A DNA stretch of 64,000 nucleotides from Ignavibacteriota bacterium (GCA_963727825.1 CAVSHO010000009.1:160001-224000); one strand, 5' to 3'. Counted from the stretch's first letter, positions 1-64,000 are shown. The notes: a model not told the origin generated them from the sequence alone. Translations and numbers: made by a program.

Positions 1-163
1 ACTTTAGCTCGCTTTTAGCAAGTTCTTCAAGCTCGCGCTGTTTGGCAATCATTTCCCTGCGCTTGCTCTGGACAATTGCCATGATAAATCCCACGGCAAG
101 CAGGAGAAGCACAAATGTGCCCACGCCTATTGTCCATAATATATTTATTGCGGTATCTGGCAT
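1..163 (-). CDS. N-terminus of a single-TM membrane protein, probably a sensor histidine kinase (runs off the window edge)
   Basis: Manual translation gives MPDTAINIIWTIGVGTFVLLLLAVGFIMAIVQSKRREMIAKQRELEELAKSELK, one TM helix then a coiled coil. No kinase domain is visible in the window, so the function is inferred. Confidence 0.5.
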   Translation of the reverse strand, partial: MPDTAINILWTIGVGTFVLLLLAVGFIMAIVQSKRREMIAKQRELEELAKSELK

Positions 164-180
164 AAAAATTTCTAAAATGA

Positions 181-351
181 AACCTTCCGAAGGGCTGGAA
201 GCCTGATAATGTTGCCCCGCAATGCGGGGCATCTTTTCCATTTACTTCGGAAGGTTAACTTAAACCTACCCGCAGCAGGCGGGGATTCTACGGTAACCTT
301 GTCAAGGTTTAACCTGCCTGCCGTCTTTCTGGCGGGAACCTTGACAAGGTT
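181..351. repeat. Two REP-like inverted doublets
   Basis: AACCTTCCGAAGG (181) / ACTTCGGAAGGTT (244) and AACCTTGTCAAGGTT (295) / AACCTTGACAAGGTT (337), with GC hairpins in the spacers. Confidence 0.75.
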
Positions 352-364
352 ACACGTTTTTGTT

Positions 365-801
365 TTACTTTGCCAATGCTAATGTCTCCATTGTAAATGG
401 AGATGTTTCATCGCAAAATGGTGGACAGATTTCCACTTTTCTCCATAATACTACCTGTTATCATATCTTTTCCCGCGCCATCAACTCCGACAAGCACAAC
501 TGTGAATTTATCATTCTCTTGTGCCCAATACATTTTAATTTTCTCACATCCAGGTTGTGCAAGTATTTTATCAAATGCGCCACGGTCAAATGAAGCACCT
601 TGAGTTTGGGGCGCTTGAGGATTCTTGCGGAAGTTACTGACAAGTTGTAATCCTTCGCATCCAAAGCTGATCTCGTGTTTTTCGGCTCCAATAAATGTTT
701 TATCTTTTGAATCAGTTGCACTTACTTTCGTTCCGATAAAAAATGAAAGCGTACAAATAACGAGGGCAATTACCCCCCCCCCACAATAATAGTTTTTTCA
801 T
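365..801 (-). pseudogene. CPPxC-motif small protein paralog with an N-terminal signal/TM segment; two apparent frameshifts (G10 tract and near the C-terminus)
   Basis: Reconstructed as MKKLLLWGGVIALVICTLSFFIGTKVSATDSKDKTFIGAEKHEIS...KNP...GASFDRGAFDKILAQPGCEKIKMYWAQENDKFTVVLVGVDGAGKDMITGSIMEK/VEICPPFCDETSPFTMETLALAK, colinear with ORF 1547-1879. RBS AAGGAG lies upstream. The ORF track misses it. It may be intact if the indels are sequencing errors. Confidence 0.85.
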
Positions 802-845
802 TTTGCTGCTCCTTTTGTATTGTTTGTTTTTGGTTGATTAAGATT

Positions 846-889
846 ACCTTCCGAAGGTCTCGGCGGATCTGTATTGACCTTCGGAAGGT
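846..889. repeat. REP-like inverted doublet
   Basis: ACCTTCCGAAGGT (846) and ACCTTCGGAAGGT (877). Confidence 0.75.
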
Positions 890-893
890 CAAT

Positions 894-1545
894 TTATACC
901 GGCATTAACCGTTTTGCATAAAAAAGCACGAAGGAAAAAATATACTGCATTACAATAAATACATCATTTAACGGCCAGATTGCTCTGAGCAGTTTTCGGT
1001 TTGATATCAACATTGGGGTAAATAATCCGAAAAAGAAGAATGTGACTACTGCATATAAAACTATTCCTGACAGAACCCAGAAACGAATATCTTTTTTCAA
1101 AACAATATTTGTCTCTTTTATAGATTCTCAGCAATATCCACCCTCCAAAACCGATTTGGATGAGTTGAGCAATTGGCTCAGTATAATTATCCCATCCAGT
1201 AAATGACTCAAAGGTAAATTTTCCGATTATCCAAATTAGCAAATAAACTGCAAATCCAGCCCAAATTAAAAATCCATTTCGCTTGCTTGTTCGCCATAAA
1301 TAAAAAATACATGAGAACAATAATAATTCAATCACTGCAAAACTTTGGCCCATTAAATAAGTATGAATTTTTTTATGAACCATAACATCTATTACTATAT
1401 CGACGATTAATGAGCAAATGATATACCATTCAAGAATCCTAAGAGGTAATGTTAGTTGTTTATATCTTCTTAACCCAATAAATCCTACGACACAAACAAA
1501 AACTTGAGCAGTATATATTGCCACATACACATAATCTAGAGACAT
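894..1545 (-). CDS. Multi-pass (about 7 TM) membrane protein, frameshifted near 1110-1130
   Basis: ORFs 964-1545 and 894-1100 join into one hydrophobic protein (...KKDIRFWVLSGIVLY...). It starts 1 nt after the stop of the CPPxC gene. Confidence 0.75.
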
Positions 1546-1546
1546 A

Positions 1547-1879
1547 CTATGCCTTCAAGAGTTCACTTGTTTCATCGCAAATTGGTGGACAAAACGAACC
1601 TCTCTCCATAATACTTGCAGTCATATCTTTACCAGCTTTATCAACACCAACAAGAACTAAATTAGGTTTGCCATCCTCATCGCGTCCATGATAATATCGC
1701 AAACCTTTACAATCCGGATGGGCAAGAATTTTATCAATTGCTCCACGGTCAAATGAGCCGCCGTGAAGTTTGGGATGGATCGGGTTTTTCTTGTGGCGTT
1801 GTATGTGCTGCTTTGCCTCGTCCAAAGAAATCTCGTGTTTTTCCGCACCCGGAAATTTTGCATCTACTTTTGCAGCCAT
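1547..1879 (-). CDS. Small CPPxC-motif protein of unknown function
   Basis: 110 aa, RBS AAGGAGG, motifs SFDRGAIDKILAHPDC, LVLVGVD and CPPICD; paralog at 365-801. Confidence 0.85.
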   Translation of the reverse strand: MAAKVDAKFPGAEKHEISLDEAKQHIQRHKKNPIHPKLHGGSFDRGAIDKILAHPDCKGLRYYHGRDEDGKPNLVLVGVDKAGKDMTASIMERGSFCPPICDETSELLKA

Positions 1880-1910
1880 GACTAATCCTCCTTATATGAT
1901 TAATAATTCA

Positions 1911-2080
1911 AGACTTCTGAAATATTCGGGATTGTCATTTCGAAGAATCCAGAACGACAACTTGTCCGCCATTGTTTTGGCGGAAGTCAATCGGGAGACT
2001 GAGAAATCTTAATAAAAAGAAAGATTTCTCTCCCGATTGACATCGGGATCGAAATGACAAACAATATTTTTCAGAGGCCT
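1911..2080. mobile_element. MITE-like nested inverted-repeat element
   Basis: Outer CTGAAATATT / AATATTTTTCAG, then TGTCATTTCGA (1933) / TCGAAATGACA (2049), and inner GAGAAATCT / AGATTTCTC. Confidence 0.7.
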
Positions 2081-2417
2081 CAATTTAATACTGTTGTTTA
2101 GTAAAGCACATAAAAGTATATGTAAACAAACTTTTACAAGTCGCTCATAACATTACCAAGAAGGAGATTTACTGTTTTAAAGACTGCCAACAAGTTAAGC
2201 AAAATTTGGAATTATGCAACGAAAAGATACAATACTTTACCAAGACAATGAGACTTCGAAGTGTATCTCTCCGACCGCTTAAACTTGCCCGCCGAAGGAA
2301 CGCAGGCGGGGCGATCGGAGAGATCGCTGCACCCAGATATGTATCATTGTGAAACACAATCTAAATAAAGAGCTATCGAAAACTTGCATCCGATAAAAAC
2401 GTAATCCTTCGACAAAC

Positions 2418-2492
2418 CCTCAACGTGAGGCCTCAACGTGAGACCTCGGCGTGAGACCTCGGCGTGAGCTCGGTCGGACGCTCGGTCGAACG
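2418..2492. repeat. Short tandem repeats (4 x 13 bp, then 2 x 12 bp)
   Basis: CCTCAACGTGAG(G/A) x2, CCTCGGCGTGAG(A) x2, CTCGGTCG(G/A)ACG x2. Confidence 0.9.
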
Positions 2493-2581
2493 TTCAATGT
2501 GACTTCAAGTAATTTTTTTAAGATAAGTTCTAAAAGAAAAGTGGTCTTACCATGGCAATTCATTTCAAAGGGAAAAAACCC

Positions 2582-2623
2582 TTGACACAAGTGTCAATAA
2601 GTCATAATATGCAAACGTTTGCA
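2582..2623 (+). promoter_or_regulatory. Putative promoter with a LacI-family operator palindrome upstream of the gal genes
   Basis: TTGACA at 2582 inside the palindrome TTGACACAAGTGTCAA; perfect palindrome TGCAAACGTTTGCA at 2610-2623 with the central AAACGTTT typical of LacI/GalR operators. Confidence 0.65.
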
Positions 2624-2624
2624 A

Positions 2625-2714
2625 ATGAAGCATCCGACTATTATTGATATCGCCCATAAACTGAAGATTTCTCTTTCAAGTGCCCTCAATGATCATCCGA
2701 ATATGGACATATAA
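2625..2714 (+). pseudogene. Remnant of a LacI-family regulator (partial HTH)
   Basis: MKHPTIIDIAHKLKISLSSALNDHPNMDI* resembles the LacI N-terminus (TI.DIA...S.STVSRALNDHP) with a small deletion. Confidence 0.7.
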
Positions 2715-2715
2715 T

Positions 2716-2820
2716 ATCTATAAATCTGTCCTGAACAAAAAAGCTTCTGATGCAAATCTTCTCTGGGTAGGATGCATGTCAACTATTGTCGGTATTATGA
2801 TTTCCTTAGTAACTGCGTAA
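2716..2820 (+). pseudogene. Internal fragment resembling a sodium:solute symporter
   Basis: IYKSVLNKKASDANLLWVGCMSTIVGIMISLVTA* resembles the SSS-family DIY...KKASD...L.VGR..T segment. Confidence 0.5.
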
Positions 2821-2912
2821 TGAGAAAGAAGTTCCTTTATATTTTACGTGGAGGTTTTATGATTGTCTTCGGGGGTGGAATGTATTTGAAAATGAGAAAG
2901 CAGATAAGGTGA

Positions 2913-4094
2913 ATGTATATGAGTTTTATTCAGTCGGTTACAACTATATTTAGGGAAAAATTCAAAGAACAACCCTTATTATTTCGTTCACCCGGAAGAG
3001 TGAATCTTATTGGCGAGCACACGGATTACAATATGGGGTATGTCCTTCCGGCAGCAATCGATAAAGCAATTATTTTTGCAATTACTCCGCGAAGCGATCG
3101 ACAGTGCATTGTGTATGCAATGGACATGAACGATGAGCATGAATTTTCGTTAGATAATCTTCAATTCTCAAAAAAGGGATGGCCGAATTATTTAATGGGG
3201 GTGGTGGATCAGTTAGTCAAAGCGAAGTATAATATAAGAGGATTTAATTGTGTTTTTGGAGGAGACATTCCAATCGGTGCAGGGATGTCGTCCTCTGCAG
3301 CACTCGAAGCAGGTTTGGCTTTTGCGCTTAACTCTATGTTCGATTTACAGATCGATGCACTTTCACTTGTTAAGCTTGCTCAAAAGGCAGAGAATGAATT
3401 TGTCGGTGTTCGGTGCGGCATTATGGATCAATATATAAACATTTTTGGAACACGAGATAACGTCCTTCGTATTGATTGCCGCTCATTGGAATACAAATAC
3501 TATCCGTTTGCTTTCGGCAATATATCTCTCGTTCTCTTTGACACATGCGTCTCGCATTCATTGGCATCGTCAGAATATAACCGAAGAAGAGAAGAATGCG
3601 GCGAGGGAGTAGAAATAATAAAAAATATTTATCCAGATGTGTGCCATTTACGAGATGTATCTATTGAGATGCTGCAAAAATGCAAGAACAAGATGGATCC
3701 GGTAATATATCGAAGGTGTAAATATGTCGTAGAGGAAAACGGTCGAGTGCTTAGTGCGTGCATCGAACTAGAACAAGGAAACTTGAAAGCTTTTGGTGCC
3801 CTTATGAACAAAACACACGATGGATTGAGCCGCGACTATGAGGTAAGCTGCGCAGAACTTGATTATCTAGTAGAGTTGGTCAAGGACAATCCATACGTCT
3901 ACGGTGCGCGGATGATGGGTGGCGGGTTTGGAGGGTGCACGATCAATCTCATTGAACGTCAAGCGGTCGAAGAAGTCAACCAGCGGGTAGCAGAGAAATA
4001 TAAAAAAGAATTTCACATCGACTTAAAGACCTACATTACGTCCATCGATTCAGGAACACATATTATCACAGCGAACGAATATGCAGCAGACTAA
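2913..4094 (+). CDS. galK: Galactokinase
   Basis: PGRVNLIGEHTDYN, PIGAGMSSSAA and GARMMGGGFGG GHMP-kinase motifs. Confidence 0.97.
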   Translation: MYMSFIQSVTTIFREKFKEQPLLFRSPGRVNLIGEHTDYNMGYVLPAAIDKAIIFAITPRSDRQCIVYAMDMNDEHEFSLDNLQFSKKGWPNYLMGVVDQLVKAKYNIRGFNCVFGGDIPIGAGMSSSAALEAGLAFALNSMFDLQIDALSLVKLAQKAENEFVGVRCGIMDQYINIFGTRDNVLRIDCRSLEYKYYPFAFGNISLVLFDTCVSHSLASSEYNRRREECGEGVEIIKNIYPDVCHLRDVSIEMLQKCKNKMDPVIYRRCKYVVEENGRVLSACIELEQGNLKAFGALMNKTHDGLSRDYEVSCAELDYLVELVKDNPYVYGARMMGGGFGGCTINLIERQAVEEVNQRVAEKYKKEFHIDLKTYITSIDSGTHIITANEYAAD

Positions 4095-5127
4095 ATTGTT
4101 ACGATTTCCTCATCGAAGAAAAAATATACTAACAGGAGAATGGATTCTTGTTTCTCCACAGAGAACTCAGCGACCTTGGCAAGGAGAGATCTCTACTACT
4201 CCGAATGTACAGAACCTTGAATATGAATCAGGATGTTATTTGTGCCCGGGGAATAAGCGCGCAAACGGCGAAATTAATCCTCAGTATACCGGAACCTATG
4301 TCTTTACAAATGATTTCTCTGCACTAATTCCGGATATTCCGGCCGAACGGATCCAGGAGAATGATTTGCTTGTCTCGAAAGCAGAACGAGGAATATGCCG
4401 GGTCGTTAATTATTCGCCGAAACATAACTTAACTCTTGCTGAAATGACCGAAAATGAAATTGAACAAGTTATTGCCACCTGGCAGGAAGAGTTCAGAATG
4501 TTAGGAGAGAAACCTTACATCAACCACGTGCAAATATTTGAGAATAAAGGATCGATTATGGGAAATAGCAATCCGCACCCTCATTGCCAGATATGGGCGC
4601 AGGAAGGCATTCCCATGGAAACTAAAAAAGAGTTGAAACAATTCAAGGCATATTCTTCCAGGAAGAAACGAGGATTACTAACGGATTACCTGAAACTAGA
4701 GTTGCGTTTAAAGGACCGTTTAGTTTTTGAGAATGCATCGTTCGTTGTTGTGGTTCCATACTGGGCAATATGGCCGTATGAAACTATGATCATTCCAAAA
4801 AGAAGAATCTCCAATATTCTTCAATTGAAACCCGATGAACGAAAAGGTTATGCTGGTGCGATAAAAGCTGTAACCGTTAAGTACGATAACTTGTTTAATA
4901 TCTCATTCCCATATTCTGCTGGTTTGCATCAGGCGCCAACTGATAATCGCCGGCATAGCGAATGGCATTTTCATATGCACTTTTATCCACCGCTTCTTCG
5001 ATCGGCACAGATTAAAAAGTTTATGGTCGGATATGAAATGCTCGCTGAGCCTCAACGAGATATCACACCCGAAGAAAGCGCAAGAACTCTCCGGGAGTTA
5101 TCCATAGTACACTTTAAAATAGTTTAG
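4081..5127 (+). CDS. galT: Galactose-1-phosphate uridylyltransferase
   Basis: RPWQG, CYLCPGN, FENKG..MGNSNPHPHCQ and HMHFYPPLLRSA motifs. Confidence 0.97.
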   Translation: MQQTKLLRFPHRRKNILTGEWILVSPQRTQRPWQGEISTTPNVQNLEYESGCYLCPGNKRANGEINPQYTGTYVFTNDFSALIPDIPAERIQENDLLVSKAERGICRVVNYSPKHNLTLAEMTENEIEQVIATWQEEFRMLGEKPYINHVQIFENKGSIMGNSNPHPHCQIWAQEGIPMETKKELKQFKAYSSRKKRGLLTDYLKLELRLKDRLVFENASFVVVVPYWAIWPYETMIIPKRRISNILQLKPDERKGYAGAIKAVTVKYDNLFNISFPYSAGLHQAPTDNRRHSEWHFHMHFYPPLLRSAQIKKFMVGYEMLAEPQRDITPEESARTLRELSIVHFKIV

Positions 5128-5219
5128 CGCTGCCAAATCCAAATATGCAATCTTCTCAATCATTTATCCATCACACTTACATCGAGTGAAGTCTGAATAG
5201 AGAGGAATATCCAACAACA

Positions 5220-6224
5220 ATGTATTCGCCCAATCTTGATAGATATAGTTCCATGAGATACAATCGGTGCGGTCATAGCGGAATCAAACTATCCGCAATT
5301 TCACTGGGGTTGTGGCATAACTTCGGAAGCGTTGACAGCTTCGCGAATGCAAGAGCAATGCTACACCGGGCTTTTGATTTGGGAATTACTCACTTTGATC
5401 TTGCGAATAATTATGGTCCGGCTCCCGGATCTGCCGAAGAGAATTTTGGGAAGATTTTGAAAAAGGATTTTTTAAAGTATCGCGATGAGTTGATAATTTC
5501 TTCTAAGGCCGGTTATCCCATGTGGCCGGGGCCATATGGGGACTGGGGTTCAAGAAAATATTTGATTGCGAGTTTAGATCAGAGTTTGAAAAGAATGGGA
5601 TTGGAGTATTTAGATATATTCTACCACCACCGCCCAGATCCGGAAACACCACTTGAAGAAACCATGCAGGCGCTTGATCAGATTGTCCGAAGTGGGAAGG
5701 CATTTTATATTGGAATTTCAAATTATCCTGCCGACCTGACATTACGAGCGTCAACAATATTAAAAGAGCTGGGAACGCCTTGTCTTATTCATCAAGCAAA
5801 ATACAATATGTTCAACCGTTGGATTGAAGAAGATCTTCTAACTGTTTTGAAGAAAGAAAGGATCGGATGTATCGCATTCTCTCCTTTAGCACAAGGCCTG
5901 CTCACTGATAGGTATTTGAATGGAATTCCATCGGATTCGCGCGCTGCAAAACCTCATGGCTTTTTAAAAGTGGAAGAAGTGACAGATGAGAAAAGAAATT
6001 TATCTCGGCAATTAAATAAACTTGCTCAACAGCGAAATCAAACCATGGCGCAAATGGCATTAGCATGGGTGCTACGTCACAAAGAAATGACATCAGTCTT
6101 GGTCGGTACCAGCCGCGTTGCTCAAATTGAAGATGCTGTAGGCGCGTTAGCGAATCCCCATTTTTCCTCTGAGGAATTGAATGCAATAGATTTGATTCTT
6201 GCAGGAAAGAAGGAAAAGATATGA
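5220..6224 (+). CDS. Aldo/keto reductase (L-glyceraldehyde 3-phosphate reductase-like)
   Basis: SLGLWHNFG, THFDLANNYGP and WPGPYGDWGSRKY motifs of the YghZ/Gpr family. Confidence 0.9.
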   Translation: MYSPNLDRYSSMRYNRCGHSGIKLSAISLGLWHNFGSVDSFANARAMLHRAFDLGITHFDLANNYGPAPGSAEENFGKILKKDFLKYRDELIISSKAGYPMWPGPYGDWGSRKYLIASLDQSLKRMGLEYLDIFYHHRPDPETPLEETMQALDQIVRSGKAFYIGISNYPADLTLRASTILKELGTPCLIHQAKYNMFNRWIEEDLLTVLKKERIGCIAFSPLAQGLLTDRYLNGIPSDSRAAKPHGFLKVEEVTDEKRNLSRQLNKLAQQRNQTMAQMALAWVLRHKEMTSVLVGTSRVAQIEDAVGALANPHFSSEELNAIDLILAGKKEKI

Positions 6225-6674
6225 CAAAAGAATTGGTCACTTGATAGTGATCTTACTTGGAGTGGCAATACTTTGCTCTCAATCCAGAAGTCAATCTGAT
6301 GCAAAGAGATTAGAACGGTTCAAACCACTTTCTTTTGAAAAGGCCGATGTTAAGGCGAGTTCAATTTCCCTCCATTAAAAGACAATCTTCGACTGTAAAT
6401 GGATTATGAATCTATTTGAAAAAGCTTTAATAATAGACAAAGGAAAGGACAGTTGAACCTCTAAATAAAAAACTCTACATTATAATAATATTAACAGGTG
6501 ATAATCTATAATAGCCTATACTAAACCTCACAAAATCATAACATAAAAGCTCTGATTTAGTTCTTTGACGAGTTAGTATAGAAGAAAAAAGTATTGATTT
6601 AGATTCGATGCCCGGATGGCGAAATTGGCAGACCTGCCTGCCGGCAGGCAGGCGCGCTAGCAAGAAACGTAATT

Positions 6675-6926
6675 ATGAATTGGTTTGTCTATGCGATTCA
6701 AAGCATACAACGTAATTATATATATGTCGGATTAACTTCGGACTTAGAGAAAAGAATATCTCAACATAATAACGGTAAAGAACGAACAACGCGACCATAC
6801 AGACCATTTATATTAATACATCATGAAATGTTTGGGACTCGTTTAGAAGCAAGAAAAAGAGAAATCTATTTGAAATCTGGATGTGGAAAAGATTTTTTAA
6901 AAAATCTCTCTTCCTTAGCGAAGTGA
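6675..6926 (+). CDS. GIY-YIG nuclease family protein, copy 1
   Basis: FVYAIQS...YVGLTSDLEKRISQHN.G...TTRPYRP...EARKREIYLKSG.G. Confidence 0.92.
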   Translation: MNWFVYAIQSIQRNYIYVGLTSDLEKRISQHNNGKERTTRPYRPFILIHHEMFGTRLEARKREIYLKSGCGKDFLKNLSSLAK

Positions 6927-7020
6927 AACCGATACCAATGTGGATATAGTAAATTGCCCGGATGGCGAAATTGGCAGACCTGCCTGCCGGCAGGCAGGCG
7001 CGCTAGCAAGAAACGTAATT

Positions 7021-7272
7021 ATGAATTGGTTTGTCTATGCGATTCAAAGCATACAACGTAATTATATATATGTCGGATTAACTTCGGACTTAGAGAAGAG
7101 AATATCTCAACATAATAACGGTAAAGAACGAACAACGCGACCATACAGACCATTTATATTAATACATCATGAAATGTTTGGGACTCGTTTAGAAGCAAGA
7201 AAAAGAGAAATCTATTTGAAATCTGGATGTGGAAAAGATTTTTTAAAAAATCTCTCTTCCTTAGCGAAGTGA
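7021..7272 (+). CDS. GIY-YIG nuclease family protein, copy 2 (identical protein)
   Basis: Identical to copy 1 from the ATG at 7021. The extension to 6940 is read-through of the tRNA fragment. Confidence 0.92.
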   Translation: MNWFVYAIQSIQRNYIYVGLTSDLEKRISQHNNGKERTTRPYRPFILIHHEMFGTRLEARKREIYLKSGCGKDFLKNLSSLAK

Positions 7273-7301
7273 AACCGATACCAATGTGGATATAGTAAAT
7301 T

Positions 7302-7385
7302 GCCCGGATGGCGAAATTGGCAGACGCGCTAGCTTCAGGAGCTAGTGATCGCAAGGTCATGGGGGTTCAAGTCCCCCTTCGGGCA
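7302..7385 (+). tRNA. tRNA-Leu (anticodon CAG)
   Basis: Acceptor stem GCCCGGA/TTCGGGC, anticodon arm CTAGC-TTCAGGA-GCTAG, long variable arm, GGTTCAAGTCC T-loop; CCA is not encoded. Confidence 0.96.
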
Positions 7386-7393
7386 CTAAAATG

Positions 7394-7421
7394 AAAAGCC
7401 ACCCTTTGTGGGTGGTTTTTC
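7394..7421 (+). terminator. Rho-independent terminator after the tRNA
   Basis: AAAAGCCACCC-TTTGT-GGGTGGTTTTT hairpin with a U tract. Confidence 0.8.
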
Positions 7422-7624
7422 ATTTTTATACTTCATAAACGGATTTGTATTTCAAGTTGATCCCGACACACGAAAGTGTGACGGGAGAAATCCCGCTGCT
7501 TTTCAGCGGGATCCCATTTGGGGGCACAAAGACTCGCTTTGCAATATCTTTCTTTTTATCTTAATCTTAATTGAAAACTGTAAATAGCATCATCCATCAA
7601 CAATCACAACTCACCGCATAGAAA

Positions 7625-8587
7625 ATGGACGTTTACTTTTACGAAGCGTTTGAAGAAGAAGCCGATGCACTTAAATCTCTTCTCGGCAATCAATTATCCT
7701 ACGATTTAACTAATAAAACGATTCAGGAAGCCGGGCATATCACTCCGCCGGCACGTTTGATCAGTATCCGAACACAATCTATCGTTCCGGTAGATTGGGC
7801 AAACAGACTCGATGGCATTTTGAGCAGAAGCACAGGTTACGATCATCTAAAGAAATATTTAGAAAAAGTTCACACACAAATTCCATGCGGCTATCTGGAG
7901 GAATATGCCACACGCGCTGTTGCCGAACATGCCATTCTATTGATGATGGCTTTAATACGACGGCTACCACAGCAGATGATGCAATTCCAGCATTTCGATC
8001 GCGATTGCTTAACGGGCGGGGAATGTGCTGACAGGAATCTACTAGTTGTAGGCGTGGGTAGGATCGGAAGTGAAATTGTGAGGATCGGTTCAGCACTCGG
8101 TATGAATGTCCAAGGTGTCGACATAGTGCAGCGTCACAAAGAATTACGGTATGTCAACAAAGAAGAAGGAGTCGCTTGGGCTGATATTATCATCTGCGCG
8201 ATGAATTTGACAAATGAAAATCACGGCTACTTTTCCTACAATCTTTTGAAGAAAGCAAAGCGAGGTATTCTCTTCATCAACATTGCACGCGGTGAACACG
8301 CTCCACTTTCCGATCTATTGAAGTTAGTGCAGGAACACCATCTCTATGGACTTGGGCTTGATGTCTTTGAAGATGAACCGAATGTTGCCGTAGCTCTTCG
8401 AAGTGGACACACAAATACTTCTGCCGAAGTTCAAACATTAGCGGCGTTACTTCAGCATCCGAATGTTCTCTTTACACCGCACAATGCATTTAATACAATC
8501 GAAGCAGTCCGACGAAAATCTCAATTTAGTGTTGATGAGGTTATTTACTTTCTAAAGAATAAGAATTTTCGGACTCGTGTGCGATAG
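7625..8587 (+). CDS. D-isomer-specific 2-hydroxyacid dehydrogenase
   Basis: AVAEHA, GVGRIG, INIARG, GLDVFEDEP and TPHNAF motifs. Confidence 0.9.
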   Translation: MDVYFYEAFEEEADALKSLLGNQLSYDLTNKTIQEAGHITPPARLISIRTQSIVPVDWANRLDGILSRSTGYDHLKKYLEKVHTQIPCGYLEEYATRAVAEHAILLMMALIRRLPQQMMQFQHFDRDCLTGGECADRNLLVVGVGRIGSEIVRIGSALGMNVQGVDIVQRHKELRYVNKEEGVAWADIIICAMNLTNENHGYFSYNLLKKAKRGILFINIARGEHAPLSDLLKLVQEHHLYGLGLDVFEDEPNVAVALRSGHTNTSAEVQTLAALLQHPNVLFTPHNAFNTIEAVRRKSQFSVDEVIYFLKNKNFRTRVR

Positions 8588-8621
8588 AATTCATCTAAGT
8601 GCTCCGTCTCTAAATGCATTA

Positions 8622-8731
8622 CTAGTGCCGTTTCTAAAAAATGATATTGTATTCTCTACGACACAGTGCCGCGGAAATAATGAAATAATCCTCACCGAAA
8701 ACACAATATTACTTAGTTGAAGCGGCACTAG
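8622..8731. mobile_element. Small MITE-like element
   Basis: Terminal inverted repeats CTAGTGCCGTTTC / GAAGCGGCACTAG. Confidence 0.55.
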
Positions 8732-8841
8732 CTTTTATCTCATTTATTTAGTTTTTAAATACCATCACTACCAAATTTGGCTTTAGATTCAAACAATATG
8801 GTTTTCAGCTCACGCACTTTTTATCTATATTGATAGAAAAT

Positions 8842-10786
8842 ATGCTATCACTTGAACATATTACTATTCAATTTGGAGAACGTTCGCTGTTCCAGGATGT
8901 TACAGCGACTGTTGGTCCGCGAGACTGTATTGGGCTGGTTGGTTCGAACGGCAGCGGTAAGTCTACACTTCTGAAAGCTATTGTTGGTCTTCAGCAAACC
9001 GATGCTGGAACTATCAGCAAAGCGCAATATGTAACGGTCGGCTACTTGCCACAAGACGGTGTTACCGCTTTCGGTCGTACCTTATATCAGGAATCAGAGA
9101 CTGCTTTTGAGGATGTCCTCCAAGTCCAGCATGAACTGGATGATGCACACCAACAACTTGCGAATCTTGATCCTTCCAGCGACGACTTTGCTGATACGCT
9201 TGAAGTTTTGGGTGAACTCCAGCATAAATTAGAAGACCTCGATGCCTACCGGATGAAATCCAAGATCGAACGCATTCTTATGGGACTCGGATTTTCTACA
9301 AAGGATTTTGAACGCCTGACGGACGAGTTTAGCGGCGGCTGGCAGATGCGCATTGCCCTTGCGAAATTGCTTTTAAAGGAACCCAATGTCCTCCTCCTCG
9401 ATGAGCCGACAAATCATCTCGATATTGAAACACTTCAATGGTTGGAAGAATATCTTTGTCAGTATAACGGCGCTATCATTCTTGTCTCGCACGACCGTAC
9501 ATTTCTTGATAATCTTACGAACGAAAACATTTGCTCTCAGCCGCGGTAAATTCGAAAGTTATGCCGGCAATTATTCTTTCTATGAAACCGAGCGCGAAGT
9601 ACGCAAAGAACTCCTTTTAAGCCAACTCAAGAATCAACAGCAGCATATCAAACAAACACAAGTATTCATCGAACGATTTCGGTATAAAGCTACTAAAGCA
9701 CGTCAAGTACAAAGCCGGATTAAACAGTTGGAAAAAATTGGGGTAGTAGAAGTGGAAAGCGAAGAAGAGGAAATCCATTTTCATTTTCCACCACCGCAAC
9801 AAAGCGGTCGTGTAGTGATGGAATTAAATAATCTCGGTAAACACTATGGTGCTTTAGAGGTTTTCAATAATCTTGATTACAAAGTTGAACGCGGCGATCG
9901 TATTGCAATCGTTGGAGTCAATGGTGCTGGTAAATCTACATTATCAAGGATCCTTGCCGGTGCAGAATCCTACGACTCAGGCGAGCGCATCATCGGCTAC
10001 AATGTTGTAACATCTTACTTCGCACAGGATCAAGCGGACGAACTCGATCCCACAAAGGACGTTCTGCAAACAGCAGAGGAATCTGCTGGAACAGAAACTC
10101 GCACTCAGCTTCGCACACTTCTTGGTTCATTTCTTTTTCATGGTGACGATGTTTTTAAGAGCGTATCCGTTCTCTCTGGCGGTGAAAAAAGTCGGCTTGC
10201 GTTAGCAAAAATGTTACTACAGCCGGCAAACTTTCTTATAATGGATGAACCGACGAATCATCTTGACATGAAATCAAAACGTGTACTGCAGGAAGCGCTA
10301 TTAAAGTATGAAGGCACTTTCGCCATAGTCTCGCACGACCGTGCTTTTCTCGATCCCATCGTCAACAAAGTTTTAGAAGTGAAACCCGGTTCACTCCGAA
10401 CGTTCCTCGGTAATCTCTCCGATTATATTATAAAGAAAAAAGAGGAACGCGAACAGACAGAACAGCGCATAGAAAAGTCAGCCACACCTCTTTCTAACGA
10501 GGCGCAAGCGACATGGCAAGAACAACAAAAACGACGCAAGAGCATCGCTCGCGATATCCGTATTGTGAAGAAGAAAGTTGAAGAAGCCGAGATTAGAATC
10601 CATCAACTGGAAACACGGAAAAAAGAGATCGAAGCATTACTCGCGAATCCCGAGCACTATAAAAACGGTGAAGAGGCAAAATTGATCGCAGCAGAATATA
10701 AGGAGTTACAAATCCAAATCGAAAAGGCATATACTAATTGGTCTGATTTAACTCATCAACTTGAGCAAGTGGAGAACGCTATTTAA
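8842..10786 (+). CDS. ABC-F family ATPase, frameshifted near 9525
   Basis: Two NBDs (GSNGSGKST/FSGGW/LLDEPTNHLD and GVNGAGKST/LSGGE) plus a C-terminal coiled coil, split across two ORFs. Confidence 0.92.
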
Positions 10787-10906
10787 CACTTTTCTCACGA
10801 ATGACATAGAATAAGTATTGTATGTAGCCGTACATTCAAGTTGATACTTGATAAGGGAATTGCTAAACTGTACAAGGTTTCATTAAATTATAGTCAGAAG
10901 GCGTTT

Positions 10907-12353
10907 ATGCAAACTACGATTTCCTTTATTCTCGATGGCAAAATCGTTACGCTCGACTTCAATTCCGCTTCGCGACTAACACCGACAACAACGGTTCTAA
11001 ATTATCTTCGGAGTCTGCCTAATCACAAAGGCGTAAAGGAAGGCTGTGCCGAAGGTGACTGCGGTGCTTGCACAATTGTACTTGGTGAATTGTCCATTGA
11101 CAATAGAATCCATTATCGAAACATCGATTCATGTCTTGTATTCCTGCCAATGCTGCATGGCAAACAACTTATAACAGTCGAGAACCTGCAAAACAGAAAC
11201 GGGCAATTGCACGCCGTTCAATCTGCAATGGTGGAAACCGGAGGAAGTCAGTGCGGATTCTGCACGCCGGGAATTGTAATGTCAATATTCTCGCTCTATA
11301 AAAATCACAACTTCCCAACACGAGAACAAATTGATGATGCGATTACCGGCAATTTATGCCGATGTACCGGTTACAAACCAATTGTGGAAGCGACGGCACG
11401 CGCATGCGTTTATAACGGAATCGATCATTTCACAGATGATGAACCGGCAATTCTCAAACTTCTCAAATCGATTCCACGCGAATCTATTTATATTAAAACC
11501 AAAGAACAAGAATATTTCCGCCCGAACACTCTAAAGGAAGCTCTTTCATTGAAGAGCAAATATCCCAATGCTTTCATCATCTCTGGTTCGACCGATGTTG
11601 CTTTACGAGTAACAAAGGGGTATGAAATCTTACCGCAACTCATTGATCTCTCTGGCGTCAAAGAATTACAATCTATACAAGAGACTGCCGACACACTCAC
11701 ACTCGGCGCTGGAATAATTCTTAACGATTTGCATGTAGTTGTAAAGGACAATTTCCCAGCACTTCACGATATTTTATCAGTCTTTGGTTCACAACAAATC
11801 AGGAACATCGCTACGCTTGGCGGTAATCTCGGAACAGCATCTCCTATCAGCGATACGTTGCCGGTGTTGATGGCATATAACGCGACTATCATTCTCCAAA
11901 GCATCAACACAAAACGCGAAATTAGTTTGGATGATTTTATACTTGGTTATCGAAAAACCGCCCGTAAACCAGATGAACTGATTACCGCAGTTTGTCTACC
12001 TAAATCGCAAAATGGCGCAATTGTCAAATCATATAAAATCTCCAAACGTAAAGATCTCGACATTTCTACAGTTAGCGCAGGATTTAGATTAGAATTCAAA
12101 GACGACAAAACGGTGAAAGACATCAAACTCATTTATGGTGGTATGGCAGATTGCGCAAAACGCGCGACAAATACAGAACAATTCCTTATTGGCAAACCAT
12201 GGAATCGAAAAATAGTGGAAGAAGCAATGCAGGTTGTCGAAGCGCGACTTCTTGCCAATTTCCGACGCACGAGGATCAGCAGAATTCAGAACAATAGCTG
12301 CAAAAAACTTGCTCCTTAAATTCTGGGTAGATATAGTGAACAATGAGCAGTGA
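10907..12353 (+). CDS. xdhA: Xanthine dehydrogenase small subunit (2Fe-2S + FAD), frameshifted near 12240
   Basis: KEGCAEGDCGACT, QCGFCTPG and GNLCRCTGY; the true C-terminus DFLPISDARGSAEFR...NLL lies in the alternate frame ending at TGA 12351-12353. Confidence 0.92.
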
Positions 12354-12363
12354 TGAGTGATCA

Positions 12364-12720
12364 ATGGCAAAAGAAAGTATAGTTCGAGAAAAGGCATTTG
12401 CATTTGCAATCAGGATTGTAAAGCTGTATAAATTTCTATCAACAGAAAAAAATGAATTTGTTCTTTCGAAACAGATATTACGCAGTGGCACTTCTATCGG
12501 TGCAAATATTGAAGAGGCAGATGGTGCAATTTCTAAAAAAGAATTTTCAAATAAAATATCCATTGCCTATAAAGAGGCAAGAGAAACTTCATATTGGTTA
12601 CGTTTATTGGAAGCCACTGATTTCATTGAAAAACGCCTATTCGAATCATTGGTAACCGACTGCGAAGAATTGTGTAAACTTCTTTTCGCAATTATAAGAA
12701 CCACGAGAATCAAAAATTGA
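12364..12720 (+). CDS. Four-helix-bundle protein (23S rRNA IVS/TIGR02436-like) with heptamer inverted flanks
   Basis: KAFAFAIRIV, KQILRSGTSIGANIEEA and KEARETSYWLRLL motifs. Confidence 0.92.
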   Translation: MAKESIVREKAFAFAIRIVKLYKFLSTEKNEFVLSKQILRSGTSIGANIEEADGAISKKEFSNKISIAYKEARETSYWLRLLEATDFIEKRLFESLVTDCEELCKLLFAIIRTTRIKN

Positions 12721-12746
12721 TCACTAATCATTCATCACTGATCACT

Positions 12747-15047
12747 ATGAACATTCCTCACGAATCTGCATCAAAGCACGTATCCGGCGAAGCGGTTTAT
12801 ATTGATGACATACCTGTAAGTGACCAGTTATTGGTTGGTCGTGTTGTCTATAGTCCTCACGCGCATGCCAAGATTAAGTCGTTTGATTTAAGTGAAGCGA
12901 AGAAATCAGAGGGCATTCATGCTGTGCTTTGTTACAAGGATATTCCCGGACACAATCAGATGGGACCGGTTGTGGATGACGAACTTTGCCTCGCCATTGA
13001 CGAAGTGACATTCGTCGGTCAGGCAATGTTCCTTATCGCCGCCGAGACCGAAGCGCAGGCGCGCGCTGCAGAGAAACTAATAAAAGTTGAATATGAATTG
13101 CTTGAACCAATTCTTACAATCGAGCAAGCAATCGAGAAAAATAGTTTGCTCGGTCCACCGCGGGCTATGCAACGCGGCGATGCAAACAGCGCACTCGTTT
13201 CCGCATCGCATGTATTAAAAGGAGAAATTCATACTGGTGCGCAGGAACATTGGTATCTTGAAACACAGATCAGCTTGTGTATTCCAGGTGAACACGACGA
13301 AATGAATGTCTTCAGCGGAACTCAGAATCCGACAGAAACGCAAATTCTCGTTGCAGAAGTGCTTGGCATTCCATTTAACGAAGTTGCAGTAGAAATACGA
13401 CGAATGGGCGGCGCTTTCGGCGGAAAAGAAACACAGGCAAATCACGTTGCCTGCTGGTCTGCGCTTCTTGCGCAAGCAACAAAACGGCCGGTTAAAATTC
13501 GGCTTTTCCGCGATGACGATATGATTATGACCGGCAAGCGCCATCGTTTCCTGACCAAATATGAAGTTGGATTTGATGATAATGGAAAACTGCTCGCGTT
13601 GAAATTAGAATTGAACAGCGACGGCGGCGCCGCAACCGACTTATCGTTCGCTATTATGGAACGCGCCATGCTTCACGCAGATAATGCTTACTTCGTTCCC
13701 AACATGACAGTGCTAGCACGCGTTTGGAAAACTAATCTTCCATCTAATACTGCGTTCCGAGGATTTGGCGGACCACAGGGAATGGCAGCAATTGAGACTA
13801 TCATCGACCGCATTGCACGATATCTAAAAAAAGATGCACTTGATATTCGATATATAAATTTCTATGGCATAGAAACAAACAACATTACACATTATGGCCA
13901 GAAGATCGAGAACAATCGGTTCTTCGTCATCTATGATCAATTGATGAAATCGTCAGAGTATCATAAGCGACGGAACGAAGTGAATGAATTCAACACTACG
14001 CATGAATTCACAAAAAAAGGTCTTGCCTGCACTCCGGTAAAATTTGGCATCTCATTCACGACAACATATCTTAATCAAGCAGGAGCACTCGTCAATGTTT
14101 ATACAGATGGTACGATTCTCGTGAATCATGGCGGCACAGAAATGGGTCAAGGATTACATACAAAGATTCGGCAGATAGCAGCGGCAGAATTTGGCGTCAG
14201 CTTGGACCGCGTTAAAGTGAACGCTACTAATACATCTAATGTCCCTAATACTTCTGCTACGGCGGCGTCTTCCGGCGCGGATTTAAATGGTGCCGCCGTT
14301 AAGAATGCCATCGACATACTCAAGTCTCGTATTGCCGGGGAAATGGCAAAAGTGTTTTCGGAAAAAAATCCAAATAAGCCAACAATACAAAATTCCATTC
14401 TATTCCAAGAAGATAAGGTGTTTGATTCGGCTAATCCCGAAAGGATTATGAAATTTGATGAAGCAATGAACTTGATGAGACTTCGTCAAATAAGCCTTAG
14501 CTCCACCGGTTATTACCGAACACCTGAGATCGGTTGGGACAAAGAGAAAGGTTGGGGCAAACCATTCTATTATTATTCATTTGGAATGTGCGTCTCCGAA
14601 ATTTTATTAGACATTCTTACCGGGCGGCATACACTTTTACGCGTCGACATTTTACACGATGCCGGGGAATCACTCAATCCGCTAATCGACCGTGGACAGA
14701 TTGAAGGCGGTTTCATCCAAGGTGTTGGTTGGTGTACAACTGAAGAAATAAAATGGGACGATAAAGGCAGATTGATGACGCACTCGCCGGACACATATAA
14801 AATTCCGACAGTGCAGGACATCCCAAAGGATTTTCGTGTAGAATTTTTACAAGGTTATCCTAATCCTGTTGCTATTCGACAGAGCAAGACAGTAGCAGAA
14901 CCGCCATTTATGTACGGACTTTCAACGTGGCTCGCTATTAAAGATGCTGTGTCGGCAATTATGGATCATAAAAAAGAACCGGAATTTTCTCTGCCAGCGA
15001 CGAATGAAGTGATCCTGCTATCAATTGATAAGCTCAAAAGAAAATAA
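12747..15047 (+). CDS. xdhB: Xanthine dehydrogenase molybdopterin-binding subunit
   Basis: PHESA.KHVSGEA.Y.DD, RRMGGAFGGKETQ, AFRGFGGPQG and GGTEMGQGL motifs. Confidence 0.95.
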   Translation: MNIPHESASKHVSGEAVYIDDIPVSDQLLVGRVVYSPHAHAKIKSFDLSEAKKSEGIHAVLCYKDIPGHNQMGPVVDDELCLAIDEVTFVGQAMFLIAAETEAQARAAEKLIKVEYELLEPILTIEQAIEKNSLLGPPRAMQRGDANSALVSASHVLKGEIHTGAQEHWYLETQISLCIPGEHDEMNVFSGTQNPTETQILVAEVLGIPFNEVAVEIRRMGGAFGGKETQANHVACWSALLAQATKRPVKIRLFRDDDMIMTGKRHRFLTKYEVGFDDNGKLLALKLELNSDGGAATDLSFAIMERAMLHADNAYFVPNMTVLARVWKTNLPSNTAFRGFGGPQGMAAIETIIDRIARYLKKDALDIRYINFYGIETNNITHYGQKIENNRFFVIYDQLMKSSEYHKRRNEVNEFNTTHEFTKKGLACTPVKFGISFTTTYLNQAGALVNVYTDGTILVNHGGTEMGQGLHTKIRQIAAAEFGVSLDRVKVNATNTSNVPNTSATAASSGADLNGAAVKNAIDILKSRIAGEMAKVFSEKNPNKPTIQNSILFQEDKVFDSANPERIMKFDEAMNLMRLRQISLSSTGYYRTPEIGWDKEKGWGKPFYYYSFGMCVSEILLDILTGRHTLLRVDILHDAGESLNPLIDRGQIEGGFIQGVGWCTTEEIKWDDKGRLMTHSPDTYKIPTVQDIPKDFRVEFLQGYPNPVAIRQSKTVAEPPFMYGLSTWLAIKDAVSAIMDHKKEPEFSLPATNEVILLSIDKLKRK

Positions 15048-15080
15048 TCATTGCCAGAAAAGAAAGCGTATACATAACAA

Positions 15081-16217
15081 ATGGATATTTACCAGGAACT
15101 CCTCGATTCACTTGAAACAGAAGAGCAAATTATTATGGCGACTATTGTCTCCACGAAGGGTTCGACACCATCGGCCACGCTTTCAAAAATGATTATCAAG
15201 AATAAAGGCAAAACATCTATTGGAACTATTGGCGGCGGATGTGTGGAGGCAGATGTTTTAGGGCGCGCACAACAGAAACTTCAAACGGGGACGATAGAGA
15301 CATTATGCTTTGAATTACGCGAAGACGAGTATATTCAAGGATTAATCTGCGGTGGCACAATCAATGTTTTGCTGGAGCCAATCGGCAGAGATCTTATTCC
15401 ATTTTTCCGTGAGCTCAAATCTATACGTGATAATGGAAATGATTCTGTTATTGGCACGTCTCTTAACTCTGATGGCCGCGTTATTCGCAAAACAATTCTT
15501 GCAGAAAATCAAAGCACCGGACTTTTCTTAAACAAAGAGCAAGAATCATACTGGCAAATGCTTCTGCAAAAAGCTGCGCCGCCATTGCAAAATACGTTCG
15601 CCGAAATTATTGGATCGTCTTTGAAGCATCAGAGTGTCACTCGCATTCCATTGAATGAAGGCGAGCTCATTTTTGAACCTGTTCCCGGTTTGCCCAATCT
15701 TATTCTTTTCGGAGGCGGTCATGTCTCCAGGGCAATTTGCAAATCAGCGGCTTCATGCGGATTTCAGGTAACCGTCACCGATGATCGAGAAGCATTTTGC
15801 AATCCTGCCCGATTTCCAGAAGCATCTGAAACCGTTGTTTCCGATTTTTCTGAAGTTTTTAACCATATTACCATCAAACCGACAACTTATCTTGTCATAG
15901 TAACACGCGGACATCGATATGATGAAGAAGTTCTCGAAAAAGCTCTGAAAACCCCGGCACACTACATCGGAATGATGGGAAGTCAACGAAAAATCTTAAC
16001 AACATATAAACGGCTTCTACAATACGGTTTTAAGACCGAAGACCTGAAGCGCGTTCAATCTCCGATCGGAATTGAGATAGGAGCGATCACTCCAGAAGAA
16101 ATTGCAATAAGTGTAGTTGCACAGCTTATTCGCATTCGTCGTGGCTATTCAAAACCAGCCATTGATAAATCGGAATTGATGTATTCCTTTTTTCATAAAA
16201 ACGACGTACTATCTTAA
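15081..16217 (+). CDS. xdhC: XdhC/CoxI-family molybdenum cofactor chaperone
   Basis: GTIGGGCVE, LICGG, FGGGHVS, YIGMMGS and TPEEIAIS motifs. Confidence 0.9.
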   Translation: MDIYQELLDSLETEEQIIMATIVSTKGSTPSATLSKMIIKNKGKTSIGTIGGGCVEADVLGRAQQKLQTGTIETLCFELREDEYIQGLICGGTINVLLEPIGRDLIPFFRELKSIRDNGNDSVIGTSLNSDGRVIRKTILAENQSTGLFLNKEQESYWQMLLQKAAPPLQNTFAEIIGSSLKHQSVTRIPLNEGELIFEPVPGLPNLILFGGGHVSRAICKSAASCGFQVTVTDDREAFCNPARFPEASETVVSDFSEVFNHITIKPTTYLVIVTRGHRYDEEVLEKALKTPAHYIGMMGSQRKILTTYKRLLQYGFKTEDLKRVQSPIGIEIGAITPEEIAISVVAQLIRIRRGYSKPAIDKSELMYSFFHKNDVLS

Positions 16218-16261
16218 TAGCATATTAGAATTCAAATCAAAGAAGAGCAGAAAATTAATTC

Positions 16262-16660
16262 ATGGATACAACTGCACAAAAACCAAAAGTATTAATCATT
16301 GATGACGATCCTTCACTTCGACGTCTTGTGCAAGTTGTTTTCGAGCGTAACGGGTTTGATGCATCTCTTGCCAGTGATGGCAGTGAAGGAGTCCATCTGG
16401 CATTGATGAATCCTCCTAATGTCATCATTCTCGATATTATGATGGAAGGACTTCACGGATTTGAAGTTTGTAAGATGCTTCGCGCTAATTCAAGTATGCG
16501 ACATACTGTTATTATTATTACATCGGGGAAATCGTACAAACCGGACATAGATAAGGCAATGGAGCTCGGTGCTGATTCATATGTTGTAAAACCTTTTTCA
16601 CCCAAAGAGCTTCTTAAAATAGCCATCGAACATATGAATGAACGAGCGAGTCAATTATGA
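16262..16660 (+). CDS. Single-domain response regulator
   Basis: VLIIDDD, LDIMM and GADSYVVKPFS receiver motifs. Confidence 0.92.
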   Translation: MDTTAQKPKVLIIDDDPSLRRLVQVVFERNGFDASLASDGSEGVHLALMNPPNVIILDIMMEGLHGFEVCKMLRANSSMRHTVIIITSGKSYKPDIDKAMELGADSYVVKPFSPKELLKIAIEHMNERASQL

Positions 16661-17541
16661 TGAACATTAGATTTTGGGGAACACGAGGATCTATTCCTTC
16701 ACCTGGAAAATCGACAGTTAAATATGGCGGAAACACATCCTGCGTGGAAGTGCGTGCAGGGAAACAAATACTCATTTTTGATGCTGGCACTGGCATTCGA
16801 GATCTTGGCAATCAACTTCTCAATGAATTTAAAACGCAGCCGGTCAAACTACATCTCTTCATTAGCCATACGCATTGGGATCACATACAGGGATTTCCTT
16901 TTTTCATGCCAGCATATAATAAGAACTTTCAGATCATCGTGTACGGCCCACCAGCACGTGATAAAAGTCTCAAAGATCTATTTAAATTTCAGATGGATTC
17001 AGAATATTTTCCAGTACCATTAGGCGATTTGAACGCCCAGATCGTCATCCAGGAAGTCCGCGAGCCATTCCGTATTGACGATTTGCAGATATCATCATTC
17101 TATATGAATCATCCAACAATGACACTCGCCTATAAAATTTCCGATAGGGAAAAAACATTCGTTTACGCTACAGATAACGAGCCCTATCGGTACACGCTTC
17201 ATGCCGCCCGCAAAGATCCGCTTGCTTCAAAGTACGGTGCAGAGCTGGATCAAAAGTTTATCGAATTTATTAGTGGAGCTGATTTCGTCGTGAGTGATGC
17301 GCAGTACACCCTAGAAGAATATCGATCAAAGGTCGGTTGGGGGCACTCCCCTATCGAATCAATTGTGGAGTTTGCGATAAAAGCAAATGTGAAACAGTTG
17401 GCGTTGTACCACCACGACCCATCACACAACGATGTAACAGTTGACGCTATAGTGCAACACGCACAGAAATTACTTTCGACACAAAAATCTTCTGTGCAAT
17501 GTTTCGGTGCTGTTGAAGGGATGGAAATAAAACTGGCATAA
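16657..17541 (+). CDS. MBL-fold metallo-hydrolase
   Basis: FWGTRGSIP, YGGNTSC, SHTHWDHIQG, GWGHS and YHHDP motifs. Confidence 0.92.
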   Translation: MMNIRFWGTRGSIPSPGKSTVKYGGNTSCVEVRAGKQILIFDAGTGIRDLGNQLLNEFKTQPVKLHLFISHTHWDHIQGFPFFMPAYNKNFQIIVYGPPARDKSLKDLFKFQMDSEYFPVPLGDLNAQIVIQEVREPFRIDDLQISSFYMNHPTMTLAYKISDREKTFVYATDNEPYRYTLHAARKDPLASKYGAELDQKFIEFISGADFVVSDAQYTLEEYRSKVGWGHSPIESIVEFAIKANVKQLALYHHDPSHNDVTVDAIVQHAQKLLSTQKSSVQCFGAVEGMEIKLA

Positions 17542-17559
17542 TATGCAGAATCACTTTAT

Positions 17560-18687
17560 TTATTCTTTTAGCCGTCGTCCGACGTAATCAATCATCTGCT
17601 GTTTAAATATCTTTCGGTCAAACTTCTCCGCGTGTCGGCGAATGGCATACGGATCGAACTTCATTTTTGAAAGTGATCTAATAGCAGTATTGAGGGCTTC
17701 AAAGGTTGACTCGTAGAAAAATATACCGGTTGGTGAAACACCATCCGCAACAACCGTTTCCATAGCACCCCCTTCTCCAAATGCTACAACTGGCTTTCCG
17801 CTTGCCATTGCTTCAAGCGGAACGATACCAAAATCTTCAACTCCCGGAAATATTAGTGCTCGGCATCCGGAATAAAGTTTTGCAAGACTCTCGCCGCTCT
17901 GCCAGCCAAGAAATTCGATATTCTTGTTTACTTTTTTCTCCAATTTTTCTCGTTCAGGACCAGAACCTACAACGAGAAGTTTCTCACCACTTTTGTTGAA
18001 CGTTTCGATTGCAAGATCAACCCGTTTATATGGAACTAAGGCGCTGACAATTATATAATAGCCATCATCTTTTTCAGAGACTGTGAATTGATCGGTGCTA
18101 ACCGGTGGATAGATAATATCAGAGGTACGATGATAAATGCGCGAGATGCGTTCAGCAACATTATGGGAGTTTGCAATAAAATAGTGAACGCGGTTACATG
18201 TCCGGACATCCCATCGACGAAGATATGGCGCCATTAAAGCCATTATTGATCTAGTAACAAATCCAGCATTTCTTTTTCCAAAATATTCCTCATACTGATC
18301 CCAGACATATCGCATGGGAGAATGGCAATAGCAAATATGTTTTATGCCATCCTTCGGTATTGCTCCCTTTGCGACAGCGGAGCTTGTTGAAATGACGAGA
18401 TCGTACCCTGATAAATCAAGAGAACCGATTGCGAGCGGCATCAGCGGTAAATAATTTCTATATTTTGTTGCTTTCATAGGTAGGTGTTGAATGAAAGACG
18501 TTTTTATTTTCATATGCTCGATAGTTGGTGACATTGCTCCTTCATTATGAAGCAGAGTGAAAACTGTTGCATCTGGGAATAATTCACATAGAACTTCAAG
18601 AACCTTTTCACCGCCGCGCATGCCGGTCAGCCAATCATGAACAATCGCAATGCGTTGAGAAGGCAAATGTATTGTTGATAGACTCAT
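17560..18687 (-). CDS. Glycosyltransferase family 4
   Basis: HDWLTGMRGGEKV and EDFGIVPLEAMASG motifs. Confidence 0.92.
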   Translation of the reverse strand: MSLSTIHLPSQRIAIVHDWLTGMRGGEKVLEVLCELFPDATVFTLLHNEGAMSPTIEHMKIKTSFIQHLPMKATKYRNYLPLMPLAIGSLDLSGYDLVISTSSAVAKGAIPKDGIKHICYCHSPMRYVWDQYEEYFGKRNAGFVTRSIMALMAPYLRRWDVRTCNRVHYFIANSHNVAERISRIYHRTSDIIYPPVSTDQFTVSEKDDGYYIIVSALVPYKRVDLAIETFNKSGEKLLVVGSGPEREKLEKKVNKNIEFLGWQSGESLAKLYSGCRALIFPGVEDFGIVPLEAMASGKPVVAFGEGGAMETVVADGVSPTGIFFYESTFEALNTAIRSLSKMKFDPYAIRRHAEKFDRKIFKQQMIDYVGRRLKE

Positions 18688-18752
18688 AATTGACTTTTCA
18701 TTTCATCGCTAATTCGACTCAATTGTTCTTTACAAGGTTATTTAATAGAATT

Positions 18753-19781
18753 CTATTCTAAATAGAATCCAGCAGATAGATATCCAACCCAATGCTTGAG
18801 TGAAAATGGCGCGGTTATTCCCATACCAGTCTGCTTTAATGGAATAACTCCTTCCGTGTAAGAATCTGAATACCGGAGGATTGTTCCACAAAGTTTTTTC
18901 CCGTACGCCTTGACCATCGTCTTTTGTATTGTTAGCAAACCAAATGGAATTGAAAATTTTCCGCACCATACTTTATTTTTCATTTCTTCTGTGAAGTCCC
19001 GGATTTTCATTGTATCAACTCTTCCGGATAGATCTCGATTAGCAACTTGTTGATCTTTTTCAATACCTTTTGCGTGAGCTCTAGTATCTTCTCCCCAAAT
19101 AATATTATCAAAATCTTTACCGTAATGATTAGCATCTGATGAGCAAAGGAAAAATAAATCACGCCCAGGAACAAGTTGGTTTTTCTTTATGTAATCAGAA
19201 ATGACAACACTCAGTTTTTCAGCCAACTCATCCATTCGCTCGAATGGCATTGCAGTCACCATTATCGGTGTGATGCGAATATCGGGATTGAAATACTGAA
19301 GCCAAGGGATCATCGCTTCTATAGAATGTTCAAGCCGATGTGCTTTGTTGTTCACTTTGAAGTATTGCGTATCAATCCTGTTCCTTATGAATTCTCTAAG
19401 AGGAGATATTGCAACGTCTTTTCCGCAGCCCGCCCAAGATTTATACTCATCGAGCAGTAGAATTCCCTTTGGATCCCCAATTTCTTTCCTTACCGTCCCA
19501 TGCGTTACACCAAAGATAACTACTTCCTTAGGTTTGATTAATCGGAAGAGAGGATAATAGACATGTCCGGCATAAAGATAGTCATCATGGGGAGAAATGC
19601 CAGCAACAAAATCCATACAAGGCATGGAATCCTGTTCAGTCGATGCCAGATAACCAATAAGCCGCGTCATTTGTTGAGAATTCCAGCAATAACCGACGCT
19701 ATCTCGAATGGGACGAATATCCTGGGCAGCCAGATGCGATAACGAGAACCACACTGCCAAAATAATAGATGAAGTTTTCAT
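18753..19781 (-). CDS. MEMO1/AmmeMemoRadiSam protein B-like protein with a signal peptide
   Basis: PHDDYLYAG, GVTH, EHSIE, SSDANHYG, WCG and WVGY motifs; hydrophobic N-terminus. Confidence 0.85.
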   Translation of the reverse strand: MKTSSIILAVWFSLSHLAAQDIRPIRDSVGYCWNSQQMTRLIGYLASTEQDSMPCMDFVAGISPHDDYLYAGHVYYPLFRLIKPKEVVIFGVTHGTVRKEIGDPKGILLLDEYKSWAGCGKDVAISPLREFIRNRIDTQYFKVNNKAHRLEHSIEAMIPWLQYFNPDIRITPIMVTAMPFERMDELAEKLSVVISDYIKKNQLVPGRDLFFLCSSDANHYGKDFDNIIWGEDTRAHAKGIEKDQQVANRDLSGRVDTMKIRDFTEEMKNKVWCGKFSIPFGLLTIQKTMVKAYGKKLCGTILRYSDSYTEGVIPLKQTGMGITAPFSLKHWVGYLSAGFYLE

Positions 19782-19830
19782 CGCGGATTCCCTTTGAGCT
19801 ATGAAGAATTGAATCTTAGTAATAATAACG

Positions 19831-19859
19831 AAAAAAAAGCCGTCATCAAAGATGACGGC
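19831..19859 (-). terminator. Rho-independent terminator
   Basis: GCCGTCATC-AAA-GATGACGGC with an A8 tract (U tract on the minus strand). Confidence 0.8.
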
Positions 19860-19937
19860 GTCAAAAGTGAAGATTAGCCATTAAAGCGTTCTCTCATAGC
19901 ACGAATATCCTACTATGGTATTTCAATTATTTCCCAA

Positions 19938-20918
19938 TTATTTTTTTCTAATTTGTGGTAGCATCAAGAGTGCAACAATTAAAATCAAAGCTATTCCGGT
20001 TGTATATGTCGCCCAAGGATTAGCAATACGGGATTCGACAGTCATCGTATAATCTGTAAAGCAGAAATAGTTTTCATCAAGTTTCCATGAAACTTTATTA
20101 CCTTCAACTGTGCTTGCATTAGTGTTCAAGATTATTCCAGGCATCACTACTTCGTTTATATATTTACCATCAGCCTCACTCATAAATTCGTATTTGGAAG
20201 TAAGTGATTTTTTTATACCATCTATTTGCCGCTCCAATTTATCCCTAAATTTTAGACCAAGTATTTTATCCTGATCTTCTATATTATCTTTTTTGTCTTT
20301 GAAGAAATCAACACGTTTATTGATAAATTCATCTTTTTTGGAAAGAAAGATACTCACTGGAAGGGATGGATCGTTAAGACTTTTCACGGAATCTATGAGC
20401 TGTCCATAGAATTCTTCAAAACTGTTTTTCATTATAAACTCATCCAGCCTCTCTTTTAGCGCTTGGCTAGTATCTCTTTTTTCATATTGAGCATATTCCT
20501 CATTGGTCAAAAAAGAGTCAAGCGCAATGTTCTTAAATGGAAAATAAGATTTGTATGTTTCTTGATAATTGAAGTATGTGTAAAACCATCTGAACTTCTT
20601 TTCAAACTTGATATCAACGCCAACCTTGCCTGCTCTTCTATATTCATTATTCATCTGATTGACATCGTCAAACCTCTTATTTGCAATATAGACCTTTTCT
20701 TTCGATGAATCTTTCTCTATACGACTCTCCCAGCTTTTATCAGTTGGAACTGGAAAAGACGAAGATGTATCGCTGTCACTCTTAACAAAGATTGTTCTCT
20801 TGCAAGATCCATCGCTATTAATTTTTGTTGTTGTCCTTTGCTCATGGTTGCAGCTATACCCTGTGAACAAAAAAATGGCAATGATTGCTGTAATCGGAAA
20901 TGTTGAGTTTGTATTCAT
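19938..20918 (-). CDS. Hypothetical exported/lipoprotein with a C-terminal TM anchor
   Basis: Signal-like N-terminus ending GYSC and a hydrophobic C-terminus. Confidence 0.7.
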   Translation of the reverse strand: MNTNSTFPITAIIAIFLFTGYSCNHEQRTTTKINSDGSCKRTIFVKSDSDTSSSFPVPTDKSWESRIEKDSSKEKVYIANKRFDDVNQMNNEYRRAGKVGVDIKFEKKFRWFYTYFNYQETYKSYFPFKNIALDSFLTNEEYAQYEKRDTSQALKERLDEFIMKNSFEEFYGQLIDSVKSLNDPSLPVSIFLSKKDEFINKRVDFFKDKKDNIEDQDKILGLKFRDKLERQIDGIKKSLTSKYEFMSEADGKYINEVVMPGIILNTNASTVEGNKVSWKLDENYFCFTDYTMTVESRIANPWATYTTGIALILIVALLMLPQIRKK

Positions 20919-21661
20919 TATCGTTTTTCCTTATGGTTGCTTCGTTCTAATTCTTTCTTTAACCGTTCGATTTCGTTTCGAAGCATTTCAAGTTCCTTAT
21001 CTTTCTCTGCAGAATTAAATTTTGGGTATCTATCTTTATAAAATTGATCCTGCATCTCATCCAACCTTTTGCGTGATGCTTCATCTAATGTTTTGTAATT
21101 ATTCAACAACAACTGGAGATCCTCTTTCTTCATAAGAATAAGTTTGTTAGTCAGTTCTATATAAGAACTGCTCCCATCAGACAGTTCGTAAAAATCATAC
21201 AGAAAATCTGGAACATTAACTCCGGGTAGAATAATGCTTGCCCGGCTGAAATTATGTTGCACACCTAATCGTCGTTCCAGATTAACTATTTTTAGCATGT
21301 CGCTGTATTCCATAAATAGATAGGTCATTCCACACATGAGGATTACGATACTACAAGCAAATCGGACAATTTGTATACTGAATACGTCACTCAGGCGATC
21401 AAGAAATGTATTAGTCTTCTCCACTTGTCTTTCGTTGACAATAGCTGCAAGAATTGAATCTGTCAAAGCTTGCTCGTTTCGGATGCGGGGTATTGCCTTC
21501 TTGATTTTATCAAGTATTAGGTTGGCTTTCGATACTTCCTGAAAGATCGTTTTACAAGTTTCGCAATCAGTAATATGCTCCTTTAAGAATTCTCTTTCAG
21601 CCGGATCGAGGTCTTCGATTCTTGTCGAGTAAAGAAGTTGTTGCAGTTCTTCGCATGTCAT
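20918..21661 (-). CDS. Zinc-finger anti-sigma factor-like membrane protein
   Basis: HITDCETC (HxxxCxxC), one TM helix, coupled to an ECF sigma gene. Confidence 0.8.
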   Translation of the reverse strand: MTCEELQQLLYSTRIEDLDPAEREFLKEHITDCETCKTIFQEVSKANLILDKIKKAIPRIRNEQALTDSILAAIVNERQVEKTNTFLDRLSDVFSIQIVRFACSIVILMCGMTYLFMEYSDMLKIVNLERRLGVQHNFSRASIILPGVNVPDFLYDFYELSDGSSSYIELTNKLILMKKEDLQLLLNNYKTLDEASRKRLDEMQDQFYKDRYPKFNSAEKDKELEMLRNEIERLKKELERSNHKEKR

Positions 21662-22236
21662 AAGCTTGCCTCTAACGCCATCAATTTCTTTCTGATGTTT
21701 TGTCTTGCATAGAACAAGTTTGTTTTTATCGCTGATTCAGACATGCCAGTAATGTCAGTAACTTCTTCAATGGTCAGGTCCTGTAAATCTCTCAATAGAA
21801 AAATCATTTTCTGCTTTTCAGATAATCCATCAGCAATATGTTTGATCAACGCCAACGTTTCTTTATTGGTTAAATCCCGTTCTATATCGATATTTTCGAT
21901 GCAGTCATCTTTAGAGGAATTGTCACTCAGTCTTACGAATACTCTCGTTCTTCTTTTATTGGACTTAGCTCTGTCATAGCATAGATTGACAACGATCTTG
22001 TACATCCATGTTGTGAATTTCATTTTTGAATCGAAATCTCGTAGGTGATTCCAAATCCTGATAAAACTTTCCTGAACAACATCTTCGGCGTCATCTTCAT
22101 CGCAAAAAAACCTGAATGCAATAGAGTATGCGTATGATTGATGATACTTGACGATTTCCTTAAAAGCTGTTACATCGCCTTTTTTGGCATCTTCAATGAG
22201 TTTTATAATTGCATCAGCCGGTTTATTATTTTGCAT
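21658..22236 (-). CDS. ECF RNA polymerase sigma factor
   Basis: AEDVVQESFIRIW, FTTWMYKI..NLCYD and a region 4 HTH. Confidence 0.93.
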   Translation of the reverse strand: MQNNKPADAIIKLIEDAKKGDVTAFKEIVKYHQSYAYSIAFRFFCDEDDAEDVVQESFIRIWNHLRDFDSKMKFTTWMYKIVVNLCYDRAKSNKRRTRVFVRLSDNSSKDDCIENIDIERDLTNKETLALIKHIADGLSEKQKMIFLLRDLQDLTIEEVTDITGMSESAIKTNLFYARQNIRKKLMALEASL

Positions 22237-22263
22237 TCGAAGGTGTCTTTGTTCTTGAAATGA

Positions 22264-22286
22264 TACGACACAAGAAGATAAAGGTT
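22264..22286 (-). promoter_or_regulatory. Putative ECF-type promoter
   Basis: The minus strand reads AAC-N16-CGTA just upstream of the sigma ATG. Confidence 0.55.
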
Positions 22287-22385
22287 AAAGGTGAAGGAAG
22301 CTATTCAACAGATCAAGACAAATATCAAACATGCCCTAGATGATTATTATTTAAATTAATTCTTTAAAAAGGACATGTTGATAAT

Positions 22386-22434
22386 AAAAAAGCCGTCATC
22401 AAATGCCGAAGGCATGCCTTTGGCAGATGACGGC
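22386..22434 (-). terminator. Terminator with the same stem as 19831-19859 plus a 22-bp loop insert
   Basis: GCCGTCATC-AAA-[TGCCGAAGGCATGCCTTTGGCA]-GATGACGGC. Confidence 0.8.
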
Positions 22435-22464
22435 TAAGTTAAACCCTCGCAGGTATTCTTACGA

Positions 22465-23565
22465 TTATTTTGCAGACATCTTAAGAATTCTAATGTCGCT
22501 ATTTGAAGTCTCTAGAGTGATAGTTGGACCACCACCATTCAATGTATACACTGCGTAAACTTGATCATCTTCTTCTTTGTTTTCGTATTTATCTGCTTTG
22601 AAATCTGAACGAATAGTGAATTTCTTATGATGCCGTCCCCATCCATGATTTAGGTTGATAGTGGCTTCAACATTAGCTTTTGCGTTTTCAGGTAAGGAGA
22701 GTTCAATTTCTCCTCCTCCGGTCCTGATCGAACTATTTCCTGTACCGCCCGGAGTCAATTCACATTTAATGCTTCCTCCACCTGTTGCAACATCAACAAC
22801 CCCTGTTATATCTTCCATTTCCACACTGCCGCCGCCGGTTTTGACTTTCGCTCCATACTTCGCTCCTTGAACAGACACACTACCACCGCCAGTTGAAAGG
22901 TCAACCCAAGCGCTTGCATCTTCAACTTTTATGCTTCCCCCGCCAGTTGATGCACTTACTTTCCCGCCGGTTTCTCGCAATGAAATACTACCGCCCCCAG
23001 TCCTTGCATCCAGTGTCCCAGTGATAGTTCTGGTCTCAATACTTCCTCCGCCGGTTTGCATTGCGGCATTACCTTCAACCTTCTCCGCTTTAATACTGCC
23101 ACCACCCGTTTCAACATCAACCTTGCCGATAATGTGCTCAATCTTGATACTGCCACCTTTTGTTTCTGCTGTGAAGTCACCTGAAAGCACATCACTTTGT
23201 TTTACACTTCCACCAGATGTTTGAATATTCACATTGTATTTAGAAGGAACATGTATGGTGAATTCCAAATGATCAACATTATGGCGTGAATCTCTGTAGC
23301 TCACCGTAACATCGTTCCCAGACTGCTTCATAACAAGACGATCGGGATGGCGTTCATTGATACCTTCTGCTTCAACGAAGACCTCATCCTTCGACCATGG
23401 TTCAATGCGAACGGCACCCGGTTCCACATCGACTTCGAGTAACCCACCTTTTTGAACAATAAAAGATTTGGATTGATAATCGGACGCCTCATCTGATTTC
23501 CTCTGAGCAATTGAGAGCGATGGTATCATCAAGCCCATCAAAAGGAACACAAATATCTTTTTCAT
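22465..23565 (-). CDS. DUF4097-like beta-strand repeat exported protein
   Basis: Signal peptide, repeated TGGGSI motifs and a C-terminal NGGGPTITLETSNSDI. Confidence 0.85.
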   Translation of the reverse strand: MKKIFVFLLMGLMIPSLSIAQRKSDEASDYQSKSFIVQKGGLLEVDVEPGAVRIEPWSKDEVFVEAEGINERHPDRLVMKQSGNDVTVSYRDSRHNVDHLEFTIHVPSKYNVNIQTSGGSVKQSDVLSGDFTAETKGGSIKIEHIIGKVDVETGGGSIKAEKVEGNAAMQTGGGSIETRTITGTLDARTGGGSISLRETGGKVSASTGGGSIKVEDASAWVDLSTGGGSVSVQGAKYGAKVKTGGGSVEMEDITGVVDVATGGGSIKCELTPGGTGNSSIRTGGGEIELSLPENAKANVEATINLNHGWGRHHKKFTIRSDFKADKYENKEEDDQVYAVYTLNGGGPTITLETSNSDIRILKMSAK

Positions 23566-23621
23566 TTATATCCTCCACAAAAATTGTTCGTACATAGTTA
23601 TTTTCATTATTTTATTGCATG

Positions 23622-24771
23622 TTAATGCCGCAGCTTATGAATTTCGATATTCGAATTTGAAGTGCTCAGTTCAACCACTTCACCACCGCCATTGAGTTTA
23701 TAGACCGCATGGATTTCTCCGGCTCTTCACTTGTTTCGTACGATTCTTTTGGGAATTCTGATTTCACGACATAATCGGCTTAAAAATATTTCCAGCCCTT
23801 CAATCGAGATTAGTTGCTTCAATAGTCACTTTCGAATTTTCATCAATATAGAACCGAATATCTCCGCCTGCTGAAGATAACCTGCTTCTTCCTTTACCGC
23901 TGGGAATGAGTTCTGCTTCAACCTCACCGCCTGCTGTTTTTGCATCAATTGAACCCGTGATATTCTGCAATTTCACATCGCCGCCGGATGTTCTCGCATT
24001 GACTTTACCACTGGCGCCTTTTAATTCGATGTCGCCACCTGCTGTGTTAGCGTTGCTCTTCCTGAAACTTTACCAACATCAACATTGCCACCAGAAGTAG
24101 AGACACGCGCTTCTCCGCCAACATCACCAATGATAATATCGCCGCCGGCTGTTTTTGCTTCAAGAGTTTTTGATCACTGCCTCGACCCGAATATTGCCGC
24201 CCGATGTATTGACATAAAGTGAGCCATTTACGCTTCCAACATGTATATCGCCACCTGAAGTTTTAAGATGCCCTTCCCCTTCAAGTTTATCGGTAGTAAT
24301 ATTTCCCCCAGATGTCGACACATTAACAGGACCGCCAAATACGTTACCTAATTTGATATCACCACCCGAGGTCGATCCATCTATCTTTCCAGTAAGTCCG
24401 CCCTTTAGCTCTAAATTGCCTCCTGATGTATTAAGATCAAGATTGAATTGCGATGGTACATTCACATTGAAGCGTGCATGCCCGGACCCATCGCCCCATC
24501 GTGTTCGATACGACACACGCACGACATTTCCATTTTGGGACATCTTTACTTGATCAATGTCTTCATCATCAAGACCTTCAATATTCACATATACTTCATT
24601 CTTTTCCCAAGTTGAAATTCTAATATCTCCAACACTCGTCGTGATTTCGACTGTGCCTCCTTTGCTGACATTAAAGGATTTAGACCTAGATCCTTCTTCG
24701 CTTGCTAAGACGAATGTTAGTGTAAACAATGCCGCGATGGCAGCAATAAGCATTCGATTAAGAGTTTTCAT
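23622..24771 (-). CDS. DUF4097-like beta-strand repeat protein, with several frameshifts
   Basis: TSGGDI repeats continue in alternate frames past 24160 to NGGGEVVELSTSNSNIEIHKLRH*. Confidence 0.8.
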
Positions 24772-25745
24772 TGTTGTACCTCCTGCAAAGCTAACTTTGC
24801 CCTGATTCTGATATAATTATTATCGTCTGATTGAGCCTTGTTCTTGAACATATCAAGAATCTCACGGTTCATCGGTTGGTTTTCATATTTCGATAAGTCT
24901 AACGAATTAATCGCTGTAATCTTCAAACCTGTATTTGATTCATTCGCTAAAACATTAAGGAATGCATGTACGATGACAGGATCCGGTAAATAATTCTTAA
25001 GCACTTTGATAGCCTCTTTTCGCACACCGAGATTCCGATCATGCAGCAGTGCAGTGATGAGAGCGGTTTTCACTTCAGAATCAAGCGCTGGAACACCGGC
25101 TTGTTTTTGCTCAGCCTGTGTACCAATCATATTCACAGCACGAAGTCGGATACCCGCGTTCTGATCGCTTACGAGCGCTCGAGCCAGAACTTTCTGTACA
25201 TTCTCATCATTGACGTTGCCGCGAATACGCACAGGCGTGATAGTTTCAAATGTGAATTCCACATCTCCATTTTGCGAGTTACGATCCAGAAAATGGATAT
25301 TCGTTATTTGAGATTCTCCCGCTTCCATCGTAGACGATCCAAATGCCGTCTGTCGCAGTGGTGAGTATTTTTCAGATGGTGATTTAAAAACGAAATAACC
25401 AACAAGGATTCCAATTACGAGAGTTGCAGCTCCGCCCAACGCGACTTGAAGCGGCGGAGCAAGAAATTCATTGAGCATGCTCTTTAATTTCGTCCACAAG
25501 GATTTTTGCTCAGAATCGGCTTGGATTCGTAAGCGCAGATTTCTTCGCGCATCCTGCAATAACGGCTCCTGTATAACAATTGGTCGATGATGTGCCAAGG
25601 TCGCATGGATTTTTTTTAATTCATTTAATTCAATACGACAGTGTTCACATGTCACAAGATGATCATCAAGAAGTGTTCGTTCTTGTTCACTCAATTCATC
25701 ATAAAGGGAAAGCTGGAGCCATCCCTCAAATTGTTTGTGTTTCAT
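24768..25745 (-). CDS. Anti-sigma factor (zinc finger + TM + HEAT repeats)
   Basis: HLVTCEHC, a TM helix, and DQNAGIRLRAV / DRNLGVRKEAI HEAT-like repeats. Confidence 0.85.
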   Translation of the reverse strand: MKHKQFEGWLQLSLYDELSEQERTLLDDHLVTCEHCRIELNELKKIHATLAHHRPIVIQEPLLQDARRNLRLRIQADSEQKSLWTKLKSMLNEFLAPPLQVALGGAATLVIGILVGYFVFKSPSEKYSPLRQTAFGSSTMEAGESQITNIHFLDRNSQNGDVEFTFETITPVRIRGNVNDENVQKVLARALVSDQNAGIRLRAVNMIGTQAEQKQAGVPALDSEVKTALITALLHDRNLGVRKEAIKVLKNYLPDPVIVHAFLNVLANESNTGLKITAINSLDLSKYENQPMNREILDMFKNKAQSDDNNYIRIRAKLALQEVQQ

Positions 25746-25767
25746 ATACCGTTCCTCGTTTTCTATT

Positions 25768-26346
25768 TCAACTTGCAATATCTTTTAATTGCTTTCTTAA
25801 ACGCGCGGTCGCTTCAAATAAATACTTTTTAACAGTTCCTTCGTTGCATTTCAATATTCCGGCAATCTCTTTCAATTTATAACCATCATAGTGCTTAAGT
25901 GAAAAGACCATCCTCTGGCGCGGTGATAGAGTCTTCAGCGCTTGTTCCACTCTCATTGAAATCTCTGCGTCACGCGTCTGTTGATCGGTCGTCGTATTAT
26001 CGGACAATGTGTCTTTCAATGCATGCGGTTGACCGTCTTCATCGTTCACATTTTGATCGAGCGACGTATGAGAATGTCTTCGTCCGCGCATCCGATGACT
26101 TAAGCAAACATTAGTCGTAATCCGAAAGAGCCAAGTTGAAAATTCACTCTTATATCGGAATTTTGGCAAACCTTTATAGACTCTAAGGAATACCTCTTGA
26201 TAGATATCCTTTGCATCGTCGGAGCAACTTACATAACCTGCCGCAATGGTCAGAACTCGCTTATCATATCGCTGGACAAGCTGCTCGAACGCTTCCATAC
26301 TCCCGCGCTGGGTTTGTATAATTAATTCAGTGTCGTTGGATGCCAT
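25768..26346 (-). CDS. ECF RNA polymerase sigma factor (start may be 26346 or 26376)
   Basis: AKDIYQEVFLRVY, FSTWLFRI..N and LSPRQRMVF...EGTVKKYL motifs. Confidence 0.92.
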   Translation of the reverse strand: MASNDTELIIQTQRGSMEAFEQLVQRYDKRVLTIAAGYVSCSDDAKDIYQEVFLRVYKGLPKFRYKSEFSTWLFRITTNVCLSHRMRGRRHSHTSLDQNVNDEDGQPHALKDTLSDNTTTDQQTRDAEISMRVEQALKTLSPRQRMVFSLKHYDGYKLKEIAGILKCNEGTVKKYLFEATARLRKQLKDIAS

Positions 26347-26380
26347 ACGCTCGGAATTCCTTTGTTTGTCAGACATAGAA

Positions 26381-26406
26381 TTAGACCTTTGATCTGTGAA
26401 AAGGTT
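26381..26406 (-). promoter_or_regulatory. Putative ECF (sigmaE-like) promoter
   Basis: The minus strand reads AACCTT-N15-TCTAA immediately upstream of the sigma gene. Confidence 0.55.
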
Positions 26407-26555
26407 GGGGCTTAAATGCAAGATAGTGAGTGATAGGACTCCATTCAAGCCCGTATACTGTTATGCAATGGCTTGCTTCCATCCTTACGCCTTGATATAT
26501 TCTAAAAGAGACAATCTTTAAGCTGATATTAAAGACATATCAATATAGAATTTCG

Positions 26556-27464
26556 ATGGAAATCATCTATAATCTGTTTATTCTGTCCATTCTCTTTCTT
26601 ATTCAGGCGACTTTTGTTCTTCTTGTCGCTGGACCGCTCATTCTCTTAAAACCCATCCGGCGTAAAAAGGATTGGTATGCGCGGTTCACAAATCTTTTAG
26701 AACCGAAAGATGCAGGACTTCCTCAGGAAAATGTAACCGTAGAGACATTTGATGGACTGAAATTAAGCTGTTGGTTCGTGCATCAAAAGAAAAAAGCACG
26801 CGGCACTATCATATATCTGCACGGAGTTGGTGATTGTAAAATCGCCGGTGTGCCCTTTGTGCGTTCTCTTTATGGCAATGGATTTAATATATTTCTTTAT
26901 GATTCACGTCAACATGGCGAAAGCGAAGGATATTATTGCACCTACGGCTTTTATGAAAAGCACGATGTCTCGGCAGTGATTTCGTACTTGCAATCAAGAA
27001 AAGATATTAAGGTTGGTAAAATTGGCATCTTCGGAACATCAATGGGTGGAGCAGTGGCAATTCAAGCCGCCGCTATTGATCCCCGGATTGCTTGCGTTGT
27101 TTCAGAAGGAAGCTATACTGCATTGCGGATTGTTTTCGTTGATTACCAAAAACGGATTATTAAACTTCCCTGGCATTTCCTAAGGAACATTGCATTGGTG
27201 CAATCCCAAAAAATGGCAAACTTCAAAGCAAGACTTGTCGCACCAATTGAAGATATTAAACGCGTGCATGTACCGGTCTTAATCGTTCATGGGAAAAACG
27301 ATTCTTTCATTAAATCTAATTACTCCAAGCTTCTGTACGATGCCGCCAACGAACCAAAGCAACTTCTTCTAATCGATGGCGCCGAACATACAAATGTTTG
27401 GGAAATTGGCGGCCAGATATATGAAAATTCCATCACCACGTTTTTTAGGGAACATTTGAAATAG
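26556..27464 (+). CDS. Alpha/beta hydrolase
   Basis: YLHG, HGESEG, the GTSMGG nucleophile elbow, HGKND and GAEH; N-terminal TM. Confidence 0.9.
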   Translation: MEIIYNLFILSILFLIQATFVLLVAGPLILLKPIRRKKDWYARFTNLLEPKDAGLPQENVTVETFDGLKLSCWFVHQKKKARGTIIYLHGVGDCKIAGVPFVRSLYGNGFNIFLYDSRQHGESEGYYCTYGFYEKHDVSAVISYLQSRKDIKVGKIGIFGTSMGGAVAIQAAAIDPRIACVVSEGSYTALRIVFVDYQKRIIKLPWHFLRNIALVQSQKMANFKARLVAPIEDIKRVHVPVLIVHGKNDSFIKSNYSKLLYDAANEPKQLLLIDGAEHTNVWEIGGQIYENSITTFFREHLK

Positions 27465-27531
27465 GATAGTTTCTTCGGAATGTAGTTTAGTTATGCTCGC
27501 TGCCAACTAATCATATATTATTCTTTTCAAT

Positions 27532-29031
27532 CTACCTTCTGTGTAATAGCGCTACATTCTCAATATGGAATGTATGCGGAAACATATCTACTGGTTGAAG
27601 TTTGATCAACTGATATTTTTCAGCGCAGAGTAATTTCACATCGCGTGCCTGCGTTGCCGGATTGCAGCTGACATAGACAATGCGGTCCGGCGCCAATACA
27701 AGAATTTCTTCTACAACTTTGGGGTGCATGCCGTTGCGGGGCGGGTCGATGACGAGCACATCCGGTTTCGAGTGAGACGCCATCCAAGATGTATCTTTGG
27801 TTAGTTTGTCTTTTAAATCTCCAAGAAGGAAATGGCAATTCGTAATGTTGTTTGACTGGGCGTTCTTTTCTGCATCGCGGATGGCACTTTCTACAGATTC
27901 TATTCCAACTACTTCCTTCACCGTATCCGAAATAAATATAGCAATAGAACCCGTTCCGGAGTAAAGATCGAATACAACATCTGTCGATTTGAGTTCTCCG
28001 AATTCTTTCACCACACCGTATAGTTTTTCCGCTTGCGCTACGTTCGTTTGGAAGAATGAGCTTGCCGAGATAGAGAAATCATGATTGCCCAATCTCTCAT
28101 GAATCCATCCATTGCTGAGATAGACATTCTCTGTTTCCCCATACGCAATTTGTGCTTTCTTGTTATTAATTGTGTTCACAACTGTAGTCACTTGTTCAAT
28201 ACTCGCTTTTAATTCCGCTGCATATTGTTTCATTACATCCGGACGATTTTCGAATGTCACGAGATTTGCCATCACTTCTTTTGTCTTTTTGTCCCGTTGA
28301 ACGGGATTCCCAAAAGCAGAACTTTCGCGAATAACGAGGAAGCGGAGATAACCACTGTTGCGATCCGAATCATACACGTTAAGGTGATTCCGCCGGGCAA
28401 AGTCACGAGTAAAATTTAAAATCTGATTGGAAACAACAGACTGTAAATGACATTCATCAATATCTAAAACCTTATCATAGCGCTGCGGAACATGCAAGCC
28501 AAGAAAGATTGGAGACCCGCCTTCGGCGGGCAAGTTGAAAATGATTGACTCATCGTTGGGAGGGAGTTCTACTCCCGACCTTATGGGTAATGTTAACCAT
28601 TCTTTCTCGGCAAACGAATATTCCATTTTGCCGCGGTAGAAATAAATTTTATCCGCTCCAATAATAGGAAGAACATTGAGATTGGAAAATCCACCTATAC
28701 GTTCGAATGAATCAACCACCTGTTGCTGCTTAAATCGAAGCTGTGCTTGATAATCCACATGCTGCCACTTGCATCCTCCGCAAACACCAAAGTATTTACA
28801 TCGTGGATCTACTCGCAACGGCGATGGTCGTTCAATGCGAACAACTTTCGCCTCTGCAAAACTTTTCTTGATTTTCAAAAGCTTAGCAATTACTACATCG
28901 CCGGGAACAGCATTTTCAACAAAGACGACCAATCCTTCATGGCGAGCAACGGCTTTTCCTTCGAACGCAGCATCCGTGATCTCAAGTTGAAGTTCATCGC
29001 CACGATGTAACTCAATCATAGAATCCTTCAT
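27532..29031 (-). CDS. rlmD: 23S rRNA (uracil-5)-methyltransferase RlmD with short in-frame inserts
   Basis: TRAM domain, CGGCKWQH, SFFQTN, DLYSGTG, DPPR.G, YVSCNPATQARD and VDMFPHT motifs. Confidence 0.95.
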   Translation of the reverse strand: MKDSMIELHRGDELQLEITDAAFEGKAVARHEGLVVFVENAVPGDVVIAKLLKIKKSFAEAKVVRIERPSPLRVDPRCKYFGVCGGCKWQHVDYQAQLRFKQQQVVDSFERIGGFSNLNVLPIIGADKIYFYRGKMEYSFAEKEWLTLPIRSGVELPPNDESIIFNLPAEGGSPIFLGLHVPQRYDKVLDIDECHLQSVVSNQILNFTRDFARRNHLNVYDSDRNSGYLRFLVIRESSAFGNPVQRDKKTKEVMANLVTFENRPDVMKQYAAELKASIEQVTTVVNTINNKKAQIAYGETENVYLSNGWIHERLGNHDFSISASSFFQTNVAQAEKLYGVVKEFGELKSTDVVFDLYSGTGSIAIFISDTVKEVVGIESVESAIRDAEKNAQSNNITNCHFLLGDLKDKLTKDTSWMASHSKPDVLVIDPPRNGMHPKVVEEILVLAPDRIVYVSCNPATQARDVKLLCAEKYQLIKLQPVDMFPHTFHIENVALLHRR

Positions 29032-29118
29032 CCTATTCCAATACGAATAAAAAACCTCCGATAATTCTATCAGAGGTTTTACTCAACTGCTCAAAGACTT
29101 ATTACTTACAGACTTTCT

Positions 29119-30518
29119 TTATACTCCCCGTGCTGCCTTCAATAATGCTTCTACTTTTTCCGGTGTCTCTGCTTCTGCATAGAAACGAATCAGTGGTTCC
29201 GTTCCAGATGCACGCACTAGCACCCAGCCGTTTTTTACGAAGAGTTTGAAACCATCCTTCGTTTCGATTCGCTGGATTGGAAATCCTGCAATTTGTTTCG
29301 GCCCTTTTTTATAGAACGCCATTACTCGATTCTTTTCCTTTTCAGTAAGATGGGCATCATTCCTATTGAAGTAATACCAGCCAAATTCCTCCATTAACTC
29401 GGTGACCAGCTCGCTTAGCTTCTTTTTCCGTGTAGCCATGATCTCTGCAAGCAGAAGACCGATATAAGTGCCATCGCGTTCCGGGAGATGGCCTTTGACA
29501 GCAAGTCCGCCGCTTTCTTCTGCCGCAATAAGTATATCGCGTTCAACCATTAATCGGCAGAGATACTTGAAACCAACTGGTGTTTCATGCAGAACTAGAC
29601 CGTATTTCTTGCACATCTTATCGATGATCTGACTGACTGAGAATGATTTTGCAACTTCACCTGTCATCTTCTTCTCTTCAATAAAATATTTAAGGAGAAG
29701 TGCGAAGATACGATGTGAGTCAACAAAGTTTCCTTTCTCATCGAACGCACCAATGCGATCTGCATCGCCGTCGGTTGCAATACCGATGTCGCATCCGTTC
29801 TTCACAATTGCCTCAATCAATCCAGGTGCATTTTGCGGTAATGGCTCAGGATTACTTCCACCAAACGATGGATTGAAGTCACCGCGAATGGAGACCTTCA
29901 ACGGAAGAATTTGATCCATCACACCTTGACCCGCGCCGTGCATGGCGTCATAAGCAATTTTAATTCCGGAAGATTTGATGAGATCAAGATTGATTTTGCT
30001 TTTAATATCTTCAATGTAAATTGCGGTGAAGTCAATTTTCTTTATTGTTCCTTTTTCCACTAACTCAATAAACGACTTCTTACTTTCTACTTTTGACTTT
30101 ATGACTTTTTTCAGTTCCTTCTCTACTTTTTCAATAATCTCTGGGAAAGCAGGACCGCCAAAATCACCTTTGATCTTGAAACCGTTATACCTTGCCGGGT
30201 TATGACTTGCTGTTATAACTACTCCGCCCGCAGCATTCAATTTTTTAGTTAGTAACGAGACCATCGGTGTAGAAGAAATTTTATCGGAAATAATGACTTT
30301 GGTACCCCGGTTAGCGATCACTTCGGCGGTCTTCTCTGCAAATTCTCTCGACAGGAAGCGTAGAATCATAGCCAATTACAATTCCATTTTTAATTTTCTT
30401 GTGACGCTTATAGATAATTCGCCGTTGCCAGCGCAACCTTCGCTATGTTCGCAAATGTAAAATCGTCGGCAATGACGCCGCGCCAACCATCTGTTCCGAA
30501 TTTAATTTGTGGTATCAT
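29119..30518 (-). CDS. Phosphoglucomutase/phosphomannomutase, frameshifted near the 5' end
   Basis: [14 protein letters not shown] from 30518; TASHNP, DGDADR, EESGG and RASGTEP motifs. Confidence 0.92.
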
Positions 30519-30619
30519 GATTTTTTCTCCAGACAAAAAAGCTGGTCAGGAGTAAAAACTCCTTCCCAGCTTATTTATTATGCTCTTCATACTTACATTA
30601 CGCAAATATGGATATTCTT

Positions 30620-31987
<1,368 letters not shown>

Positions 31988-32110
31988 TCATCGCAGATTC
32001 GGGATAAGTTCTGAAATATTTCCAGACGACCATAATTAAGCCAAAATTTGCAGGAAAAGCAATTTCAGGTAAGACGAAAAATATATAAGTCAAAAGAAGT
32101 TTGTTAATCT

Positions 32111-32317
32111 CTACCTTATTTTCCCGCTCATTACAGCTTGAGCAAATGTCTGGAAACTGCGGTCGTAGGTTTGTTCTATACTATTCGGGAAACAACAGGC
32201 CGGCAATTCTTGCATACGCAAATGATACTGGATGCATTCACAGCAAGTTCCTTTGCGTGAGCAAGGTTCATAACTACAATTACATTTCTTCAAGTTTTTC
32301 GATTTATTACATTCCAT
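32111..32317 (-). CDS. Small Cys-rich protein (DUF6485-like)
   Basis: CNCSYEPCSRKGTCCECIQYH...LPACCF...TYDRS; RBS GAGG. Confidence 0.75.
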   Translation of the reverse strand: MECNKSKNLKKCNCSYEPCSRKGTCCECIQYHLRMQELPACCFPNSIEQTYDRSFQTFAQAVMSGKIR

Positions 32318-32351
32318 TTAACATCCTCGTTTACTATTTCCTCTACGTATG

Positions 32352-32398
32352 ACCTTCGGAAGGTTTTATTTGGTTGAGCTCTGCGAACCTTCCGAAGG
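32352..32398. repeat. REP-like inverted doublet overlapping the 3' end of the adjacent gene
   Basis: ACCTTCGGAAGGTT (32352) and AACCTTCCGAAGG (32386). Confidence 0.75.
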
Positions 32399-34615
32399 CG
32401 GCTTTAATTCAAACACGCAACGATCAATCCATTCGGTCGTTTCTATCTGAAGAAAAGTATTTGAAGCGAGTGGAAACGATTTCACAAATGCGGTTTTGGC
32501 TTTTTCAAATTCCCGCAACTCGAACCAATCTTTTCCTAATCGGCGCAAGCGGAAGAATTCGAGTGTCTTTGATTCCATAGGCCCAACTGATTCCAAGATT
32601 CGTGTACTTTCAGCAAAGCGATCTTTCGCGGCATACTCGCGCGCGAGTAGGTAATGCGCTGTCGGACTTTTTAATCGTTCCAATTGTGCAATGCGTGTCG
32701 TGTCTTCCATAGAATATGAAAAATAAATTCTAAGCTCGCCGCGTTCCTGTAAATTTTTTAGCGTTTCCAAACGAAGCATACACGCTTCTTCGTTTGACGC
32801 GCTCAAATTAATACTTAACATTAACTCATACTCTTGTTTCGTCTTAGCAAGAGAATCCAACGCCCAGTATGCATCGCCGAGCCGAAGATGCAACGGCAAA
32901 AGAGTATAACCAATTGCTGTGTCGCGAAGTTGACCATCGACGTATTCAATGAAGTCTTTAAACCGTCGCATCTCGAATAAGGCAGTGGCTTTCTGAAAAA
33001 CGGCCTCCGATGTCTTACTTAACCTCAAAGATTGTTCTGCAGATAGAAATGCCTTTTCATAATCGTGATGGATAATATCTTCTCTTGTTTCGGCGTTCAT
33101 GTTAGCAATTACACGCGCGCATTCCTTTCCAAAAATGGATGGACGCCGGAAGAAGTACTTAGCTTTTATGCTGTCAGCATAATCGAGATGAACGCTTTTA
33201 ACGGAAGTTTGCCACTCTATTAGTAACGATTTCAAATCCTTTTGATAAATATTTTTGAAATCGCCGTTCGCATATAATCGCTTGAACTGATCTACACTAA
33301 ACGAGTCGATGAGAAACCGGCAAAACGATCCGGCAAGTGTGTAACTGATGGAGGGATTGGCTTGAATGAAGCCGGTGAACGTGAAAAGTGATTCAAGATT
33401 CGGGTGAATACCGGACGCAAATACCATCGCCGCAGAGCGATCAAGCGGTTCCTCTATCTGAGAAGTCCGACCCATCGCCACTGCAATTCCTTCAATCAAT
33501 CCAGAATTCGATGCAATTTTCAAAGGCGACCATCCAAACTCCGCCGAAAGCACGTGGACCATTTCATGTTTCAATGCTGATTCAACATCCCCAAGATTGA
33601 TGTGCATCTGCCTCAGCCATGGCTTCGTGAGGTCAGTGTGCACGGCACCGATAAGTCGCCCCTTCTGTTCAGGCGAAGCATAAAGAAATGAGACAATACG
33701 CTCCTGCGAATGAAGGTTCATTTCATGTGAAAGCTTATCAAAGTAAAACTCGTGCAGACTGCCAATTTGTTCAATGTGCTCGCGCTTGATACTCCCTGCA
33801 GAATAGATGATATCAAAATGCGTCGTCTTATAGTTACCGGCAAGTTTCTGCCGGATAAAATCTGCAGATGAAGAAAGTCCAAGACGGTCGCTCAAAGTAA
33901 AAATGATGACAACAACAGGAGCAAGCAGGGCAATAACAATGAGTTCAATAATGGGAGGTGCAGATCTTGTTGAATATGCTGTTTCCTTTTTATTCTGATA
34001 TATCTGCCACAACCAAACAGACCCTGCTGCAAAACATCCGGCAGCGGCAAGTGTCGCCAACCGGTATATCAATAACCGCTGAGTTACCTGAAGCGTTTCG
34101 TCGTAAGTGAAGCCGGGAAAAAATCCTATGATCGGATTGAATGCAAATATTTGCGGACGAATTATGGTAACAAATGGAATATGAAAAAGAATGAGAATGT
34201 AGGTTATTGTAAAAATAGTTTTACGCCATTTTCCAAACACAACTCCAACAAACAACGCAAGCGATATGGAGAAGAATACTCCGGGAATTACTGTTCGTGC
34301 ATACAACTTTACGCCATCGCCAACGGAACAATTCTTCACAAAGAATACATTTGCCAGCGAAATGATAAATGGAATGGCAAGAATGACAAACGAGGCAAAG
34401 GTACTTCTGCCGATAAAACGCCAGACATCCAGTTTGCATTCAGGATTGGTTTGTTTCCAAAGTGCTAATGTCAGAATTCCAGAAATATAACCGGAGAGCA
34501 GAACCGTAAGCGCAGAAAATTCATATCCCAAATAATTGAAAAGCGGAACGCGCGTACAAGCAATAGCGAACAAAACAAGGACAAGAGCAGTAATCTGGAA
34601 TGTGCGGGTTTGCAT
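32366..34615 (-). CDS. Membrane protein with a zincin-like HExxH motif and a TPR-like C-terminus
   Basis: About 7 N-terminal TM helices, LKHEMVH...GLIEGIAVA and a helical repeat tail; likely start MQTRTF. Confidence 0.7.
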   Translation of the reverse strand: MQTRTFQITALVLVLFAIACTRVPLFNYLGYEFSALTVLLSGYISGILTLALWKQTNPECKLDVWRFIGRSTFASFVILAIPFIISLANVFFVKNCSVGDGVKLYARTVIPGVFFSISLALFVGVVFGKWRKTIFTITYILILFHIPFVTIIRPQIFAFNPIIGFFPGFTYDETLQVTQRLLIYRLATLAAAGCFAAGSVWLWQIYQNKKETAYSTRSAPPIIELIVIALLAPVVVIIFTLSDRLGLSSSADFIRQKLAGNYKTTHFDIIYSAGSIKREHIEQIGSLHEFYFDKLSHEMNLHSQERIVSFLYASPEQKGRLIGAVHTDLTKPWLRQMHINLGDVESALKHEMVHVLSAEFGWSPLKIASNSGLIEGIAVAMGRTSQIEEPLDRSAAMVFASGIHPNLESLFTFTGFIQANPSISYTLAGSFCRFLIDSFSVDQFKRLYANGDFKNIYQKDLKSLLIEWQTSVKSVHLDYADSIKAKYFFRRPSIFGKECARVIANMNAETREDIIHHDYEKAFLSAEQSLRLSKTSEAVFQKATALFEMRRFKDFIEYVDGQLRDTAIGYTLLPLHLRLGDAYWALDSLAKTKQEYELMLSINLSASNEEACMLRLETLKNLQERGELRIYFSYSMEDTTRIAQLERLKSPTAHYLLAREYAAKDRFAESTRILESVGPMESKTLEFFRLRRLGKDWFELREFEKAKTAFVKSFPLASNTFLQIETTEWIDRCVFELKPPSEGSQSSTK

Positions 34616-34625
34616 GGTCTCGGTT

Positions 34626-34673
34626 ACCTTCCGAAAGTTATCTTCGTTCAAACTGGGGAACTTTCGGAAGGTT
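34626..34673. repeat. REP-like inverted doublet
   Basis: ACCTTCCGAAAGTT (34626) and AACTTTCGGAAGGTT (34659). Confidence 0.75.
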
Positions 34674-34684
34674 TCATCGGGTAA

Positions 34685-35956
34685 TTAGAATTCCTCGCCT
34701 TGTTCACGGCGAATGTCAGCACCAAGTGCTTGGAGTTTTTTCTCCATTGATTCGTATCCACGATCAATGTGGTATACGCGAAGAACTTCCGTTGTTCCTT
34801 CAGCAACAAGTCCGGCGAGAATAAGCGATGCGCTCGCACGCAAATCCGTAGACATTACTTTCGCTCCTGCTAATTTTTTTACACCAACGACTGTTGCAAT
34901 ATTTTCTTTCACAGTGATATTGGCGCCAAGCCGAACAAGTTCGGGAACGTGCATGAAGCGGTCAAAATACACCGTGTCTGTTATTATACTGGTACCGCCT
35001 GCCAACGACATCAATGCGATCCATTGTGCTTGCATATCGGTCGGGAAGCCAGGATAAATCGCAGTCGTTGCATTGATAGGTACAATTTTTTCAGGTGGAG
35101 TGAGTTCTATCCAATCGACACCAGTGGTAATTTTTGCTCCGGCATCCTCCAACTTAATTATTAAAGCACCGATATGATGAGGATTGCATTTCTCTAATCT
35201 TATAACATTGCCACGTTTACCCGCTATCGCACCAGCAATGAGAAATGTTCCTGCTTCGATACGATCTGGAATTGTTGCAATATCTGCAGGATGCAATTCA
35301 TCAACACCTTCAATTTCTATACGTCCTGTACCAATACCATGAATCTTCGCGCCCATTTTCAATAAGAATTCGGCCAATTGAACAATTTCCGGTTCTTGCG
35401 CCGCATTCTCAATAAGTGTTGTACCCTTTGCAAGCACCGCCGCCATCATTACATTGCCTGTTGCACCAACACTGGAAATATCAAAAAGGATACGTGCTCC
35501 GCGCAGACGTTTTGCCTTCGCTATGATATAACCTGCTTCAAGATCAATCTCGGCTCCAAGCCGGCGAATGCCTTCGATGTGCAAATTCACCGGACGCGGT
35601 CCCCACGCGCAACCGCCGGGAAGCGAAACCCTCGCTTGACCGAATCTTGCCACCAACGGACCTAATACATAAATGGACGCGCGCATTTTCTTCACGTGTT
35701 CGTACGGCGCTTCGTAACTGTTAAGCGTTGTCGTATCGATAGTCATTGTCTGCTCGACTGACGAGACTTGAATACCCATCGTCTCAAGCAGACGGCTCAT
35801 CGTCGTTACATCGCGCAGATTTGGCGTGTTGGAAAGATGAGAAGTGCCACTTGCAAGAATTGTTGCAGGCATTAATGCCAATGAAGCATTCTTCGCACCG
35901 CCTATAGCAACTGTGCCGCTAATAAATTTCCCGCCGCTGATAACAAATTTATCCAA
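34685..35956 (-). CDS. murA: UDP-N-acetylglucosamine 1-carboxyvinyltransferase
   Basis: TTG start with RBS AAGGAG; [27 protein letters not shown] and [10 protein letters not shown] motifs. Confidence 0.97.
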
Positions 35957-36079
35957 GACTTGCTCCTTTAATCTAAAAGGATTATGTTCATTCGTGAAAT
36001 AAATATAGGCGTTAATGGACTGAAAGGCAAAGTAACAATATGTCAATATTGATTGGCTTAATAATATTGTCAGGATTCT

Positions 36080-36625
36080 ATGAAGATTGATATGAAACAA
36101 ACAAAATATCCAGAGACTATTTCTGCAATTCACAATCGCAAGAGCGTACGGAATTTCACAGGTGAATCTGTGACACAAAATGAAATTGATATCTTGCTGA
36201 AAGCCGCGATGGCAGCGCCGAGCGCTGTCAATTGTCAGCCATGGGAATTTATTATTGTGACTGACCGAAAAACACTTGACGCACTTGGCGATGCGCTGCC
36301 GTACGCGAAGATGATTTATAAAGCTGGAGCTGCAATAATCGTGTGCGGAGTGCCTGCAAAAGCGCATAAGCAGATGGAAGAGTATGCTGTGATCGATTCC
36401 ACTCTCGCTAGCCAAAATATTTTACTTGCCGCAGAAGCAATAGGACTCGGCGCAATATGGACCGCAGCATATCCATATCCCGACAGAATGAGATCCGTAA
36501 AAACGATTTTGAATATTCCAGAAAATATCATCCCGCTAAATGTCATTCCCATCGGGCATCCAACAGGTGAAGATAGGCCTAAGGAAAAGTTCGATTCGAG
36601 AAAAATTCACAAGGGAAAATGGTAA
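36080..36625 (+). CDS. Nitroreductase family protein
   Basis: RKSVRNF, AAPSAVNCQPWEF and QNILLAAEAIGLG motifs. Confidence 0.92.
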   Translation: MKIDMKQTKYPETISAIHNRKSVRNFTGESVTQNEIDILLKAAMAAPSAVNCQPWEFIIVTDRKTLDALGDALPYAKMIYKAGAAIIVCGVPAKAHKQMEEYAVIDSTLASQNILLAAEAIGLGAIWTAAYPYPDRMRSVKTILNIPENIIPLNVIPIGHPTGEDRPKEKFDSRKIHKGKW

Positions 36626-36785
36626 GATGCAAATTGCTTCAGTTAGCTTTATTCCAATGCTTGTCTTTGGTAGAAATTTTAATTAAATAGTTTTCAGTAG
36701 TTAATATAGAGAAGTCGGATACTAGTCCTCAGAGAAGCTTTATTTATGACCACATAACCGAAGGTGTTTAATTACAAATTACTAG

Positions 36786-38096
<1,311 letters not shown>

Positions 38097-38111
38097 TAGC
38101 ATTTATTCGAT

Positions 38112-39346
38112 ATGAAGACAGCATCGCTTATCAAATCTGCTGCGACCGGCTCTGTTTCTTTATCCGGTCGATTGAAGATTTTTTTGATGGTGATTGCCTT
38201 CATCATTATTGCCGTGCACGCTGTGGTACACGCACAATCTTGTGCAGGCATTGAGCCAAAAGGAAAAAGATGTCGCAGACCTTTACGCCAAGTCGTTTGA
38301 GTACCTTGTAAATGGTAAAGTTGGGGATGGAGACTATAATTTTCTCTTCACCGAAATCATTAATACAGTTGATTTCCCAGTCATATTGACGGATCGAAAC
38401 AACGAGCCCGAACTTCCCTATAATAAAAATATCAAGAACATCTCGCTGAATTCTAATTTGCCAGGTGAAGAACAACGTCAGTTTTTGAAAAATATTGTCA
38501 CTGATTTGGACCGCTCTCATCAGCCCATCAAGGTTGTATATCAGGACACCATCATATTGAGTTATCTTCACTATGGTGAATCGACACTCATAGTTCAACT
38601 TCGCTGGCTTCCTTATGTAGAGCTTGCCGTTGCGGCGCTTTTTATTCTTATCGGTTACATCAGTTTCAGTTATATCAAACGAAGCGAGCAAAGCAATATT
38701 TGGGTCGGGATGGCAAGAGAGACAGCACATCAATTAGGCACACCGATATCCAGTATGCTCGGCTGGGTTGAACTGCTTAAAGAACAATCTGAAGGCGACA
38801 TGAAAACAACGGAGACACTGCTGGATATGGAAAGTGATCTTCACCGCCTCCAAAAAATCGCAGATCGATTTTCAAAAATCGGATCCAAACCCGACTTGCA
38901 CGAAGAGGACATTACCGAAGTGATTGGCAAGGTCACTGAATACTTCCAACGGCGGATTCCACAAACCGGCAAAAAAGTTCATCTTGTCATTGAATCGGTA
39001 GAACCGGTTCGGGCACGTATCAACCGAGAGTTATTCGAATGGGTTATAGAGAACCTTACCAAGAATGCGCTTGATGCAATTGAGAACGGCGAGGGAACAA
39101 TCGCTTTTTTAATATCAGAACAGGGCAAGCATGTATTTGTTGATGTTTCCGACACCGGTAAAGGTATCATACCTCAAACACCGGAATGATGTGTTTCGCC
39201 CCGGTTTTTCAACGAAGAAGCGCGGGTGGGGTTTAGGATTAAGTTTATCAAAACGCATCATAGAAGCATATCATGCCGGCAAACTTTTTCTCAAAGAAAA
39301 CAATTCCGGATTCAAAACTACATTTCGTATTATGTTGAATAAGTGA
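38112..39346 (+). CDS. Sensor histidine kinase, with two apparent frameshifts
   Basis: GMARETAHQLGTP (H box), ENLTKNA, DTGKG, and FRPGFSTKKRGWGLGL in the next frame. Confidence 0.88.
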
Positions 39347-39353
39347 GGAACAT

Positions 39354-40271
39354 ATGAAACGTTTATGGATTCTTCTGAGCATTACTCTTTTTGCGTCTTC
39401 GTTTGTAATTGCGCAGATGCCCATAGAGGACGAACTGTATGCTTCTGTTCTTGGTATAGAAGGTGGAACGCGCCTCGAACGCGGCCAGTTCATTAAAGAA
39501 AAGCTGCACAAGATGGGTGTTGGATATGTAACGGCACCATTCAAGGATATTTCCCGCGTTAAGAAAGACACGATAATAATTTCAGGCGAAAATATTGTTG
39601 TACGCGTTGGACAAGGGACAAGACGTATTGTTGTCGGCGCGCATTACGATGCGTTCAAAGACTCACCCGGCGCAAACGATAACGGCAGCGGTGTTGCTGT
39701 GGTAATGGCTCTTATCCAGCACCTGCAAAATACGGAATGGAATTACTCCGTTGATTTCTGTTTTTTCGATCAAGAGGAATCGAAATTGATGGGATCGATG
39801 TATTACGTTAAACAGTTTGTCCTTCCACAAAAACATATTGCAATGATCAACTTGGATATTGAAGGCACAGGCGAAGAAGTGTTTGTTGGACCGGTTGGCA
39901 TGAATAGTCGAACAATTATGCGCTATGTTCATGATGCGGTGAAAGAAACAGGATTCCCATACTTTGAGAGTGCGGATTTCCCCGCTTCGGATCATTTATC
40001 GTTTGCAAGATTCAATTTGCAGAATATTGCCATTTCGATCGTGCCGAAAGGCGACTCCGAGCGGCTAATCAAGTATGTGCAAAACGGTTATAAACCTGAT
40101 TCTCTCGACGCGCCAAAAGTTCTCGCCGTTATGCGCACGGTGGATGACCGTTCAAATCTTGTATCTCCAGCCTCTCTGAAAATGTCGTACGAGTTTACAA
40201 AAACCTTACTCCTTTTGCTCAATGAAGGTCGGTTTATAGAAATACCAAAGGAATTGCCGAAGAAGAAATAA
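39354..40271 (+). CDS. M28 family peptidase
   Basis: GAHYD, PGANDNGSG, QEE, NLD and SDH motifs; signal peptide. Confidence 0.88.
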   Translation: MKRLWILLSITLFASSFVIAQMPIEDELYASVLGIEGGTRLERGQFIKEKLHKMGVGYVTAPFKDISRVKKDTIIISGENIVVRVGQGTRRIVVGAHYDAFKDSPGANDNGSGVAVVMALIQHLQNTEWNYSVDFCFFDQEESKLMGSMYYVKQFVLPQKHIAMINLDIEGTGEEVFVGPVGMNSRTIMRYVHDAVKETGFPYFESADFPASDHLSFARFNLQNIAISIVPKGDSERLIKYVQNGYKPDSLDAPKVLAVMRTVDDRSNLVSPASLKMSYEFTKTLLLLLNEGRFIEIPKELPKKK

Positions 40272-40319
40272 GATCGTTTTAGTATAGAATAATTATTTTA
40301 GTAATTTTATTTTCGGGCA

Positions 40320-40490
40320 CTCTAACGTATGGACGCTAAGCTACCGTGTTGATAAATTTTTAGCATAGCCACGGTTTGGCCGCAATATGCACAAAACAAA
40401 ACGAGTTCATGCCTAGACTTTCAATTTTGTGTTCAGCTTCAACCTGTCTGCCCCGTCGCTCTTTGACGGGGAGTGTCTGATAGGCGGTAT
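40320..40490 (-). repeat. Degenerate long attC-like site
   Basis: The minus strand ends ...CGGTAGCTTAGCGTCCATACGTTAGAG. It is similar to the site at 42554-42624. Confidence 0.4.
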
Positions 40491-40765
40491 ACCGAATTCA
40501 ATTTCTTCTTCTTATATATATCCGATTATGTTGATATCTCTCTCTAATTCATATGGAAGCTGTCTAACTATTGGGCCATCAAAAACAGTAATGCTGAATA
40601 AGTGCGCAACATTGTATTTTTATAAATATATTTTAGAACAATCTACCTTATAGAGTAACTCTACTTTGCAAGCGCAACTTCATAATTACATAAATGCCGC
40701 ACTAAAAAAGTTGTCCGTGTTAATCGGCGGGTTAGTTACGTCAAGAATATTTAATATTTCTTAAC

Positions 40766-40986
40766 GATGTTACGCAATGTAAGTTGATCTATAGCCACGA
40801 CGTTTACGTCGTGGACAAATAATAAAGCATCATTGGCTTTAGCTGCTTTTTGAATAGTTTTGGGCTTGGCAAAAAGCCATCCCTTTGAGAAAAGCCCATT
40901 GAAGAGAAATTAAAACCACGACCTGTCCCGAAGGGATGGAGTTGCCAAAGGTCGTAGCAATATTCTATTGCATTGTGCGTAACATC
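40766..40986. mobile_element. REPIN/MITE-like element
   Basis: Terminal inverted repeats GATGTTACGCA / TGCGTAACATC, with internal hairpins CCACGACG-TTTA-CGTCGTGG and CCACGACC[insert]AAAGGTCGTAG. Confidence 0.65.
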
Positions 40987-42478
40987 AGTTCTTAAGTAAT
41001 TTATTCAAGATATTTCTTATTTCAACTCCCCACGATGGTCTTGGAGCATCCTTGTTTATTAAATTTCCTTTCTTGTCCATTATCATATAAGTGGGGTAAC
41101 CGGGAAATTTCAAACCACTTCTAATTAAATCTGTCTCTTCTTCATTAAAGAAGTAATTGTCTCCTTTGATATGATTTTGCGAAATAACCTTTTCCCAATC
41201 TTCTTTCTTTGAGGACAAACATAAATTTACAAATGCTACCGATTTACTTTTGAAGTAATCTTGTAATTCAATTTCAAATGGTATTTCTGCACGGCAAGGG
41301 CCACACGACGTCTCCCAGATATCAATGTAAATAATTTTATTTTTGTGCTTAGAATGAAGTGTTTCTAAAAACTTCCTCACTGACTTAAACTTTAATCCAC
41401 TATTTGAATTTATAGAATCATCTTAATTTATATGTTTGATTTATAGAATCATCTTTTTTATACGTTTGATTTTTAGAAATCGTTATATCTTCATTAACAG
41501 TTTTAAGCAATACAGGATTATTTATATATTTCTTATAATTATTCGACATAGCTGCTACGCTATCTAAAAAAATGCCGGAAGGCCTGTAGTCATAAAAATC
41601 GAGAAATACTTTATAAATCATAATGTCTCTGCTTAATCCTGGTTTTTCATTTTTTATAATGTTATTAAAAACTCTGCTATAAGCATTTCTAAAATCTTTT
41701 CTCTTGCCCAATTGAGCAGAAATGGAATCGCTCATAATATATTTAACTACAGCATAATTAGATAAGTGTGCTGTATACAGAAAACTCACAATGGCAGAGT
41801 CTTTATCGACCGGAAACAGATTGGTATTAAATACATCGGTTTTATATTGTTTGTAATTCATATCATAGTATGCAAAATAACCGAGCAAATAATTAGCTAG
41901 GCTGTATTTTATATCATTTTGTGCCCAATACTTGAATTTATCGGTTGGATTTTCTTTCATACAAACACATTTAAAATCGAATCTTCAATATTCATCTGGT
42001 TTTTCAAGTCATTTAAAAATTCACTAATCGATTTATTATATACCGGCTTATAAGTATATGGATTATGAAATTGCAAATATTCTCGAATATCATTCGTAGT
42101 AGAAGAATTTGGTCCGGTAACTTTAAAATACGGGTAGTTATCTTTTTTAAATATGTTTGCATCCAAGTCTAAGAATAAACTGTCCCCCGGTTCTATGTAT
42201 AAAGTTGCAAAACCATTTTCATAAAACAGGTTTACACCCTGAGGGTTGAAAAGCTCAATTTCTAATTTAAAATTCCCCAAAGAATCTAATATTGCAGTTT
42301 GTTCAATATCTTCGATAACTCCTCCGGCAGCAAAACGTAGCACCCTTGCATCGTCATTAAAATTATGTACTTTGCCTTCGATTATAGCCTTGCCTTTTTT
42401 AAGTATTATTTCTGTATGATTATTAGTATTGCAGCCAAATAAAAAAATTAAAATTAGAGCGCAAATTAATTTTCTCAT
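40985..42478 (-). CDS. TlpA/thioredoxin-like lipoprotein, split into three ORFs by frameshifts
   Basis: Lipoprotein signal MRKLICALILIFLFGC; C-terminal YIDIWETSCGPC...YPTY...APRPS; AT-rich. Confidence 0.8.
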
Positions 42479-42647
42479 GATATAACCTTCCTTTTTATAA
42501 ACATAAAAAATTAATTTTTTAACTTTTGCACTATAGGTAACTAATGATCGCTCCCTAACGAATGGGTCTCTGCCAAAAAGACGCCTGCCGGTGGGCAGTG
42601 CGGACAAGTAAGCTGCCGTGCTGAATATTTACAAAAATCACCTTCTG

Positions 42648-43196
42648 CTATTGTTGCAACGGCGGCTGTGGTGGAGTTGTTGGTTTTTTCTTCCCTAAAA
42701 TTCCATATCCGATAATTCCGCCAAGCATAGAAAATATCGGATAGAGAATCAAAGCATAAACCAGGGATCGAAGAATTCCGCCAATTGTGCCTGCCTGCTT
42801 GATCGATTGCTCAAATTGATCGCGCATATTATCCAACGTGCCCGACGGAATAGAACCGTTGTCTTCTAACTTCTGTGTTAATTTCTCCATAAAGCTGCGC
42901 ATCATTTCCGTTTCTACCGGACCGAGAATCAGATTAATCATTGCACTAAGGCATGTCGTCACCAATGCACCTGCAATACCTGCGATGATTCCTAAAATCA
43001 GCGCATCGGATGATTCCATCGGCGGCATTTCATCCGTAAATTCTTTCCTATAAAGATAAACCGATATCGCACCGCCCAAAAGAATTCCGGCGCAGCAACA
43101 GCAATTAAGCAGGTTCAAACCCGGGATTCCCGAGATCGCGCCGATAATGAGTCCGCCAAGAATGGCTGAGCGTAGTTTACTGGGTTTTTCGATCAT
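42648..43196 (-). CDS. Hypothetical membrane protein with a CCCC run
   Basis: About 4 TM helices; LLNCCCCAG. Confidence 0.75.
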   Translation of the reverse strand: MIEKPSKLRSAILGGLIIGAISGIPGLNLLNCCCCAGILLGGAISVYLYRKEFTDEMPPMESSDALILGIIAGIAGALVTTCLSAMINLILGPVETEMMRSFMEKLTQKLEDNGSIPSGTLDNMRDQFEQSIKQAGTIGGILRSLVYALILYPIFSMLGGIIGYGILGKKKPTTPPQPPLQQ

Positions 43197-43698
43197 ATGT
43201 ATATGCTCCAGAATCTAGTGATTGAATTTTCTTTCTATAAATTAACTGCGAACATGCCTCGATAAGAAGCGGAACAATGCACCATGGCATCACGCCGCCG
43301 AATAACAAACCCGTTACCACGCGTGTTATCGTTGTGCTGGCGTGAAGACCGGTATCATTCAACATCACGTCAATAAGCATTGGAATAATTACGGCAATCA
43401 TTAGCACCGGTTTCGGAATGTGTTTTCGCCTAAGTGCACCGGACAACGGCATCAACAGCAATCCTGCAAGAAATCCAAAATAGATTGCACTGCACCGGAT
43501 GCATACACCAGACTTTTCTCCTTCAACATGAAATGAACGCGCATCGTTCTGATGACAGATACGTGAGAAGAAGGAGTATACAATGTCTGCACTGCCGTGC
43601 AATCCGCCATGCTTAAGCATAGGAGCGGCGAGAATTCCCGCGCACCAGAAAGCGACAAGAACTGTGATAATAATATAAATTCTGACTGATATTTTCAT
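43177..43698 (-). CDS. DUF2085-like membrane protein
   Basis: ICHQ...RSF...VCIRCSAIYFG motif. Confidence 0.8.
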   Translation of the reverse strand: MKISVRIYIIITVLVAFWCAGILAAPMLKHGGLHGSADIVYSFFSRICHQNDARSFHVEGEKSGVCIRCSAIYFGFLAGLLLMPLSGALRRKHIPKPVLMIAVIIPMLIDVMLNDTGLHASTTITRVVTGLLFGGVMPWCIVPLLIEACSQLIYRKKIQSLDSGAYTYDRKTQ

Positions 43699-43818
43699 AA
43701 TGTTGTGGTGATATTATCGGAACAAAAGCCCACTTTGTCAAGCATAAGTCAAACATTGGCGGGCTTGCTTTTCCATCAGGTTTCAGATATATTGAAACAC
43801 ATTTTTGGAAAGGGTATT

Positions 43819-44719
43819 ATGGTAAAGGCACTCGATATCAAACAAAACTTTCTCGGTATCGAAAAACAATATTCTGCATTTGAAACATCAAAGGTCGTCG
43901 TTCTGCCGGCGCCGTATGAACATACAGTAAGCTACGGTACCGGAACCAAGAACGGGCCGGCAGCAATTCTGAAAGCATCGCGGCAAGTCGAGTTTTTTGA
44001 CGAAGAGACAAAACGTGAAATCTTCAGGGAATTCGGTATCGCAACTCTTTCGCCTCTTGTCTTCGAAAAGAGAAAGGATGAAACCGCTCTGCAGCTCATT
44101 TATGACACCGTGTTTGAAATGGTAGAACGACAAAAGTTTGTAGTAACGCTTGGCGGCGAACATTCAATTGCTTCCTCAACTATTGCTGCTCATGCAAAAT
44201 TGTATCCTAATCTTTCTGTCCTCCAGTTCGATGCGCACTCCGATCTCCGTCCCGATTATTTAGGAAATAAGTACAGCCATGCATCGGTAATGGCGAGAGT
44301 TTGCGAATTTCTCGATCCGCGCCAGCTTGTGCAGGTTGGAATCCGCGCGCAATGCAAAGAAGAAGCAGAATTTATACGCGATCATGGAATCAATACATTT
44401 TACGCACACGAGATTCGCCGCGGCAACTACACAAAAGTACCTGAAGTACTGGGATGATTTCGTCGTAGATAAACTTTCTGAGAACGTGTATATTTCATTC
44501 GATGTTGATGCATTCGATCCATCCATAATGCCGGCGACAGGAACACCGGAACCAAACGGCCTTTTGTGGGATGAAGTGATGCAATGCTTGCGGAAAGTTG
44601 CGCGCAAAAGGCGAATTATCGGTTTTGATGTTGTTGAATTTGCACCAATTAAGGGACTGCACTACGCCGATGTGACAGCGGCAAAATTAGTTTCAAAGAT
44701 TCTAAACTACGCGCTTTAA
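43819..44719 (+). CDS. speB: Agmatinase, frameshifted near 44440
   Basis: PYEHTVSYG.GT..GP, GGEHS, FDAHSD, and SFDVDAFDP...ATGTPEP in the next frame. Confidence 0.92.
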
Positions 44720-44767
44720 TTAATATTGTGATTCCACGTACCTTTAGTATTTCTTTAACAGGAAACA

Positions 44768-45697
44768 ATGGAACAGACTTTTGAAAAACTCGAACGCGCG
44801 AGCGTTCCAGAATTAGATAAAATCCTTGGAGTTCCCTTTAATGTATTAAATGATGGCTTTGTGCGCGTCATCGATTATATGGGATCTGATTCTTCCATTG
44901 TTCAAGCCGCACGCGTATCTTACGGGCAAGGAACAAAGAAGCTTCGAGAAGATGAGGGACTCATCCGCTATTTGGTACGACATCATCACACTTCACCATT
45001 GGAAATGTGTGAGATCAAATTGCATGTCCGCGTACCAATGGATTGCTGGAGGCAATGGATTCGACATCGTACAGCAAGCATCAACGAATATTCTACTCGT
45101 TACTCGCTCGCCATCGACGCAGCACAAAATACGAAACCGGATGCTTGGCGTTTGCAGGCCAAAAGTAACCGGCAAGGGAGCGAAGGATTTCTTGAGATTG
45201 ATAAAGGAAAAATATTTTCAGCACGAGAGCATGAATTGCAAGAACTTGCCCGGACGGTATATAACGAACGAATCGAAGCCGGACTTGCACGCGAGCAGGC
45301 ACGCAAGGATTTGCCGCTGAGTACTTATACTGAAGCTTACTGGAAAACTGATCTGCATAACCTTTTCCACTTTCTCGCCCTTCGAATGGAAAAGCATGCG
45401 CAATTAGAAATCCGTACGTATGCAACAATTATCGGCAACGAAATTGTCAGCAAGTGGTGTCCGATGGTGTGGGAAGCATTCAAAGATTATCAATTCGGTG
45501 CAATGGAATTATCTAAGCAAGAGATTGAAATTATTGCACGTTTGCAAGCTGGCGATCCGGATAGCGCACAAGCATTAGCGATAGAATTTGGGTTCCTTCC
45601 ACCGAAGGGAGAAAAAATTAAATTCAATCTCGAACGCAGCGAGATAGAACAAAAGCTTGCACTACTAGGCATTCGCCCGCCATGGCTTGAATCGTAA
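44768..45697 (+). CDS. thyX: FAD-dependent thymidylate synthase
   Basis: AARVSY, HTSPLE, RQWIRHRTASINEYSTRY, REQAR and LR...HAQLEIR motifs. Confidence 0.95.
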   Translation: MEQTFEKLERASVPELDKILGVPFNVLNDGFVRVIDYMGSDSSIVQAARVSYGQGTKKLREDEGLIRYLVRHHHTSPLEMCEIKLHVRVPMDCWRQWIRHRTASINEYSTRYSLAIDAAQNTKPDAWRLQAKSNRQGSEGFLEIDKGKIFSAREHELQELARTVYNERIEAGLAREQARKDLPLSTYTEAYWKTDLHNLFHFLALRMEKHAQLEIRTYATIIGNEIVSKWCPMVWEAFKDYQFGAMELSKQEIEIIARLQAGDPDSAQALAIEFGFLPPKGEKIKFNLERSEIEQKLALLGIRPPWLES

Positions 45698-45764
45698 GTG
45701 AAAAGAAATAGGCTTTACATCGTACATCGATCGATAAAATCAATCAGTACGAGAAGTGAATTAA

Positions 45765-46232
45765 ATGAAACTCATTATCATCGCAGCCATTGCTCGCAAT
45801 CGTGTTATTGGCAAAAATGGAAAACTGCCATGGCACATTCCCGAAGATCTGGCCCGATTCAAACAGCTTACTACCGGGCATACTGTTATTATGGGGCGCA
45901 AAACATTTGACTCTCTCGATAAGCCATTTCCTAATCGGGTGAATATAGTCATCACTTCAAATGTCATCAACGGTGTAAAAAGTTATCCTTCATTAGAATT
46001 TGCTCTACAAGCGCTGAATAACGAGAAAGAAGTTTTCGTTATTGGTGGAGGGCGCTTATTTGCAGACGCTCTTAAGTTTGCTGATGAATTGCGTTTGACT
46101 CTGGTCGATAGAGATGTGGATGGCGATACATTCTTTCCGGCATACGAAGATTACCTACGAAAAAATTTCCAACTCATAGATCAAGAATACAATATCGGAT
46201 TCTCTTTCGTCTATTACGTCAGGAAAACGTGA
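45765..46232 (+). CDS. folA: Dihydrofolate reductase
   Basis: IG.NGKLPWHIPEDL..FK, IMGRKTF, FVIGGG and GDTFFP motifs. Confidence 0.95.
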   Translation: MKLIIIAAIARNRVIGKNGKLPWHIPEDLARFKQLTTGHTVIMGRKTFDSLDKPFPNRVNIVITSNVINGVKSYPSLEFALQALNNEKEVFVIGGGRLFADALKFADELRLTLVDRDVDGDTFFPAYEDYLRKNFQLIDQEYNIGFSFVYYVRKT

Positions 46233-46286
46233 CACCTTTGTCCTTGAATGGGCGCGTGCAAAGAAGAAGACATTCTCCTGGTAGAA

Positions 46287-47081
46287 CTATCGCGCTACAA
46301 GGACAGAAACAAGAATGATGACACCGAGTACGATGCGGTAGATGGCGAACGATGTAAAACGATGTGTCTGTATATAGCGCAGCAGCCATTTGACAACAAG
46401 GAATGCTGTAATCGTCGAAATGACAAACGCAATGCCAAGTTCGACCCAATTTTCTCCTCCACTGCCGTGTTTGTATGCGTCCCACAAAAGTTTTCCGCTC
46501 GCTGCATACATCGTGGGAATTCCAATTAGGAATGTGAATTCAGTTGCGGCAGCGCGGTCGCTGGTACCGGTAAGCATACACGCAAAGATTGTAACGCCGG
46601 AGCGAGATGCACCCGGAAAAATCGCTGCAATAATCTGCGCAAACCCGGCAACAACAGCGACTTGCCAGGTAACCTTGGTCGTTTCTACCTTCTTTGCGGC
46701 AAGCCATTCTGCAATGAGAATCCATACGCCGCCGATGATTAGTGCCCATGCAATAGGAGTAATCGCTTCCGGTAATTTGAAACCAAACTTCGTGGCAATC
46801 AGCCCGAGAACACCTGTGATGAAAAACGCCGTAAGGAGTTTAAGCGCATAGTCCCGATTTTCTTTTATGGCAAACCCGGTGCACAGGGAAACCAACCGAT
46901 TCCAATAAATAATTGTTACCGCGAGAATAGCGCCAGCCTGAATAACGACATTGAATAAATCCGAGCGATGTCCAAGTCCCAGTTTCTCTGCAATGAGAAG
47001 ATGTCCTGTGCTGGAAATCGGGAGAAACTCTGTGATGCCTTCAACGATTCCTAAAATTACTGCTTTAATGATTTCGTTCAA
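46287..47081 (-). CDS. uppP: Undecaprenyl-diphosphate phosphatase
   Basis: EGITEFLPISSTGHL and PGASRSG motifs. Confidence 0.95.
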   Translation of the reverse strand: MNEIIKAVILGIVEGITEFLPISSTGHLLIAEKLGLGHRSDLFNVVIQAGAILAVTIIYWNRLVSLCTGFAIKENRDYALKLLTAFFITGVLGLIATKFGFKLPEAITPIAWALIIGGVWILIAEWLAAKKVETTKVTWQVAVVAGFAQIIAAIFPGASRSGVTIFACMLTGTSDRAAATEFTFLIGIPTMYAASGKLLWDAYKHGSGGENWVELGIAFVISTITAFLVVKWLLRYIQTHRFTSFAIYRIVLGVIILVSVLVAR

Positions 47082-47869
47082 TGGATTCCTTTGGCCGCAC
47101 TGCCATCAACTAAAAGATTCACGCCATTTATATAGCTAGCCTGCTCAGAAGCTAAGAAAGCAACTGTATTGCCAATTTCTTCAGGTCTTCCCAAACGACC
47201 TGCAGGGATCGCACCCGCTGTTTCCTTAAGATATTCTTCTAACGTTATATTCTTTTGCTTTGCACGGGAAGCGCTAAGTTCTTCCTGCCGCTGTGTAAGA
47301 ACGTTTCCGGGGCAAACTGTATTGATTGTGATGTTGTCTTTTGCATGTAAATTCGCAAGCACCTTAGTGAGCCCGAGAATTCCTGGACGAATCGCAGAAG
47401 AAAGAAGCAGCTCATTAATCGGCTGTTTTGCGGCAATCGATGTGATAGTGATTATTCTTCCCCATTTCTGTTGAATCATCATCGGAAGAATTTCCCGCGT
47501 TAATCGCACCATACTCATCAATGTCAACTCGTGACCTTTATGCCAATCTTCATCGGTAAGAGATGAAATTGTGCCTGTTGGCGGACCGCCGGCATTATTG
47601 ATCAAAACATGCACTGTACCAAATTGTTGTTTTGTTTCTAATACCAATCGTTTAATGTCTTCCAATTTCGTAACATCAACGACCATAGGCAAAATGGTCG
47701 CGCCGGTAGTTTCACGGATTTCTTTTGCGGCTTCTGCAATTTCCTTTTTGCGGCGTGAGCAAATAACAATTGCTGCACCTTCCTGTGCCAGCGCTATCGC
47801 TGATGCTTTACCAAGTCCCTGGCTTGCCGCCGTTACGATTGCTATTTTATTATTCAATCCAAAGTTCAT
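47078..47869 (-). CDS. SDR family oxidoreductase
   Basis: TAASQGLG, NNAGGP, GRLGRPEE and VDG motifs. Confidence 0.92.
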   Translation of the reverse strand: MNFGLNNKIAIVTAASQGLGKASAIALAQEGAAIVICSRRKKEIAEAAKEIRETTGATILPMVVDVTKLEDIKRLVLETKQQFGTVHVLINNAGGPPTGTISSLTDEDWHKGHELTLMSMVRLTREILPMMIQQKWGRIITITSIAAKQPINELLLSSAIRPGILGLTKVLANLHAKDNITINTVCPGNVLTQRQEELSASRAKQKNITLEEYLKETAGAIPAGRLGRPEEIGNTVAFLASEQASYINGVNLLVDGSAAKGIH

Positions 47870-47939
47870 ATTATTTCACAGTAGAGTCGTAGTTAGATAT
47901 ATCAAATCGTTGATGTTAAATTCAGAATTATGATATGGT

Positions 47940-48536
47940 TTATTTTACCGTGATCATTCCTGTTAGTCCAATTCGGATCATCATAACAGCAATTGCTGCC
48001 ATAAAAAGTGCGGCTACTTTTGCAAATGCTTTCGATCCTGCTTCTCCCATAACACGAATGATGTAATCGGAATTCCGAAATATCAGCCAAACAAGAAATA
48101 AATTCGCCAACAGCCCAATCACAGCCGCAAGATATCCATATGCATCTACAATAATCAGCAAAGTCGTGAGTACGGCAGGACCGATTATAAGCGGAATACC
48201 AATAGGAACGACACCAACGGATGTCTGAGGCGCCCGGTTTGTTTTATCACCGGTAAAGGTGAGGTCGATAACTGCAAGCACCAAGAGGACAATCCCACCA
48301 CCGACACGAAAATCGTTTTCCGTAATTCCCATAAAATTAAAAATCAATCTGCCGCCAAAAAGGAACACCAGAGAAACGGCAAGCGCAGTAAATGTAGCAT
48401 CTGTGATCAATTTCTTTTTCTCTAGCGGTTTCATATCACTCGTAAGTGAAAGAAAGATCGGAACCAGCCCGAGTACATCAATGGCAACAAAGATCGGGAT
48501 AAATGAAAGAACAAATATTTTAAAATCGTTATACAT
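47940..48536 (-). CDS. MarC family membrane protein
   Basis: GLVPIFLSLT, FRVGGGIVL and VPIGIPLIIGP motifs. Confidence 0.92.
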   Translation of the reverse strand: MYNDFKIFVLSFIPIFVAIDVLGLVPIFLSLTSDMKPLEKKKLITDATFTALAVSLVFLFGGRLIFNFMGITENDFRVGGGIVLLVLAVIDLTFTGDKTNRAPQTSVGVVPIGIPLIIGPAVLTTLLIIVDAYGYLAAVIGLLANLFLVWLIFRNSDYIIRVMGEAGSKAFAKVAALFMAAIAVMMIRIGLTGMITVK

Positions 48537-48605
48537 TGCATTTCAACTTATAGTATTAAGTTTTTTAATGGCTTGAAATCGATGCCGTAGTTTCCTGCAA
48601 TTGAC

Positions 48606-48872
48606 CTATGGAAGCTTGATACCTTTTTCCTCAAGACGCTTTTGAATAATATCGTAAATTTCTTCAGATGTAAGCGAACCGCGGACACCTGCTGCACAAA
48701 TCGTTTGTAGAAGTGTTCCGCGCCGTTCACTCAACCAGCCCCAGAGACAATACCCGAGACGGTTGCGATCATTCGGTTCCTCTGTTGGAATTTCTGCAAC
48801 AATATTGTATGCAAGTTTTTCTAAAGATTCTGCCGGAGATTCAATAATGGGTGCTGGAGGTTTAGTTGACAT
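48606..48872 (-). CDS. Small hypothetical protein
   Basis: 88-aa ORF co-oriented with the downstream operon; family not recognised. Confidence 0.65.
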   Translation of the reverse strand: MSTKPPAPIIESPAESLEKLAYNIVAEIPTEEPNDRNRLGYCLWGWLSERRGTLLQTICAAGVRGSLTSEEIYDIIQKRLEEKGIKLP

Positions 48873-49065
48873 ATTCAGGACTTCATTCGTTTGTTAGAAA
48901 TATTTTAATATATGAATATAGAAAGTTTTCGGAGAAAAGACAAAAATAGAGAAACGACTGAACATAGATTATATTGAACAGTTAATTATATCTATGATTT
49001 GTGCGGACAGGTTTGTACCTTTCAATAGTATTTGACTGAAATATTACTACATCGAAATACTTCAC

Positions 49066-50254
49066 ATGGCTTCTCTTTATCTACATATTCCCTTCTGCGA
49101 GCATAAATGCATCTACTGCGACTTCTATTCTATTGCTCCGGCAGAATCAGAAAGAGACATACGCTTCGCTTATTGACGAATTTCTTTCTGCGCTGGAAGT
49201 AGAAATCCGACTGCGTGCAGAAGAAAAGCGCTTCAACGAATCAGTTGAGACAATTTTCTTCGGGGGCGGAACACCGTCTCTCCTTCATCCGTCTGAAATA
49301 GAAAAGATCCTAAATCTTCTTGCGTCACGTTTCTCAATTCAAACAAATGCAGAAATCACGTTAGAAACAAATCCAGGAACTGTAGACAAGCAAAAGCTTA
49401 AAGCGTTCCATTCCGCCGGTATCAACAGAATCAGCTTGGGTGTTCAATCATTTTACGATGATGACTTGATATTTCTGACACGCATCCACACAGCATCTGA
49501 AGCGAAGCAATGCATACTCGATGCATATGCAGCGGGATTTAAGAACGTCAGCATTGATTTGATTTTTTCTTTGCCTAATCAATCTTTGCAGAGATGGAAA
49601 TCGAATCTGGAACAAGCGATCGAACTTCAACCGGCTCACATTTCGTGTTACAGTCTTATTTATGAACCCGGGACACCGCTCTTCAATATGATTCAATCGA
49701 AACAAGTCTCGCCGCTCGATGCAGATATTGACGCTGAATTATATGAATTTACAATCGATTTTCTTACTTCTCATGGCTTCGAGCAATATGAAGTGTCAAA
49801 TTTTGCCAAACCCGCAACGGCGGGCAAGCCGAATTTCAAATGCCGGCACAATGTCAACTACTGGAATCATTCAAATTACCTCAGCTTCGGTCCGTCGGCT
49901 CATTCATTTTGGAAAAATGAGCGCTGGTGGAATGTTTCAAACATTACTGCATACATCGAACAACTGAACAAGCGCATATTACCAATATCAGGGGGCGAAC
50001 ATCTCTCTGAGACCAAATTGATGGAAGAGGCAATCTTTCTCGGTTTACGAAGCGACGGAATCGACTTAAAACAATTTCGCATGCGTTTTGCACGCGATCT
50101 TTCAATAGAGAATTCATCCATCATCTCCGAATTGATTCAACAAGGACGTGCACGAATGGAAGGCGAACGATTCAGGCTCACAGCAAAAGGATATCTCGTG
50201 TGCGATGAAATTTGTCAGTCATTTTCATTGGACAACACACCCGAAACTCCTTGA
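49066..50254 (+). CDS. hemW: Radical SAM heme chaperone HemW, frameshifted near 49150
   Basis: MASLYLHIPFCEHKCIYCDFYS from 49066; FFGGGTPS, RISLGVQS, YEVSNF and HNVNYW motifs. Confidence 0.92.
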
Positions 50255-50382
50255 AGTTCAACGCTTTTCCTCATACATTGGCTGTGAAATTTTATGTTAC
50301 AAAATCCATAAAAATGAAATGAATTTTAGAATATTTCTTTTCGGCATGTATAGGAAGATATTCGAATTGAAAGAATGATAAA

Positions 50383-51402
50383 ATGAAACAAAAAACAGCT
50401 CTTATCATTGGCATTGCAGGACAAGATGGTTCTTATCTTGCCGAGTTCCTCCTTTCTAAAAATTACAAGGTAGTTGGATTGATGCTCAATTCCATTGAAC
50501 TGTCGAGTTCGCTCATTGCACATCTTTCTAATAAAATAACTATTGCCTATGGAGATTTGTTAGACATGGTTTCCATCATGGAAACCATTCGTTCCTGTCA
50601 GCCCGACGAAATTTACAATCTTGCAGCTCAATCGTCCCCCGGTGATTCATGGCGGCTTGCCATTGAAACAGCGGAAATAACAGGTGTTGGTGCACAACGG
50701 GTTTATGAGGCGGTTCGATGTATTAAACCGGATTGCCGGATCTATCAAGCTTCTTCTTCCGAAATGTTTGGCACACCGACAATAGTGCCGCAGAATGAAC
50801 ACACTCCATTTGAACCCGTTAATCCATACGGTGCCGCTAAACTCTATGCGCATTCAATGGCGCAAATCTACAACAAGAGCTATAAGCTCTTTATCGCATG
50901 CGGCATTCTTTTCAATCATGAAAGTCCACGACGCGGAATGCACTTCCTCACACAAAAGGTTGCATACAGTGCAGCGTGTATTAAACTTGGCATTCTTAAC
51001 TCTCCGGATTTAAATGAACAAGGTGAGCCTATTGTCAATAATGGAATGATTGCACTCGGTAATTTAGATGCAAAACGCGACTGGGGATTTTCCGGCGATT
51101 ATGTGGAAGCGATGTGGATGATGTTACAGCATAAAACACCGGAGACATATGTGATCGGTACCGGAGATGTAAGAACTGTGCGGCAATTATGCGAAGAAGC
51201 ATTTGGAACCGTCGGCTTGGACTGGCGAAAACACATTGTTGTCGATCCAAGGTTCATTCGGCTGACCGAAACCGGCACCACTGTTGCCGATGCAACAAAA
51301 GCGAAAATTGAATTGGGATGGTCGCCGCGCACATCGTTTTCCGATCTCGTGAAGATGATGGTCGAACATCAGATGAGACGAATTAAAGGAAGACAAGAAT
51401 AA
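50383..51402 (+). CDS. gmd: GDP-mannose 4,6-dehydratase
   Basis: GIAGQDGSYL, YNLAAQS, QASSSEMFG, YGAAK, FNHESPRRG and RDWG motifs. Confidence 0.92.
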   Translation: MKQKTALIIGIAGQDGSYLAEFLLSKNYKVVGLMLNSIELSSSLIAHLSNKITIAYGDLLDMVSIMETIRSCQPDEIYNLAAQSSPGDSWRLAIETAEITGVGAQRVYEAVRCIKPDCRIYQASSSEMFGTPTIVPQNEHTPFEPVNPYGAAKLYAHSMAQIYNKSYKLFIACGILFNHESPRRGMHFLTQKVAYSAACIKLGILNSPDLNEQGEPIVNNGMIALGNLDAKRDWGFSGDYVEAMWMMLQHKTPETYVIGTGDVRTVRQLCEEAFGTVGLDWRKHIVVDPRFIRLTETGTTVADATKAKIELGWSPRTSFSDLVKMMVEHQMRRIKGRQE

Positions 51403-51405
51403 TTA

Positions 51406-52521
51406 ATGCGAATACTTCTTTTAAATTGGCAGGACATTAAGAACCCGGCAGGCGGCGGTGCAGAGGTGTATCTCCAGCAAATTTTTAAGCGACTTACCAC
51501 ACAGGGACATGATATCACACTTCTGTGCTCGCAATTTTCCGATGCTCCGAGAGAAGAAGTGATAGATGGTATTCGCATCGTACGGAGAGGAAATCGCAAC
51601 CTGTTTAATTATATCGTTCCGATTGAGTACGAGCGGAAATTCCGCCGCGAGCATTATGACATAGTTATCGACGACATCAACAAAATTCCGTTTTATACAC
51701 CTATATTTGTTCGAGAACCGCTCTTAGGAATGGTGATGCATTTGTTTGATACGAGTATCTTTAAAGAAGCTTCAATTCCTGCGGCATCTTATGTTTATTG
51801 CGCAGAACGGCTTGCCCTGTCTGTCTATCGTAAAACTCCGTTGGTTGCAATCTCAGAAAGCACCCGAACAGAATTGCTTTCGCATGGATGCCGGCAGGAA
51901 AACGTTTTTCTCGTTCCCTGCGCTGTTAATCATTTGGCATACCGTCAACTTCCAGGCGTGACAAGAACTGAGCCAATAATTGGGTATGTGGGAAGAATAA
52001 AAAAGTACAAAAGCGTCGATCACTTACTGCGCGCGTTCGCAATCGTTTTAAAAGTTATGCCGGAAGCAAAGCTTGTCATTATTGGTGAAGGAGACGGTAA
52101 ACTGGCTTTTGAGAGACTCTCACAAGAACTTCAAATTAACCACGCCACAACGTTCACTGGATTTCTTCCGTCAGAAGAAAAAATCCGACTTCTTAATCAA
52201 ATGCAAATAATCGTAAACACATCTGCTAAAGAAGGATGGGGTTTGACAGTGACGGAAGCAAATGCATGCGGTGTGCCTGCAGTTGCGAGCGATGTTCCCG
52301 GCTTGCGCGATGCTGTGAAAGACGGTGAGACCGGATTGCTTTATGAATACGGCAACATCGAACAACTTGCAGAAAAAATATTACTTCTTCTTCGCGACGA
52401 ACACCTCCGCTCGCGTCTCACAAAAGGCGCATTGGAATACGCTCAATCTCTCACCTGGGATAAGTCGGCAGAAATTATGCTTACTGTAATTGAACGAGTG
52501 CTGCAACGACATACTTCATGA
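51406..52521 (+). CDS. Glycosyltransferase family 4
   Basis: NPAGGGAE and KEGWGLTVTEANACG motifs. Confidence 0.92.
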   Translation: MRILLLNWQDIKNPAGGGAEVYLQQIFKRLTTQGHDITLLCSQFSDAPREEVIDGIRIVRRGNRNLFNYIVPIEYERKFRREHYDIVIDDINKIPFYTPIFVREPLLGMVMHLFDTSIFKEASIPAASYVYCAERLALSVYRKTPLVAISESTRTELLSHGCRQENVFLVPCAVNHLAYRQLPGVTRTEPIIGYVGRIKKYKSVDHLLRAFAIVLKVMPEAKLVIIGEGDGKLAFERLSQELQINHATTFTGFLPSEEKIRLLNQMQIIVNTSAKEGWGLTVTEANACGVPAVASDVPGLRDAVKDGETGLLYEYGNIEQLAEKILLLLRDEHLRSRLTKGALEYAQSLTWDKSAEIMLTVIERVLQRHTS

Positions 52522-52578
52522 AGGCCGTAGTTGAATGTCATGCTGAAAGATGATGCAAATGACGGATATTGATATGTC

Positions 52579-53397
52579 ATGGGAAATTCAAACGAAATAA
52601 AACTCGGAAGCGTACAAGAGACATTGTTACTTCCATTATGGGGAAGAGCAATTGAGACGCAGAAGCAAAAACCCCTTCTAATAGACAACAAAGCCGTTTC
52701 AATAGTAAACAGCATTCCTTACGATTTTACTGTGATTTCAAAAAATATCCATAAGATAACTCGGCTTTCATGGGTTGCAAGAAGCATATTCTTTGATAAA
52801 AAAATAAAAGCATTTATAGATCTACATCCGGATGCAACAATTGTCAATATTGGTTGCGGACTTGATACGACATTTGACCGTGTAGACAACGGGAAAATCC
52901 AATGGATAGACTTAGACTTACCAGATACAATAGATTTAAGAAAAAAGTATATATCTGAATCAAACAGAAGGCATTTTATTGCTAAATCCGTTTTTGATAC
53001 AAGTTGGTATGACGGAATAGAGAAAAAAAACAATGTAATGCTTCTGATTGCTGGAGTGCTGTATTACTTTGATGAAAAGGATGTGAGAGGACTTTTTAAC
53101 GATTTCCATGTTTTCCTTCCAGGGGTAGAGATTATTTTTGACTATGCCTCTAAATTAGGGATAAAGATGTCAAACAAAAAAGTTATTGAAAAAGGGGGAA
53201 TGAACAAATCTGCTTATTTAAAATGGGGAATTAATAATATCCTGGAAATAGAAAAATGGGATACTAACATAAAAGTTATTAGCACTATGCCAATGTATAA
53301 AGAGCATAAAAAGAATTATCCGGTGATAAGGAGAATTGGCATGAATATAACTGATGCACTGAAGATAATGTCATTAGCTCATATTAGAATAAATTGA
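52579..53397 (+). CDS. Class I SAM-dependent methyltransferase (LCM/TcmP-like)
   Basis: ETLLLPLWGRA, VNIGCGLDTTF.R and DLDLP motifs. Confidence 0.9.
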   Translation: MGNSNEIKLGSVQETLLLPLWGRAIETQKQKPLLIDNKAVSIVNSIPYDFTVISKNIHKITRLSWVARSIFFDKKIKAFIDLHPDATIVNIGCGLDTTFDRVDNGKIQWIDLDLPDTIDLRKKYISESNRRHFIAKSVFDTSWYDGIEKKNNVMLLIAGVLYYFDEKDVRGLFNDFHVFLPGVEIIFDYASKLGIKMSNKKVIEKGGMNKSAYLKWGINNILEIEKWDTNIKVISTMPMYKEHKKNYPVIRRIGMNITDALKIMSLAHIRIN

Positions 53398-53453
53398 CAA
53401 GGTTTAAAAGGAACAAACAGCCAGCACTCACTATAAAAGAATCTCTACAAAAA

Positions 53454-54404
53454 ATGAAAGCAATAGTTTACACAAAGTTTGGAACACCTGATGTTCTTCA
53501 ACTTAAAGAAGTGGAAAAACCCGTTCCTAAGGAAGATGAAATATTAATAAAAGTTCATGCTGCATCCGCAAATGCGTATGACTGGCGACACCTAAGAGCA
53601 GACCCGTTCCTAATAAGACTAATGGGCGCTGGTTTTTTGAAACCGAAACACAAGATTCTTGGGGCTGACGTAGCCGGACAGGTTGAAGCGATTGGCAATA
53701 AAGTAAAACACTTTCAGCCTGGCGATGAAGTTTTCGGAGAAGGCAGCTACGGGGGATTTGCTGAATATGTATGCGTTGATGAAAAAAGATTTGTGTTAAA
53801 ACCGGCCGACTTAACTTTTGAAGAAGCAGCAGCTGTTCCAATGGCAGCACTCACGGCTTTGCAAGGTCTTCGCGATAAAGGGCAGATTCAAGCAAGACAA
53901 AAGGTATTAATCAACGGAGCCTCCGGTGGTGTGGGTACTTTTGCAGTGCAGATTGCTAAATCATTCGAAGCTGAAGTGACCGGCGTTTGCAGCACATCAA
54001 AAATGGACTATGTGCGCTCAATTGGTGCAGACCATGTCATTGATTACACTAAAGAAGATATCACTAAAAATAGGCAGCAATATGACCTGATTTTTGATAC
54101 TGCAGCTCACCGTTCGATTTTAAAGTACAAACGTATATTAAGCTCCGATGGAACTTATGTCTTGGCAGGAGGTTCTATAGCTCGAATTTTCCAACTCATG
54201 TTCATCTCAATGACAGGAGTTAAAAATATGGGACTGATGGTTGCAAATATAAACCAAAAGGATCTGCTTTTCATTGTAGAACTACTTAAAGCGGGCAAAG
54301 TTAAATCAATTATAGATAAATGTTATCCATTAAACGAGACTGCCGATGCCCTGCGCTATCTTGAAGAAGGACACGCTTGTGGAAAAGTTGTAATAACCGT
54401 GTAA
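53454..54404 (+). CDS. NAD(P)-dependent zinc-type alcohol dehydrogenase/quinone oxidoreductase family protein
   Basis: MKAIVY, GADVAG.V, TALQGL, INGASGGVG and GKVVI motifs. Confidence 0.92.
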   Translation: MKAIVYTKFGTPDVLQLKEVEKPVPKEDEILIKVHAASANAYDWRHLRADPFLIRLMGAGFLKPKHKILGADVAGQVEAIGNKVKHFQPGDEVFGEGSYGGFAEYVCVDEKRFVLKPADLTFEEAAAVPMAALTALQGLRDKGQIQARQKVLINGASGGVGTFAVQIAKSFEAEVTGVCSTSKMDYVRSIGADHVIDYTKEDITKNRQQYDLIFDTAAHRSILKYKRILSSDGTYVLAGGSIARIFQLMFISMTGVKNMGLMVANINQKDLLFIVELLKAGKVKSIIDKCYPLNETADALRYLEEGHACGKVVITV

Positions 54405-54416
54405 CATAATAACAAA

Positions 54417-54488
54417 ACTTAACAAAGCAATACACCCAACAGCTATTCCATTGCGTTTTATTGTGACAAATGGACTTGGTTGTTATAT
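54417..54488 (+). repeat. Degenerate integron attC-like site
   Basis: ACTTAAC...GTTATAT boundaries, 72 bp, directly after a gene; similar to the site at 55689. Confidence 0.55.
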
Positions 54489-54499
54489 TTTACTAGAAT

Positions 54500-55624
54500 A
54501 TGAAGAATATCATGGAAGACAAAATGAGTGAGAAACAATCAATTAATTTCTTGCGAGGGGTTCCGGCTGAAGAAGCCTTATCACGCCTTGTTCAAATTGC
54601 GGCAGATGGATACGGAAAGGTTATTAACCAATATGGAACGGATGTACTTCAATATGGCCATTTTACCGGGTTCAAGCCACTGCGGGATTTGATTGGCGGT
54701 TTCCATCATGTTAATCCGGAACGAGTTATCGTTGGCAATGGCGGCTTGGAAGTGATCTCGCTTTTTTTCAAATCTCTCCCCCGAGAAAGCATCATCATTG
54801 TTGAAGAAGCAAGTTACGATCGAGTATTACTCGACGCAAAGTGCTATGGACATCATTTGATCGGCATCAAATTGACACCGGAAGGGGTCGATTTGAACCA
54901 ATTCAGAAACGTCGCCAATAAGAACACGGTTGCAGCTTTTTATGGAATACCGTTTCATCAAAATCCAACAGGCATCAATTACACGGAAGAAAACCGAAAA
55001 GAAGTGGAACGCATTTGCCGGGAATATAACATCCTGTGCGTATGGGATATCTGTTATCAAGCCCTTCGGTATGATGGAAAAGCAAATGACTCGATAGAAG
55101 TCTCAGACTGGGGACCCATTTTAACAAGCTCCTTTACAAAAACGATCTCTCCAGGAACCAAATGCGGATATATGATAGTTCCCAATCATTATGTAGGGCA
55201 TCTATCCACCATTATAACCAATACACGCATAAATCCCAATTTACCGACTCAGGCATTTATAACCGATTTTATCGAATCGGGACAGTATAACGATTTCGTC
55301 AAATACTTGTGCAATTTATATAGACCGAGAATGAAGGTATTAAATACCGCGCTTAGTAATCTATTCCCTGGTGCATTTCCAGTTTTAATCACTGGTGGTT
55401 TTTTTGCCTCCCTTACCCTTGATAGTATTTCAAGTGAAAAAGAAACTTCTTTTATCGAATCCGCAAAACAAGCTGGTGTGCATGTAGCTGCTGCGTGGGA
55501 TGCTATTCCTCCAAACTGTATAGAAGAAAAACGCAAAAAGGGCCTTTTTATCAGATTGACTTTCCCGGCTTATGAGCCAGACAAGATTGAATGGGGCATT
55601 TCAAAGCTCAAAGATATAATTTAG
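54500..55624 (+). CDS. PLP-dependent aminotransferase class I/II
   Basis: FHQNPTG, DICY and SSFTKTISPG motifs. Confidence 0.88.
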   Translation: MKNIMEDKMSEKQSINFLRGVPAEEALSRLVQIAADGYGKVINQYGTDVLQYGHFTGFKPLRDLIGGFHHVNPERVIVGNGGLEVISLFFKSLPRESIIIVEEASYDRVLLDAKCYGHHLIGIKLTPEGVDLNQFRNVANKNTVAAFYGIPFHQNPTGINYTEENRKEVERICREYNILCVWDICYQALRYDGKANDSIEVSDWGPILTSSFTKTISPGTKCGYMIVPNHYVGHLSTIITNTRINPNLPTQAFITDFIESGQYNDFVKYLCNLYRPRMKVLNTALSNLFPGAFPVLITGGFFASLTLDSISSEKETSFIESAKQAGVHVAAAWDAIPPNCIEEKRKKGLFIRLTFPAYEPDKIEWGISKLKDII

Positions 55625-55688
55625 CATGTTGCTTGATTCAAAGTAGTTGTATCCAACGAGACGCTTAAATCAGGGTTATATTTATATC

Positions 55689-55762
55689 GCATAACATAGC
55701 GCTACACTCAACCGCCATGTTGCTATATCTAATAGCTGCTGGTAAGTTTATTCGATTGTTAT
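55689..55762 (+). repeat. Degenerate integron attC-like site
   Basis: GCATAAC-ATAGC-GCTACAC...GGTAAGT start; 21 of 27 nt identical to the start of the 54417 site. Confidence 0.5.
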
Positions 55763-55897
55763 CAAATTTCTACTAAAAAATATTTTATCAAATAAAAGAG
55801 TTATGTTAGAACTCGATGCAGAATATGATTGAGTGAATCGCGTTCTTATGAAAAGAGTATTAGCTTTTAATAAGTATTCGCATTATTTTTTTGATGA

Positions 55898-57004
55898 ATG
55901 GATAACAGTATGACAGAAACAACAGCCTCTCCTGTTCAGATATCGGGAGAATCTTCCAAGCCGCGTGTTACGAAGCGAGGAGTGGCCCTTGTCTTAGGTA
56001 TGTGGTCCATTTACACGCTACTTGATGTCTTCCCGCATGTTTTTCACCCTCATCACATTCCCTTTTTAGAAGTGTTGTTTTGGGAAACATGTCACGGTGC
56101 AGTGAAGTTTATTACAAGCATACCAGTCTGGTTCATCGTCATCCGGTGGATGTATAAAAAATCATGGTACTGGAAGGTCCTGGCACATGTAGTTCTTTTC
56201 CCACTCTACGGAATTGTGAATAGCGCGTATCAATACTATGTCGATATATGGTTTAAAAGCGGGTTGTATAGTGGACCGGTACAAAACGTGATCAGCTGGA
56301 TAGTGTATTTCAATTTGCTCACCTACATCATACAATTCGCTGTGTACCATGGATATGAAATCCTCAGGGAGCTGCGTATTAAAGAGAGAATCGCATTGCA
56401 GCTGTCAGCTCTTCAGAAGGAGCAGGAGCTTGCAACATTGAAATCGCAAATCAATCCTCATTTTCTCTTTAACACACTCAATAGCATTAGTGCGATGGTC
56501 TCAACAAATACAGAAGAAACACGTACCATGATTGCACAGCTTGCCGATCTGCTCAGGTATATAATAGAAGGTTTTAAAATTGATCTGGTGCCCTTGAGAG
56601 CGGAGCTACAATTTATTAAGGATTATGTCAATTTGGAATCGAAGAGGATGGGTGATAGACTCGTAACTGAGTTTCAGGTCAATCAATCACTCGCTACATT
56701 TCCAATACCGCCGATGATTCTCCAACCACTTGTCGAGAATTCAATTAAGCATGGAATTTCGCCGCTTGAAGAGGGAGGGAAGGTTACAGTGCAAATTCAG
56801 AAGAATAAGGATTCAGTTACATTTCGAGTTTTTGATACGGGTGTAGGTTTATCGTCTACTGATCCGTTGTCGACAACGAGCGGTATCGGTTTGAAAAACA
56901 TAGATACTCGATTGCGAAGGATTTATGGCGATTCAGCCGGGCTCAAAATTAGTTCACTAAAGAATTCCGGATGTGAAGTCGCTTTCGTACTGCCAGCAAA
57001 ATGA
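55898..57004 (+). CDS. LytS-family sensor histidine kinase
   Basis: LKSQINPHFLFNTLNSI, LQPLVENSIKHG and GIGLKNI motifs. Confidence 0.93.
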   Translation: MDNSMTETTASPVQISGESSKPRVTKRGVALVLGMWSIYTLLDVFPHVFHPHHIPFLEVLFWETCHGAVKFITSIPVWFIVIRWMYKKSWYWKVLAHVVLFPLYGIVNSAYQYYVDIWFKSGLYSGPVQNVISWIVYFNLLTYIIQFAVYHGYEILRELRIKERIALQLSALQKEQELATLKSQINPHFLFNTLNSISAMVSTNTEETRTMIAQLADLLRYIIEGFKIDLVPLRAELQFIKDYVNLESKRMGDRLVTEFQVNQSLATFPIPPMILQPLVENSIKHGISPLEEGGKVTVQIQKNKDSVTFRVFDTGVGLSSTDPLSTTSGIGLKNIDTRLRRIYGDSAGLKISSLKNSGCEVAFVLPAK

Positions 57005-57753
57005 CAAAAAATTTTTCAACTATAATAGTTGATGACGAGCCTTTAGCTCGAAAAATGATTAAAGAATATCTCCAGGATTTTCCCGAAATAAAAATAGCTG
57101 GGGAGTGTAAAAATGGTAAGCAGGCGGTTAAAGCAATCAACGAGGACAAACCCGATATAGTGTTTCTTGATATTCGCATGCCCGGTATGGATGGATTTGA
57201 AGTTCTGGAACATATAGATCCTATGCCCCGTATCATTTTTACAACAGCATACGGTGATTATGCGCTGAAAGCTTTCGAGGTAAATGCAGTTGATTATCTT
57301 CTCAAGCCATATGATAGGAAAAGATTTTCTGAAGCTATTCAAAAAGTAATTTACCGAAGCGCAAAACCCAATAACGAGATAGAAAGAATTTTGCGTGTAC
57401 TGCAGCAATCGAAGGAACCGGAAGATTATCTAAAACGCATCTTTGTCCGTGTTGGAAGGAAGATTATTTCGGTTCAGATGCATGATATTTTATGGATTGA
57501 AGCCGATGGAGACTATACCCAATTACACACCAATAGTGGTACTCACGTCTGTAACTTAAGCATGAATACACTCGAACAAAGATTAGATTCCAAAGAGTTT
57601 TTACGTGTACATCGTTCCCATATAATTGCAGCAAGCTCAATCGACCATCTTGAAGCAGATGATGAAGGAGGGTTCATAGCTTTTTTGAAGGATAAATCTA
57701 CAGTGAAGATAAGTCGAACATATGGAGCGAAGTTACGAGGGATTATGTGGTGA
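57001..57753 (+). CDS. LytTR-family response regulator
   Basis: DDEPLAR, FLDIRMP, DYLLKP and FLRVHRS motifs. Confidence 0.95.
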   Translation: MTKNFSTIIVDDEPLARKMIKEYLQDFPEIKIAGECKNGKQAVKAINEDKPDIVFLDIRMPGMDGFEVLEHIDPMPRIIFTTAYGDYALKAFEVNAVDYLLKPYDRKRFSEAIQKVIYRSAKPNNEIERILRVLQQSKEPEDYLKRIFVRVGRKIISVQMHDILWIEADGDYTQLHTNSGTHVCNLSMNTLEQRLDSKEFLRVHRSHIIAASSIDHLEADDEGGFIAFLKDKSTVKISRTYGAKLRGIMW

Positions 57754-57929
57754 TTTGTCAATTCGTGATTTTCAATCTTCCCTTCTACAAACTTAATTGA
57801 TTTCTTCCAAACAAAGTCCGTCGGGATCCCTAACAGCATAGATTACAATTCAGGCAAGGGATACGGTGGGTTGAAAATAGATATATAGAATCCGGAAGAT
57901 CGGTTCGGAGGAATTTCATAATTTTGCGA

Positions 57930-57981
57930 GCATTACAACATGAACTTCCGCAGTTTAGCGACTTATTCCGCAATTCAACGA
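57930..57981 (+). promoter_or_regulatory. Putative LytTR direct-repeat binding sites
   Basis: TTCCGCAGTTTAGCGA (57946) and TTCCGCAATTCAACGA (57966) at a 20-bp period, with a weaker GCATTACAAC at 57930. Confidence 0.55.
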
Positions 57982-58039
57982 AATTTAATGGAAATTTTGA
58001 GAATTGTGTTGTACGTTTTTGCGAAACAAGGAGGTTCTT

Positions 58040-59800
58040 ATGAAAAAGGTACTATTACTTTTCACGGTGTCTCTTCTTCTGCCGATAGTTTCGGTTTTTT
58101 CCCAGACCTTGAGTGATTATGTCTTGCAAACACGCGGCGACACCCTTGTAGTAAAAGATGATAATGATTATGGCGCCCCAAATACTCTATATTCTCTTAT
58201 GCAAGCAGATACAGTTAATGTTCCCGCAGGGCGTGTATATTTGCTGCACAATAAGGGAATTTACTCCCTTATAAATAATCCTACATCTTCAGCAAAGCAA
58301 AAAACTATTATTATGGGTGAAACGCAAACATCTTTAAAAGTAAATAAAGGTGATGCACCACCGGTTCTCCAGGGCGCTGTTTGGGCAGGTGGTACCTCTA
58401 CAGGAGGTATAAATAGCGGTTATGACCTGATTGTAAAAAACTGTGATGTTGAAATAGGTAATTCTGCCGGCGGAGAAGGATGGGCCTTCTTTGGTCTTTC
58501 AGGGCCCGGCCTAAGAATTCAAGTAGATAACTGTATTGTAGAGCATAATTATTGGACAATTCTTGGCGGCCCGCCCATTAATTCAAGAATATTTTTTACG
58601 AACGATTACTTTGTAAATTTTGATGGTCATACCTGCCGTCGCACTGGCGGTGTTTTAGACTTCTTTGTAAACCAGGATACAATTTTTGTTGAAAATTGTA
58701 CTCACGTGAATATACAGGGCAGTGAGTATAAAGCAAGGCCCACATATAAAATCAATAGATATCTTTTTAACCACAATGACTTTATTGATTGCTCCGGTTA
58801 TATTTTTATGAATAACGGCGATCATCCGAATTTCAGTGTTACAAATAATATTTTTGTAAACGTCCAGGTACAAGGTTTTGCGCCGGTCCTTTCAAATGTT
58901 GATGTAAATGAAACTGATCCGGGTAACCTTCCTATGGGTCTTGTTAACCTATTTGATGATTCTGCTTTTACTGCAAACGGTGCAAGTTTTTATGCTGACA
59001 AAAATTTAGCTTATTGGGATCCATCTCTTTCTGATGTGGCTTCAACATTAAATGCTGCTAAAGTAGATGGTGCTACAAATTGGTACTCCCAAATGATCAC
59101 AATGAATTCAAGAACTCAAGCAATGTTCAACAATAAAACGAAATATCCTAAGCTTACAAATGGTACATGGTTTCTAAATGAATTACCTAATTTTAAAAAT
59201 ACGGATGTTTTGTTTACAACCCAGCTGGCAATATTAAAAGCATGGTCACTAAATTGTGTTGATACAAATAATACGGAGACATTGGCATCCTGGCGTCAAC
59301 CAACTAACCCTGAAAGTCAATATTTCACGCATGCAGATTGGCCGATTCCGATTGATCTTTCTTATACTAATTCCGATTTATTAACCGCAGGCCTTAATGG
59401 ATTCCCGGTTGGCGACTTAGATTGGTTCCCAAGTCAATATGCATCATGGAAAGCTCAAGAAAGTGCTGAATTGGCAAATATTAACAATGTTTTGACTGCT
59501 GGAGTTACTGCTGTTGAAAAAGCCCCAGGGGTTCCTCAGCAATTCCAATTGCAGCAAAATTATCCGAATCCGTTCAATCCAACGACGAAGATCGAGTATC
59601 AACTCCCAGCTGCAGGTCATGTAACACTGAAGGTTTACGATGTTCTGGGGAGAGAAGTGCAAACACTTGTCAACGAAGGTCAGAACGCGGGGAATCATTC
59701 GATAACTTTCAACGCAATCAATCTGCCGAGTGGAATATATCTCTATAGACTTCAGTCTGGGAATTATAATGCTGCGAAGAAGCTTTTGTTTTTAAAATGA
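58040..59800 (+). CDS. Secreted protein with a T9SS type-A C-terminal sorting domain
   Basis: RBS AAGGAGG, signal peptide, Asn-rich beta-helix-like body, and LQQNYPNPFNPTT...SGIYLYRL. Confidence 0.9.
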   Translation: MKKVLLLFTVSLLLPIVSVFSQTLSDYVLQTRGDTLVVKDDNDYGAPNTLYSLMQADTVNVPAGRVYLLHNKGIYSLINNPTSSAKQKTIIMGETQTSLKVNKGDAPPVLQGAVWAGGTSTGGINSGYDLIVKNCDVEIGNSAGGEGWAFFGLSGPGLRIQVDNCIVEHNYWTILGGPPINSRIFFTNDYFVNFDGHTCRRTGGVLDFFVNQDTIFVENCTHVNIQGSEYKARPTYKINRYLFNHNDFIDCSGYIFMNNGDHPNFSVTNNIFVNVQVQGFAPVLSNVDVNETDPGNLPMGLVNLFDDSAFTANGASFYADKNLAYWDPSLSDVASTLNAAKVDGATNWYSQMITMNSRTQAMFNNKTKYPKLTNGTWFLNELPNFKNTDVLFTTQLAILKAWSLNCVDTNNTETLASWRQPTNPESQYFTHADWPIPIDLSYTNSDLLTAGLNGFPVGDLDWFPSQYASWKAQESAELANINNVLTAGVTAVEKAPGVPQQFQLQQNYPNPFNPTTKIEYQLPAAGHVTLKVYDVLGREVQTLVNEGQNAGNHSITFNAINLPSGIYLYRLQSGNYNAAKKLLFLK

Positions 59801-59811
59801 GAGGTTCCCCG

Positions 59812-59836
59812 CTGTGCCGGAGTTCAACTCCGGCAC
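59812..59836. terminator. Hairpin between convergent genes
   Basis: TGTGCCGGAGTT-C-AACTCCGGCACA. Confidence 0.6.
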
Positions 59837-59858
59837 AACAAAGGAGAATGAAAGAGAA

Positions 59859-60392
59859 TTAGATAAGTTGTTGCTTTAAAAATAAAGCGCATTCTTCCGG
59901 TGACGAAGCGCAATGAATAAACTTTGTACAATCACCAACACCTTCCCACAACAATTCCTTTCGCAATGTCTCAACAACGCCGCTCCAAAAGTCACCGATA
60001 ATCACAATCGGTTTCTCTGTAAGCAGACCTTTATTGATGAATTCCCACACGGCAGCAAGTTCGAGTAATGTCCCGGTTCCACCTTTCAATACAACGTACG
60101 CATCACCCAATTCCACAAGCTTCATCATCCGATCAATTAAGGCAGGAACATGAATATTTTTATCAATCCAAGAATTGGCTGCACGATCTTTGATATTAAA
60201 AGTAACTCCGATGGTCTTGCCGCCTGCCTCTTTCGCGCCGCGAGCTGACGCTTCCATAATGCCGCCGAATCCGCCATTGCATATTGTAAAACCGTCGAGC
60301 GAGAGTAGTTTTCCAACTTCGTACGCTAATTGATATTCCTCATCGCCCCTGATAGGGCGTGAGCTTCCAAAAATTGTTATTACTTTACTCAT
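59859..60392 (-). CDS. LOG family protein
   Basis: IFGSS, GGFGGIMEA and GGTGTLLEL motifs. Confidence 0.9.
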   Translation of the reverse strand: MSKVITIFGSSRPIRGDEEYQLAYEVGKLLSLDGFTICNGGFGGIMEASARGAKEAGGKTIGVTFNIKDRAANSWIDKNIHVPALIDRMMKLVELGDAYVVLKGGTGTLLELAAVWEFINKGLLTEKPIVIIGDFWSGVVETLRKELLWEGVGDCTKFIHCASSPEECALFLKQQLI

Positions 60393-60442
60393 CGAAATTC
60401 CAATATATATTCTCAATAAGTTGGGATTACTTCCTTTTTATG

Positions 60443-60511
60443 ACCTCACCCCCGCCTGCCAAAGCAAGCTTTGTGCGGCGGGCAGGCTAACCCTCTCCTA
60501 TGAGGAGAGGG
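60443..60511. repeat. REP-like element interrupted by a GC hairpin insert
   Basis: CCTCACCC[CCGCCTGCC...GCGGGCAGG]CTAACCCTCTCC-TATGA-GGAGAGGG. Confidence 0.6.
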
Positions 60512-60614
60512 AATTATTCCAACATTTAAAAAATTGAGTAACTCTGACCAAGAGGGATTGCATAAGAATTGATCAACCTTTAATACACATTCATCATTCT
60601 TCATTGATCACTGA

Positions 60615-61619
60615 TCAATGGGCGCCTTCGCCGCGTGTATCGCGAAGCATGAGATCAAGTGTCGCTTGACGGGGATTTTTATCTTCAAAAAGTACTTTAT
60701 AGACTTCTTCCGCCATCGGCATATCGACGTGATGCTTCTGTGCAAGTTGATGAACAGACTTCGCAGTGGCGACTCCTTCTGCAATCATTGTCATATCGCT
60801 CAGCACTTCGGCGACATTTCTGCCTTTCCCAATTTCCTCACCGACAAAGCGATTGCGGCTATGGTGGCTCATACAAGTGACAATCAAATCTCCCATGCCA
60901 GAAAGGCCCGCGAATGTTATTGGTTGAGCTCCCATTTTAGCGCCAAGCCGTGTAATCTCATAGATTCCACGCGTCATAATTGCCGCCTTCGTATTATCTC
61001 CAAAGCCAGCGCCATCGCTTAAGCCGGCTCCAATTGCAATAACATTCTTAATAGCACCGCCCAATTCAACTCCGCGAATGTCTTCATTCACATATACGCG
61101 GAAGTAATCATTCACAAACGCTTCCTGCACAACTTTTGCTGTTTTCAACTTAAAAGATGCCGACACAACCATCGTCGGTATTTTCAAGCTGACTTCTTCT
61201 GCATGACTTGGCCCGGAGAGAATCGCAATATTCTCACGGCGCTCATGCATAAGCACATCCAATAAAACTTCGGACATTGTCATCAAAGAACCATTCTCAA
61301 TGCCTTTAGCGACATTACATATGACCGTATGTTGTAAATCGAGATGAGCGATGCGTTGAAGAACAGAGCGAAGAAATTGAGACGGCACTGCCGCGACAAT
61401 CATATCGCGTTCATGGCATGAAGCTTCGATATCGGTCGTAATTTTTATTTCAGATGGAAGGACAACACCGGGAAGAAACTGAGGGTTCTGATGCTTCTTG
61501 CGAATGAGATCTGCTTGATCGCTGTCGAACGTCCAAAGATTGACGTCGTGATGGTTGTCGTATAAAACGAGAGCAAGCGTAGTTCCCCAACCGCCTGCAC
61601 CAAGAACAGTGATCTTCAT
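60615..61619 (-). CDS. gpsA: NAD(P)H-dependent glycerol-3-phosphate dehydrogenase
   Basis: GAGGWGT, KGIE, SGPSHAEEV, GGAIKNVIA and GDLIVTC.S.HSRN motifs. Confidence 0.96.
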   Translation of the reverse strand: MKITVLGAGGWGTTLALVLYDNHHDVNLWTFDSDQADLIRKKHQNPQFLPGVVLPSEIKITTDIEASCHERDMIVAAVPSQFLRSVLQRIAHLDLQHTVICNVAKGIENGSLMTMSEVLLDVLMHERRENIAILSGPSHAEEVSLKIPTMVVSASFKLKTAKVVQEAFVNDYFRVYVNEDIRGVELGGAIKNVIAIGAGLSDGAGFGDNTKAAIMTRGIYEITRLGAKMGAQPITFAGLSGMGDLIVTCMSHHSRNRFVGEEIGKGRNVAEVLSDMTMIAEGVATAKSVHQLAQKHHVDMPMAEEVYKVLFEDKNPRQATLDLMLRDTRGEGAH

Positions 61620-61676
61620 ATCATTGACGGCACATTAGATTAGAAATTCAGTGACTTCCTCAGAATTTAACGTAGA

Positions 61677-62360
61677 TTAGGGTTCAACTGAGTCAGTCCT
61701 GCTTTTAGAACTTGTTATTTTCCGTTCAGTTCCTTCAATCAATCGCTTGATATTGGCGCGGTGTGAATAAATAAGGAAGAGTGCAATGCCGGTACTGAAG
61801 AATACCAATGTTTTGTAACTGTGAATTTCGTCCGAGAGAATATTGTACCGAATGATAAGCGATAACGGAAAAGATGCCGCCGCCATAATGGAACCCAGCG
61901 AAACATATTTGAATGCATATAAAAAGATAAGGAACACTGCTATAGAAACCGCAAATTCCGTCGGTGCAATACCGATTAGCATTCCTGCACCCGTCGCAAT
62001 ACCTTTTCCACCCTTGAATCCTGCAAACATAGTCCACACATGACCAATTACTGCTGCACCACCGCAAATCATTTGGATAATAGTGAAATCATCAAAAGGC
62101 GTGTGATTATAAAACGGCAATGTCGGATCCCAGAACAAACGTGCAACAACTGTCGTTGCAATAACACCTTTTAATACGTCCACAATAATAACGAACATAC
62201 CTGATTTCCAGCCGAGAACTCGGAATACATTGGTGCCGCCTGCATTGCCGCTCCCTTTACTGCGAATATCAAAACCATGCCGCCACTTGGAAAGCATGAC
62301 GCTTGTCGGAATCGATCCCACGATATAACTTAAAAGCACAACAATAACCATATTTATCAT
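61677..62360 (-). CDS. plsY: Glycerol-3-phosphate acyltransferase
   Basis: GSIP, GSGNAGGTN..R, GH...F.GGKG and HRANI.RL..G.E motifs. Confidence 0.96.
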   Translation of the reverse strand: MINMVIVVLLSYIVGSIPTSVMLSKWRHGFDIRSKGSGNAGGTNVFRVLGWKSGMFVIIVDVLKGVIATTVVARLFWDPTLPFYNHTPFDDFTIIQMICGGAAVIGHVWTMFAGFKGGKGIATGAGMLIGIAPTEFAVSIAVFLIFLYAFKYVSLGSIMAAASFPLSLIIRYNILSDEIHSYKTLVFFSTGIALFLIYSHRANIKRLIEGTERKITSSKSRTDSVEP

Positions 62361-62427
62361 ACATCATTCCTTTATTCAAACTTCAACAATCATATATAAG
62401 ATATTCAATTTGACACGAAGAAGCAAC

Positions 62428-63147
62428 TTATATCCATCCTTTCATTCGCCAACGCTCCAAAATAAGCAATCCAAATTCTAAATCTTCCGGTGTTGTGATT
62501 TTAATATTGTCATAACTTCCCTCAACAATCCGAATTTTCACATCAAGCCGCTCTACAAGTGCTGCTTCATCAGTCGAATAAAACTTGTCCTTTTTCGCTT
62601 TTTCGAACGCCTTCACCAATAATTTCGCGCGAAATGCCTGCGGTGTTTGAATCAACCAAAGCGCTGTTCGATCTAATGTTTGATCAAAAAAGCCGCCCCC
62701 AGTTGAACGCCGAATCGTATCTTTCGGCTGAACTGCCAGCACCGCTGCATCATATTCTTTGCATACTTTTAAAAGATGTGTAATGCGTTTTGTTTCAATA
62801 AACGGTCTCACGCCATCGTGCACAAGAACGATGTCTGATTCTTTCATCACCAACCGGTTCAGTACATTGCGAACCGAATCCTGTCGCTTCGCACCGCCCA
62901 GCACCATTTTGCTGACCTTGTGCAGCCGGAACCGCTCAACAATTGCTTCCATTTCAGACATCGCCGACTCAGGAAGAGCCAGAGCAACCTCATCAACATC
63001 CGGACAATGTTCGAATTGCTGAAGCGTATGTACGATGATTGGTTTGCCATTCAACGGTAGAAACTGCTTTTTAATATCTCCACCAATTCGTGTGCCAGAT
63101 CCAGCGGCTGGAATAATTGCAAATACTTTTGGTCTTGATTTCGACAT
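62428..63147 (-). CDS. ispD: 2-C-methyl-D-erythritol 4-phosphate cytidylyltransferase
   Basis: PAAGSGTR, RQDSV, VHDGVRP, QTPQAF and NIKITTPED motifs. Confidence 0.95.
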   Translation of the reverse strand: MSKSRPKVFAIIPAAGSGTRIGGDIKKQFLPLNGKPIIVHTLQQFEHCPDVDEVALALPESAMSEMEAIVERFRLHKVSKMVLGGAKRQDSVRNVLNRLVMKESDIVLVHDGVRPFIETKRITHLLKVCKEYDAAVLAVQPKDTIRRSTGGGFFDQTLDRTALWLIQTPQAFRAKLLVKAFEKAKKDKFYSTDEAALVERLDVKIRIVEGSYDNIKITTPEDLEFGLLILERWRMKGWI

Positions 63148-63265
63148 TTCTACAACGTTCCTCAGATGTTAGAAGTTCTTGCAATAAAAATCAGGAGGGA
63201 GTTCTATTCCTAATTATAATTTCATAAGAAATAGAACACCCTCCTAAAACTGACCATCAGACAAC

Positions 63266-64000
63266 TTAGACAATCAACATTGCATCGCCATAGCTGTAAA
63301 AGCGGTATTCTTCCTTAATTGCCTTCTTGTACCCATGCATTAAGAATTCGTGTCCAGCAAACGCGCCTGCCAGCATCAACAGCGTTGATTCAGGCAGGTG
63401 GAAATTCGTAATCAACTTATCTGTAACCTTGAAACTGTACGGCGGAAAAATGAACTTGTCAGTCCATCCTCTTGCCGGTTTCACATGCCCATCAACCGTT
63501 ACACTGGATTCCAATGCACGGCAAGTACTTGTGCCAACAACAAATACATTATGTTTTGAGTCGATTGTCTTATTGATGATATTTGCTGTCTCGCTTGTAA
63601 TCTCGAAATATTCAGAATCCATTTTGTGCTTCGTAAGATCTTCCACTTCAACCGTGCGAAATGTTCCAAGACCTATATGCAGTACAACCGGCGCAACTTT
63701 GATGCCTTTTGCTTCTAGTTTTTTTAGAAGTGCTTTTGTAAAATGCAATCCAGCAGTCGGCGCCGCAACAGCACCAACTACGCGAGCATATACCGTCTGA
63801 TAACTATCTTTATCCTTATAGGTTGCATCCCGCTTGATATAATGAGGCAACGGCGTCAGTCCAATGCGATCGATGATCTTAAAAAAGTCACCTTTGTGAT
63901 TGAAACGTACTGTGCGTCCGCGCGAAGTTGTATTGTCGATTACTTCGCACCAGAGTTTGCCGTCATCAAAATAAATTTTATTACCGATACGTACTTTACG
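63266..64000 (-). CDS. queA: S-adenosylmethionine:tRNA ribosyltransferase-isomerase (5' part outside the window)
   Basis: YQTVYA, AVAAPTAGLHFT, TNFHLPESTL and YRFYSYGDAMLI motifs. Confidence 0.96.
   Translation of the reverse strand, partial: RKVRIGNKIYFDDGKLWCEVIDNTTSRGRTVRFNHKGDFFKIIDRIGLTPLPHYIKRDATYKDKDSYQTVYARVVGAVAAPTAGLHFTKALLKKLEAKGIKVAPVVLHIGLGTFRTVEVEDLTKHKMDSEYFEITSETANIINKTIDSKHNVFVVGTSTCRALESSVTVDGHVKPARGWTDKFIFPPYSFKVTDKLITNFHLPESTLLMLAGAFAGHEFLMHGYKKAIKEEYRFYSYGDAMLIV

What the first reader, a model, noticed from the sequence alone, without database searches (positions are those of the whole stretch)
1..1879. Candidate uncharacterised signalling system: two CPPxC proteins, a ~7TM protein and a probable sensor kinase
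Seen: four co-oriented genes. A 110-aa protein without a leader is tightly coupled to a ~7-TM membrane protein. Next comes a paralog that the ORF track misses, with an added hydrophobic N-terminal leader. Last is the start of a single-TM coiled-coil protein. The paralogs share GAEKHEIS, KNP, SFDRGAxDKILAxPxC, VLVGVDxAGKDM, SIME and CPPxCDETS, so three Cys are conserved. Inference: the putative kinase has almost no extracytoplasmic domain, so sensing may be delegated to the 7TM protein, with the CPPxC proteins acting as ligand, precursor or redox/metal sensors on either side of the membrane. I know of no characterised function for this arrangement.
Basis: partly seen in the sequence, partly recalled or inferred. 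Interest (0 to 1): 0.8.

Follow-up and report, generated by a model that had tools for sequence, protein, structure and literature searches.

The report
Uncatalogued 7TM accessory module of kinases
A small cysteine-tailed protein and a stand-alone seven-helix membrane protein, neither in any catalogue searched, sit in front of a histidine kinase that has no sensor of its own, and the same cassette recurs in many Bacteroidota, so it looks like an undescribed way of feeding signals into a two-component system.

Summary
Four co-oriented minus-strand genes are present.
- A (1547-1879): 110 aa, leaderless, ends in CPPxC.
- B (889-1545): seven-helix membrane protein.
- C (365-801): leader-bearing paralog of A.
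- K (1-163): start of a TM-PAS-HisKA-HATPase kinase, confirmed by extending the contig.

Near-identical public contigs lack the extra base at both sites they cover. The breaks are therefore assembly errors or very recent damage.

The arrangement is conserved.
- 60 of 64 non-own A matches in 401 sampled genomes lie beside a B match.
- In 29 loci examined, the gene after B is a kinase by Pfam in 23.
- A LuxR-type regulator adjoins in 17.
- A second, intact A-B-kinase-regulator cassette lies on the same contig.

Neither family matches Pfam, NCBIfam or PDB sequences. B models confidently (pLDDT 92.6) as a GPCR/rhodopsin-like bundle, N-out/C-in. A has no fold match.

Best reading: an accessory sensing module for sensor-less kinases, analogous to SaePQRS or LiaFSR. 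The conserved cassette is shown; the mechanism is inferred.

The parts
1547..1879 (-). Gene A: 110-aa leaderless protein. Alpha/beta core plus a flexible C-terminal tail carrying CPPIC-DETSELL. Intact.
   Evidence: ORF. 76 homologues, all unnamed or 'hypothetical'. Model pLDDT 76.4. No Pfam or NCBIfam family.
889..1545 (-). Gene B: seven-helix membrane protein. As sequenced it is broken by one extra base at about 1121 and one missing base at about 935-945.
   Evidence: Three-frame read and tblastn against the G073 ortholog. The 218-aa ortholog models as 7 TM helices, pLDDT 92.6. Contigs of other runs lack a base at 1121/1123.
365..801 (-). Gene C: paralog of A with an N-terminal hydrophobic leader (MKKLLLWGG..VIALVICTLSFFIGTKVSA). 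Broken by a 10-G run at 773-782 and an extra base at 428.
   Evidence: The intact ortholog in G085 is 144 aa. One near-identical contig of run X3 lacks the base at 428, which restores ...MEKSGNCPPFCDETS.
1..163 (-). Start of the histidine kinase: about 8 residues outside, one TM helix, then a coiled coil. It continues left of the window to C9:158925 with PAS, HisKA and HATPase_c.
   Evidence: The orthologous kinase in G189 starts at MPDT.
164..364 (.). Spacer between C and the kinase, holding hairpins: a perfect 17-nt inverted repeat at 293-309/337-353 and a terminator-like hairpin at 201-184 on the minus strand. No Rfam family matches.

Best explanation
The locus is one copy of a conserved Bacteroidota signalling cassette. 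Its parts are a small Cys-tailed protein (A), a stand-alone GPCR-fold seven-helix membrane protein (B), a histidine kinase with a single N-terminal TM helix and no extracytoplasmic sensor, and usually a LuxR/NarL-type regulator.

Proposed mechanism (inferred). B is the membrane-embedded input device. It packs against the kinase's lone TM helix and switches the kinase between kinase and phosphatase states. A is a co-sensor or modulator. Its conserved C-terminal CP(P)xC...SxL tail docks on B, from the periplasm when A has a leader (gene C here) and from the cytoplasm when it has none (gene A here). The cysteines probably report redox state or bind a metal. This works like SaePQ-SaeS or LiaF-LiaS.

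In this assembly B and C are frameshifted. That is most likely an error confined to 428-1121, or else very recent decay.

Shown: the conserved cassette, the domains, the fold of B and its topology. Inferred: all contacts and the signal.
For: Linkage.
- A-profile matches occur in 42 of 401 sampled genomes and B-profile matches in 88 of 401.
- 60 of 64 non-own A matches have a listed B match within about 1.1 kb on the same strand.
- In 29 non-own loci, B is beside A in all 29: 28 downstream and one in the order B-kinase-A.
- The gene after B is a kinase by Pfam in 23 of those 29 loci: 8 with HisKA, 13 with HisKA_3 and 2 with HATPase_c only.
- A Response_reg+GerE regulator adjoins in 17 loci, and 4 kinases are hybrids with a receiver domain.
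- The module therefore travels with two different kinase classes.
- A second, intact cassette lies in the same genome at C9:614531-617194.

Kinases.
- In 25 of the 27 listed kinases the strongest hydrophobic stretch of the first 110 residues is a single TM helix starting within 3-38 residues of the called start, followed by basic residues and a coiled coil. The other two rows (L042, L048) were judged mis-called starts.
- B and kinase genes often overlap.

B protein.
- Model pLDDT 92.6 and pTM 0.89, with 7 helices.
- The top 50 VIA rows are all GPCR-fold proteins (natural receptors, de novo GPCR-like designs, LYCHOS/GPR155) or microbial rhodopsins, bar one untitled membrane-protein entry (5jsi_A). 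Z is 10.8-13.5 over about 200 residues.
- K+R bias gives N-out/C-in in 29 of 29.
- Buried polar residues are conserved: E71 in TM3 in 23/29, Y162 in TM6 in 22/29, N199 in TM7 in 18/29.

A protein.
- The CP..C motif is present in 134 of 135 single-domain members.
- In genomes where only B was detected, 8 of 12 printed upstream ORFs still end in CPxxC.
- The tail has low model confidence, so it is probably flexible.
Against: - No direct evidence that any of these proteins bind each other.
- A sits on opposite sides of the membrane in different members while B keeps one topology. One docking mode cannot serve both.
- The first Cys is dispensable in part of the leader-bearing forms (present in 44 of 61). 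Some upstream proteins lack the motif altogether (L029; L072, L074, L075).
- Z 10.8-13.5 for a helical bundle may reflect only a common arrangement, as the tool's own note says. Foldseek's best E-value was 0.06.
- No B-kinase or A-X fusions were found (weak evidence).
- This locus has no adjacent regulator, and B and C are broken as sequenced.
- The GT motif in the kinase TM helix is present in only 14 of 27, plus one GA.
Confidence: 0.55

Rival explanations
1. A (and C) are outputs rather than inputs. They would be small stress-protective or envelope proteins placed first in an autoregulated operon, as liaIH is in the lia operon. B would be a LiaF-like negative regulator of the kinase.
For: A is always the first gene and is often duplicated or tandemly fused: 89 of 224 members have two domains. 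A occurs in both compartments. B is found without a detectable A in 46 more genomes (88 versus 42 of 401).
Against: Even in B-only genomes, a small upstream ORF ending in CPxxC is usually there (8 of 12 printed). A and B are 1 nt apart here and adjacent in 60 of 64 matches. That fits a stoichiometric partner better than a bulk effector.
Confidence: 0.2
2. A is the precursor of a Cys-containing signal, such as a disulfide- or thioester-cyclised C-terminal peptide. B would process or export it, or be its receptor, in an Agr-like quorum circuit.
For: The most conserved part of A is the C-terminal CP(P)xC tail. Leaderless forms would need a dedicated exporter, and B is the only membrane protein in the cassette.
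Against: A is a folded domain of about 100 aa that is conserved along its whole length, not a short propeptide. B has no conserved Cys/His/Asp/Ser catalytic set; its best-conserved residues are F153, E71, Y162 and W103. Many A forms carry ordinary Sec or lipoprotein leaders. No peptidase or ABC exporter recurs next to the cassette.
Confidence: 0.1
3. In this organism the locus is dead. B and C are genuine pseudogenes, and only A and an orphan kinase remain.
For: There are four frame-breaking indels within 700 nt. Twelve syntenic genes in the 18 kb to the left align to G073 as single unbroken matches, so the assembly is not generally error-ridden. No regulator is adjacent. G073 lacks C altogether.
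Against: At both sites covered by independent public contigs (428; 1121/1123), near-identical contigs lack the extra base. These contigs come from runs that also hold 100%-identical neighbouring pieces. The two parts of B and of C are otherwise well conserved: 70-80% identity to intact orthologs with no stop codons within the proper frames. Clustering in one short stretch also fits a locally unpolished assembly segment.
Confidence: 0.35

Closest known systems
SaePQRS of Staphylococcus aureus (lipoprotein SaeP, membrane protein SaeQ, intramembrane-sensing kinase SaeS, regulator SaeR)
   Same: A four-gene operon in which a small exported protein and a polytopic membrane protein are encoded ahead of a kinase that has essentially no extracytoplasmic domain. 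The two auxiliary proteins modulate the kinase. I saw only abstracts and listings for PMC3748130, PMC5083920 and PMC4388633.
   Different: No sequence relation was found; Pfam gives nothing for A or B. B has 7 helices with a GPCR-like arrangement. The kinase has one TM helix rather than two (the two-helix count for SaeS is recalled). The regulator is LuxR/NarL type. The phylum is Bacteroidota. Many A forms are cytoplasmic.
LiaFSR / VraTSR three-component systems (Firmicutes)
   Same: A HisKA_3 kinase plus a NarL/LuxR regulator, with an accessory membrane protein encoded directly upstream that controls a kinase lacking a sensor domain (abstract of PMC3543457). 13 of the 23 kinases here are HisKA_3.
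   Different: LiaF is not a 7TM protein (recalled). No Pfam family was shared by more than one of the 29 B members at E <= 0.1. The cassette here also couples to PAS-HisKA kinases and includes the Cys-tailed protein.
7TMR-DISM receptors (7TM domain fused to kinase or cyclase outputs)
   Same: A bacterial seven-helix module feeding a histidine kinase.
   Different: Here the 7TM protein is a separate polypeptide without extracellular domains. Only 1 of 29 B members touches PF07695, at E 0.072. No fused forms were found (weak evidence).
GPCRs and microbial rhodopsins (fold only)
   Same: All seven helices of the B model superpose on GPCR-fold and rhodopsin chains at Z 10.8-13.5 with 190-211 residues aligned. 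The topology is N-out/C-in.
   Different: Sequence identity is 4-12%. Foldseek's best E-value is 0.06. No TM7 lysine appears among the best-conserved positions. No G-protein partner is present. This is resemblance of arrangement, not shown homology.
MgrB-PhoQ (a small Cys-bearing membrane peptide that modulates a kinase)
   Same: A small protein whose cysteines could couple redox state to kinase activity (recalled, not looked up here).
   Different: MgrB is a 47-aa membrane peptide acting directly on PhoQ. A is a soluble or lipid-anchored domain of about 100 aa that is always paired with B.

Membership tests
Two-component sensor histidine kinase (gene at 1-163 and leftwards) | HisKA-type dimerisation/phospho-acceptor domain with an H-box | tested here: met
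   PF00512 E 1.4e-7, residues 205-263, above the gathering score.
Two-component sensor histidine kinase (gene at 1-163 and leftwards) | HATPase_c catalytic domain | tested here: met
   PF02518 E 3e-28.
Two-component sensor histidine kinase (gene at 1-163 and leftwards) | Cognate response regulator | tested here: inconclusive
   None is adjacent here or in G073 and G189, where DUF5916 follows. A LuxR-type regulator adjoins in 17 of 29 related loci. The rest of this genome was not searched for the partner.
Intramembrane-sensing / accessory-dependent kinases (SaeS-, LiaS-like) | No extracytoplasmic sensor domain | tested here: met
   One N-terminal TM helix with about 8 residues before it.
Intramembrane-sensing / accessory-dependent kinases (SaeS-, LiaS-like) | Kinase activity depends on the co-encoded accessory membrane protein | not testable with these tools
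   Needs genetics or biochemistry. Only conserved adjacency is shown.
7TMR-DISM_7TM (PF07695) | Significant match to the Pfam model | tested here: not met
   1 of 29 B members at E 0.072; none reached the cut-off.
Microbial rhodopsins | Retinal-binding lysine in TM7 | tested here: inconclusive
   No lysine appears among the 22 best-conserved positions listed for the 29-member alignment. Columns conserved at lower frequency were not inspected for lysine. Only the helix arrangement is shared.
Agr-type peptide signalling (AgrB/AgrD) | Short propeptide plus a membrane peptidase with conserved catalytic His/Cys | tested here: not met
   A is a folded domain of about 100 aa. B's best-conserved residues are F, E, Y, W and N. 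Cys208 is present in 16 of 29, and no conserved His appears in that list.
PepSY-like domains (a lead from the VDxxGKD motif) | Match to the PepSY profile or fold | tested here: inconclusive
   No PepSY Pfam hit at E <= 0.1 in 50 members. One member touches NCBIfam TseB at E 0.0026. No fold row reaches Z above 2.8.

The most novel reading that the evidence does not exclude
B is a true bacterial receptor of the GPCR fold that uses a histidine kinase instead of a G protein as its transducer. The Cys-loop tail of A inserts into one of its cavities, as a tethered agonist from outside or as a transducer-like plug from inside. This would define a widespread, uncatalogued class of split sensors across Bacteroidota. 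The A family alone has more than 4,000 50%-identity clusters.
Probability: 0.3. Interest if true: 0.85.

Novelty: new variant of a known kind. Interest (0 to 1): 0.62.

Why it matters
Many bacterial kinases have no sensor domain, and what they listen to is often unknown. This cassette offers a concrete and very common answer for one group of them in Bacteroidota. B was found in 88 of 401 sampled genomes, often in several copies. It introduces two protein families that have no entry in Pfam, NCBIfam or the PDB. One of them has the helix arrangement of GPCRs and rhodopsins. If B is the input device, the cassette is a tractable system for studying how a 7TM bundle drives a single-helix kinase. 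The paired inside and outside Cys-tailed proteins would then be a new kind of co-sensor.

Tried and rejected
- Complex prediction of the A and B orthologs of G073 with alignments. Score 0.22 and 0.17 against a mark of 0.32. The verdict was 'no answer', which counts neither for nor against binding.
- Fold search for A. Foldseek against the PDB gave no row at E <= 0.001, only weak LOV/PAS rows at probability about 0.1. VIA-wide gave a best Z of 2.8, with a CopG row at Z 2.6. No assignment was made.
- Fused forms. Searches for longer proteins with the B profile and the A profile found none. The tool says this is weak evidence.
- PDB sequence profiles. None for A; only formate/nitrite transporter rows at E about 0.5 for B.
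- Rfam on 1-2900. Only two chance-level rows.
- Topology flip. I tested whether B reverses orientation when A has a leader. It does not: inside bias in 29 of 29.
- Conserved GT motif in the kinase TM helix as a docking mark. Present in only 14 of 27, plus one GA. Too weak to use.
- Literature. Six keyword searches found no paper on this cassette. These were word matches on open-access text only, so an existing description could have been missed.
- Coverage gaps. The poly-G run at 773-782 had essentially no cover in the four runs laid. The contigs covering the second break of B begin at 935-946 and do not bridge it. Neither site could be judged.

Full report
WHAT IS THERE. All four genes lie on the minus strand.
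- Gene A (1547-1879) encodes an intact 110-aa protein. Only four open codons precede its ATG, so it has no leader. Its TAG stop lies one base before the ATG of gene B.
- Gene B runs from 1545 to 889.
- Gene C runs from 801 to 365.
- The kinase starts at 163 (MPDT...), as it does in the G189 ortholog.

The window is G000:C9:160001-224000, so the contig could be read leftwards. The kinase ORF runs to C9:158925. It carries PAS, HisKA (E 1.4e-7) and HATPase_c (E 3e-28), behind one TM helix and a coiled coil. The next gene is an 888-aa ORF. Its G073 and G189 counterparts are DUF5916 proteins, not response regulators.

FRAMESHIFTS. B and C are not open as sequenced.
- Against the intact 218-aa B of the same-genus genome G073, the window reads in one frame down to ...GWILLRI. 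It then shifts frame at about 1121 because of one extra base. It shifts back at about 935-945, where one base is missing next to an A6 run. The original frame meets a stop codon before that second shift.
- C starts MKKLLLWGG and then hits a run of 10 G (773-782), which is in frame only with 9 or 12 G. The G085 ortholog reads GGGGAGGG there.
- A second extra base at 428 puts CPPFCDETS... into another frame.

All four breaks lie within 428-1121. The assembly is not generally indel-ridden. Twelve syntenic genes in the 18 kb to the left each align to G073 proteins as a single unbroken match.

Public contigs laid on the region include pieces 100% identical to neighbouring stretches. At both break sites they cover, they lack the extra base: one contig of X3 at 428, one of X1 and one of X4 at 1121, and another of X4 at 1123. 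The poly-G run and the break at about 940 were not bridged. I read this as a local assembly error or a very recent lesion. The system is intact in close relatives.

THE ARRANGEMENT IS CONSERVED.
- The same genome holds a second, intact cassette at C9:614531-617194. It encodes a 123-aa leader-bearing protein ending in CPPWC, a 213-aa 7TM protein, a 279-aa single-TM HisKA_3-type kinase that overlaps it, and a 209-aa LuxR-type regulator.
- A profile of the A family matches 42 of 401 genomes sampled across the phylum. That includes 5 of 5 in the own genus and 11 of 17 in the own family.
- A profile of B matches 88 of 401, often in several copies. Two large families show none (0/87 and 0/61).
- I compared the two tables by hand. 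60 of the 64 non-own A matches have a listed B match within about 1.1 kb on the same strand. Three could not be judged because 38 B rows were not listed. One lies in a genome with no B match.
- In the 29 non-own loci fetched, B is beside A in all 29: 28 downstream and one in the order B-kinase-A.

Pfam on the gene after B (E <= 1e-5) gives a kinase in 23 loci. Eight have HisKA (most with PAS), 13 have HisKA_3, and 2 have HATPase_c only. The other six loci are as follows:
- one divergent kinase seen only by tblastn;
- one truncated 164-aa ORF;
- one locus where the regulator follows B directly;
- one with an opposite-strand glycosyltransferase;
- one at a contig end;
- one with no ORF found.

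A Response_reg+GerE regulator adjoins in 17 loci, and four kinases are hybrids with a receiver domain. The A-B pair therefore travels with two different kinase classes. What those kinases share is a single N-terminal TM helix with almost nothing outside.

In 16 loci from genomes where only B had been detected, my gene calls found B in 13. An H-box-bearing ORF of about 260-340 aa stood next to it in 15 (regex only, no Pfam). Of the 12 upstream ORFs I printed, 8 end in a CPxxC motif even though their bodies have diverged, and one more has CPPNF. The Cys tail is thus the most persistent feature.

WHAT THE PROTEINS ARE.
- Neither family has a home. Pfam and NCBIfam give nothing consistent for 50 A members or 29 B members.
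- PDB sequence profiles give nothing.
- The ESM Atlas returns only unnamed Bacteroidota clusters.
- All names attached to homologues are 'hypothetical protein', from Ignavibacteriales or Bacteroidota MAGs.
- The A family is large: 4,068 50%-identity cluster representatives at E <= 0.001, of which 1,972 are at E <= 1e-10.

Of the 224 members in hand, 135 have one domain and 89 have two tandem domains. Among single-domain members, 61 have an N-terminal hydrophobic leader and 74 do not. Several leaders are clear Sec or lipoprotein signals. CP..C is present in 134 of 135 single-domain members. The earlier Cys is present in 70 of 74 leaderless and 44 of 61 leader-bearing forms.

A models at pLDDT 76.4 as two helices and a four-stranded sheet with a low-confidence tail. 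It has no fold match: Foldseek gave no row at E <= 0.001, and the best VIA Z was 2.8.

B, modelled from the G073 ortholog, gives pLDDT 92.6 and pTM 0.89 with seven helices. Foldseek's best rows are all GPCRs, but at E 0.06 or worse. The exhaustive aligner's top 50 are all GPCR-fold proteins (natural receptors, de novo GPCR-like designs, LYCHOS/GPR155) or microbial rhodopsins, bar one untitled membrane-protein entry (5jsi_A). Z is 10.8-13.5 over about 200 residues. By the tool's own caution, that range for helical bundles may show only a common arrangement.

Lys+Arg counts give N-out/C-in for 29 of 29 B proteins, whether or not the partner A has a leader. The best-conserved positions include the following:
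- a mid-membrane Glu in TM3 (23/29);
- Tyr in TM6 (22/29);
- Asn in TM7 (18/29);
- an FW pair at the cytoplasmic end of TM6 (25/29 and 21/29).

No Lys and no catalytic-looking His/Cys/Ser set appears among them.

HOW IT MOST LIKELY WORKS. Shown: a conserved cassette of A, B, a sensor-less kinase and, in 17 of the 29 loci examined, an adjacent LuxR regulator. Inferred: B is the input device and acts on the kinase through its lone TM helix. A modulates B, or the kinase, through its Cys-bearing C-terminal tail. It would act from the periplasm when exported and from the cytoplasm when not, and the cysteines would report redox state or bind a metal. The window's locus carries both kinds (A inside, C outside).

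The closest functional analogues are SaePQRS and LiaFSR/VraTSR. In SaePQRS, a lipoprotein and a membrane protein act on an intramembrane-sensing kinase. For these systems I saw abstracts only: PMC3748130, PMC5083920 and PMC4388633, and PMC3543457. I put 0.55 on this reading.

Three rivals remain:
- A is an output, like LiaIH, with B as a LiaF-like brake (0.2).
- The cassette is an Agr-like peptide circuit (0.1). Against this, A is a folded domain and B lacks catalytic residues.
- This particular copy is truly dead (0.35). This is orthogonal to what the family does.

NOVELTY. Six keyword searches of open-access text found no description. Keyword search can miss papers. It is an AI note and not independent evidence, but I re-derived its core claims here. 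I file the finding as a new variant of a known kind, namely accessory-protein-dependent two-component systems, built from two uncatalogued families.

NOT RESOLVED.
- Whether any of these proteins bind each other.
- Why A occurs on both sides of the membrane.
- What the signal is.
- Which regulator serves this orphan kinase.
- Whether the frameshifts are real.

Noticed in passing
window 773-782: A run of 10 G sits inside the signal-peptide codons of gene C. It is in frame only with 9 or 12 G. The G085 ortholog has GGGGAGGG instead. A metagenomic homolog (P0070) starts MGGGVIALV, as if its upstream ATG were also out of frame. This is either a sequencing artefact or a slippage-prone tract.
   Followed up: partly
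window 1934-2058: An inverted-repeat element of about 125 nt lies just upstream of gene A; one search confirms inner arms at 1983-1998 and 2029-2044. Contigs of other runs join 1937 to 2052 (X1) and 1881 to 2082 (X4), so they lack it. It looks like a small mobile inverted-repeat insertion.
   Followed up: partly
window 183, 847, 878, 32353, 32388: The palindrome CCTTC[C/G]GAAGG occurs 35 times in the 3.1-Mb genome, where by my rough estimate only about one to two would be expected by chance, and 5 times in the window. Three of those flank genes B, C and the kinase. It is a REP-like or terminator-like element.
   Followed up: partly
window 293-353 and 184-201: A perfect 17-nt inverted repeat (293-309/337-353) and a terminator-like hairpin on the minus strand (201-184) lie between gene C and the kinase. 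No Rfam family matches. The kinase may be transcribed or attenuated separately.
   Followed up: no
left of the window, G000:C9:156035-158701: An 888-aa ORF follows the kinase here. Its counterparts in G073 and G189 are DUF5916 proteins by Pfam. It is a possible regulated target, or simply a conserved neighbour.
   Followed up: no
G000:C9:614531-617194 (outside the window): A second, intact cassette in the same genome: a leader-bearing protein ending in CPPWC, a 7TM protein, an overlapping single-TM HisKA_3-type kinase and a LuxR-type regulator.
   Followed up: yes
L038 (G189:C7) and G335:C1:2383807-2386107: Some cassettes carry three tandem copies of the 7TM gene after a single A gene. Others carry two A genes or fused double-A proteins (L018, L020, and 89 of 224 members).
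   Followed up: no
window 2913-4094 (+): A 393-aa ORF with a galactokinase-like GRVNLIGEHTDYN motif (recognised from memory, no family scan run) lies on the opposite strand beyond the upstream spacer. It is ordinary and apparently unrelated.
   Followed up: no
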